NCBI GenBank assembly: GCA_025201805.1
Contig: MU619378.1
Coordinates: 19,635 to 83,634, forward strand
Length of the DNA: 64,000 nt
Origin: Parasitella parasitica NRRL 2501
Lineage: Eukaryota; Fungi; Mucoromycota
Reading direction: 5' to 3'
Under the pieces are notes generated by a model. The model ran no database searches, was not told the DNA's origin, and saw nothing but the letters and a program-made list of their open reading frames with translations. Numbering within the stretch: the stretch's first letter is position 1; the number at the start of each line of letters is the position of its first letter. Both the position numbers and the translations under genes were made by a program. This document shows positions 1 to 64,000 of this stretch, piece by piece.

Positions 1-1684
1 ATATTATTGATCCTTGTCGTTAAGTTGGCGATGGCCTTGATAGGTGTGGGCTTTGTGTTGCTGGGTTCAAGCACAGATCTATCGTACAGGTTGACAATAC
101 CCGTAGATGAACTACAATACACAGGCACACAGTTAGAACCTGCACGAGGGAAAAACTTAATCAATGTAAATCCTACCCTGTGGCATAATATTTTTCATTC
201 GGACTGACACAAACAACTGAGGCACCGATGCAGCCATCATCAATCCAACGTTTGGTGCACTCTTTATCGGCAATGTTGAACTGATAGACCTCACCAGAAG
301 AGCCAAAACCAAAGATAAAGTTACCATCAGAACTCCAACTCACCGATTCAACAGAGCCATTCATTTTCAAATCGCAGAACCACTTCTTTGTCAAATAGCT
401 TACAATAATGATTGTTCCACTTGTTCCTAAGAATGCTATATAACGACCACAAGGGCTGATCGAGAACTTTTCCAGCGATTTCTCCTCTTTGCCCCAAATA
501 CCAGGACATTTATCAATAATGCCTGATTGGATGTCGTAAATGTAAAAGAATTTGCGTCTTCCACTGACAATAATTTGATCGCCGGAAGGATGAAATTCAG
601 CGTGGTAAATAGGCATGTCTTTAAACATGACAGATTGGATTTTGGGGTTGATTTTACCGTCAATTTGGAATAACCTCAGTGTTTTATCTAAGCCTGCGGT
701 CAACATAACCTGTGCATTTGGATGAAACGCGACAGTAGTGATCAATTTCTACACATAAGCGTCAGCATTGAGTGGGGTTTTTGAATAGATATTGACTTAC
801 ATGCGATCTAGGTACAGCACGGTTGGCGTTCTTTACTCGTAATATGTCTAATTTTCTGGGTGAAATGGTATTTTTTCCTGTTCTTCTCTCTAAAATGCCC
901 ATTGTGCTCTTCAATAAGTCTAATCTAGTATTATCGTCCAATTCATCTTCATGGCTATTCGCATAATCATTTTCATCTTCGTCAGAGCTGTCTGATGATG
1001 CTTTACGTTTCCTTTTATCTGCCTCGATTTCTGATGGAAGGCGAGCCCAATCCGGCTTGGGGTAGATTTTGTTGAATCTAAGAGTTTGAGCTTTAGTGGC
1101 ATTCCATAAAAATAAAGCCATTGAATATATATTTACTGTTTGCGTAATCTGCGAGTGTACTCGACACCGTCAATCACATCTTCGTCTTCATTGTTACGAA
1201 GTTTCTTTGTGATATTGGTGGCAGTTAATGAAATCTTTAAGCGCTTATCGTCTTCATCCTCCCAAGCTGCATTACTATCATTATTTGCGCTGCCTTCGCT
1301 ATCATCACTATCATTTTCGTCATCATCATCGTCATCATTGTCATTTTGTTTCTGTTCTGCTTCATAATCGATCTCGCTATCAGATCCTTCATGGTCTTCA
1401 GCGCCTAATATAGGTGCGTCCATTGTGTATGTTATTGGTCCAGAATCAAAAAAAAAAGCCTATATCATACACTTAAATTGATGCAGTGATCAAATGAGAA
1501 ATCATGAGTATACCTCTTCGTTATCCCCATCTTCATCATCTTCGGTGTTAAAATCTTGTGTCTGTTCATTGTTCAGCTCTTGGCCCGTTTTTGCCCATAA
1601 ATTCTCGGTGTTGTCACCAAACAAAAAGCCTTCAAGCTCTTTTTCAGATGATTCTTTCTTTGCTTTTTTACTGATAGGTGACAT
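1..1684 (-). CDS. UTP18: U3 snoRNA-associated protein 18 (WD40), multi-exon, 3' end runs off the window
   Basis: ORF pieces EKELEGFLFG, AAWEDEDD, EYTRRLRKQ, PDWA and VAFHPNAQVMLTAGLDKTLRLFQIDGKINPKIQS are typical Utp18 motifs; joined by short GT-AG introns. Confidence 0.93.
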
Positions 1685-2281
1685 AATTTACAAAACGAAA
1701 GGAAAGCACTTACAGAGGCACAAATGAAAAAAAAAAAAAAAAAAGGTAATGTGTTGATGGGTGAAAAAAGGTCACCGAAATGTTGGTGCCAAAGGGTGAA
1801 GAAAAGCCACTGAGGTACCATTGAGGAACAAGTGAATTGTGACATTAAGGAGGTTGCGAACCTATGACTTTAATTTACATTATACAGTATTTGACAGATA
1901 TTCAGAAGAAAAAATATATAGTGATTTTAACAAGTTTAAATATAGTTTTTCATTTTACAAATGTAATTTAGCTATTTTGGACACTGAGAAAATTCTTTAA
2001 ACATAGATTCAATGTGGTTTTTTTTTACAGCTTTGATGTGCAAAATACAGTTAATTCGAGTTAATTATTCAATGTATACATTTTGTGAAATTGAGAAGAT
2101 TGGTGGTTTGTTGTTGTTATGGTTGCAGTATATATATGTAAATGTGTATAAATATGCGTGTGTGTGTGTGAGAGAAAGAGTGAGAAATAGGGTTTTTTTT
2201 CCTTTAGTGTTTATATTTGCTTTGTTTGTTTTTGTCTTCTTGGTAACAAAATATTGTAAGACGTTTATCAAGAAGAAAAGA

Positions 2282-3592
2282 CTAACAGCCAGATTGATCA
2301 CCAAAACCATCTTTTCTAATATCAAATAATCTTCCCATATCTTTACCAGCACGAATTAGACGAATGCTCTTGAATGCGTTTCCATTTGGACGTTTGTCTT
2401 TTGTCACTTTGCCATGGTGGTCCAGAATCTTAGTCTCCAGAGCGGTTGGAGTTTCAAAGTCTTCAAAGATCTCATCGCCTAGCTTCACTGATATGCCAGA
2501 GAGTCCACATGCCTTTATAACCTATGTGGATGTATCGCGGTTAAATATATTATTGGCATGAGGCGAACTAGGGTGAGCTTTACCGTCATTGATTTTGATA
2601 CCACCACTTTACATGCGCTGAAATTGCGTTTATATACAATCACATCTTGTTCGCGAATTAAGCCTTTGCGACACATGTCCTTTAGTGTGATGCTCTTCGA
2701 ATCGCCTGCAACATTATGCGCTCTTTCTTTATCAATAAGCTCGCCCCAGTAAGACTCGAATGCTTCGTCCTACAGTAAAAAAAAACATGTTAGAAGCGTT
2801 TGAATCAATCCATGGTGATATATACCTTGAATCTATCCTTTTTGCAGGGTGTTTTATGTGATTTTGATTCATAGGATGCGGTTGACTTGTTGCTACTGCT
2901 GTTGTTTGTGGTTGTTGGAGGAGAAGGGGATAATTGCAATGGAGATTCAGGACGGTAGAATTCGCCATGACCAAGCATAGTTTGCCACTCTGTCAGTGAA
3001 TTCCAAAAGATGGGGTTATCAGATTTTGAGAAGAAATCAGGGTTATTATTATTGTGATTATGATTAAAAGCAGAAGCAGGGTTATAGTTTTCATTATTGC
3101 GTTGGTATTGTTGTTGTTGAGAATAGTTTTCATAGTTATTCGAAAGATTTAATAATGCATTTTGATCCACCTGTGGTAGCATTGAACATAATTCATCTCT
3201 TTTATCTTGTGATAGCATATGAAATGTGGACATATTAAAAACTGACTAAATATACATTGAATTGTAATGTTAGTAATGGTATAAGCTTATATAATGTTTC
3301 ATACTTCTAAATCAATAGCGGCTAATGGGCTACATGGATGCGTGCATAGATTATCCAAAGTCCAGCTTGGTTCATAACGTGGTCTTTTATTAGAATGATG
3401 GTGGCTATGGTGATGGTAACCATGGTTATTAGAAGCATTAATGTGGTGAGGTGGAGATCGAATCATAAGCTGACTTGTTTCTAATGCAACAATGTTGTCT
3501 TGATTATCATTGCCTTCAAACACCATTTCCCTGCGTTTATTTATCATTGGTGATAGCATACCGGATGTATGATTTGTTGGATGATTGTACAT
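2282..3592 (-). CDS. ASXH/DEUBAD-domain protein with C-terminal RAMA-like domain (4 exons)
   Basis: SPLAAIDLE|SVFNMSTFHMLSQDKRDELCSMLPQVD...FWNSLTEWQTMLGHG matches DEUBAD. C-terminal ITLKDMCRKGLI...FETPTALETKIL...NGNAFKSIRLIRAGKDMGRLFDIR resembles RAMA. Confidence 0.75.
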
Positions 3593-4442
3593 TCTATTAG
3601 AGAAAAAAAAACAAGAAAAAAAGAAGAGAGAGACGAAAAAGTAAGGAGGTCCGTCTTCTTCTTTGAATTAATCATGGAAAAAAAATGAACATCGAAACAA
3701 AGAAGGAGGTAAAATAAGGGTGAAAGGGGGTGAGATTGAGGCGTGTGATCGATGTCATATCTACAAACAACAACACAGAAAACTGCCATAAAAAAAAGGC
3801 ATCCAGTATTTGCGAATGACGAAAGCCCATGTTTATTGCATGACTCCAGTAAAAGGTGTTGTCAAACTTCCCTCTATTTTCTTTGTTCTTTTGCTTGTGC
3901 TGTACGTCTCTTTCTAAACAAATGTTAAATCAACAAGTAAACATCTTTGTACGTCGGCGTTCTAACCTTTTTGATTTGATATTCGATGGCCAGACCATGC
4001 TGTCTATGATTTATAGCAACTAAACGTGTCATCTATATTCTACTATGAGTTATTGTACAAATCAAACAGGTATAGATAGTGCTATAAGGACTAGTATTAC
4101 TTGCTCGTATGATACAAATATACATACATTGTTTTCCCTCCCTTTCTATATATTGGGTGATACAAGATGCAAGCATCAAGGAAAGCACTTTGTTATCCCC
4201 CCCTTCTGTAATGCCCCCTTGATTACAAGTGCTTTTTATGTTTAAATGATGTTTATATTTGATTTTGAGATATTAATGTTGAATTATATATCAAAAATAA
4301 TGGCGCGCATTTATATACTTCTAAAATGCAAATACACAAAAGCACTGTTTATTGGCAGTCATAGACATATATGTTTGTAAAGAAGTGAGCTTTCTCTTTT
4401 TTTTCCACACAACACGGCACATTACACAAAATACTCCCTTAA

Positions 4443-7400
4443 ATGAACATCATTGATGCGGGAAATATATTCATTCCACTAAATAAGCCATGTAATTGCT
4501 CACAAACTATCAGTGCTGGATCGCTAAAGCATTATACTCAAGATGAGAAGCACCTTTATATAGTTGATTTAATAAATCGCCTTGAGAAATCAAACATTAT
4601 TTTCACAAAATGCTCTGTATTGGACATCAACAATATGCTGTGTTGCGTTGGGATAACCGTGATTTTAAGCGAATCAAATGTACCAAGCAAGCTTCTAGAT
4701 CTCCTGCTATTTGTCAGCAGATCCTCTGATCCCGCATCATTTCAGGCGACAATGGACATACCATCAAAATCCAGCTTATTGGATATTTTTATTCACTTGC
4801 CATCTCCTCGTATAGACCATAATCTCTCAAAGTGGTGCCAAAACCCGGATATATTGGGGTTTCTTAATGAAGATGTTCAAGCTGAAGTTTCCGGAATGAA
4901 AACTCGATTGTATACCTATCAAAAGGTGAGCATTGAGACCGAAATGTTTAATACACTCATAAACATGCCCATAGCATACCATGTGGAAGATATTGCAGAG
5001 AGAATTAGCTCCTTCATTGGTGGAATCGTACGAAATTGTCAGGTTAAGAGCCATGGATAATTCATATTACTATTACAACCAGACAACAGGAGCAGTGACA
5101 TTGGAGCCTACATACATACTAGATATTCAAGGTGGCATCATATGCGAAGATATGGGTACCGGGAAAACTTGCATTTGTCTGGCAACTATTATGGCAACCA
5201 AAGATTTATCAAATCCGGTTGACCATCACTCTCATCCCTTGAAATCTGATTATCCAAAGCATGCCCTAGGAGTGGTACCCTCTTTGAAGGAAACGGCAGC
5301 CAACATTTTACTGCAATTAGGAATCAACTGGAAACCTATTCAGCATCAATTGCCTTCTGATGTGGTGGATTGGTTTCAAAAGCATCCGGTTTTTTATGAA
5401 TGGACAGACATACCTTCTCATTATGTCGAGAGACCTCGTCGGGTTCAACCCAACTTTACTACCTTGGCAGTGTACTTATCCAATGCTACGCTTGTTGTGG
5501 TACCTGATAACTTGGTTGCACAGTGGACAGGGGAAATTTACAAGCACATTCAAGATGGCCAATTGAGATTTCTAGTCTACGATGATATTAAACAAAAGAT
5601 CACCTCACCTATCACGATAGCAGACGCTGATTTGGTGCTTATTAGCCAAAGTAGGTTTTCATATGAAAACTTCAAAGGTGGCCTTGATTTCAACAGTAAG
5701 TTGTACCCTTTAAGTGTTTTCAGTAAGTTTAAATATACAAGCGAAAACAAAAAAGGTCATATTTGCCAGTGCCCTTACATTGGCTCAACAAGAGAAAGAG
5801 CCTGTGTTTGTTTAGTAACCAGCTTGGGAGAAGACTATATTTCACCTTTATTGCAAGTTCATTGGAAGAGACTCATATTTGGTATTATATTCAACACTAA
5901 ATTTAATATGACCATATGTAAAGCTGTCATAATAACAAACAAACACTGTATTAGATGAGGGACACAGATTATCATCAAAAAACAGACAATCAGAATTATC
6001 GTCAAAACTATTTTCAAATTGGAAATGGGTTTGCACCGGCACCCCAACTCAAAATTTGACTGAATCTGCTTCTATGAGAACCAGGCAGGAATCTCAAATG
6101 GACGATCTAAATAGGTTTGTTTGGTTATGAACAACTGTTTGTTTTGAAGTTCTGATATATACAATCTAGACTGGGGACCTTATTTGGGCAAGCGCTAAAT
6201 ACGGAGCCTTTCAAATCGAATAGGAAGCTATGGAACAAGTTAGTGAGTAAACCATTTTTAGAAGGAAAGCCATGGGCAATCACAAAACTATCAAGCATCA
6301 TGGAACGTACCATGATTCGAAATCAACGTGTGGACATGGAACAAGAGGTTACACTACCACCACTACATCAAACAACCGTGTACTTAAATTTTGATTACTA
6401 CCAATGGATTGCTCATAATTGTCAAATTGCCATGATCAGCCTGAATGCAATCTTATCCAGACGAGAGGGTCCAGATTATTTATTTACTGCGAAAAATCAT
6501 AAAGCATTACGCGAAACAGTATTCAATTTATGGCAGAGCTGTCTTTGGCACTCTGTCGACCTCAAGCTGCTTAAAATGGCCTATGAGAATTGCGTAGAGA
6601 AATGCTTGGATGTAGAGCAAGGCATATCAGATTATGGTGACGAAAACGAAGACCTTGTCAACATCCGTGAGGTACTCTTTCATGCTTTAGAGGATAGGAT
6701 GTTTACATGTATTATGAGCCAGCATTCTCCGTCTTACGTTGTACAAGGTTTGCCCACATTGTTCAAAGAGACTTGGGGCTGGCTCAAAGGAGATCATGGC
6801 GCTTATGAGCCTTTGGGCTCATTACCTTGGGATGACCATTGTGTGATAGGTGCAATTCAAATATTTGAAGCCATGGATGCTGTCATTGCCGTCAAAAATG
6901 ACGAAATCAAAGACTTGTTTGTATATAATGGATCGAATCAAACTCTGGTGAGTGTGCATGAGTTTGAGTTGAGGAAAAGTAAAAAGAAGCACGCTGAAGA
7001 AATGGCTTTAAAGAAGGCAAAGAAGAAAAAGACACACGTATTAGGAAAAACGCTATCTGGAAACGATGGCAATGGTAGTGGCCCCTTAGCCAAAAAAGCG
7101 TCTTATGATAGGAAGGGCAAGGACGATGAGAAAAAGCTACAGGTGGATCAAGAAGAACAACTTACTTATTATACTAGGAATGCATTCTCTGATGCTCGAG
7201 TACTCTCCAGCTCTAGCGTCAAGATCAACTACCTAGTAAACCAAGTGTATAAATATCAGTCTACTGAAAAGTGTATTATTTTCTCGCAGCAGTATAATGA
7301 AATGTACGAAATATATTTGGCTTTGGAGCTTGCAAGAGTGCGTGTTCTCATGTATCAAGACAACAAGTTGGTAAACTCGACAAGCTATCTATAGACTGTA

Positions 7401-8450
7401 TATAGAAACCATTGGCTGATGAAGCAATCGATTTAGAACAACGCGCAACGATCCCAAATGATTTTGACGTTTAATACTTCGGATAATGCCAATGTAATTA
7501 TCATGGCCGTACAAAAAGCGGCTTATGGGATTGATCTATCGTCAGCCACCCGCGTCTTTTTTGTCAGTCCTGTGTGGCAAATCGGTATGGAACAACAAGC
7601 TATCAAACGTGCCCACCGTATTGGACAAAAAAATCCTGTTTACATAGAGACACTAGTCATTCGCAATACAATTGAGGATGAATTACTAAAAAGAAGAGAT
7701 CAGGTGCAAACTGGAGACGGTAAATATACAGTTGAAAAGTGCTTCGAATTTCTTATAACGGTGATAATCCTACATGTAGAAGTGGAAGAAGATAAAGAAA
7801 ACTTGAAGCGAGGAGATTTCTTTGCAGATTCCAAGCTTCGAAACATCCTAAATCATGCTCATTTTGTGCCTTTGCCAGATTCTGTTCGTAAAAATAGAGA
7901 AACTGGAGAATATCAACAGAAGATTGTACCACTAGATGCACCACTATATTTAGTACCTAAGAAAACAATATCAAGTGAACCAAAGAATACTTTAGGCAAT
8001 GATACGATTGTAACAGAGTCGTCAGTACAGTTTTCATCGGCCATATTACCCAAACAAGATTACGACATATCAGATATTGACGTGGATGAAACTGGCGATA
8101 TAGAAGTTGAACAATTCCAATTTCAAAATCAAACATTTACTGATGCTTTTGAGAGCCATGGTGAATACGATCAAAGCAGCCAGAGTAGTAACTGTAGCAG
8201 CCAAGATGATCATGATATGACGCTAGATATAGTGGGTGATGGAGATGTGACGAATCATATTCAACCGTGGAAGATGAGGTTGATGGATGAGCAAAAGCGA
8301 CACAAAATTGATCACTCGCTATCATTGACAAACAACGAAAAGAAGAGGAAATTTACAAAATCGCTATCACCGATAGCAGTACAACTTCAAGCTAAACAAG
8401 AACCAAGCAATCCGCCTAAACAGAAAAAGAAGACGGTTAGGTTTGCTTAG
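4443..8450 (+). CDS. SNF2-family (Rad5/16-like) ATPase, multi-exon
   Basis: LYTYQK (Q motif), GGIICEDMGTGKT (Walker A), TLVVVP (Ia), RLIF|DEGH (Walker B split by intron about 5882-5954), CTGTP (III), KCIIFSQ (IV), YGIDLSSATRV (V), QAIKRAHRIGQ (VI). Confidence 0.92.
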
Positions 8451-8480
8451 TTTACTGAAGTACATATCATATCATAATTA

Positions 8481-8519
8481 ACGAGCTGTTACTACACCGC
8501 CCTACGGTGCACAGCTCGT
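8481..8519 (-). mobile_element. Putative Helitron 3' terminal hairpin
   Basis: Outer stem acgagctgt/acagctcgt (8481-8489/8511-8519) and inner stem caccg/cggtg. On the minus strand: GC-rich hairpin, 9 nt, then CTCG|T, resembling the hairpin + CTRR|T terminus. Lies 2.5 kb from Helitron coding remnants. Confidence 0.55.
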
Positions 8520-8847
8520 CTATATGATTGTCTTATCAATGCAACACTACTAACCATTCCAATGAAGGTTTTAGATTGTTCTTTTATCATTTCTTTTAAA
8601 ATAAACATATGAATAACAAATAGTTAGATACAAATAAAATCACAATAGAAAAAGAAGCTGTAGCCATGGACCAAACTGTAAGTACATTGCCATGTACAAT
8701 CACTTGTAGAGGAAAGGATCACATGCAATTGTATCATAGTTTAAGTCGATAGCCTTAGAAGGAATAAGTTTAAATTATACAATAAAATTAGATATTTGCA
8801 GTATCTTTTGTAATGACTTTAGTTTTGAATATAATTAATTTCAGTAT

Positions 8848-10790
8848 TTATTGCTCGGCAAAAGACACTGGGTCCTCATAACAAAGACCAGCATAATCAC
8901 ATTTTGATTCCTTAATCTTGTGCATCTGTGGGCGGACGATGCTTTCGAGGGACATATCTTCATTCAAGTTTGCTATTCCCAGGAGATCATTATTTATTTC
9001 TGTGGCGTGTTCAGCGTTGAGGGAGTTGATTAAATTTACAGTCGATTTTAAGTGCTCCTATGTATAAAGGTAAAAGTTTCAGTGGTTATTGTCATGATTT
9101 TTAACCAGAGATATTTACTTCGATAAAATGCGCAAACTTAATTAAGTTTGAGATTGTTTGCGACTTGAATTCGAAGTCTAACGACAATTGACATTTTTGT
9201 ATTCTTTGGAATACAAATATACTATTTGTAAAAGAAATTGACCACAATTGAAGGTGACAGCCTACAAAAATCTATTTAATACAATGATGATACTCGCCTT
9301 ATCAATGTTATATATTACCTTTGGAGTGTAAGAAGAGAATACTGAAATTCTTGAAACTGTCCAGTGAAGCATACTTGTATTTTACAGCAATGGTACGCAA
9401 CATTGTAAAACATGCATAAAGACCTTTATGAAGGTCGAATTGTATCTTGGACATAGCAACATTTCCATATGCACCGCATGCCTCTACCAGCATTATCTCC
9501 AAGTCTTTGTATCTTACGATCCCATCAGCTTTATATCCTTCTGATGTACTTTTTATAGTTTCATTATTTTTCCAGATGGTATTGATAGATTTTAGAAATG
9601 CTTCTCGGCTTTCGTACGAGTAGGTTTCGTCCATCAGATTCGCGATTGCCTTCATTAGTGGTGTGATACAGAAATCAACAAAGTTTTTCTCCTGAACTCG
9701 CACGTCTGGACTATTTTTGACCAGATTTAATGCATAACAATAATTTATAATTGGTAAAGCTAATTAAATATCACTTATTGTACTTACACAACAAAGCAAA
9801 CATTTTGTAAATAAAACACATCTTTACCAGACTCAGCTGGAATTGATCTCATCCTTCTCTCGAAGCTCTTCAAATTATTTATGAACTAAATGAAAAATTA
9901 CAGCGATTGAGGTACAGGACAAATACGCTTTTGATAAGTCTGAGTGTATCATTGGCACTGGTTGCTTAGTGAAATGGCCCTTCGATTGTTTGTACCTATC
10001 GCCATTAATCTCCTTTTGTGCCAAAATACCATCTCCACATATAATAACACCATTCCTAATTGCACTATATTATTACATTAGCATATTGTGCCATCATGTT
10101 TGGTAGATACAGCGAAATGAAAATAACTGTACCTATATTTATGATATTTTTCATTATCACGACCTAGCATTTTCTTGAACTATTCCCAAACATCTTCAGA
10201 AGGTTTCTATTTAAAAAAGTTTAATTATATCAAACATCGCTTTTATATTTATCGTACTTACCTCTCTTTCTTCTTCTTCTCTTCCATCCGCTATTTCATC
10301 TACTTCCCTCTTTCCACTATTATTTAATATTATTTTAAAATATACACTATACGCTACAGAAAGAATAGAAGGGGACAGAGCATTCAAAAGAGTATAAATA
10401 GCGTACCTTCTCTTTTCTATAGCTTTTCTTTTTCTAGAGCTGGATTTGTTATTGAAGGCGACCGTTGACTTATTGATTGAGTCAATTTTGTTTACTTGGC
10501 TTCAAAACGTTACTGAAGAAAAAGTTTGTATTGAAATAAAACTTACCTTGGAGTAGCAGCTGGAGGAGGGGAGAAATTATCCTTTTCATCACACTTGAGG
10601 TTATCGCCACTAGCCAAGCTCTAATAATAAAATAAAATAGAAGAAGGAAGAGTTTAACGAATAGAAAAAGTACGCCAAAATTAACTTACTTTCCAATTTG
10701 CAAGCCAATTTTTCGCAACAGAACATTCATATGTTTTTACTAGCCGTTTGATCTCGCTACGCTCAATGACGGCGTCGCCCTGCGGGAAGA
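8848..10790 (-). pseudogene. Degenerate multi-exon gene of a putative PD-(D/E)xK-like nuclease family
   Basis: Intact 3' exons with YKADGIVRYKDLEIMLVEACG and KIQFDLHKG. Upstream exons (about 9790-10510) retain splice sites but contain in-frame stops and frameshifts. Confidence 0.6.
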
Positions 10791-10925
10791 TAAGCAATCA
10801 AGCATTGATAATGGAGAAGTTTAGCTCCTGTTGGCGTATTCGTTTGGAATAATAGCAGCGATTTTATCGACTGTTGGAAAATTCTGCGTGCGTCGATTGT
10901 TGCCAACAACAAACTCTATTGTCAT
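10775..10925 (-). mobile_element. Inverted fragment of Helitron RepHel N-terminal region
   Basis: Translates to NRRTQNFPTVDKIAAIIP and, after a frameshift, LLIFPQGD. These resemble the RepHel motifs RRYNxPTxxEVAAII and YPLLFPxGE. Confidence 0.6.
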
Positions 10926-10979
10926 TTAAGGATTAAATCGCACATAAAATTCTGTATACTCATTCTCAGAACTTTTAAA

Positions 10980-12515
10980 TATCAAAAATGAGGTCTTCCA
11001 CACGGCCGTATGCTGCTTTTTCTTGATACTGAAAATGACCAATTCACTACTGCTGAAAACATCGATCGAATTACATCTGCTGAAATACCAGACCGAAATT
11101 CGGAACCTGAGCTATACGAAGTTATCACAGGAAATATGATACATTGACCATTGGTAAAGACATCAACGAAAATCTAATTTGCAGAATGGAAAGCTCAATG
11201 GGTATGCGTAAATGCTCGAAAAAATCCCAAAGGAGTTTCAGCCAGTTACAGTCATCAAAAATATTGGATATCCACTGTGTCTTAGAAGGTTAGATAGTCG
11301 CTCTCATGTAGTAAGACAGCCATCAGCTCCGGAACAGGAATTTCATCTCACAAACCAGTGGGTTATACCTTATAATCCATACTTGTCAAAAAAAATACAA
11401 TTCCCGCATCACTATTGAGGTATGTGGTAGCTTAAAAGCTATAAAATACCTCGACAAATACATATACAAAGTTTCAGATCAAACTACCGTAGAGGTAGAA
11501 AATTCGCTCGACAAAGTTTAAAAATACCATAGGGAAGGTATATAAGTCCTATTGAAGCTGCCTGGAGGATACTCGGTTCCTTTATGCATGAAGAGAGCCC
11601 TTTTGTTACACTTCTTGCAGTTAATCTCGAAAATGATCAGGCCGTATATTTCGATCCAGAATGGGAACAAAGTAAAACTAAAAGAACCAAGGCAAGGTCG
11701 GCTTTCGTGAGTACCTATATTGAGAGTTTTCAGAGCATTTTATTTGGCAAAAAGACAAGAAGCTTTGGAAACTCAAGGAATCAACAGGCTTTCAATTAGG
11801 CGCAATCCTTCTTCCAGAGAGCGGTATTATTTACGTCGTCTTATAACTCTCGTGCGTGCCTCAACTTCGTTTGCTAATTGACGCACTGTCAATGGCGTCC
11901 TGTGTGATTCATACAAAGAAACATGTATGTTGATGCATTTGATTGAAGATGGCAAAGAATGGGGAAGGCGCTTTCATAAAGCTTTTACTTTCGCCTCAGG
12001 CTCTTCCTTGCGTTCTTTGTTTGATTCTTTAGTTTTGTCATCTGACATTTGGATTATGGCTTGCATCTCTTGGATAACTCATTAAAAGCCCACAGCAAAT
12101 TTTTATATTAATATCATCTACCTTTGCCCCTGTTTGATAGGAATGGCTAGAATACATCGCAATTCATTAATATTTGGTGAAATGTCGTATCAGCAGGAGC
12201 AAGGGTCTTAATCGTACGAAGAGAAATATGCGCAAATGAATCCAATGCAAAAGCGAGTCTTTGATCATATCAAATTGTCTGTCAATAGTGCCAATCCAAA
12301 TTTGCATTCTTTTTGCAAGCTCCTGCCAGAACTGGTAAAACCTTTGTGTACAAACTCTCTGCAATTATTATAGGAGTTACGGAAAAATTGCTTTATGTGT
12401 CGCCTCTTCTGGTGGTCGGATATCTCACTCCCGCTTTGGCAATATCAGCAAAAAAAAGCGATCTCGCTGAGCTTATTCGTGATACAACGCTGATTATCTA
12501 TGTTGGAATAAGCTG
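10980..12515 (+). mobile_element. Helitron Rep/PIF1-helicase pseudogene (stops, frameshifts, deletions)
   Basis: QK*GLPHGRMLLFL (HUH motif relic), IDRITSAEIPD, NQWVIPYNPYLSKK, KYLDKYIYK (Y2 motif), RYISPIEAAWRI, ERYYLR, RTVNG, QAPARTGKTFVY (PIF1 Walker A). Confidence 0.9.
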
Positions 12516-13853
12516 AATCGCCGACTTGAGTCCTCAGCCTTATGCAGCAAATTGAGATTATGTTAAGAACAACATGCAATTGCGCATAGTATAAATAAGC
12601 TTGTTGAATGATTTACTTTGATTTCTCTTTATTTCTTATTTCATTTTTATCATCAATTCAACCCAAAAAAAATGCCAGGATGAAGAAGTAATTGATTAAA
12701 ATAATAATTGAATAGATTAAATAAACTCATAACACATATCGTTATTCAATAAGACGTAATCAAAACATTATAAATGGTCTAAGGGAAAGTAATGCATCAA
12801 GTACTCTTCTTCTGCCTTAATTACCACCCCAACACATAAGTGCAATGAACAGTGATTATGCTTATGCCAAGCGTCCGAAACTGCTGCCCAACAAACGGCT
12901 GAGAAGGTTAAAAACGAATAGAAAGTAAGAATTTCTTGAATGGTGTAAAAAGTTTTGTCCACCGGGTCCATTAAACGAAATCCCTGATGATAAAAAATAC
13001 GTTTTTTTTTTTTTACATAATCAGGTATGGTTTGAAATTATAATGCTTATGTCCTTTTTTTTTTCTAATAATCAATATACTGCTCCCGTCCTCAATACCA
13101 GTACATAATTGAATCAATAGTCCGTTGTTCGAGGTTCACCACTCCGCGATGTATCCCTCACTTACTAATATTTGAATAAAATCAAAAAATATTGAATAAA
13201 TCGAACCTTCTTGCATTTAAATTCTGTATTATATACTTGATTGCTATTATATCGCTGAGATATCATACCATCTTAGTTATTCGACATAATATGCACTTGA
13301 ACAACAGCGACACAGTCGAATTAGTCTCGGGATTGAACTGTTTACTGAAAAAAATTCCAAACAACCCAGATCTATTATAAAACAGCACCGCAGAGTATCA
13401 ACCTATGTCATTTTTGTAGGTGTATAGGATAATAGCAAGGGTATCTTCATCATCAGAAGTTGATCGTAAGTCAATTAGACCTAGGTTCCTGATGAACTGA
13501 TGGTTAATGGGATAAAATATTATTTGGGTTGGTTTTTTTCTTGTCAAAAAGTTGATCTCTTCATAAGCTTGCTTTTTTTTTTAGGACAAAATAAAAAAAA
13601 CAGTTTACGAAAGGTAGAAGAACTTTGGACCTTGACACGCTTTGAACCTTTTAGTCAACAATAGCCAATTTAATTTAGTAGTCAAGTTGTCGCGTTCCAT
13701 TCGTTTATTTACTTGTTTTATTATGTAATGTGATTTTTTTTGGTGAATTTATAATACATTTAGATTGTTTTATATGATATTGAAGAAATGAATTCTATTT
13801 CTTTTGAGAGTTGCTTCAAGTTGATTATGGTTAAACAAAATTAAAAAATAAAC

Positions 13854-15112
13854 TTATTTGGCTTCTTCATTTTTTGGTTCTGAAACAGGAACTTTCTCAG
13901 TGTTTTCAGCAGAAGCGTCGGTCTTGGCGGCCAAAGCAGCAGCTCTCTCAGCCTTCTTCTTCTCCTTCTTTTCCAATTTGGGGTTGAACTTCTTAACTGG
14001 TACAGGCTTAGGGTAAGCCAATTCAGTGAGCTTGACGAATTCGGGATCCTCAAATGCTTTACGAACGGGCTCTAATAGCTCGTTGATAGCAGCAATGACA
14101 CCAGCCTTCAGATCTCCAGGATGAACAACTTTATCAGCAAAATCCTTTTCCAGAGCCTCATAATTATCGTAAACCATGTTACCACCATATTGCTCAGGAC
14201 GGATGCAAGTAAAAGCAGCCTTGTTACCATTCAAGGTTTTGAGAGGGAAATATACAGACTTGACAAAGGATAAGATGCCATTTTCCTCGATATTACCTTC
14301 CTCACAAAAAGCCTTTTTGATCTTTTTCTCAACATCCTTGCGACTGTCTAAAAAGTCAATTTTGGAATCAGGGTCAGAGGCAGACATCTTGGAACCGGTC
14401 AAGCCAGGAACCATAGGGTTCATCAAGTGAGAGCGTTTCTTATAGCCCAATTGAGGCATGTACTTTTCAGCTAAAATGAAAATCTTGCGCTGATCGACAC
14501 CACCAAACTGGGCATCGACCTTCAAGTATTCTTCGTCAAGAGCCTGCATACCGGGATACAGCAAACCTGATAAAAGAGGAGAAGCAACCTGCTTGACAAC
14601 CTCAGCACCAGCACGCTTAGCATCGTGTTCAGTGACAAGAGCACATAAGCGGAAGTTGTCCATGGTGTATTCCTTTGATAACTCGTAGGATGAGCCAATG
14701 ACAAACTTGAGTTTCTCGATAGGAACACCGAGAGAGGTCAAGACAGTTTTGATCATCTGTTCATAGTATTTGACACGATGATTGACAAGCTCAAGTGGTG
14801 CTTTCATGTTGTCAAGAAAAGCGTGAAGGTCGGCCAAAAGAATAGTCATCTACAATATATAAAAAAAAAGCGTCAATTGTTGAGCGTTGATGTGGATGGT
14901 GATCCAAACTTTACCTCTACACCAGCAGACAGGAAATCGGCAATCTTGGTCATAGGTACAAAGTAACCAATGTGTGGTCTACCCGTAGGAGCGGTTCCCC
15001 AGTACATCTTGAGATCACGCTCAGCAAGAACCTTCTTCATTTCATCAGCACCAAGAACCTCTTGAAGATTACGAGTGATAAGATCGTACTTTTCGTCAGG
15101 AGTAAGAGACAT
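13854..15112 (-). CDS. TYS1: Cytosolic tyrosyl-tRNA synthetase (intron 14850-14914)
   Basis: [14 protein letters not shown] (HIGH), [31 protein letters not shown]. Confidence 0.97.
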
Positions 15113-15494
15113 GGTGTTCTGTGGATGTTGTAACAAAAGTAAAAAGAAAAGGTTGGTTGTATAGCAACGCTGAAAAATTATGAGTCATGGCCCACTGCAA
15201 CACAAGCCACTACACAAGCAACCTGTTCGGTGGATTTCCATACTTATTATTAAGCCTCCTCAAACGATCCCAAGCAAATTATGAGCTGCACACAATTGCA
15301 AAAAGTGATCGTAATTTTTGTAGTCTTACAAAGCTGACCCACACGACAAATCATTGCTCGCATTGTAACAAGGAAGGTTTCTTTGATTAGAGTCGTAATA
15401 CAGCAGAATGCTTAAAGTTGCGTATCCTTTTTGTTTTTCAATCACACTCCTGTTCACAAATGCATATAAGCCCTTTAATCCCTCAGACAATAAT

Positions 15495-15569
15495 GCCACT
15501 GCCACTGCCACTGCCACTGCTACTGCTACTGCTACTGCTACTGCTACTGCTACTGCTACTGCTACTGCT
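15495..15569. repeat. Compound hexamer microsatellite (GCCACT)4(GCTACT)8
   Basis: Directly visible; intergenic between the RPS28 3' end and the TYS1 promoter. Confidence 0.95.
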
Positions 15570-15694
15570 GACGCCAACTCAACGTTGAAAACTTTCTTGA
15601 TTTAGTATTAGAACTACCCACATAAAAGAAATAATTGGAGAGGGTGTGGTTTTAATGAATTTTGGATTACAACTTTTATTTCAAAGATGCTTGC

Positions 15695-16080
15695 TTAACG
15701 GAGACGACGAGCTTCACGTTCAGATTCCAAGAGACAGAGAATGTCGTTTTCACGAACAGGGCCCTTGACGTTACGGATGATGGAACGGTGAGTATCATCC
15801 ATGAATTCAACGCGGACTTGGGTCACACCACCACGAGAACCGGTACGGCCGAGAACCTTTGTAACCTTGGCGAGCTTGACAGGAGTCTTAGAAGAGTCCT
15901 ATAACGAAATGCGATTAAATGTTTAGTATTTGCGTAATTAGGGATAAAAAGAGCCATCATCGAGATTTGTTGAAATGAAGGTGCATCCATCCGCATCAGC
16001 AGGATTCAGCATTGATCCATCCATTCAACTTTTGTCTAGTATCGTCTTTTGATGTTGCATGGCTGGCACACACATACCAT
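15695..16080 (-). CDS. RPS28: 40S ribosomal protein S28 (eS28); exon 1 is the ATG alone, intron 15899-16077
   Basis: M|[67 protein letters not shown]; absent from the ORF track. Confidence 0.97.
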
Positions 16081-16441
16081 AATTATTGATTATAGAAAAG
16101 GAAGGATTTCTAATCGCTTCCTATTCTATTCAATGTGATGTCTGCCCCTCTTTCTTCTTGCTCCTCCCTCCTCGCTCCTCGCCGGGGCATACAAGTTTTT
16201 TGCTCAGCGACCGAAGTCTTTGGTTCCACCCTATCTAAACCCTCCTTCGCTACGTCACGATAATTGCTCAAAAACAATTTTTTCCTAGTGTACATACATG
16301 TTTCCCTACAACCCTTTTCTTCTTTCTGAATTTTCAATTACCCCGTAAATACAGAACTGAAAGTAACTTCTGTACCAAAAGAGAAAACACCCAAGGCATT
16401 AGACCAATTGACGCGTTTTTATCTCTCAGTTCAATACGCTT

Positions 16442-18488
16442 ATGAAATCCAACTCAACATCTATAGCGACCATGGACAACAATACCACGAATACCGAAGA
16501 AGGCGCTAGACAAAGCTCAAAACTATCGTTAGGCTCTTCGCCATCTGTGTTGAGCGCTGATGAGCAATTGGAAGGAGATGGTCCCCTGACTCCAATTGAT
16601 AAAATGCAAGACGATGTCGAAGACGATGATGATATGTCTGCACTGAATAGCATATTACAGGCTGGCTCTCCTGGTTCTTTATCTGACGAAGAAGAAGAAG
16701 ATGAAGAAGAAGATAGGGATTCTGAAGGGGATGACGAAGATGAAGGCGAAGGCGAAGGCGAAGGCGAAGGCGAAGGCGAAGACGATGAGGACGAGGATGA
16801 GGACGAAGACGAGGACGAGGAAGGTTCACAAACAGAGCAAGATTCTGCCTCCCCATTGTCATCTGTCCCTGATGACTTTCCCTTGTCAAGATCTGCATCT
16901 CCCGAATTGCCACTGGTAAATCACTTGCATCAGGAAGAAGAAGCTGATGGCGAAGATGAGGATGAAGATGAAGATGATACAGTCACAACTAATACCACCA
17001 CTACAAACGTGAGCACTAAAGAAGACGAAGACAATGATGATAATGATGACGATGACGATGAGGAGGAAGAGGAGGAGGAAGAGGTGGTAGTGGAAAGAGT
17101 CCCAAATAGAAAACTTTCAATAAGTGGCAACTTGAGCACAACCAAAAAGCGTCGAAAAGAGGATACCAAGAAGAAATTAGAAATCAAAGAGGAAAGTGAT
17201 TCTGAAAATGGCCCCAGTCCTCCCAAAAAAGCAAAGCAATCTGAAGCTTCTACGGCAAGAGAAAGCAGTAAAAATACCGATACATGCAGCAGTAGTGAAG
17301 ATACCGTTGTAAACCATAATACCAAAAAACGCCGTGCATCCCGATCCACTCTGGAGATGACCGAATCACCTCGAACTCGTCGAAGACAAAGCCGACAAGA
17401 TGAGTTGTTAGCAAAAAGTGAAGTGGGACAAGCTACAGAAGAGATACCCGTGACGCCAAAAAATGATGCGACCTCGACAGAAGCGGTGAATGTTGGTAAC
17501 AAATCCGAAAAAGAGGAGGAAGAAAATGCGGCTTCCGTTAAAACTACCTGTAACAAAATTGAAAAAAGCTGCGACAAGTTTGGTAATCAGAAAGATCAGA
17601 ATAAGGATGGTGTCGCAATGGAACCATCCGAAGATGTAGAGGTTGAAAACGGCGAGGATTCAGAAGAGCAAAGAGAAAACCATGGAGCACAAGGTATGAG
17701 TAACACGTAAAATAGCAGGGCAGTCATTAACGACAACTAGATAATGACGACCAAGATTATCAGCATAGACATCAAGAAGCGTTAGATGCATTGACTCATA
17801 TAGAAATCGAATTTGCCAGGCTAAGAGACAAGTAAGACGGACACTAGCTCAAGATGGAATCACAAAATTAACATGGTTCTGTAGAATGTATCAAGAAAAA
17901 ATGACAGAATTACATGATGAGGCCCGAATGATAGCCAATGGAACGCACCCCGAATTGGTTACGTTGTTAGCAGAGATTGAAGAAAAGAAAGGCAAAAGGA
18001 TACATAGCGCTGAAGCTTGGCGAAAATATCAACATGACAATTTCAAGCAGCAATTTGAGGGGCTGGAGTATCAAGCCAATATACATTTCATAGTAAGTTG
18101 TATTCCGCATGTCAATGAAGAAAAAAAAAAAAAAGCCCTGACACAGGATGGATTTAGTCACAAAAGAATGCATTGCGACGTGAGTTATTAGCAAGGATCA
18201 ATAATAGAAAATGGAGTATGGAAGATGAACGAACAAAATTAAATGATCCTGCCAGAGGTATAGTTACACATATTGCAACAAGATGTGAAATTGACATTTG
18301 ACATAGGTGAACGCGAATATCCGGATGGCCGGGAATTGGTTGTGCACAAACGAGAACAGAAGGAGGAGACAGGTGAATTGCAAGACATCAAAGAAGCAGT
18401 TGGATTCCCTATGGCGCCTAATCCATCCGGGCTTAGTGTACAGGACGTTGATGATGATTTGAAGTTATTGGGTATCAAACAATCGTAA
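16442..18488 (+). CDS. Sds3-like (Dep1/BRMS1 family) Sin3/Rpd3L subunit with long acidic N-terminus
   Basis: Spliced HQEALDALTHIEIEFARLRDK|MYQEKMTELHDEARMIANGTHPEL; C-terminal GFPMAP..GLS..DVDDDL. Confidence 0.82.
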
Positions 18489-18842
18489 TAAGTTCTTTTT
18501 TTAATTTTATTTTATATATATTTCATTATTATACCCTTTTTTGTATTATACAATCAACATTCATCACCTCACAAACACTTGGTCTATATTGTACATTTAT
18601 TGTTCATTCCATCTCCTCCTCAAGAAAACAAGGTACAAACTTCTTTTGTTTCTTGAACACACGTGCAAGCTCGCCTTTAAGCTACTAATAATAAAATTCA
18701 TTATTTTTCATATGAATATAAAAACTTGCTTTGTTTTGTCAAGTCCTTTTTCCCTTTTTTTTTTTTTTGTTTTCTTTATTCTCTATTTCACATAGACTTG
18801 ATTGATTTTTGGAAGAAAAGACTGCATCAATCCATAGATTAC

Positions 18843-19707
18843 ATGACAACGAATTTACGTAAATTGTCTTTGCCAAGGAGTCTATTATCAACGCTTGATG
18901 ACGATACATTCTCAAAAGATCTTTTACGTCAGTTTGATAAAAAGAGATCAGTATTGCATTTCGAATTAGGCTTTGTATCCCAAGTAGGTATTTTTGTCGT
19001 AAATCCAGGGGCGGGAGGGGGGGAGAGAGAAAACCAACTCTATAAGCGTGGAGAAACCCCAATTAAGGTAAATTGACACCTCTACCTAGGAACCATCACC
19101 GGAATCATCAATTGTCGCCACATCGCCAGCTGTTGATTACCAATATGAAGAGCCAATCCAACTAGACCAGCAAGACGAGGATGAGATAATAATACAAACG
19201 CAAGTAGCGCCATCTGATTCCTTTAGACAGAGATCGACAGCGAGTAAAAGATCTTCATCGGCAAGCGATCTGTTTCGCAGATCCTCTGCCTACTTGAGAT
19301 CCAAGCTCGATTTTATAAGAAAGAACAAGTCGCATGATGATTATTATTTCAAGAACCATACTAGAACACCTATAGATGTTGCAGAGAAGCCAACAAAATT
19401 ATTTATGAAAACAACCATATCAATCCCATCCATCACAGCCATTAAGCCTAATTCCACTTTAACATCCAATCCGCCTACCATAATGCAATACCCTCCCAAG
19501 CCTTTAGTATATTCCCCTATTGAACCTATTCCTTACATGAATCATGAATCGAAACCATTACTCCATCGTATCTCCATGCCATTGATGCGCGTCTACAATC
19601 AAGAAAATCGCCCCCTTGCACGAAACAAGTCGTTTGCTTCACTTGTAACTCGCAGGCGTAAGTCAGAGCTTGAACAGCAACCCAAGAGAAAATTAAAGAA
19701 ACAATAA
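18843..19707 (+). CDS. Hypothetical protein (2 exons, intron about 18984-19089)
   Basis: GT-AG intron joins MTTNLRKLSLP... in frame to the 19090-19707 ORF; no recognised domain. Confidence 0.7.
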
Positions 19708-19774
19708 AAATCTATGTATATGTCTATCTTTTTTTTCATTTTTTTTTTTTTTTTTCATTCAAATTTATTGTATC

Positions 19775-19937
19775 AAAACCCTCTTGCGAAGGTTTCCAAA
19801 AATTGACTAGAGGATCAATAAGAAAATCCTCTAGACATGAATAAATTACATTGTAATTGTATTGGGTTCGGCATTTATCCATCGGTAGGGACCTCATTTG
19901 GATAAGCATCTCCCCTTTGAAAAGGACAAGGAGCACT
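19775..19937 (-). ncRNA. Spliceosomal snRNA, most likely U4atac (minor spliceosome); ends approximate
   Basis: Minus strand, in order: UUGUCCUUUUCAAAGGGGAG (complementary to U6atac stem II); kink-turn UUAUCCA-AAU-GA-GGU-CCCU-ACC-GA-UGGAUAA; UGCCGAACC; CAAUAC; hairpin CUAGAGGAU/AUCCUCUAG; Sm site AAUUUUUGG; terminal hairpin AAACCUUCGCAAGAGGGUUU. Confidence 0.85.
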
Positions 19938-20115
19938 TTATGAAAAAAATTTGCGTTTTTAATGGTTATTGAACCGAGACTGCTTTCAAACCAACAGATC
20001 CTACTATAATGGCTGCATCCGCAACTCAAATGGTTACCGAAAGGACACCTCTCCTTCAATTCAAAGATATAGATCACGCAGGTGAATAGATTGCGGTGCC
20101 GCACATATCTAGTCG

Positions 20116-20275
20116 NNNNNNNNNNNNNNNNNNNNNNNNNNNNNNNNNNNNNNNNNNNNNNNNNNNNNNNNNNNNNNNNNNNNNNNNNNNNNNNNNNNNN
20201 NNNNNNNNNNNNNNNNNNNNNNNNNNNNNNNNNNNNNNNNNNNNNNNNNNNNNNNNNNNNNNNNNNNNNNNNNNN
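20116..20275. other. Assembly gap (N run)
   Basis: 160 Ns. Confidence 1.
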
Positions 20276-20606
20276 AAAAAAAAAAAAAAAGTAGGTTTAA
20301 CGCATATGGCTGCTGGTTTGCTGGGCGTTCCATAACATTCAAGAAAGTTGTATTATTAAGAGGATATTTCTTACAGTTTGTCATATGAATGAGAATAGAC
20401 TATATTGATAAAACAAACAGCGAAACTTTACTTGACAGTAGACCTATAGATATAAAACTCCAATGGTTATATATGTGATTTTTCCTAGAATGTTATTTCG
20501 ATATTCTTAAGGATATGTCCTGTTCTCGACTTCGTTGTACAAACGCATCATCGTACCATGGTAGATAATGGCGGCTTTGAAAGCAAATGATCAATTTCCT
20601 TATACT

Positions 20607-20657
20607 GATGGGATGGCTTCAAATGTATGATGGGATGGCTTCAAATGTATGATGGGA
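20607..20657. repeat. 22-bp tandem duplication
   Basis: GATGGGATGGCTTCAAATGTAT x2 plus a partial third copy. Confidence 0.9.
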
Positions 20658-21207
20658 ATCTAGTCTAGTCCGCTTTAGTTCCAAACAATCTTGTTTAAAG
20701 AAGACGGGAGACATGACAATCAGCGACGAGATGTTGCTCCAGAAAGAATGATATTACTCAACTCATTTTCTGCTTCAGATACTTGGCTTCCTTTTCTTGC
20801 ACCTCTTTGCAAAATTCTACCTACCTTTATTACTTGATACAGACCAGTGATTATACAGTTCAAGGTAACTCTTTAAATTTTCAAGACTAAAGTTACAGGC
20901 CTCTGTCGTCTTTGTCGCCACATTCAGCAAAACAAGTAGTATCCGCAGAATATTACAGTTGATGCTTTTCGCGTTTTGTTATGATATTTTGTGAGCTACA
21001 AGCACATCCAGGATACATGAGTTCAGAGTTTTATATAATATATACAAGATCAATTACTACATGATGATGCAGTTTTTTTTTTTTTTTTTTACTTGGAAGA
21101 TAAAATTGAGATGATAACGTCCTAGTTATAATAATCGTGCTCCCACATCATTTTGTAAGATCATGGTAATATTTTTTGATTTTATATGGACTTCTGCGAT
21201 TTTGAAC

Positions 21208-22253
21208 TTAAACATTAAGCCATGGATGATTCAGGATCTGCTTAATAGATAGCCTCTTTTGAGGGTTGTTTTTCAACATTCCGTTCAGCAGATCCAAGCA
21301 ACTATCGGAACAGTTCGGTTCTTTTGTTGGCCGTCTCCAATTACCGGAAATAACCTGCGTAGAGTTTGCAAATGGCACTTGGCCATAGAGTAATGTAAAC
21401 AGTAGGATACCCAACGACCAAACCTCGGCAGGCTCAGGTTTATAGACTAGACCCAACAGTATTTCAGGGGATGCAAAGGAAACGGTTCCATAAAACTTGT
21501 TCATTGTGTATTGTTCACGATCAGGAAAATCAGGAGGTATTTGAATTGCCGAGCCAAAATCCACCAATTTCATCTGTCATATTTACATGTAAGGGATTTG
21601 TAACATGTTGTCCTACTGAAAAAACATACCTGAAAGTTTGAATCAACAACGATATTTTCATCCTTGATATCTCGATGGTATATACCTAGATCACTGAGAT
21701 CACTCATGCACTGCACAAGTTGCTTAATGATCTTTTGAGTGTGCGACTCGCTTATTTTCTTATGGCTTTCAATGCATTCAAACAAATCACTTGAACTCCT
21801 TCTTCGCATTGGGCAGCCTTCAAATAGGGACGGTGGTGTTGTAGGCGCTGCATCACTTTCGCAGCTGCTGCCCTCACTATGGGCATCGCCTGATTTTTGT
21901 TGAGGAGAGGACCATTCACAACCATATAGCTCCATGATCAAATAATGATACACATCATCTTCAAAACTGTCGATATATTCAATGACAGTGGGATGATTGA
22001 TTTGCTTGAGAATAGTTATCTCATTTGGCGTACTTGTATTGCTTTGACAAGGTAGCTTGTGCTTGTAAATAAATTTGACGGCCACATTCTCCCTTGTTTC
22101 ACGATTCACAGCAGACATTACAAAGCCATATCCACCACTGCCAATTTGATCCTCCAGTTCATATAGAGCAGAAAATTGTTCATTCAGGCGATATCCATTC
22201 ATTACCGGTTGGAATGAACATGATTTATCTCCAGCATTCTGATTCATTGTCAT
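21208..22253 (-). CDS. Ser/Thr protein kinase, PASK/PIM-like (1 intron)
   Basis: IGSGGYG, VAVKFI, YHRDIKDENI, DFG, GTVSFASPEIL, VWSLGILL. Confidence 0.92.
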
Positions 22254-22890
22254 AGACGTAATAGACCTCTTGATTCTGATTTCACAAATGAGAAGAAACG
22301 TATAAAAACGGAAGAATTAGTATCCAAAATTATTTATTGCAATAACTTTTTTTTTTTTTTTTCAAAGTTACATTTTACATGATATAATTTTGCCGACGAT
22401 AAAGGCAACATAAGAATGAAAAAACGCCACTATTCACATGTACCGTATGTATTTATGTATGGTGAAATGGGGTTTTGAACCCTTTTTTCATTTTAAGCTT
22501 TTTAATACATATAGCAAGGAATCATTGGGCAAGATTCATCTGCCTAGATTATTAGACAGCTGTGCTGAACTAATCTACAACATGCATTCTTTCAATACAT
22601 GGCCATTACACTTTAATGATAGGCAAGGGGTTTCAGATACAATTGTTTTGAAATTCTCTGTTTGCGATGGCAACTGTTGGTGAAACGAGCTTAAAGCAAA
22701 ACGTGTTATGCAGCGTCTTGGTTTCGGGTTTTCGGTCAAGATAATGCCATTATTATATATATTATAGTTGCAATATAAATTTATACGGGTTCAATGTACA
22801 TAAACAATTAGTAACAGATGTAGAAAAAAGTGGTTTTCATGCTATTTTATAGGATATTACCAAGAGGCCTTCTATTGAGCTCAAGATCAC

Positions 22891-22895
<5 letters not shown>

Positions 22896-22988
<93 letters not shown>

Positions 22989-22991
22989 TTT
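22896..22991. repeat. Poly(T) tract of about 96 nt with two A interruptions
   Basis: Directly visible. Confidence 0.95.
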
Positions 22992-23461
22992 GGTTGCTCG
23001 TTAAAATGATTGTTTAACAACTGATGTATATCTTTTAACTGTCAGTTTTCCAGTTTGATCCTTTTTTTATACTTAAGAAAATCATTAGATCGTTCCATGA
23101 ACTGTGTATTTCGAACGACATGTTTATACCCGTGCTTAAAGGTCAAAAGAACGATTTATAGCCTTCCGAATGCAATGGCCAAAACAATCTGGTGAATAAT
23201 GCATAGAAAATCGGTTTCTTTATCTACATTATAATCGCAGTTTGCAAGAGAAGATACAAATGGCTTAAATTGGTCTTTTCGAACAAAGCATATCCCTGTC
23301 GATTCAGCCATGCACGAAAATGCCTGATAAAAAGGGTTTGGTTTCACTAATCTTTTTTACTTTGCATGAAACATGAACAATTACCAGATCAAGCAAACCC
23401 ACCCAAAGAGTGAAAAAAAAAGTGATCACCTTTCTTTTAGAAGACATAACAATATTTTCAA

Positions 23462-25056
23462 ATGAAAAGAAAGAATTGGTGTTGTAATGTGTTGACTTGG
23501 CGAGCTTTTGCGTGTTTTATTATAACGCTATTAATCGTAAAGTACATGGCTGTTTCCTAATAAGTATCAAAAATTAAAGTAATATTATGTAGGCAATGGC
23601 CCCAATAGTAATCGCAGTTGATCTGACATTTCTTACCGGTTTGTATAATAAAGAGTTGCACAAGTCTTCAACTTGACGTCTAAATTATGCTAGATTTTAT
23701 AAACAGTATGCGAATGGGAGATTTTTATGTCTATTTGACATTTATTGGTATTGTCAGTGTCTGGAGTATTTATGGGCTTATTTGCGCATTGATGGTCTGT
23801 TGTATCAAATTTTTTATCTACCAACGTAGTATATTGAATATGATTTTTGCAATAGGGTTCATTGGGAGGAGTAACCGTATACATGATAGGCCTTGTTGTT
23901 GGGGTTGTCGCGACCATTATAGTTGGATTCATCCATATCATGTTGTTATTCATTAATTACAGACCATTACTGATGAATTCATGCCTTCAACGAGACCCCT
24001 CGAGGCTATTTTGGTGGTCTTTAGGGTTTGATGATACGACAGAAATGAAGGAAATCTATGCTAATTGTCAAAACCAATGGGTTACATTCACAGTTGAAAG
24101 GATTGTCTCTTATGTGCTCTATAGTATTTTTTCAGTAAGTCATCCATCTGACAACTAATATCCAGATAGTTACAACCGACATTTCTATGTAGAGCATATG
24201 CGCTTTTGTTATTGTTCGTTATCAGCGAGGATTAATTGTCCAAAACAAAAAGGCAAAGGGTCTAATCATCAGTAACCAAACAGATGGCTGGTCTGACGAT
24301 GAAGACGACATCAATGAAAAGGAAAAGTTACGAGGTCAATCGATAACTTACCATGAGGTATCCTTTCCTTCATCTCCTAACGAAAGGTCCAAGACGACCA
24401 GCACTACCGCATCAGCTACTTTAGAAACTGCAGCAAAGATATCTGGCACTGAACCAGCTAGTGTATTATCCGCTGATATGTATCAGCAGAGGCAACGCTT
24501 ATTTGACGAAATCGCCAAGCGCAAGAAAGCAAGAAAGAGTTTGAATCGTAAATCTATTGCCAGCAACCCTAACCGTGATTCGATTCTAGCTGTGCATCCG
24601 TTGGATCTATCTCAAGATCCAGACTCATATACGCCACCGCCCATGCCCCCAAAAGAAACAGGGAAAGAAGACACATCTTGGAACAGATATAATGAAGATG
24701 AAAATAAAATTCGAGAGGATGAGGAAGCTATTGAACGCCAAAAACGGCTGGACGCACTTTCAGCAGAGCGTATGGAATATGAGCTGTATCGGTCTGATGA
24801 AGTTTCCTCTACTGCATCGAGCGTTATTGTCAGATCAAACGAGGATGATGAGGATGATGACCAATCAACGCTTGTCAAAAAATCTCATAGAAAACGACCC
24901 AAGTCTGGCAGATGGTCCCAAGTGTATGCAGGTAGTAATGACAGCAAACCTCTCGCTACCTTGAATCAATCAAACGAAGAAGACGAAGAAAATGAGGAGG
25001 ATCATGAAAATCAACAGCTCATGGATCCTGAAAGTCAAGAACTGTTGAATAAATAA
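23462..25056 (+). CDS. Hypothetical membrane protein (about 4 TM segments, charged cytosolic tail), multi-exon
   Basis: Hydrophobic exons 23462-24134 linked by GT-AG introns to an open final exon 24193-25056. Confidence 0.75.
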
Positions 25057-25067
25057 AAGCCGTTGTA

Positions 25068-26048
25068 TTAATTAAAGTTGTTTTTCATTTCTCTAAGCGT
25101 ATGCAAGACCTCAACCGGATCAGATTTGCCTGCCATTATTTGCAAAGATGGATCATTCACCCTTAAGAAGGGATTATAAAGCTTCTCTTGGCCAATGGTA
25201 GATGGAACTGTGATTAATTTGTCTTGACACCAATTCCATTTTGCTATCAGCGTCTCGTTTTTAGGGTCGACAGTCAATGCAAACTGCAACGTATTATGAG
25301 ATATATGCTAAATACAACACACGCATCTTATATCTACCTTTAAATTGATCTTTGTATACTCATGTCCGCAATAGACCCAGGTTTCATCAGGCAGTTTAGT
25401 TAATACATGGAATAGGATCCTATACATGTCACGAGCATCGCCCTCAAAAAACTTGCCAACACCTCCAATGAATAGAGTGCTGTATTGTGATGAATACTCC
25501 ACCATAGGCACAAAAAGAAAAAAAGGGATACTTACTCGCCAGTAAACACGGCCTTCTCGCCCGTAGCTGGGTCAGCAACATAGTAACAAACATGCCCTTT
25601 TGTATGGCAAGGTGTGTGGAGCGGCGTAACCGTTAAAGACCCCAATTTGAATTCTTCATGGTCTTTGCAAACATAATTAATCTCTGGTATACGGGCATCT
25701 GCACCGTACACTGCTAATCCTGGCTTTTTGGCTAGACATAATAGGATTGTGTTACTCGATACCCGACACTTCATCCAACATTTAACTGTACCTATTAATT
25801 CAATATTTCCACCTGCATGATCCCAATGATGATGAGTTGTAAAGACACTGCAGCAGTGTTATTTCATACCCCTTGCTCTACAAACCATTATCCGAATCTT
25901 ACCTTGTTAGCTTTGAACCTGTTTGGCTGATGACATTCAAGATTTTGATTGGCTCAACAGGGTCAATGACAGCAGCCTCTTTTGTTTTATCATCGATAAG
26001 AATATAAGAATAGTTGTCTTCGAGCACGCTAATAGGGATGATCTTCAT
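25068..26048 (-). CDS. GLO2: Hydroxyacylglutathione hydrolase (glyoxalase II), multi-exon
   Basis: [16 protein letters not shown] (metallo-beta-lactamase motif), [35 protein letters not shown]. Confidence 0.95.
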
Positions 26049-26375
26049 GTCTTTCGAAAAAAAAAAAAAAAGAGAAAAAAAGAAGAAGCGAATGAAACAG
26101 AACGAAAAGGAAAAGAAATGCAATTAAAGGGGGTTCCAAAGTGGAGATTATTAACGACAAGATTTCCATGCACTTTTCTCAACAGAAGCTTCTCGTTTTC
26201 CTGCTAGAACACAAATAGGAAAAAGTCCGAATAGAAGCAAATGTCTCAATATACGTAAAATTTTATTAAATATGGTTCAGGTTGCATTTGCGTATCTGCA
26301 TGTTTATAATCGCTGCTTTGTGTGCATTCAACAGATCCACAATTTCTATCCAACGTTCTCTGATTTGGTGGTAAT

Positions 26376-27037
26376 TTATTCCTCGTCTTGTCCAACACGG
26401 GCCTATGTTTACACATGTTCAGCCATTGATATACACAATTGCCACACTGGTCTACTCAATACTTACGCCACGGGGACGAATATCACCTTCACGCGCACCG
26501 AATTCCTCGGTTAATCCATTGTAGGGATAGGTACGAGGGACCTGTACATTGACCATTAACAAATTTGGAATTTTCGTCCTCTCAAGTTACTTACAGCGAC
26601 TTTATCAGGGTAAAACTTGTAGACGGTTGCTGCAAATCCAGTGAAAATAGTAGCGAAGAGAGCAAATTGAGCAGCAGCCTTGTAAGGACTGTAAGTGTGA
26701 AGATCAGGTGCCCAAACACCCATAATTTCATCTTCTTCATGGACCTATTGATGTTTGGTTACAAATGTCTATTTTTTTTTTTTGGCAACAGGAGTATTTT
26801 GCTTACAGCTTCGCCAAAGTTACGCTTGTCTTGAGGATCATCCCAACCAAAAGGACCTCTGGTTTGTGCACTGATACGAGGCAAGTTGGGGTAATCACCA
26901 ATTTGGGGATCGGATACAACTTCGCCGGTGCTCAAGGTGGATTGAGGGCGAACTGCAGTGATAGCAATAGGCTGGCGAGTTGTGTTCATAATAAGACGCA
27001 TGTTCAATGCGTGGTGTGTAGCTGCACGGAAAGCCAT
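26376..27037 (-). CDS. NDUFB8: Complex I accessory subunit NDUFB8/ASHI, multi-exon
   Basis: Mitochondrial presequence, DPQIGDYPNLP, WDDPQDKRNFGE, one TM segment, PRTYPYNGL. Confidence 0.88.
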
Positions 27038-27727
27038 TGTTGTTTCGAATAAAAGAGTGGGGTGTGTGTCTTGTGTGTTTGATAATTCGAATTCAAGAAA
27101 ACAACCAAGGTTTTTTTTTTATAAATTTCGTACTAGAGGACTATTGGGTTGCCCACACATCTCCTCTTCTTCTACCCTCGCACCTTTGCAGTTGATGACA
27201 TCAGTTGCTCGTTTCAGCACCAACGACTCCAATAGGAAATAAGTGTCCCTATTCATAGAGTTTCCTTGTTACAGTGAACCAGTGGGGATCACTTTATAAG
27301 AAGAATAGAATTTATAAAAATGAAAAAAAAGGCCGTAACTGCCTATAGTTTCTATGGAAAAATTGATATTTCTCAAGAAGCAAACAGTGTCGTATTTAAA
27401 TAACCACACATTTGGACTATCACAATCCATTTTGCCTTAGCTTTTGATACCTAGTTACCATTTTAGGTAACAGCTGTACAAAAACATAAGCTTGTTAGTT
27501 GCACATCGATATTCCCACTTGCAATTTTCGCTGTTGTTGATAATTGACACTATCTCGATGCAGAAAATTAGGTAGACTTAAGAAAATAGCAGACCATTGA
27601 TCATCAACATATACCAAGGGCTTGCGAATCAATCATATAAAGCGAATGTCGAATAAACAGGAATATGACAATAAAACTGTACAGGTCGATTTATATTTTG
27701 GTTAAATAATAGAAACCTAATTTAAGA

Positions 27728-28525
27728 TTAGGCCTTCAAAACTCTCTTCACTAAAGCTTCAATCCCTTGGTTATTCTTGATAGCATCCTCTAAACTCTTG
27801 AGAGCATATTTGGCCAGCATATCAACTTCAACGTTTACACGATCACCAATCTTCTTTGTAGTCATGATAACATGAGATTGGGTATGAGCAATCATCATTA
27901 TTGAGAATGTGCGCTCATCGTCATTTACATCACACACAGTTAACGAAGTTCCATCCAAGCAAATAAACCCCTTTGGGATAACATATCTCATCTTGTCCTG
28001 ATCAACTTGTTCCATTTGGAAAGTATACCAAACAGAGTTTCCCTCTGGTTTGATGTCTACAATTTTGACAGTATTGTCAACATGTCCTTGTACCATATGG
28101 CCACCGAATCTTTTGTTGGAATCCATCGCACGCTCCAAATTAACTTTATCTCCAACCTTCAAGTCGCCTTTACTTACGTTAGCCATTATGTATAAATCGT
28201 GAATGAAGACTTTACCTAAATTGGTGCACCTTAAAGTCTCGGGTGCAACGCCAACCTTGAAAGAGTCAGCGTCAAACTCTGTAGCCGTCAAACAAGTACC
28301 TAAGTAAGTGAAAAATTAATACATACGATGGAACACTTTTTTTTTTTTTTTTTTGGATATTGCTTCCTTACCATTGATGGCAATACTATCACCAAGATGG
28401 CAGTCGCTTAAAATTTCAGCAGCATTGGATACAGTGATAGTCCAGCCATTTCCACCGGATTCAGTATTGTCCTGTTCCTGAATATTGGACACAGTACCCA
28501 TAAGCTCAACAAGACCAGTAAACAT
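27728..28525 (-). CDS. RIB5: Riboflavin synthase (2 introns)
   Basis: N-terminal MFTG, GDSIAING|TCLT, VNLERA, FGGHMVQGHVD, KGFICLDGTSLTV. Confidence 0.96.
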
Positions 28526-28713
28526 TTTTATAACTATCGATTTTTTTAATGAAAAAAAAAAAAAAAAACAAAGAGATGCAAAAAGCTTATTTAAACGGAT
28601 TTGTCATTGAAATACTCGTCATATGACTGCGCAAACAAAGCGCCAATGCAAACACGAAATCATGGCAGTATGTACTATGGAAAGAGAAAGTCTATATGCT
28701 TAATCTAGCATGT

Positions 28714-30692
28714 CTAATCAGCAAAACAGACGTTTTTTTCTTTGATGGTAGGTATATTGGCTTCGATCTCTTGGATTTTCTCGCTATTATTATCGCTGAC
28801 TGCCCTGGATGTTGTCCTTCTGATGGCACCTAACCGATCAGCGGCTACCTCCTCTTCTACTTCCATCATGGCTACTGTTGTTGCATTCTTTTTATCTTGA
28901 GGACGCACAATAAATTTACCAGGCTCACCAGTGAAAAAGTAGACGTAAGGGCAACAAGCGACTAAGAAAGCGCCCATGACAACACACATGTTAAAAAACC
29001 CAATTCTGCCGTACAAAAAACCGCCTAGTAATGGACCTACGAGACCACCCAGAGCAAAAGCGATATTGAACAGAGCATAACTCATCCCTTGGCCTGAGTC
29101 GCCATCGTCAGGGTTAAGATATTGAACAACGTAGGCTAGTTCAGGCAAAACAGGCGTGATGAATGCAAATGATGTAAATCCTTGGATTGCAAAAACTACA
29201 ATCAAAGGCACAATACCGCCAGCAGTCGATTTGCTAGGAATACCAATAAGAAACATAGTAATTGAGCAGACAACCAGTGTGGTAAAGCACACAACTTTAG
29301 GCCCATATTTGTCACTGATGATTCCAGCCAAGGGCGTTGCAATAAATGTTGGAATAACTTGAGCCAAGAACACAAGGCCAATTTGACTAGAATTGTAACC
29401 CCATTCAGTCGACAATCGAACAGTTAACGTAGGCTCAAATACATTGTATACACAACCATTAGCAAATGCTAGTAGCAAACTAGCAATTAGTCGATGCTGG
29501 CGCAGAAGCTGAAAAACAGTAACCGTATGTTTTTTCTTCTTTTTCATGCTGCTACTGTCATCATCTTCGGATGTAGGATTTACAAGTGTAGATGGCACGG
29601 TAGTAGGTGCGTTTACAAGGGGCTCTTTTTGGAACCATTCGGCAGGTCGATTTCTACGTTCCACCAGGAACACCCGCAAGATGAAATCAATTCCTGCTAA
29701 ACAGATGCATAGAATAAAAGGAGCTTTGTAGCCTGCTGAGTGATAGAGTGCTGCGTGATGAAATGTGAGCGCTTTTTAGTTCGATTCTAGTTATGTATAT
29801 AACCTACCACCTAATAGAATAAACAAATGTGAGAACTATATGGAATAGCTTTATATTATAAAACGAAAAACATACCACCAATGGGACTACCACAAACAAG
29901 GCCAACTGAATGAAATAGTAAAACTCTACCCATCTATCACACACATGTCTAGTCAGTGTAACCATCGACACAACAGACAAACTATTTTACCTGTTTACCG
30001 AGCTCTTCTAATGGAAACGTATCAGCAATTAGACACATACCAAGTGTCCAGACGCAGGCATCAGAGAAACCTTGTAAAAACCGAGCCAACAATAACTCCC
30101 AATAAGCATTAGCAAACAAGAATAGGAATGTAGCGCCTAGTAAACCTGCAATGCCAGCAACCATTGGCCATTGACGGTATTTCATTCGATCGGCTGTTTG
30201 CAGAAATTAAGCAACAAACAATTAACTAACAATTACTTTCTGCACAACGCTATAACATTTTACCCAAATAGCCTAGAATGGGGGACCCAACTACAAGTCC
30301 AACGGCAAATAAGGCCAACAAAACACCTGTATCTTGAGATACTGATGCACCATCGGATACTTCTGAATTATAAGGATCAGGCCCAGAATCAGGGGATTTG
30401 CCATTTTGTAAAGCGTCAATGACAAAAGGCACTGCAGTAAGAAATGCCAAAAAAACGCAATACAGATTAGTAATTGCGCTAGATTCAATTTCCATGTATA
30501 TGTACATACTGATAGGCACAATAATGCTATAAACCATCATCTACTTCGGACAAGTAATAAATTAATAATCTGCTTATACTTGCTTCTGAATGTAAAAACA
30601 CATACATCAGTGAATAATGATAGCGATACCGTCACTAATACATACAGATTGGAAGATCTGAAATGAACAAAAATAGGCTTCCTTTTAACCAT
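28714..30692 (-). CDS. MFS transporter, SLC18/vesicular amine transporter-like (DHA1 type), multi-exon
   Basis: FTDMMVYSIIVP, GYLADR, LLARFLQGFS, LIADTFP, GIISDKYG, YALFNIAFALGGLVGPLLGG. Confidence 0.9.
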
Positions 30693-31361
30693 TGCGATTA
30701 GAAACAAGGTCAAGTAGGTCGAAACTGATGGAAATAGAGATAAAAAAAAAGCTTGCAAGGAATAGGTTGCTAGTCTTCCTGGGCAAGACCGTTTGTCAGA
30801 TGTGACGGCCAGAGAAGTTAGTTGAACATCATGATGAGCGGATTTCAATGATTAAGAACTCCTTTAAGAGTCAAATTCTATCAACTTCTACATCATTATA
30901 CATTAGATAAAAGTAGCGTGTTCTATCAACATAGATTGATAGTATCACCAAGTAAACAAAGCATAATTGATGTGTCCTAACAACGCATTTATTTTTAATA
31001 TCCCGAAAAAGGAACTTCTGGTGGTTGCTACACTGTTGGCATGGAGACGAAATTCTCAGGTTGATCTAGTAAGCTACAAACCTGTCTAAATCAACTGCTT
31101 TTACACCTTTATTGGAAAAAAATTGATCATTTACTAACTGATCAATTGAACAAAATTACCAAATAAAATGATGGGTGAATATAAGGGAGAATCATTCTCC
31201 CCCCTCATTTGACTCGATCTGTCATGTTCGTTTAATCTTGGCAAAAATATTCTCTCGATTACTGCCAACTTTTATATAAATACATGTACTGAAAACCAGC
31301 ATAAATATACAATATTTTTTCGCAAATACTTCGGGGCTTTACTCTGTACATCAATTACAAC

Positions 31362-32318
31362 ATGCTTGATTCACTTCCAACAGAGATTATTTGGAATATA
31401 ATGCAGATCTTAGATCCATTTGATCTTTCGGCAACAAGATTAGTATGCAAAAAGCTGTGTGCTATTAGTGACCATCCTAGTCTATGGAGAAATATTCAAC
31501 TTAGACCAGCAGCAACATCAACACCATTGCACAATGCTGAAAACTTACCACTGTGGAGTTTGATGGACCTTGAACACGTTTTGCAACTTCATCTTAGGCA
31601 TATACAAGCAATACACATTTGGGGTGTTCGTGACAACATTATTCAATACATTTTAACAAATTGCCACCACCTTCAAGAATTAACTATTTCGGGATGGTCT
31701 ACACTTTCTGATCATGCTTTCAGAATAACAGCACCAACACCAGGATTTGACCACAGATCTCTAAATGCTCTAAATTTACGTCGTTTAAGGTTGATTGGGC
31801 AAAGAAAATCAAATTACACATCCTTGGATGCTTTTGCTTTTGGAAAGCTGTTGAAACGGTGTCCCTACTTGGAAGAAATTACGGTTGTGAGCTGCCAAAT
31901 TCACCTTCAAGCCGACTATTTACTCCAACTCGTTGATCAAGACCGCCGCGGTGAGCCAATGCTTGCTTCAATGCTGCAGGAGCAGCATATAGCTGAGCAA
32001 TCTACTTTATCTTCACTCAAATCTCTTGTTATCGCGACTAAAAAAACTTGGTCAAGTCATCATGTCACACGATTATTCCAGCTTTGTTCGAATCTTCGAT
32101 TTCTTGGCCTTGTTCCTGACTCAATTGAAATTGTCGACTATACAGGAGCGAATAAGAGGCAAAACAATGGCGAAATAACAGCATCAATGCCAGTCCTGGA
32201 TTACTCGAGCAGTGTTACAAGCAATCAACCACATTTACTGACAAAGAATATTCTTGCTATTGAAGAACATGAAATGCTGGATTCGGACAACCTTATCGTT
32301 TTCAAATCTGGTATATGA
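31362..32318 (+). CDS. F-box/LRR-like protein, apparently intronless
   Basis: N-terminal LDSLPTEIIWNIMQIL...LVCK...LWR F-box; LRR-like CHHLQELTI, CPYLEEITV, CSNLRFLGL. Confidence 0.85.
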   Translation: MLDSLPTEIIWNIMQILDPFDLSATRLVCKKLCAISDHPSLWRNIQLRPAATSTPLHNAENLPLWSLMDLEHVLQLHLRHIQAIHIWGVRDNIIQYILTNCHHLQELTISGWSTLSDHAFRITAPTPGFDHRSLNALNLRRLRLIGQRKSNYTSLDAFAFGKLLKRCPYLEEITVVSCQIHLQADYLLQLVDQDRRGEPMLASMLQEQHIAEQSTLSSLKSLVIATKKTWSSHHVTRLFQLCSNLRFLGLVPDSIEIVDYTGANKRQNNGEITASMPVLDYSSSVTSNQPHLLTKNILAIEEHEMLDSDNLIVFKSGI

Positions 32319-33958
32319 TTTTTTTGCTTGATTGAGCACCCTATATAATTTACATAATAAACACAAGTTGCTATTGTACATAATTTCTCGTCATGGAAAA
32401 GATACAAACACAATTCTGTAGTACATCCTTCCATTTTAAATACAATAAAATAGCTGATCGGGTTTCTTAAATCAGGATTGGAACCAGCTACACTACCTTT
32501 AAATACGTTCTAACGCAATAAACTCAAAGAAAAAGTTGTCTTACTAATTAAAAGGAAGAATATCGCACCTCTGCTTGAAATTGGAATCTTGATAACTCAA
32601 TCTCTAGACAAAAAAAAAAAAAGCCTATATACATAAAATTTATTTTAAGCCTCTAGTTTTTTATTATTAAGTTTTTTTTAAGCAAGAACATTGATTTTTC
32701 AGGGTTCATGCCTGAAACTTAGAGTTTCATTATACAACAATGAATATGCTTAGATCTATAGCAACAATCGCGTAAATTTATACACCAATCAAGTATATCG
32801 ACGAATTCAATGATAAAATGGATTACAATTACTTGATCTCCAAACAATACATTTAATAAGCCAAGCTTGGTAATTATACGTTTGTTCTATTAATGGAGAC
32901 TTGTAATTTTGGATTGATCGTGTGGACAAGAGTGGAATTTGGAACAAACATATGATGATGCACATGCATTATAAAGTACAAACATTCGGTTCTCACATAT
33001 AAAACGAAGAAAAAAAAGTGGCTTTTAGCAATTCACATAGCACTACAACATGTACATGCACAATGTAAAGAATCATTTCAAGTATCATATGATACGACGA
33101 GGGTATAGAATTGCATTGCTGACGCTTTTTATGTGTATTGTGTGCTATGTACATGTGCATAATCCCGCGTGTTTCTCGTGTTGTCTATATTGTTTGTAAG
33201 TTTTGTAATATTGGTCGATCAAAAAAGGTTTCACATGTTATATAAACATTTGGTCAGGGGTTACAATTGCAACGGGCTATGATAGTCTATTTCTATAGCA
33301 AGCACTAATACAACTTGTGAAGGAAATCGTATGTGAAGAGAGGCTACACAAAATATACTTCCTTCGTTTATATAGGATACTATAGATTTCCGTGCTGCTG
33401 TAATATAATTCAATTGAGAAGAAATCCTTACATATTTGCTAAAAATAGTCATTTTCTGTAAAGCACAAGTCTTTGCAAGTATCTCATGTTAATATTGATG
33501 AAGAAAAGATACAATAAAACTTTTAGCGCTTTGTTTTCATAATTTTATATAGAGTAAACCTCAATGAATAATGAAATTTGCTTCTCGTTTGAATAGTATA
33601 GTCTGGATGATGAAACACTGAGCATGATATATATTTTTAGTTCAATGGATATATGCACCTCAGATTGGTAAGACGTAGAAGGACACATATTTGTTTTAAA
33701 TAATAACGAAAGCAGCATCAAGGGGGATCATATCGAAGGAAAGAGTAAATGCAGAACTTAACGTTCAAGCAAATGACGTAGATATCATTTGGGATACCAT
33801 GTGTATTTAAGGACCCAAATTTCTTTCAAACAAGTTCTCTTCTCTCTTTTCTCTTTCATTTCTTCAGAAGAGCTTCTCAGAAATTGTATTATATTACGTT
33901 GCAGACATAGCACAAGTATACTTGCTTAAAGCTTGCGCAAACGACGTATACATCGATT

Positions 33959-35262
33959 ATGTCTTTAGTAGATTCGCTAATGATGCCCATTATGAACACT
34001 AATAATAATAGCACCACCGGTGCCAACAGTAGATTCCATGACTTCAATTACCACCATCATCAACATCAATTTCTGCTATCACCCAGCACAAGCAATTCAA
34101 TCATAAAAAATGGCATCTCAACTTTTACTAATAACAGCAACATAAACACGCTATCAAACAGTTCTCCTGGTGAAGAAATCTCGACCATATTTGTAGTCGG
34201 ATTCCCAGAAAACATGCAAGAGCGTGAATTCCAAAATATGTTCATCTTCTCCCCTGGATTTGAAGCTGCCACATTAAAATTGCCACCATCAAATCAAAGC
34301 GAATTTGATGAGGATTCCAACCGCAAACAAATCGTGAGTTTTCACAATATGCCAAAAGCCCAAAATCACTTGATTTACATATGTTCGTAGATTGGGTTTG
34401 CCAAGTTTCGCACTCGCCAAGAAGCACTGGACGCCAAAGAAGTTCTAAATGGTAAAAAAATAGACAGCGATAAGATTCTGAAAGCAGAAATGGCTAAAAA
34501 GAACCTGCACACCAAAAGAGGACTATTGAATGAGCCAAGCGCCAGTACTACAAAATCACTTTACGAAGCATTCTATTCAGTTCCTATTAATGAATTTTCG
34601 CCATCAACATCACCAACATCACCTACACATAGTTATATCGCATCATCAATTCAACAACAGCAACAGCAGCAACAACAACAGCCTTCATATCACATTCATC
34701 AGCAGCACCCACAGCAACAGCATAGTTTATTCGGCATTATGGGAAATCAATTCACCACCAATAAAAGCACTTCCATTTATCCTACACATTCATCTTCTTC
34801 ATTACTATCATCCATCAATTCACCAATTCCGAAAGAAGATGTCTTGGCATCTCATTTATTACAAAAGCTAGTTCTATCTACATCATCGCCTATGCCGACC
34901 AGCTCAGTCTCGACTAATAACGTAGATCAAAACCCTCCTTGCAATACTCTGTACGTAGGCAATCTGCCGGCTAACACGAATGAAGACGAGCTTCGACAAT
35001 TATTCATGCATTGCTTGGGATATAAACGCTGCTCATTCCGCGTCAAGTCAAATGGTCCCATGTGCTTTGTCGAGTTTGATGATTTAAAATTCGCGGCTTT
35101 GGCTTTGAAAGAAATGCAAGGGATCCCGCTCAGTAATTCTGTGAAAGGTGGCATCCGTCTTTCTTATAGCAAAAATCCACTGGTAAGTTCAACAGAACCT
35201 ATCACATGAAAATACGTCGTTCTAACGTAATATCATAGGGGGTGCGTCAAAATTTTGTATGA
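33959..35262 (+). CDS. Whi3/Scw1-like RNA-binding protein with two RRMs and polyQ
   Basis: [12 protein letters not shown]...|IGFAKFRTR; [15 protein letters not shown]...GPMCFVEF...[17 protein letters not shown]|GVR. Confidence 0.9.
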
Positions 35263-37945
35263 TATAGCGTAAGAAATCGCATCTTTGCAGTGACACCAAG
35301 CTTTATTACTAAGAACGATATGCATATGAATAAACTTGCAAAGGCTTATTCCATGCTTTTTTTTTTCCTTTTTTTTTCTGAGACTACAATAACTATCATA
35401 AGCAAGGCAAGTGCGCATTTGGTTTTAACATCAACAAGCAGACAAATGATATGAACAAGTTGGGTATCTAGTGGATAGATAATACGATTAAGCTTCAGTA
35501 AAGGGAGTCCGCTTTTAACTCTCGATGTAAAGAGCTGAATTCTGTATTAGTTTGCAATAGCCGCTGGTTCATTTGGCTTCTGTAAAGAAATAGGATATTC
35601 TGCAGAATTACTGTGCAGTTAAAAACATACTTTTTAATTCACACGTCGCCCAGTTGAAACCAAATACCTATTGGGTAGCTCTGATTGTGCTTTTATCAGC
35701 CGAACGTAAGGTAATCTATACTTTGGTCTTTATCAATACCCAGTAGTATTTATTACATGCAATTTTTATCTGAAAATTATTGTTTTCCGTTGACACTATT
35801 ATATATGTCATCGATAGAAATATTTTTATCAGATATAGCGATTCTTACAGTTCATTTAACAAAAATTATGGCCAAATATATGTTGATTATGACACTAGAA
35901 AATGTTTTTGCCATGAATTTCGACAGGAACGTCCCCCAATGAAAATCAAGTAATGCTCCGATAGCCCTGATCATGCCTGTATTAACCAGGCTTGATGAGA
36001 AGAGAACAGCTGCACTTCTTCCTACTTCCTCCTGGATGGCCACATATTACTTATTCAATACGTTGGAGTGGTGGTTATTATCTTTTGCGTTTCTTCAAAA
36101 GCCCCCTTAAGCCAATTCATTTTCTAATTTTGATGGGATTGTCTTTACATGAGAGTTCCTCAGTTGTATCTATGTTTGAGGAATAATTTATACTTCAAGG
36201 CCGCCATTTAGCATACACATTTATGATAATTAGTTATCAATAATTTACAAAATACTATTAAAACCTAAAATTATGATGGTTTTCATTTCACAATCTCGAT
36301 TGCAATAAAAGTCGATTTAAAGGGATTTATAGGTAGTTTATAAATATGTTTCAAAGATATTACGGCAACAAGATTGTATTTTGAAACTTATCTTTGGATA
36401 ACCACAAAATCTTTTGTATTGGCTTTACAATATTCATATTGATGACTAGAAAGCCTTATTAATCACCCAAATTCTTTCACTTCAAAACCATAAATCATGC
36501 CTTCACAATAAAACAAAAATGGGTTAGACTTTCGAAAATTTTTATTGGAAACACCAATTCTTTGTATTTTCAAACTTGATGCACGGTATGTAGCGTGCCC
36601 CTGAAGTAAATGTCAGGGTATATCCAGAATATATTTTTATAAAATAGAAATCTCAAATGCCAAAAGGTACTTTTTCACAAATAGTACATGAATCGGCGTT
36701 GAGATAACACTGCGCATTCAACATGTAAGCTGTGTCGATGTCGTATTCTAATGCATAGCTGCATAACATTGTATACATGCGTAGTAGGGGGAAAGAGAAA
36801 ATTGGTGAAAACCCGAATTTAAGGTTTTCTAATGTTTTAAAGTGGATGTAACGTTCCTCAAATATTTTAAAGCTTATAAATAAACAAATATAAAACACTT
36901 GGTACTTGATGAGACTATATTATAGAATTATTTATTGACGAGGACCTACTGATCTGACGTGAATAAACTAGCTATGTAGACGAATTCCGGAATGCCGGGA
37001 TCGCATGGTTCTAGTTTCAAGTATCTGAATAAACATATAAATAGTTATTTGCCTATTGCCATGTACGACCATCATAGCTATTAGGTCATTTTATCAAGAT
37101 GTATGCATTACAGAATACGTAGTAAGGATATAGGAGGCTCATGTTTTGAAGATTGTGAACATTTTTTTGGGACATGGTACGATGGAGTATCTTCTTCCGG
37201 CCAACAAAAAAAAAGAGCAGCATTAATATTGTGATGGATAAAAGTTTATCTTTTCTGCTTGAAACCTGGTATTATATGAAGGGAATTTAGCGTTTTAGGC
37301 AGGCTACATTTTCTAATCATAAACGAGCTACTGTCTCTCTCTCTCGTTAATAACGATTTTGCACGTATGCAACAACTAAACCACATCATTATCGTATCTA
37401 TTATTATCTTCAAACTGTGCTCAAACATTTCTCAAAAAAAAATATTTACGCTGAGTCATTGGTGAGATTGCTCCTAGGCATCTTCGGAGACTTCCAGTTG
37501 CAGGGTAACACTGTTTTTAAGCACTGTTTTTGGTGGGGGTAAAACATGCACAAATAAATCAAATGGGGGTGTAACAAACGAGATAAGTGTTCTTGTTTTT
37601 CTCTGTCTTGCCTTCCGTTATTTACCAAGTGTTACACTGAATTTTTGAAAGGGTTCATAACTGCAATTTGTCTCTTTTTTTCTGTTTTTCTTCTCTATCC
37701 CTTTTTACAAAAAAAAAACTCTTTTTTTTTCTGCTGAGGCGCGATTTCTTAGTGAACGCTCCTCTTTTCAAAACGGTAAGATTTGCTTGTGTGTGGACGA
37801 TGCTCTCAACAAAACTAACATGACAAACAGTTTTCAAATCTCCTTTCTTCCACCCATAACCCACATAAAGGCTTACGGCGGTGCAGTGATCGACCCAAAA
37901 AATCAAGTTAATATCACATCTCAACAAACTCCAGATTCACTTCAA

Positions 37946-39596
37946 ATGGCTCCTCCTAACGCTGATCTTTCTCATTCCGCAAACACTGCTGCTTCCAGCG
38001 GTAGCGTCCCCTCTCCCTTGTTCAAGGTGAGCTCTCCCAATGTTCAATACACTGACGAGCACATCCTGTCCAAGTACTCTTACTTCAACACTCTGGTTAC
38101 TAAACAAGCTGATGGCACCATGATCGCTGAACCTACTGAAACCGTCTACGAATTCAAAACTGAGCGCACTGTTCCCCGTGTTGGGTAAGTAAGGTGATAT
38201 TTCTCGAGCTATATGTCATATTGATTTGATATGTCCTAGTATGATGATGGTTGGTTGGGGAGGCAACAACGGCTCTACATTAACTGCTTCCATCTTGGCA
38301 CACAAGAACAAATTGACTTGGCGTACCAAGTCTGGTGTTCATAAGCCCAATTACTTTGGCTCTGTCACCCAATCTTCTACTGTCCGTTTGGGCGTCGATG
38401 ATCAAGGTGCTGATGTTCATGTTCCTTTGAGCCAAATGCTGCCTCTTGTCAATCCTACTGATTTCGTTCTCGGCGGTTGGGATATCTCTGGTAAAAATTT
38501 GGCCGAATCCATGGAGCGTGCCAAGGTTTTAGCTTATGATCTTCAACGTCAAGTCACTGATGAGATGTCCAAGATGACTCCTCTGCCCTCCATTTACTAT
38601 CCTGATTTCATTGCTGCCAACCAAGAAGATCGTGCTGATAACTTGATCCCCGGTAATGATAAGCGTGCTCATGTCGATCATATCCGCAAGGATATCCGTG
38701 ATTTCAAGGCTGCCAATGACCTCGATAAAGTCATTGTTATTTGGACCGCCAATACTGAGCGTTTTGCTGAGCTCATCGAAGGTGTTAATGACACTGCTGA
38801 TAATTTCTTGGCTGCTGTTGAGAACTCTCATCCTGAAATTGCTCCTTCTTCCATCTTTGCTCTTGCCTGCATTGAAGAGGGCGCTCCGTTCATCAACGGT
38901 TCTCCCCAAAACACTTTTGTTTCTGGTTTGATTCAATTAGCTGAGCGTCATAAGGCATTTATCGGTGGCGATGATTTCAAGTCTGGCCAAACCAAGATGA
39001 AGTCTGCTCTTGTTGATTTCCTTGTCAATGCCGGTATCAAGCCTGTCGCCATCACTTCTTACAATCATTTGGGTAACAACGACGGAAAGAACTTGTCTTC
39101 TCATAGACAATTCAGATCCAAGGAGATCTCCAAATCTACCGTTGTAGATGATATGGTCGCTGCCAATGACTTGTTGTATGGCAAAGATGAACACCCCGAC
39201 CACACTGTTGTTATCAAGTATGTACCTTCTGTTGGTGACTCTAAACGTGCTCTTGATGAATATGAATGCGATATCTTTATGGGTGGTCGTCAATCCATCA
39301 GCATGTACAATATTTGCGAAGATTCCTTGTTGGCCTCCCCTCTCATCATCGATTTGGTCATCATGACTGAATTGATGACTCGTTTGCAATACAAGACTGG
39401 CGATATGACCAAGTATAGCACCTTTCACAGTGTCTTGAGTATTTTGAGTTACATGCTGAAGGCTCCTATGGTCTCTCCTGGAGCTCCTGTCGTCAACGCT
39501 TTGAGCAGACAACGTACTGCTATTGAAAATATCTTCAGAGCTGCTGTGGGTCTGTCTGCCAACAATGAAATGGGCTTGGAGCACAAGGTTTGGTAA
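37946..39596 (+). CDS. INO1: Inositol-3-phosphate synthase (intron 38185-38239)
   Basis: [45 protein letters not shown]. Confidence 0.98.
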
Positions 39597-42318
39597 TTTT
39601 CATCGGACAGGATGATGTCGTTGTCCTTTGGATACAAAAACCGCCCCCCCTAATGTCAATTCTATAAAAATAAAACTCGTTTTCATTTTTGTATGCATAT
39701 ACCGTTTCTATTCATGGTCCCTATTTAGAAAAAGGCCAAACAAGAGAAAGAATCGAAAGACATGGATACCGTCGGTACAGTGCGTCTGACAAAGTTTGTC
39801 TATTTTGAGAGAATAGATGAGGTTGGCTTGAAATAATAGAACAACACCTTCTGCATCACGTTCTGCGTCCCCGAAATAGGAATTACCATCAGCGAGAATA
39901 AAAGAAAATTCGTACGAATGACACACTGCCTTGTAAGAAAACCTTGAAAATAGATAGAATTACTAGTTGCTTTGTTCGAAACATTGCGAAAGATGAGCGA
40001 CAGTTACAATGAGTAATGAATAATCATGAACAAAGCTGTTTCTTACTTTTATTGTTTAACGCACTGTAATACATGTCTTTATTTTCCAAACTTTTGTTCT
40101 CTTTTCTGGCCGCAAGCCAAGGAAGAGAAATGTATAGTAGTAGATATTATGCAGAGGTATAAAAATGACAAGGGGTTATTACAGCAAAACATTGTCTTCA
40201 TTAATTATCCTCTTCTGCTTCCAAACTCAATGAGCCAGAACTGTTTGATCATAATACTATGAAGAAATGTGTACCTATGGCATCAAAAACACTTACTTTA
40301 TAGAGCTGTGTCATGTACTAGAATTAATAATAACGTGATACCGTCTCCAGATAGATATTTTTTTACAGCTTAAAAGCAAAAACTTTAGCTTTGTGCGCCA
40401 TCTTTTGACTGATTTTCATAATCAAAAGTGCCCTGAAAACACCAGAAATAGTATCCATTGGGAAAAAACTATATTATATATGATTTTGGTGCAAGTTGAG
40501 CATGATTTTTTTTTCGATGCAAAATGACGGATTTTTTCGATTTTTTCCTTGTATCCACACATCTGAAATCATCGATTACGCATTATCCTCAATTTTGACC
40601 TCAAAAATACAACTTTTTATTATAGCATATATTAGAGGAAAATGATCGTAAAAGGTCATTCCTTGATCTAAGAGACTGGAAATGCGCTCTGATTAAGCAA
40701 AATATTGACTTTTTCCTCTTAATCTGTTTTAGAGGTTTTCTCAACAGAACTAATTCCATAATCTTACGGGAATTGTGAAATTACACCATCGTGTAGAGCG
40801 CCCAAAAATACAGCTATTATCATAAACTGACAGCCGTGGTATGCATAGTATTCGAGGATGATATCTTGCCTCAAAGGAGTAATTTTGTTTTCGAAATGTC
40901 CAAATGGAGTTTCTGAAAGAATTTTTCCTTCCTGATTTTGGATGCGTTTAATCTCCGCTATCAAAGGAAAATGGTAGTTTTTTTAAAGAAAGCATTAGCT
41001 TTGAGAAGCCAAAGCTTACCCGGTTCAAAAAAACAATTGCAAACTAGTTTATTTAAATAGTATGCTTCTTAATTTTCTAATGGTAGTACTTGCATGTCTG
41101 TGCCTGGCCTGACGATCTCACGCTCCGATTTTGAAAAACACTTTTCCGAAAAAAAGTTAGAAAAGTCGCTACCTTCATCTAAGCTATGCAAATATGTAAT
41201 CAAAAGGTTTCTTATAGTCTAACGCATTATTTTAAATTACTTGTTTTTGTGTTTGAAATCGCTAAACATTTTTTTCTTAAAGTTTTTGTCTTTTTTCTAA
41301 CAATAACACACTGAAGTCCGCGTAGACCAAAAAAAAAGCAGACACCTAAAATCTACATACTTTTGAACCATTCCAATATTTTAGAAAAGATGGCTAGATT
41401 GAAATCTGAGGTTAGCAAATCGCAGGCACATATTACATTTTTTTACAGTGCCATATCGCATTGATCAACCAACTTCAAATCGCATCGTTTCAGAAGAAAA
41501 CATACTGCAGCACTTTTGAAACCCTTACGGCATACGAAGCACAGTTTCTTGTGTAAATCAGTCGAAATAAGATCCTTTGTCTTTCAGGATAATAAAGGCC
41601 TGCACCATTTGTATTATTAAATCGGCCAAATATTCTAGGCTCTATACCATACATTGACTATTTCTGCAAATGAGTTGATTGAGCTACATCTTATATTCTT
41701 CGAGAATAAAAGAAAAATACGGTTACCTTCCGTGCCTAAGGCAATCTTAGTTGCCTACGTTTCGGCCTCTAATGTGGTAAATGCTCTTTTAGGCGCACCT
41801 TATTTTCGTAATATTTGAATAACGATAAGCGAAAATTATATCTTTCAAACTTCATAAATACTCTCTCTCTCTCTTTTTTTTTAACAGGAATGGGTTGACC
41901 ACCAAAGTAGATGCTAATGGCGTTACCACATTTTTGCTCAACACTTCGGCAGCATTTTGATTTTAACTCAACAAATTCAACATTTCGTTCAAAACCATGC
42001 AGTTTCAGACTCACTTGCACAACAAAATTAGTTTGTTAGATGGATTTTAATGCTCCAGGGTTTGCTTAGTTAGTGTTATTTCATACTAATTTAATCCATT
42101 ACATGCAGTATCATTTTCCAGGATACAATCTACTCTTGTTGCTACTATTAAATGCGTAACTATCACTTGCTCAAGAAAAAGCGATCAATTATAATATATT
42201 ACGTATCAAAGGAGAAAGTTTTAAACCCCAATAATGCTTCAAAACAATCATATCGTTTGGGATTGTGCGATTCAATCCCATGTCATCATGTATTGCAAAA
42301 CCGGAGCACATCGACAAC

Positions 42319-42328
42319 TATATAAAAG
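42319..42328 (+). promoter_or_regulatory. TATA box candidate
   Basis: TATATAAAAG about 70 nt upstream of the ATG at 42390. Confidence 0.5.
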
Positions 42329-42389
42329 TGCCTCTAATACATACCATTTCACTCCTAAGCGTTTTTCTTTTACTTGTTATTCAAAGATA

Positions 42390-45191
42390 ATGGTACAAAA
42401 TAGTTTGATCTTGTCTGCTATAGCTTTATTGGGCATGTCCCATATGATGCTTGGTGGTATTGAAGCTGCTCCCTCTGCCGATGCTGCTCGTCAATTGTTT
42501 GGCAAAATTTACAACTCACACCACCTTTATAAAGATAACATTGTCCTACTCAAAGAGGGACACAAGACCAATTCTACACATGCTGGCAACTACACTTGTC
42601 CTATTGACATGGGAAACAACACTGTTGACGCTGTAAGTAGTTCTTGATCACCAGCTGCTCATATACGCATATATTGACCTTTTTATATTCACAGTTTAAT
42701 CATTTCCAAGGCATCTTCTTTGGTGACTATGCTAATCACTTCAATGGCTCTAATGTAGAAGGCCCTTTGGCTGTAGGTGGTGATTTTACTGGTTCCAACT
42801 TTGTCATCAACTCGCTTGCAAACACCTCTATTTGCAACACAGAAACCAGTAACTCTACAGTTGCTGCTAACAGCACTGCCAATGCTTTTGAAAACTATGG
42901 TATGGTCCTCGGTGGTGTTCCTATCGCTCAAAATGTTTCTGTGAATGGTGATGTTTTCATTGCCAATGGCACCAACATTGGTATTACTACCACTGGCGCT
43001 CCTTGCCAACTTGAGTTCAACAATAAAACTGGTGCTTTGGACTTTGATTTACTCAAAGAAGCTGCCAACAATGCTTCTGCCTATTTAGCTAACATCCCTC
43101 CCAACATGATCTTGAACAAAGAGGGCAATTTGAGGCCCACTGATATCAACAATCAAACCTCTTTTACTACGCTCAAGTTTGATTCTTGCACTCAAATTGG
43201 CAATTGTGGCGTTGAAGACAAAGAGGCTTCTGATCCTACCAAGATCTTCTTTGGCAACGGTAACTGGACTGGTCCTGAAGGCAATGAAACCTACCCTACT
43301 CATAACCCTGTTGTATTTAACGTAAGTATCTCTTGTTATCTGTAAACGTATAGATAATATTTACTCAATTGTCACACGTCTGCATAGATTCCTGTCACCT
43401 CCGGCACTACTTTGGTCCTTAATTCTACTAATCCTGGTGCCAATCTGACCGCCTGTAATACCATCTATCACGCATATCCCGTAGATACTGAAGGAAACTT
43501 CCAAGCTAACGGTACTTTCTCGGTTAACCGTGAAACAAAAGAATATCTTCCTGGTCTTTTCTTGGCCCCTCGTGGTAAGGTGGATAGTATTTACCACTAA
43601 GTGATGTTAAACTAAAGTGATGCCATTATAGGTACCATTATAGATGGTTTCAAGGGTGGCTTCGAAGGCCAAGTCATTGCCCTGGGTTATACTTGGAGTA
43701 CTGAAGATGGACCTGTTATGAAGTCTTCCGAATGCCCAAATAGAGAATGTTTCCCTTTCAAGGTTCTTAATGAAACCACCGTTGACAACTCCACTACTAC
43801 CGTTAAAACTAAAACCAAGCTCTCCACTGCTGCCCCTATGTATACTTCTGGTATTGCATCAGCTTCATCTTTTATGGTAAGCACAGCCTTCCCTACAAAT
43901 TTTGCGAGTGCTGCATCTCCTGCCCCATCCGTTTCAGAATCGGTTCTCTCTACAGCTATTGAAACCGCAGCTTCTTCTGCTGGTGCATCTGCTATGTATT
44001 CATCCATGTTAACCGCTCTTGAGTCTTCTACTGCATCCTCTGCTGTTTCATCTGTTGAAGTACCAGTATCTTCTTTTTTGACTGCGGCTACTGAGAGAGC
44101 TGCTTCGTCCGCTGCTTCTTTTGTTCGCACATCTGTTGAGACTACTTCCACTGGAGAAACCGCCTCATCCATGAAAACTGCAGTTGCCTCTACTGCTTCA
44201 GCCTTCGAATCATCAGCTTTCGAATCATCCCAAGCCTCTACCAGCGATACTTCAGCTTCCATCGAGACTGTAGCTTCATCTGCTACCTCATCTGTTTATG
44301 AATCTGCTTGGGCTACCTCCACCGAAGAGATTACTTTGTCTATGGAAACTGAAATTTCGTCTACTGCCTCATCTTTTGAACCATCAACCTTTGAATCGGC
44401 ACAAGTTTCTGCTACTGACGCCACTACTTCAATTGAAACTGCTATTTCGTCTGCTGCTTCATCTGCCTATGAGTCTGCCTATGAGTCTGCTCAAATGACT
44501 AGTACTGACGTTGTACCTCCAGTTGTTGCTACTGCAACCAACGTTGCTTCATCTGACGAAAATGCCAAGACTACTATTCTCCTCAGCTCTACTGCTTCAA
44601 ATGAAAAAACAAATTCAGCTGCTGAATCCATCACCACTGTTATCGTCGTACCCAGTGCTACAGCTAGTGAAACCTCTTCTCTTGCATCCGCTTCAGATAA
44701 AGCTACTGTTGCCACAACTCGTGACAGCACTGCTACTAGTTTCACCAAGTCTGCCACCAAATCTTCTTCAAAGAACTCTGATGCTACCAAGAAGCCCAAG
44801 ACATCTGCAGTAACCTCCACCACCAACAATGCCAAGACAAAGACTAAGGATGCTACCACAACTACTACCAAAGACAAGACCAAGACTTCCTCTTCTGATA
44901 AACCTACCATTACTTCTACTAAGAAGGATAAGACAAAGACCAAAGATTACGAAGTTTTTACTACTACAAAACTCAAGGTCAAGACTAAGACTAACAAGCA
45001 TGATGAAGTCAAGACCAAGACCAAGACTAAGGTCAAAACTACTACCATCTGGCATAACGACGAGGATGAAGATGATGAAGACGATGAAGACGATGAAGAT
45101 GACGAAGATGATGAAGATGACGAGTAAACACATCATCTCATCATATAATCTTACTAAATTACTGCTAATCATATATTTTAGTTTTCTTTAA
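42390..45191 (+). CDS. Secreted protein: choice-of-anchor-A-like domain, Ser/Thr-rich stalk, Lys/Thr tract and acidic tail
   Basis: Signal peptide MVQNSLILSAIALLG...IEA; FQGIFFGD...VEGPLAVGGDF, LDFD, VVFN|IPV, GLFLAPRG, FEGQVIA. A probable last intron 45124-45181 gives the end DDDFL*; otherwise the stop is at 45127. Confidence 0.8.
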
Positions 45192-45500
45192 CATAAGTAT
45201 AAACGAATAAATCATTCACGCTTGTAATCGACAGAGAACAAGTATGTTTTTAATTGTAAATCTACTTTTTATTTACGTACAGTGTTTGTCTGGTAAATGC
45301 CTTTCAGAACCACCATATATGAATCAAAAACATGAAATCTTGCATTAGAGGAGGCCAAGACTTGTAGAATGCATTGGAGCCACCCTTGAAGCACGAAATG
45401 TCTCGATTTCATTGGTCTTGTAGTAGTGTTCCAGGCCGTCACATTGCGTATAAAGGCAACAATTTGAAAAATATTCTATCAACTCTTTACATTCAATAAC

Positions 45501-47673
45501 ATGTCTTCACTAACATCACTTGGCGTCAGTAAGTATTAAGTTTAGATCAAAGTCTGCCATGTAGCTGAATTATTCTGCTGGATTTTATTAGACAAAAACA
45601 AGAAACTATTTGCTCCAAAACTGAGTAAACGTAAAGATCGCAATGATCGTAAACCAAATGCGACAAAGGGTACTGTGGATGTTTCTCCAAAAACAGATCC
45701 TCCTCAACCTGCAATAGCTGGAAAATCATCTAGAATACAAGGAATAGATACAGCTATCCCGTCAGTAGCAAAAGCAGCAAGGTCTATGGCGGCAAGAACA
45801 GTGGATTCATCCTTAACCGCCGTAAAACTTCAACCAATGTCTGCCACAGTGGATTCTACAGAGAAAGGATCCGCCTCAGTTGACACCAAAAATGAGCCGT
45901 TGACAGAAGAAGAGTTAGCCATCAATGCATCTGCAGCGAGCCGAAAAAGAAGACGTCCTTCCTATGAAGAGCCCGTCCCAACAAATACTCCTTCTCCAAT
46001 GTCTGCCATAGATAAACCAGATTGTACCTTTGAGAAACACAGACAAGATGTCCTTCCCTTTTTAAAGGTTGAACGAATGACACCGGACACAAAAAAGAGA
46101 TTATATGACATTACTGAAGAGCCTCAACAACCCACCGATGACACTGCAACATCAGAAGACTTGGTTCCCATCAGAAAAGAAAGTGTAGCTCCAAAGATTG
46201 ACTTGGACGATGATAACATAGATTATTCAGACTTGCTGGCGAGTGGAGAAGACGATGATGTCGACGTTGATGGTGATGTTCATGTGGAAAGACTTATGCC
46301 GGTATATATTGACGTTGGCACTCCGTCTTCAAAGGAACCAAAAAAAAGACTAGCATTAAAGCGACTGTTACCACGATCATCAAAATCTAGCGCAAATGTA
46401 AAGTTAAAGGCTGCCAGGTACTCTTCGGACCAAGATGAAAGTGATCAGTTGGATGAGGATAAGGATAAGGAGGAGGAGAAGGAGGAGGATGAAGTGGGGG
46501 ATAAAGAGAAAAAAGAGCAGCCCAAGCCAGCTCCAAAAAAGAGAATGATCCAGCCGTTAAAGGTGAAAAGAAAAAGCATAGCAAAAGAAAAACCAGTGGC
46601 CAAGAAGAAATCAACACCCAGCAGCAAAGGCGCAAAGAAAGGAGGAGCAACAGCAGTTTCTATCGGGATTAATATACCTACGGCATCATCATCTACTCGT
46701 CTTGCTTCTTCTGGTGCAGCGAAATCAGACAAGACAGACCCAGGCGAGGAAGAATACTCTGAAGTGGATTCAGACGGTAAAAGAGTAGTGCGAACCAGAA
46801 AGAAGAAACAAAAAGGCGAAAAGAAATATAAATACGCATATCGCCTTGTCGAAAATATGAAAACATTAGACGATATTACAAACGATCCTACATCTGTCAA
46901 TAATCTCCATAAACCCATGTCTAGTTTCACTAAGGACGTTGACGGCATTGTTTCGAAAACATTCAAAGAAATGGAAACGCAAAGAATGAGGGCTAAAAAG
47001 AAAAAGGAAGAGACAAGTAGAATGTCACAAGAAGAATTAGAGGCATTGAGAAAAAAAGAAGCTGAGGAAGAACGCATCGCAACAGAAATAAAAGAAGCTG
47101 CCAAAGCGAGAGAGGAAGAAAGGCGTAAAAAAGAACTGGAAGGAAAAGTATTAGCAGAATCATCCAATGCTTTGCAAGTGCGTATTGTCAACGGAGAAAT
47201 TGTGCTCGATGCAGATTCTCTAGTTGTTGAAAGAAGAGAAGGAAGTGACGCAAATTATGGCGAGAACCCAATGGAAATTGTAGAAGAAAACTCAACAACC
47301 AAAAAGGTCAACAGTGGCACATATGGTAAAAGAAAGCAATCTTCTCGGTGGGACGATATGGAAACTGCATTATTTTACGACTGTCTCTCACAGTTTGGCA
47401 CTGATTTTGAAATGATTGCCAACATGATCCCAGGAAGGAATCGAAGCCAGATCAGAACCAAGTTCAATCGAGAAGAAAAACTGTGCCCTGAAAAAGTTAC
47501 TGAATATATGATTACAAAAAGAAAACTCATGGGTAATTAATTCTATATCTTCATAGCTTGCAATCCGCCCGCTAACTTTCTACGTGTCATTAGATTTAGA
47601 TAAATACAAAGAAGTTACAGGAATCGAATTGGAAACAGTACCCGACGATTTTCATGAAATGCAGCTAGCATGA
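45501..47673 (+). CDS. BDP1: TFIIIB B'' subunit (SANT/Myb domain), 3 exons
   Basis: KKLFAPK; LQVRIVNGEIVLDADSLVV; RWDDMETALFYDCLSQFGTDFEMIANMIPGRNRSQIRTKFNREEK. Confidence 0.92.
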
Positions 47674-47754
47674 TTGCAATAAAACGAAAGACATACGTAC
47701 AATGTAATATTTACAGCTGGCTTTTCTTTTTTATTATTATTATCATAATTAGCT

Positions 47755-48406
47755 TCATGATTTTGTTACCATTGCTTGAATAACACCATCTTTTTGTATC
47801 TGGATTGCTCGGTTTTTTGGCGCTGGCAGAGGCGAATCGGCATCAGTTTGTGTGGGCACAATAACGTGCTGATCAGGTAAAATCCTGCCTAAATAAATGA
47901 GTTTGACACGAGCGTTTTTTTCCAAGTGTGGTAATAACTCTTGTCGCAGTCCAGATACTGTTAAATAAGGAGGCTGCGTTGGTACTTGGAAAGTGATGTC
48001 TTGCCCATTATTTGAAAGTCGGACATATATTGGCCATGTGGAGGTAGCAGTTGCGGTTGTAGTTGTGGTAGTAGTAGCAGTAGCAGTAGCAGCGGCAGCA
48101 GCATTGGAAGATGTAACTGAAGAGCTATTATCCATTTCCCTTGAAGAAGTCTTTTCAATATTACTTTGTGAATGTAACGAGGAAGAGGCTCTTGTAATTG
48201 TAACCTCGGGCTTGTTGATTTGGACTGGGAACATACGACATTAGCATCGATTGTTTTGTGTGCAGTTTCCTCTGCTACTTACTTGGAGATGGCTGCTGTA
48301 GCTGTGTCTGTGCTCTATTATTGCTATTAGTAGCTGCTGCTGCATTTGATATATTTAAGCCAGCTTCTCCATCGTCAGTTGCAGGTATCGAAGAACAACA
48401 ACCCAT
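47755..48406 (-). CDS. Small ubiquitin-like-domain protein with MGCC N-terminus (UBTD-like)
   Basis: Exon 1 MGCCSSIP; C-terminal UBL IYVRLS...KLIYLGRILPD...VIQAMV. Confidence 0.75.
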
Positions 48407-48524
48407 GATTGAGTATTTTATTGAAAAGAAAAATAGCAGATGCTACAGTGTGCGTGTAATTGTTTGTGTCGAAAAAGACGAGAAATTAATTTCCTTTTAG
48501 ATGGTTGCTCCAGTCACATCAGCA

Positions 48525-49676
48525 TCATTCAAGGTCTTCCTCGAGCACTATTGAAAGCCCAACTTTGTTAATAATATAATGCAGCATTGTTTGTGTGTAA
48601 CTTGGTTAAACATACGTTGTTGGTGGTCATCATGTGCCCTATTCACCCAATTATCCTTGCTTAATCTCTGCTTGACAAATGACGAAAACAAGACAAACTC
48701 AAATACGATAAATGAATCAATGGAGAGCTGGATCGCACCGCATACTATAAACTGCAGAGGCGATTGTTTGTATACGAAGTAAAACAATTTAAATCCATCG
48801 CCCAAAAACTACACAATAAATGTCCTTCTATCAGCTGAAGCCCAAGTAGTAATCCCATCACCAAATAATACAAACCCATGATGCCAAAACTAACAAGCTG
48901 AAGCCGCTGGTTGATCTCTGTTTAAAGTTGGATATGCATTGTGGTAGCGGCAATGTCGATTCAATTCCTAAACTCAATGCTCCTAAAATCTCGATAAACG
49001 CAGGATACTGTCTTAGAAGCAAATACAAAAATGCAATGAGGGTCGTAAAAGCGAGCAGACAATTGATATAATCCAGGTAATGATCCCAGGTCCAAAATGG
49101 GAGGCGCCATGATCGCCTTAATGAGTGTCGCTGTAGCTCTAATCCATTTTCTTCCGCCCTCAAATCCTCCTCTATAGAATTCGAGCTAAAGGATGATCTT
49201 AATTCACTGTAGAGAACTGCAAAGCTTTGATCATGCTTATATCGCACTACAATTTCTAGTAAAATCAACATTGCAGCAATCATTATGATAGATTGAAGCA
49301 GCAACGTCAATTCAAATCGTTTCCCAATCCTAATCATACAATCAATATCAATAGTTTTCATTATCACACTGTTCATATATATACCAAAAGAATATTCGTA
49401 GAATGCTATAGAAAATAAACCGGTTTCAGTAACGATTTACATACTCTATAGTGGATATACATTACTTTGCAAATAATAGAATAGCACAAGTCATCGAGTT
49501 GAAACCAACACTGGATTGCTTACGCTTTATAAGAAAGTACTACAACAAAATGACAAGTTAGAAATCATTGTTAAGGTTTTTCTCTTTGCGTAATATTCTC
49601 TTACTTGATCAATATAACCCACAACAGGACCTATCACCATAGCCGCTGATAACGCAACTGAGGCTATATCTGACAT
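48525..49676 (-). CDS. PQ-loop membrane protein (Any1/PQLC1-like), multi-exon
   Basis: GYIDQY, GFNSMTCAILLFANILRIFFW, ESTLPLPQCISNF, GDGFKLFYF, PLQFIVCG. Confidence 0.88.
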
Positions 49677-51720
49677 TTTCAAAGTGAAAATTGAAGAAAA
49701 AGAGCTTCTTGCTGCAAAAAGGGAAAAAGTCTTGTCTCCCTTTTTTCAGAAGCAGCCATTTAATATGTTGGGAGCATGCCTTCATATTGCACACGGCTTT
49801 CTTGCATATGACTATAGGCTTCAATCTTATGATATACATGACTTGACTGTTGAGCATTGTAGAATTGAGCATATGCATATATTTGATCATAAACAACCTT
49901 GGCTGCTCCGTCATGTTCTATGGTGGCATCAAACGGCCGGCATTCTAACTACTAAACTTACCGCTTTTGTTTTATCACTCTAGCTTACGTTCACACAATA
50001 CCTAAGCAAATAAATCTATTGAGATGATACTTTTGAATTATTAAATGGCTCTGCATTCATAAGAAATATATGTTAACTCTCAACTTTAAACATCATATCT
50101 TCTACAGCAATACAAGCATTTATCGAGTTGTATGATAATTGTCAATCTTGCTAACTGATGCTACCTGCTTCCTTCTTTTTTTGTTTTATTAAATGTGTCG
50201 AGTGTTGTATCAGAAGTTGCAGGTATATTGTCACTTATCTTCATTCCGCATGTTCACATATATAAACAACATTGTTGTATATTGGGTCTAATATCAGCAC
50301 AACCAGCGCTATCTGAGCATTATTTGATTTCCACTAGGCGATGTGCCTATCAAAAGTTATGTGCAGAAACAGTTTTTATTTTCATAATCACCAGACATTT
50401 GGCCATTAATTAATTAGTAGAAAAATCGAGATCGAATTTGAAAAACATAACCCTATCTAATGAAAATATTTCTATAAGACAAAAGTATCGATATCTATAA
50501 AGTTATCAACAGAAAACACAAATTTTTATAATGTTCAGCTACCATATATTAGTATTACTATACCTTTGCAAAGTCTAAAGAATGTTGAGTAAACCATCAA
50601 CAATCTTAATAATAGTTGCGAGAGACTCATTAGCTTGCTCCTTGATAAATATCTAATGAACTACAAAAAGAGATACAAATAGAGCTGATCGATAACTCTT
50701 AGATCTTTTTCTGTTATCACCACTCAGTTGCTCATTTGCAATGCGACAAGCAAAGCCAATGTTCAAGTTATTACCTTCAGTTTCGAGTTATCTAGTTTGG
50801 TAGAATAATATCACTAATGATCTGAATCAAGCCTATTATCTAATGAATTTGTGGTTTTCTGCTATCACTTATTGTCTTTGCTTGTTCTTTTTATAATCTA
50901 AGCTGAAAACAGGAACGAGAATACATGATATGTTTTTGGCATATACTTTCAAAAAATACTATTCTCCACATTATACTCCTTAGCTTTAATAACAAAAGAT
51001 ATGTAATGGCCATGTTTTACCTTTTTTGTATATGTCTATCGTATTGCCATCGCGGCAGTCAACAGTTAGACAAGTACTATGAGCTTCTTCTATAATGATC
51101 GCATTATATTATACATAATATATTTAAATAAATCTGACTAGACACAGATCTTAGTATAGATTGGAGCCTTGATAAAATATCTCAACAAACATTTGATCTG
51201 TCACTACTGGACAACATTCTTTACTATAAAAAACTACCTTTTATCACATACATTTTCTCATCTGTTACTTGGCCAGTATTACCTACATGCAGTATATAGT
51301 AAGTAATGGCTGAGATAACAAAGCTAACAATGAGAATTGCCAATTTTCTACATACTCTCTTAGATTTTTGTACTCAATCACAAGCAATTACCATAGATGA
51401 GTTTTACTCTTTTGCTCTCGTTTATATTACATCATTGTGTGTCTTTCAAAATGGCAATGCCATTCCTTTTTCAGCAAAGGGAACGAAGGTACCATAGCCC
51501 AAGCAACAACGCAGCAAGGCAAGAGCAAACTGTAGATTGCAAAGGAACTTGTGAAGTAGTGTGCCAGAATGACATCATCCATGCTTGTTTCACAGCATCT
51601 TCTCATTATTTTACAATATGCGGGATGCTAAATGAGATAAAGCAAAGTAGAAACCAAGGTGCTTTTTTCTCTCTTTTTCGTGTGATTCACCATATCTAAA
51701 CCACATAACTCAAATTCTTT

Positions 51721-53365
51721 ATGGATATAAAAAGCTGGTTAAGAACAGTATTGCAACATGTAAGCATTTTTGCATTATTTTCTACTCTTCACAGCCATCA
51801 TTATTCGAAAAAAGAAAAAGAAAGATAGCTAATACTTCGTGATGTAGTATCAAGACCCAGAAAGAACCTTTCGAGATGTGGATGCAGTTCTTCAAACGTA
51901 TCTATCTTTAAAACCAAAGATGGATACCTACAGTACGTTCATTTTTCATACTAGCTCTGCAGATTATACGTTTGCTAAATTACATTTGTAGCGTCGAATG
52001 ATGGTCATACGGAACTGTTATTATGCTTACATGGCACAGTTCCCATCACCTATCGCTCTATTCCCTATAACATCCCGGTAGCTTTTTGGATCCCCAAAGA
52101 ATATCCTAAATCTTCACCTATCCCGTATGTCAAACCAACCGCAAACATGTTGATTAGAGAAGGTAGACATGTTGATAAAAGCGGTATGTGCTATCACCAT
52201 TATAGATCAAGCTGGTCAAGTGATCAAGTAAGTATGCATAGGCTTTCTTTTCCCTTTCTCACTAATAATAATAATAATAATAAAAAAACCACCAGAAGCA
52301 CACTTTTTTGGAGCTTGTTGCTATTCTACAGCAAGTGTTTGCCCAAGAGCCACCAGTATATACCAAGCCAACAAGCATTGCCACAAGCAATGTGGGATCG
52401 CCGCAAATACAGTCAGAATCGCTTTTGGATAAAGTTTCAACTTCCCAACAACAAAGACAATCAATGCCATCACAGTGTATAACAAACGGAAGCCCTGCCT
52501 TATCGCACGCATCACCGGATATGCATAGATGGATGGGGGAAAGCACAGCATTATACAATATGAATCAAGGACTGGCTGTAAGCATTGCATGTCTAATGCC
52601 ACTAAATGGCACTAATGCTTCTAAATAGTCAATGAACCTGAATAATAACTTGACCAAGTCGGCATCACTCCCAGCGATCGCCAACATGCCGTATCCTCAG
52701 TTACCACAAACACCCACATTAATGCCTGGCAACGGCAATGTAGTAATAGATAAAAATAATGCACACAATAGTATCAACGGTTACAGTATCCAGGAATCGC
52801 TCTATAGGAAAGTGACAGATAAATTGCAGCAATACAATGTATCAATTTCTGGGGACATGGATAGATTACTGCTCCAGAATCGACAATTGAATGAGGGAGA
52901 AATAAGCGTCGATCAAGAATTCAGAGCTTTGACGGATATTAAGGAGCGATTGAAATACAACAATTTAGTTCTAGAATCGAAATCAATGGAAATTGACCAA
53001 GTAACAGAAAAAGTGAATGGGATACCAGATGTCCAAGTTGATGAGGCACTATGCGGAACAACCGTGGTTGCTAATCAGTAAGTTGATTCAAGGTTTAAAA
53101 CGGGAATAGTGGTTGATAAAATTCGACTTGTGCATAGGCTCTTTGAGTTGGTGGCAGATGATAATGCCATTTCTGATACAGTTTATTTTTTGGCTAAAGC
53201 TTTGAATTCTGAAAGAATTGATTTGACACAATTCATGAAGGTAAGCAGCGGCTACATCTCCAATATTCCTGTTCTTTAATAGTTGTATTAATGTAGTACA
53301 CCCGTATTTTATCAAGAGAACAATTTATGAAGAGGGCTTTGATAAAAAAAATTACTCAAACTTGA
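51721..53365 (+). CDS. VPS23: ESCRT-I subunit Vps23/TSG101 (UEV, coiled coil, Steadiness box)
   Basis: LLCLHGTVPITYRSIPYNIPVAFWIPKEYPKSSPIPYVKPT; NQLFELVADDNAISDTVYFLAKAL; FMKYTRILSREQFMKRAL. Confidence 0.93.
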
Positions 53366-54006
53366 ATAAAAGCTCTTTGATGCGCATGAAAGCTTTGCAG
53401 ATGTGTCGTTCAAATTCCTATTTGAGGCATCTTTAAGATGATATGGTATTGACTCTGTGTAACAGCTAATGCACTTTCAAATAGGATCAAGGTACAACGA
53501 GGATATTGAGTCGGGATAACATCACCTTGTCATGATGATGTTTTCACTTGATATTAGCTGATTTAATTTGAATCTTGTTTAAAATTTTGAGAATAATCAT
53601 TACAACATTATATTCCTAGATAAAAGCGAAATATATAATATGTTGTATGAACAATTTGCAAATGTACTAATTGGGTCAGTTTTCGATTTAGCTTTAGTGT
53701 AACAATTAACATCTAATGCTACAACTAAATAAACTACGCCTATTAACGTCTTATTTACTAGGCTTTTCATAGAGAAAAATAGATGGAAATATCGAGAGCA
53801 TATCAGATCAATGAATGCTGCGATTAGTTGACGTAAAAGAACTTTTTCTCCTTCTTTTGAGCTCACACTTTGGTAGGAACCAACATCTCGGACTACAAAT
53901 GTTGACCAAGGGTATCCCTTCAACAAGCCACCCCCACCCTTATATTATTCGGGAAACCTGGTCTTTTAGCCATTTCCAATCTATTCTTTCTGTTTCCATC
54001 TCTCTT

Positions 54007-54026
54007 NNNNNNNNNNNNNNNNNNNN
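54007..54026. other. Assembly gap (N run)
   Basis: 20 Ns. Confidence 1.
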
Positions 54027-54068
54027 CGTAATATCTAATCAACAAGAAGGAGCCACTATCCAGGGAAA

Positions 54069-55656
54069 ATGTCTGCATACAAAGCTTTACTAACTTCAAC
54101 TCCAAGACTCCGTTTGACCGCCAATGTTGTGCGCTACCAACAAAAGACAACCGTTCGTCACTATAGTTCACCTTTCAAAGTGTTTATTGATACCATCAAA
54201 GAGCAAATGGCCAAGGGTAAAGACGTAAAAAACTTGCAAGATGAAGCAGGCAGACTTAATGATAGTGAGGCACTTAAGAAGGCAAAGGAGATGTTTGAGA
54301 AAGCCAAGGTAATGGCGATAACATCGTATGTTTGTATGCATAAACTTATTATTTGAATCTCGCTAGGCTCAACAATCTGCTCAGTCTGAACGCTTAAAGC
54401 AAGCAACTGAAAAGTTCACGAAGGCTGCTGAAAAGATGGGATCTTCTGTCAATGAGTCCTTCAAAAAGGCATCCGAGACCGAATTCGCCAAGGATACTTC
54501 AGAGAAAATAAAAAAGGCAGCAGAAACAATTAATAAAACTGCTGATCCTCTCAAAAAGAGTGAAGCTGTTGGTAAGATCACTGATTCTTTCAAGACAGTC
54601 TTGAAGGATAATAGCGGCAGATATGGTGGTTTCGTGGACAAAGAAACTAGACGTAAATTGCGCGAGGAAGCACAAAAGACAACAGAAGGTGCTGCGAAGA
54701 ATGTTGCCGAAAACCCTGACGCTGGCGCCAGTATTGTCCTCCATAAAGACTCCAAGTGGAAGGAAAGCTGGAATAAATTCAAGGAAGATAGCCCCATCAT
54801 GCAAGGTAAGATGTCAGACAAGGTGTTCCAGAAGAGTTGCACACTCAACGTTGTATGATTAGGCATCTTTCGTGCAAGAAGAAATTATGAAGAATCAGAT
54901 AATGTATTTGTCTCTTATTCCCGTGCTTTTACTGATCGTATTTCAGATACCTTTGGTAAGTTGATTGAAAAGAAATTTTGAATAAGATGGTTTTTATTAA
55001 CACGATTCTTTGGGCGGGAAATAGGCTCTATTTTTGAAGAATCAGATCAAGCACAAGCTATTCGTGCCTTCCAATCCATTGATCCCACATTCAACATGGA
55101 TAGATTTCTCACTGATGCTCGAAAATACATAGTTCCTGAGCTTATGGAAGCCTATTTGAAGGGTGATGTCGAAACACTGAAATTATGGTGTTCTGAAGCA
55201 GTAAGTGAGAAAAAGAAAAAAGAAGAGAGAGAGAAAAAGTATTCACATGTGTATCTACAGACATACAATGTGCTGACTGCCGTCATCCAAGCACAAATGC
55301 AACAAGGGTTGATCAGTGATTGCAAGATTCAAGATTTGCGTGATATTGAAGTAAGCTTACTCGTTTTCCGACAAAATGAACAGAGTTAATTTTTTTTTTT
55401 TTTCGTGCATTAGTTGGTTGCTGCCAAAATTTTAGAAAATGATGTTCCTGTGTTGGTTTTGTCATTCCGCACGCAAGAGATTATTGTTTTCCGCAATGCC
55501 AAGAGTGGCGAAATTGTTTACGGAAAGGAGGATTTGATTGAGCAAGTTACTTATGCCTGTGTACTTACCAAGGAACCGGAGGATCTCAATAACCCTGTTA
55601 CAGGTGGCTGGAGAATCATTGATATGGCCAAGCATGACTCAAGACCTGTTTGGTAA
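54069..55656 (+). CDS. TIM44: Mitochondrial import motor subunit Tim44, multi-exon
   Basis: Presequence, SPFKVFIDTIK, YGGFVDKETRR, IDPTFN, YIVPELMEAYLKGD..LKLWCSEA, FRTQEI, TGGWRII. Confidence 0.95.
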
Positions 55657-56441
55657 TAAGCATCACTTTTTTTTTTATTTAAAAATAGACTTTATATACT
55701 CCCCTCCTCTTCCCCTCTCCTGCCTTCTCTCTTACACTTGTTTTATAATTTCATTTATATACACAGATTTACATATTGTAGAATAAGCATAAAAAATGGA
55801 TTTTGTACTGTAGATGCTAAAATATTGACCCAAAACTGGCCACTGTATGCAAAATAATTTCGAATAATGATAAAGCTAAATGTTTAACCATGTGCAACTG
55901 TTAGAGCTTAAAAAGGACTTGACAAGGAAACTTGTATATATGCTTGTACAGGGTCAGGGGCATCTGTCATTGTTGATTCAGTGCCCGCGGACGTGCATAT
56001 GATAATCTCGAGCAGACTTCATCTCTTAACCATGGACGGGCTGTCAGAATTCACAGAAAGCAGATGATTTGGCAGGCGGCATTGTTCAATGTCCATTAAG
56101 GTTTATTATTCTGGACTAAATGCTAATTATTGCCTTTCTTTCCCTTATAATTGTCATAATTGTTTAATCGGACCCAAGCAATAAGAAATTTTTGGCTGAG
56201 TGTTACATGGAATATCTACACACAGACTTTAATAAGGACCCCCATAAACAGTGAGAGCACAAGGGAACTAATAAAGATGGTATTCCGATTGGCTCAAATA
56301 ATCATGCCATTTACAACATGTAGCAATATAAATGTGATATATTTGCCTGTACAGTTATTCCGTTGCGGAATTGAAGAAGAGTATAAAATCAAGTTACCCC
56401 TATATTTTCTCTCTCTTTTCTTTCATCAACTCCAAGCTAAC

Positions 56442-59239
56442 ATGCAATATAAACACGATGATTTGCAGTCGCAAAACTCTTTCTCGTCTTCGTCGTCTAC
56501 CTATTCATCGTCAACATCAAACTCATCAGCAGCAGACGACCATTCTTCGAGCATTTCGTCGACGCAGTACACGCTAAACCAAGTTTTATCGAATCCAAAA
56601 TTGCTATGTGCATTTGAATGCTTTCTTCGCCAAACATGGTCACATGAGAACCTGTTATTTATCGAGGCCATTACCCAATTAAAGCACGAAACCAACGCAA
56701 AGACGGTTGAAATCACGCTTCATAGAATATACAAGACATTCCTAGCCAAGGGCTCACCGCTAGAATTGAATGTCACCACTCAAGATCAAGTGAGAGAAGA
56801 CATCCGGTCTTTGGAATGGGCCATCGTAGACAGAGTCGACGCTGTTACTATTTTAGAAGAAACGGAAGCACAAGTTGTTGACATGCTGGTATTACACACA
56901 CGTTGCATCCTAATTTAGGCGCATGCTAAACTAATGAAATACTGAACTTTTATAGAAATCAAAGCTAGCCGAGTTTATTGACACAATGGATCTTCCAACT
57001 GGGTAAGGCACACAGTTACACCAGACAACCTCATGCTCGTACTCATTTTATCATTGTATCATGTGTAAACAGGAATGTGAGTCCATCAAATATCACACAT
57101 CAGCAAGTCAGCGTAGTCATTATCGGTGGTGGATTCACTGTACGGTATATCAAAAGGCCATTCTATATTACTTATGCTTACGTTATATTACTACAAACAG
57201 GGCTTCACTGTTGCTTCCGTTCTAGACCAGATGCCCCGCTTCTATGTGACATTAATTGATACAAAAGGTACTCTACTACTGTATATGTATGAAACTTTGG
57301 ATATTAAATCATTTTCCCTAGATTCATTTGAATATACCCCTGGTATTGTCAAGAAGATCATCAACCCTGAACAGACTAGTTCTCTTCGAGTTCGCCACGA
57401 CGCCTATGTAAAGAACGGCAGGGTCATCATTGGCTATGCTGAGGATCTTGCCAATGGCGGTAAATCTGTCACAGTCAATCGCGAAAAGGTATATATTCAG
57501 TAGCTGGTATTTACACATTCTAATAGCATTGTGCAGATTACTTTTGATTATCTCGTAGTAGCCACGGGCAGCGCCTATTCCTCTCAACTTAAATCAACCG
57601 ACACTTCTTCCTTGTATCGTATGTCTGGCTTAGAAGAATCGTATCTAGAACTCTTGAAGGCTCGCAAGGTGTTAATCATTGGTGGTGGCCTTGTTGGTTG
57701 TGAACTCGCTTCCGAGATATCCCAACATACATTCCCCGGTGCCTATACAAAGAAGGATGTTACTCTTGTAGATTCGCATTCAAATGTTGTCAATCGCAGC
57801 GATCCTCGTCAGCAATCTATTGCCAACAAGTATCTTCGAGAACTTGGCGTTAAGGTCATCTGCAACGAAAGAATCCTTGATTTTGACTCCTCAAATGACA
57901 ATGTCTATCTTGGTTCTAGTGGCCGAGTCTACGCTGGTTTCGATAAAATCTTTATCGCAACTGGCACTCGCCCCAATAGCAACTTGTTTGCTACAAACAT
58001 GTGCGATAGCTCTTTAGACAACTGTCTTGATGCATGGGGCCGTATCAAAGTTAGAGCTACTCTACAGATTGATCACTACAAATACGACCATATCTTTGCG
58101 GGAGGAGACGTTACGAATGTAGTCGAAGAAAAAACCGGTTACGCTGCCACTATTTCTGGTGTCTGCATTGCTCGAAACATCTGTAGACTAGTCAAGGGAA
58201 AAGCGCCTCTCAAACAGGGCACGAAAGGTACTTTACCCGCTCCGCATAAGCCATTGCATGGCATGCTGGAACATGGTGGTATTGGAAAACGTAATGGATA
58301 TCAAAAACACTGTAAACAACCTTGTTTCCTAACACATTGTTCATGATAGAAAATCTCAATTCGATCAAGAAAAGGTTTTCGTTCCTTAATCCCTCTTGGG
58401 CAGCGCTGAAATACTTTGACGAACAGCAGTTCCTAAAGATTGTGCAAGGCCAGGGATCTATCAATTCTTCTCAGGTTCTAGGTCGACTTCCAAGAAAACT
58501 AAATTTGCCTCTTCCAGCAAACCCACCACAGCTGCAGCATTCCAGATCAAATTCCCAGAATAACCGCCCAGTGGCATCTGCTAGAATGCAAAGACAGCCT
58601 AGTGCACCTTCTACTACCAACTACAACAATATTCCTAGTGTTCGGCCCAGAAGTTCCAGTCAATCTCAGCATCAACTATACTCTAGTTCCAGAATAGATG
58701 CGCTTAAACAGCAACAACCCAGGTCATCTTCGAGTAACACCAATTCAAAGAGTCGGTATGCCACTCCTCCCGAGAGACGCAATACACATTCTCCTCAGTC
58801 TAGTATCAGTAAAAGTGCAAACACCAGCATCAGCACCAGCACCAGCACTAGTACTAGTATTAGTGCTTCATCATCCGAAAAGAATTTGAAATCTCTGGAA
58901 GGCCTCTTATTCGAGCATTTTACCTATGGTGGAGAAGATATCCACTTGTTTGCGAATGAAAACCAGCCCGCTACAGCTGCCAGTAGTCCTCATCCTACGG
59001 CTAGGACCACATCGTCTCCTACCGTAGCCACTGTAACAAAAGCAACAACAACAGCAACCACCGAGAGAAGAGATACTCCAAGGCTCATGACATACGACAA
59101 GAATTTCCAATTGTCGCCCCCTCCTAAAAGAAGAGCAAGTCTAACTACATCATTTAATTCGCTTTCATGCTATGATTCCAAGCACTCTGTAAAATTAACA
59201 AGATCTACTTCCTTTTCCTCAATCATTCAAAACATTTAA
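56442..59239 (+). CDS. RGS domain fused to AIFM2/FSP1-like FAD/NAD(P)H oxidoreductase, with low-complexity tail
   Basis: RGS: FECFLRQTWSHENLLF...IYKTFLAKGSPLELNV. Oxidoreductase: VVIIGGGFT|G, FDYLVVATGS, IIGGGLVGCELA, IFAGGD. The predicted introns keep the frame. Confidence 0.85.
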
Positions 59240-61179
59240 ACTGTATAGCACAAATATGGACTTTGTATCACTCCTCCTTTCTTGCACTCCGCATTGCAAC
59301 AAGCTCCAATTTCCTCACCTTATTATACTTTTTTTTATATTAATACCAATATGTATACTCATTTGATAAAGATTACTACTATTTACTATTATTATGGCTC
59401 TCACTGAGAATTGAAATGATTGCCCATATGGTATTTTCCAGAATTGGATGCTATCATAATGGAAATTGAGGTATACTCATCCAATACAAGGATCTGAGAT
59501 GAATTGCGCCTTTTTGCGAGGTTGACATTGTTGTACAACAGTAACCATGACTTTGGGATCTGTGACCCGATCAGTTTAGCAAAGAAAAAAAAAAAACTTT
59601 ACGAAAACCTTGCGAAAAAGTGGTACGATCATTTCAGCGTGTATGCCAGAGAAAAAATTTAGTATTTCAATTTGTATCTCAATTAGCAATGTTAAGAAGG
59701 GGTATTTTCAGTTATATATTTTTATGAATCTACCATTATATGTCATTATATGACATATCTGTGCCAAATATATGAACAAATTTTTATTTTTCTGGGATGG
59801 GGGAGGGAGAAGGGCGAATATAACAAACCCAAAACGATTTGAAGGGAATCTTATGGAAGGTTTTTGTGCATTCCTACAAATTGAGTAATATTTTAATCCG
59901 TCGTACCTAAACACTTCGTTATATAATGAGGTACAACAAGTGCGCAATACAACTCAGACCAAGCAATATGTGCTGAAATATATTAACTGTCTTCTACTGA
60001 AATAACATGAAAATTAGGGATGATAAATGTCGACAAGGCTTTGATTGCTTGAATGCGATGTATTTTGGAAGCAACAATTTAGTTGTGCATAATGGAATCT
60101 CCTAATTTCCATTAATGCAAAATTTGTAATTGAGTCTATCCAGTCTTTGAGGCAAGGTTTTATTAATTTTGGTATGGCGAATTAGACCATGTATGCGCAG
60201 AGCTCAAAATTTATTTGCGAGAGGCAAATTTGCTTTTTTATGGGATAATGAACCTCAATATCAAAGGTAAAACTTGTGGACTATAATCAACCAATCTTGA
60301 AGTTGGTTAATTGTCCACACAAAAAAACTGTAAATATGCACACCCACTCGAATGCTACTAAAGTGCCTCTCCATTTTCAAATGGGGAAGAAAGGGGGGAG
60401 GGGAAGAATAAAAGCTAGGTGTGTGGAAATTACTCAATCTTATAGTGTCTTCATTACAATATATTAGTACATAATAACTTGAAAAATGTATAATAATCAA
60501 TGACTGCATTACCCTTCTATGCTACTGTTTTACAGAAAATAGTTTATATTACATTATTAACACCTCGACAAAAATCAGTTTATGCACATCAAGAACTTGC
60601 TTTTTTCTCTTATATTTATAGTGATGGAAGGCGCGCTATCAGCAGGTTGGCAGAAACAGTGCTATCTTGCTCCTTTATTAACATATAAAAGAGTAGAGTA
60701 TAATGAAAAAACGACAAATCTCTTAATTGAATTTTGTTGATTAAAACTATAAAACTCTTTGGTCAACTAGAAATTTTATTGATATCTATATTGTTGTATT
60801 ATGCCCTCTTTTCTTTTAAACGAAAGCAAGCAAAATAACTTGATAAGTGTATAAATAATAGAGTGTGTTTCTTCCAAAAAATGATAAAATTGGATTATAT
60901 TTATTGACAATGATCCCCAAAAGCCTTTGATTGAGCACGCAGCTGAATTTAAAAAACAAGCGCATTTTTTGTTCAGTTTGACAAAAAAAAAAAAAAACGT
61001 TTTCTAAGCTTTTTGATTGCATATTTGATGCCAAATTTATATAGTCTCCAATCATAATAAAACAACCTGATACAAGGGCTGGTACTCTATTTAAATGTGT
61101 AAAAATTAAATTAAATTGTATTGAAAAATTAATGGATTAAACAGAAAAACGAAATTTTGTTTTTTAGGCTAAAATGTCC

Positions 61180-61680
61180 AATTTTTTATACTTTAATCTA
61201 TGAACAAAGATTGTGGATGACATACTCCTAAAGCTAATAGAAAACATGCAGTATTCTTTAGGTTTTTAGCAATGTCTTTGCACTTTGGCTGAATATTTCT
61301 CCAGTTCATTGATCGAGTGGAGTAAAAACAACAAAATCTATCTATAACAACATGAAGACTTTTTTAGGTCGGGTATACTATTATATACCGAATGCTTTCA
61401 GTCTCTATTGACACAGATCGAGTTGTTCCTAAATTTGAGTTTGGCAAAGCAACCGTTGAGATTATATATGATGTCTTCCAAGAGGACATTTTTTCCCGTA
61501 TAATTTGGAATGTTGTGATCTTTTTGAATATTGAAGATCATCTCCATTTTCCCAATATAAAGCGCACAGCGAAATGTTGTGCGAATGTGTTATTTTGACG
61601 TGATAAAGACTTCTGAGTAAAACTCCAAATACAAATCTGGAGACTTTTACAGATGTGATACATTATATGATATCTCTACT
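61180..61680 (-). mobile_element. Possible highly degraded Tc1/mariner transposase relic
   Basis: Fragments FNIQKDHNIPNYTGK (compare FQQDNDPKHT) and WRNIQPKCKDI occur in the expected order; very diverged. Confidence 0.3.
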
Positions 61681-64000
61681 ATTACTAAAACAAAATCTTG
61701 ATCAATCATTACCCATATGACTTGCTCTAAAATCAGCAAAATCTCATTTTGGCGGTATCTCGACAGCTAAGATAGATATTAGAATTCGGAAAGCGTGGTG
61801 AGATAAAGTTGTTATTTCAAAAGTCTGAGAAAATAAATCTGCCAAAGAATTACACTTTTTTCATAATACATCTCTCGATGTATTATATATACATTCATTA
61901 CACTAGGGCCCTACTGTCTAACTGCATAATGTAAATCATGACTACTCATGATTTACTGTAAGACCCTGGGACTGATGTGAGATCCTGATGTGAGATCTTG
62001 CCATGTTATTGATATAACAACAGTTATTTTACTTGTAATAAAAAGTATAAAAACAACAACAGATACAATTTAATCCCTTCTTTATTTTCGGAATAGGATA
62101 ACGTGCAAAGGTTAGACATTTCTACTTGTGAAATTACTAGTAAAAAATATATAAAAAATACTTTTTAAAACTGTTTGATGTGTATGTCAATTTCCCAACC
62201 GGAAGTCAAACTCAAATAAACTCAATTCTGAACACAATTCAGGAAGATATCCCACTTCACCTGATTAATTCACAACCGTTTTATTTGAATAATTTCTCAT
62301 TCTGATAAATCAATCTGTTTATTAGCTTGATTTGGAATCTCTAAGGTAGCTCCGTAAGAGATGACATTCAATTACTTTTTTCTGGGAAGTTCTATCTTCA
62401 GCACAGTACTAGAGACTTTTCTTTGACTCCAAATCAGTACCTCAAAATAATCCTGAAGGTGGACACAAATTTGAAAATTGAAAATTGAATATAAGGTGTG
62501 AGGTCCAAAAACATAGCGAAATCTGAATAATGGTCCGAAATATTTGCGAATTGGACGCGTTCTTGAATAATTTAAACGAGAAATATTTTGGTTGAAATTG
62601 TTACGTTTCTATCGCTTAATAGTTTTTAAAGATATCAGTAATTACAAATTATGTCTTTAAGCCTAGAAACCGGTTATATATCTGAGTTGGTGGTATTTAT
62701 TTCAATCAAAAATGGAGCTATACAAAAATGGTTTTTGAGCCTGTATTATACATTATCTCAACTATCAATTCGTATGGAGACATACGCAAGGTACCTACTA
62801 GAATTATGCTTTGCTCTTCAATTGAAATTTGGTGTTGCACTCATTTACAGGAGCGAAAAAAAAGGCTGCAGATTGAATCTCAGCACTGTGTTTCCATTTG
62901 ACCCAAACCAGTTTCGAATAGTTCATTGCTAGATATCTCATAAACGCAATAGGTATATTGGATATGCGTACTAAGTGTTTTATGACAAAGAATAAATTCT
63001 GTATCCAACCATATAGATTAAAAGGCTATAGAAACACTTTTATCATTACCAATTTTCAAATATTCAAAAAACACCCTTTTTGATAGTTTTTAAGTAAAAT
63101 CGAGCATATTTTGAGCACATTCAGCTTTATAAAGTTGACCAAACAAACCATCATCTCAATGCCTACGCATCAATATCTTTTGCGCAGCTGTAGCTCTATT
63201 ATGTCTGCCAAAAATCAAAATCTTGTGGCGATCAAAATGAATCTACGATTTTTTGGCCCTACAATTAGAGGGCCAAAATGAACCTATTCAAAAGGATAGA
63301 AATTGTTGGATCAAAAAGATAATAAAAAAACCAAAGGTTAACGAGATACGAAAACTAAAGATACTTTATTTAAGATCGAAATTGCATCTGCTATTTATAC
63401 TTTTTACAACTACATAAATTTATGGTGACTTATTTAGATTACTAATTGACAAGACTAATTCACAGTGACAATCTACTTGACAGGGTACGATATGAGGTTA
63501 TACAGCAAGGGCTACACGTCTTTGATCTGACAGAGCCTTAACCTTTATCCTGGTGCTCAGATCTGTGTTACTTACAGGAATAACCTTCTTGATTTGAAAC
63601 AGAGACTTTATTCTCCAATTTACACAAGCGTATCACATCACATCATTGGACAATCTTCAATCTTCAATTGAAGTACATTGTCATGATCTTCTGTCTATAA
63701 TTATGGCAGATCAGAAATCAATTCCGTTTTTCGAGATTTTCTCGCCCAAAAATTGATATTTTTCACCAAACAAAAATCATTTCGTAGCTATTTTGTAGCT
63801 CCATTTTTGTATTGCTATATTATGTATCTTTAAATACTATTCATTGCTCTGCAAGTTGTGAAAATAGATGAAGCCTCCGTGCAATGGAATGGTATAACTA
63901 AAAGCAAGTAACTAAAAAAAATAAGACTCAAATGTCACGCATCATAGTCAATTCATGCCATCCGAGTTCGCATAACATATTAAGTCATATAAATCAAATC

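Follow-up and report, generated by a model that had tools for sequence, protein, structure and literature searches.

A candidate U4atac snRNA gene scoring below the Rfam cut-off in the mucoralean fungus Parasitella parasitica

A candidate U4atac snRNA gene lies on the minus strand of DNA from Parasitella parasitica (Mucorales), from position 19776 to about 19934 of the window, which is the whole 64,000-nucleotide stretch analyzed. We estimate at roughly 95% the probability that the locus is the single-copy U4atac gene of this fungus and the ortholog of human RNU4ATAC. The assignment draws on the match to the RNA family, complementarity to the genome's own U6atac with a preference over U6, a structure conserved with covariation, and the presence of U6atac, U11, and U12 in the same genome, all of which bear out the fungal U4atac proposed in a first-pass annotation made from the sequence alone. 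The gene is presumably functional and unannotated. The elements listed in that annotation (stem II strand, kink-turn [K-turn], CAAUAC motif, 3′ hairpin, Sm site, and terminal hairpin) were verified in coordinates, strand, and order, and the features of the locus are as follows.

19976 to 19987, minus strand: upstream 12-mer, candidate snRNA promoter element, identical in three sequences
19776 to 19934, minus strand: U4atac snRNA gene, about 155 to 160 nt, assigned from the RF00618 match, its single occurrence in the genome, and conservation
19911 to 19927, minus strand: stem II strand, 16 bp with U6atac (one G·U), with one bulged A placed at 19916
19875 to 19905, minus strand: 5′ stem-loop with K-turn (7-bp stem, AAU bulge, tandem G·A, 3-bp stem), predicted Snu13/Prp31 site
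19867 to 19873, minus strand: stem I strand UGCCGAA, pairing with UUUGGCA of U6atac
19835 to 19866, minus strand: central single-stranded A/U-rich domain containing CAAUAC (19859 to 19864), weakly conserved and variable in length
19807 to 19834, minus strand: 3′ stem-loop ahead of the Sm site, a 9-bp hairpin supported by covariation
19796 to 19804, minus strand: Sm site AAUUUUUGG, invariant in seven sequences and matching the Rfam U4atac consensus exactly
19776 to 19795, minus strand: terminal hairpin, U4-like, beyond the Sm site and outside the Rfam U4atac model

The arrangement is that of a U4atac RNA, in which a 5′ stem-loop with a K-turn separates the stem II and stem I strands and a 3′ stem-loop is followed by the Sm site. 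The K-turn has the form originally described and is conserved, with covariation, in orthologs; the 9-bp hairpin, Sm site, and terminal hairpin are likewise all present as claimed.

In a local search, the best Rfam match of the locus was U4atac (RF00618), covering 19792 to 19930 and the entire model (1 to 132) with an E value of 7.9e-7. U4atac was thus preferred to U4 at this locus, although its score of 47.9 bits falls short of the RF00618 gathering cut-off of 53 bits, a curation threshold on a model rather than a biological criterion. At the gathering threshold, Rfam returned no match in the window and none in seven related loci. In a genome-wide RF00618 search, the locus was the sole U4atac match in the 32.8-Mb assembly (E value, 5.6e-6), and the minus strand folds better than its shuffles (z-score, −2.86). 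The 5′ end is uncertain within about 19930 to 19934, conservation beginning at approximately 19931 (alignment A1), and the 3′ end may lie either just past the Sm site (∼19792) or past the terminal hairpin (19776). The RNA gene lies 68 nt beyond the stop codon (19707) of a convergent plus-strand gene of unknown function, which itself follows an Sds3-like gene; a neighboring gene, for tyrosyl-tRNA synthetase, has an exon at 13854 to 14849 with 100% identity to a P. parasitica protein. A run of 160 Ns (a gap or a withheld stretch) occupies 20117 to 20276, ∼185 nt upstream of the U4atac gene.

Duplex formation was computed between the 5′ 80 nt of the candidate and the genome's own RNAs, and the resulting ΔΔG values were compared with those of 300 dinucleotide shuffles. 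The candidate reached −26.0 kcal/mol with U6atac, a value that none of the 300 shuffles equaled, versus −13.1 kcal/mol with U6 (10/300 shuffles as good), in agreement with the better fit to U6atac noted in the first-pass annotation. The major U4 paired with U6 at −18.4 kcal/mol (1/300 shuffles as good) and with U6atac at −6.7 kcal/mol, which is chance level (139/300). The 16-bp stem II duplex amounts to −28.4 kcal/mol with the cognate U6atac versus −17.1 kcal/mol with the genome's U6, and stem I forms 7 of 7 pairs with U6atac versus 5 of 7 with U6. Relative to the Rfam consensus pair UGCUAAC/GUUAGCA, two stem I pairs are altered on both RNAs at once, and this concerted change is the strongest single sign that the U4atac and U6atac genes are partners. 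Stem I, which was absent from the first-pass annotation, is the best discriminator.

These comparisons bear on the reading that the locus is a second, diverged major U4 acting together with U6. Such a copy would account for the U4-like terminal hairpin, which has a 10-nt core in common with the genome's own U4, for a CCAAU in the candidate that could pair with AUUGG of U6, for a candidate-U6 pairing slightly above shuffles, and for the orthologs in Thamnidium elegans and Mucor hiemalis, whose best Rfam match is U4 (41.6 and 33.1 bits, respectively). It is opposed by the two stem I mismatches with U6, where U6atac gives none, by a stem II that is 11 kcal/mol weaker with U6, and by an Sm site and a 5′ end that match the U4atac consensus; the complementarity of stems I and II to a cognate U6 that defines a major U4 was not found in the candidate. 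The candidate is not the genome's U4, because a proper major U4 (100.2 bits; G000:C1:364170-364305) and major U6 (85 bits) lie elsewhere in the genome. We therefore consider a second U4 very improbable and a U4atac gene the appropriate assignment.

One proposed interaction of the central domain was rejected. CAAUAC had been suggested to pair with a GUGUUG at the 5′ end of U6atac; the genome's own U6atac starts with GUGCAU, giving 3 of 6 pairs, and the motif varies among orthologs. A candidate alternative is an A/U-rich pairing of 19837 to 19844 with U6atac nucleotides 1 to 8 (7/8 pairs).

The search for other minor snRNAs that the first-pass annotation had put forward recovered all three. U6atac (64.5 bits; G000:C22:165495-165632, minus strand) and U11 (68.7 bits; G000:C17:195428-195577, minus strand) each occur once and score over their cut-offs, and U12 occurs once at 49.1 bits, under its cut-off of 53, with an E value of 1.6e-7 (G000:C1:510054-510178, minus strand). 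A second U6atac-like match (27.5 bits) was treated as a chance hit; it lies inside an open frame, presumably an Aha1 exon, and lacks a U-run end. The U6atac gene has several peculiarities: its 5′ end reads GUGCAU, the triad position has GGC where the consensus has AGC, and 12 nt are inserted close to the 3′ end. It is located ∼2.5 kb from a PRP43 gene, an adjacency that was not syntenic in three related species, and a U6atac pattern scan of metagenomes gave no matches. The first stem-loop of U11 contains an insertion of ∼19 nt relative to the Rfam model, and the 3′ part of U12 is shortened, as described in other basal fungi (PMC4133162).

Among minor-specific proteins, two were matched by Pfam domains scoring over cut-off: PDCD7/59K and, through its ubiquitin-like domain, 25K. 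A Pfam search for CENATAC gave no match and is uninformative; loss of CENATAC in many fungi is reported in a 2024 survey (PMC11347168). A scan for U12-type introns was also suggested by the first-pass annotation: the strict AT-AC pattern had three matches versus one for the reversed control, and the strict GT-AG pattern had none. Two of the three AT-AC matches fall between open frames, as judged by checking the exons one by one, with splicing predicted only, and both are probable AT-AC introns on sequence grounds. In one (L021:1501-1598; G000:C78, plus strand), the downstream exon encodes an RNB domain of a DIS3-family nuclease; this candidate carries two branch-like CCTTAAC copies. The other (L020:1501-1573; G000:C69:69042-69114, plus strand) is 73 nt long with short flanking exons, on which Pfam was silent and which we take to encode a TBC domain of a TBC1D20-type Rab-GAP. 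The genome thus combines the other minor snRNAs with U12-type introns, the latter in the form of these two AT-AC candidates in coding context.

Conservation was assessed in the syntenic DNA of eight further assemblies plus an additional Rhizopus contig, reached via the neighboring synthetase gene. In line with the expectation of conservation in relatives, an ortholog was found at the same place in six: a second P. parasitica assembly, Mucor lusitanicus (L013:5002-5160), M. hiemalis, T. elegans, Blakeslea trispora, and Benjaminiella poitrasii. The corresponding location contains no copy in Rhizopus delemar and none in Mycotypha africana. Identity to the orthologs is 70 to 93% in the RNA versus 50 to 57% upstream. 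The two assemblies labeled P. parasitica differ considerably (86% identity in the synthetase exon and 57% in upstream DNA) and may represent distinct species. The orthologs other than those of T. elegans and M. hiemalis best match U4atac (41.4 to 50.0 bits); in total, all seven copies score under the Rfam U4atac cut-off, and two of the seven are labeled U4.

The strands that pair with U6atac in stems I and II are invariant in the seven sequences save for position 19916 (A, U, or C), which can be read as a stem II bulge. All 10 pairs of the 5′ stem-loop are kept wherever a sequence has letters, with two changed on both sides, and both GA dinucleotides of the K-turn are invariant in the seven sequences. 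In the 3′ stem-loop, 7 of 11 pairs are changed on both sides and 98.7% of cells remain paired. Across the intramolecular helices, 11 of 29 pairs are changed on both sides, a count reached in none of 500 shuffles and compared with 2 to 4 in slid controls; because the control ignores relatedness and the set comprises seven sequences, this is support rather than a probability. RNAalifold, unaided, recovered the same two stem-loops. The minus strand is the RNA strand, because the one-sided changes are G·U pairs there.

This strandedness weighs against the reading that the conserved block is a 3′ untranslated element of the convergent plus-strand gene or part of a 122-codon open reading frame (19736 to 20104), which the short distance from the stop codon and the overlap with the frame would suggest. 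On the plus strand the one-sided changes would be A·C mismatches, orthologous indels are of non-triplet length, and the 23 bp that can form with U6atac would have no explanation, so that we give this reading almost no credence. A different concern is that the locus is a silent U4atac relic and that the minor spliceosome uses the major U4, as in the hybrid idea (PMC11347168); the sub-threshold Rfam score and the missing CENATAC match point that way. In a pseudogene one would not expect the stems, K-turn, and Sm site to stay invariant, compensatory changes to be found across five genera, or an upstream element to be conserved; in addition, the pairing of major U4 with U6atac is at chance level. 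A relic is accordingly most unlikely, and an active U4atac gene remains the preferred reading.

The first-pass annotation had noted that the terminal hairpin resembles major U4 more than human U4atac, and this proved correct: a hairpin of this kind occurs in U4 of the genome, and the Rfam U4atac model stops 3 nt past the Sm site. A U4-type hairpin beyond the Sm site, seen here at 19776 to 19795, is found in six of the seven sequences (7 to 8 bp; −8.2 to −9.1 kcal/mol), where its sequence differs, and is absent from the Benjaminiella copy. It probably causes the U4 label of two orthologs. The 10-nt core that the P. parasitica hairpin has in common with that of major U4 surrounds a GCAA loop, and the outer stems are different; shared ancestry, conversion, and convergence are candidate origins.

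Upstream of the gene, the 12-mer is shared without change by three sequences that are 52 to 57% alike in the rest of their upstream DNA, a result seen in none of 60 shuffles per comparison, and six of the seven sequences have its core, C(A/G)GTC, between −53 and −63. Its position suggests an snRNA proximal promoter element. The U11, U12, and U6 genes of the genome have in common a CCACAA(G/C)T motif ∼66 to 68 nt upstream of their starts, another candidate Mucorales snRNA promoter element; the Lichtheimia genome paper found no such motif for Pol III genes (PMC4133162).

Compared with RF00618 and human RNU4ATAC, the elements come in the same order, from the stem II strand through the K-turn 5′ stem-loop, the stem I strand, the central domain, and the 3′ stem-loop to the Sm site AAUUUUUGG, and the pairing with U6atac and the full-length model match also agree. 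The P. parasitica RNA differs from the model in its score under the cut-off, in a stem I sequence altered in step with U6atac, and in an extra hairpin past the Sm site, where the model stops; moreover, the 5′ end of P. parasitica U6atac lacks complementarity to the CAACAC-like central motif of the consensus. The major U4 of the genome (RF00015) likewise has a K-turn 5′ stem-loop, a hairpin-Sm-hairpin 3′ domain, and a GCAA-capped terminal hairpin, but it pairs with U6 rather than U6atac and has other stem I and II strands and another Sm site. Model R1 gave this U4 30.8 bits, versus 158 to 192 bits for the seven sequences on which R1 was trained. The U4atac of Rhizopus oryzae (PMC2396436) belongs to the same order of fungi and is also a computational prediction, with stems I and II, the K-turn, and the Sm site all included. 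It is very probably the ortholog of the P. parasitica gene, although it comes from another species and R. delemar has no copy at the syntenic place.

Pairing and structure were computed; transcription, capping, protein binding, and function are projected by homology with the human system (PMC11874965 and established knowledge). By this analogy, U4atac would be transcribed by RNA polymerase II, an Sm ring would be loaded onto 19796 to 19804, and the K-turn would bind Snu13 and then Prp31. Stems I and II would hold U6atac inactive by masking its catalytic triad and internal stem-loop, and a U4atac/U6atac·U5 tri-snRNP would carry U6atac to the genome's few U12-type introns, where the duplex would be unwound by Brr2 and U4atac stripped off.

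The U4atac family is already known in Mucorales, given the 2008 R. oryzae prediction and later reports, and the gene in P. parasitica was itself to be expected. The predictions of Davila Lopez et al. from 2008 include minor snRNAs of R. oryzae, Phycomyces, and Mucor circinelloides; their paper names an R. oryzae U4atac with a K-turn (Fig. 4) and uses a U4atac threshold of 40.03 with an older model (PMC2396436). [quoted passage not shown] No paper in the literature searched names Parasitella together with U4atac. The 2024 survey applied a threshold of 53.2 bits; in several species of mucoromycetes and zoopagomycetes, it recorded U11, U12, and U6atac without a high-confidence U4atac, and it put forward a hybrid spliceosome in which U4 may stand in for U4atac (PMC11347168).

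All seven Mucorales copies fall under that 53.2-bit threshold, and sub-cut-off scores may explain why recent surveys call U4atac missing in these fungi. With all copies sub-threshold, two of them labeled U4, and no pairing between the real U4 and U6atac, the simplest reading for Mucorales is a dedicated, diverged U4atac. Tentatively, and at somewhat less than even odds, the Mucorales RNA could be a structural variant that kept or regained a U4-type hairpin in the mature RNA and lost the animal-type central pairing with the 5′ end of U6atac; standard models would for that reason overlook it or class it as U4, and the lack of U4atac reported for early-diverging fungi would in large part be a detection artifact, together with the hybrid-spliceosome idea that builds on it. 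The value of the finding is practical, in that it exposes a detection gap and a U4-like terminal hairpin. The P. parasitica gene and its orthologs argue against the 2024 idea that U4 replaces U4atac in mucoromycetes. M. lusitanicus is a genetically tractable mold, and its ortholog makes the U4-substitution idea testable in a species that has very few minor introns.
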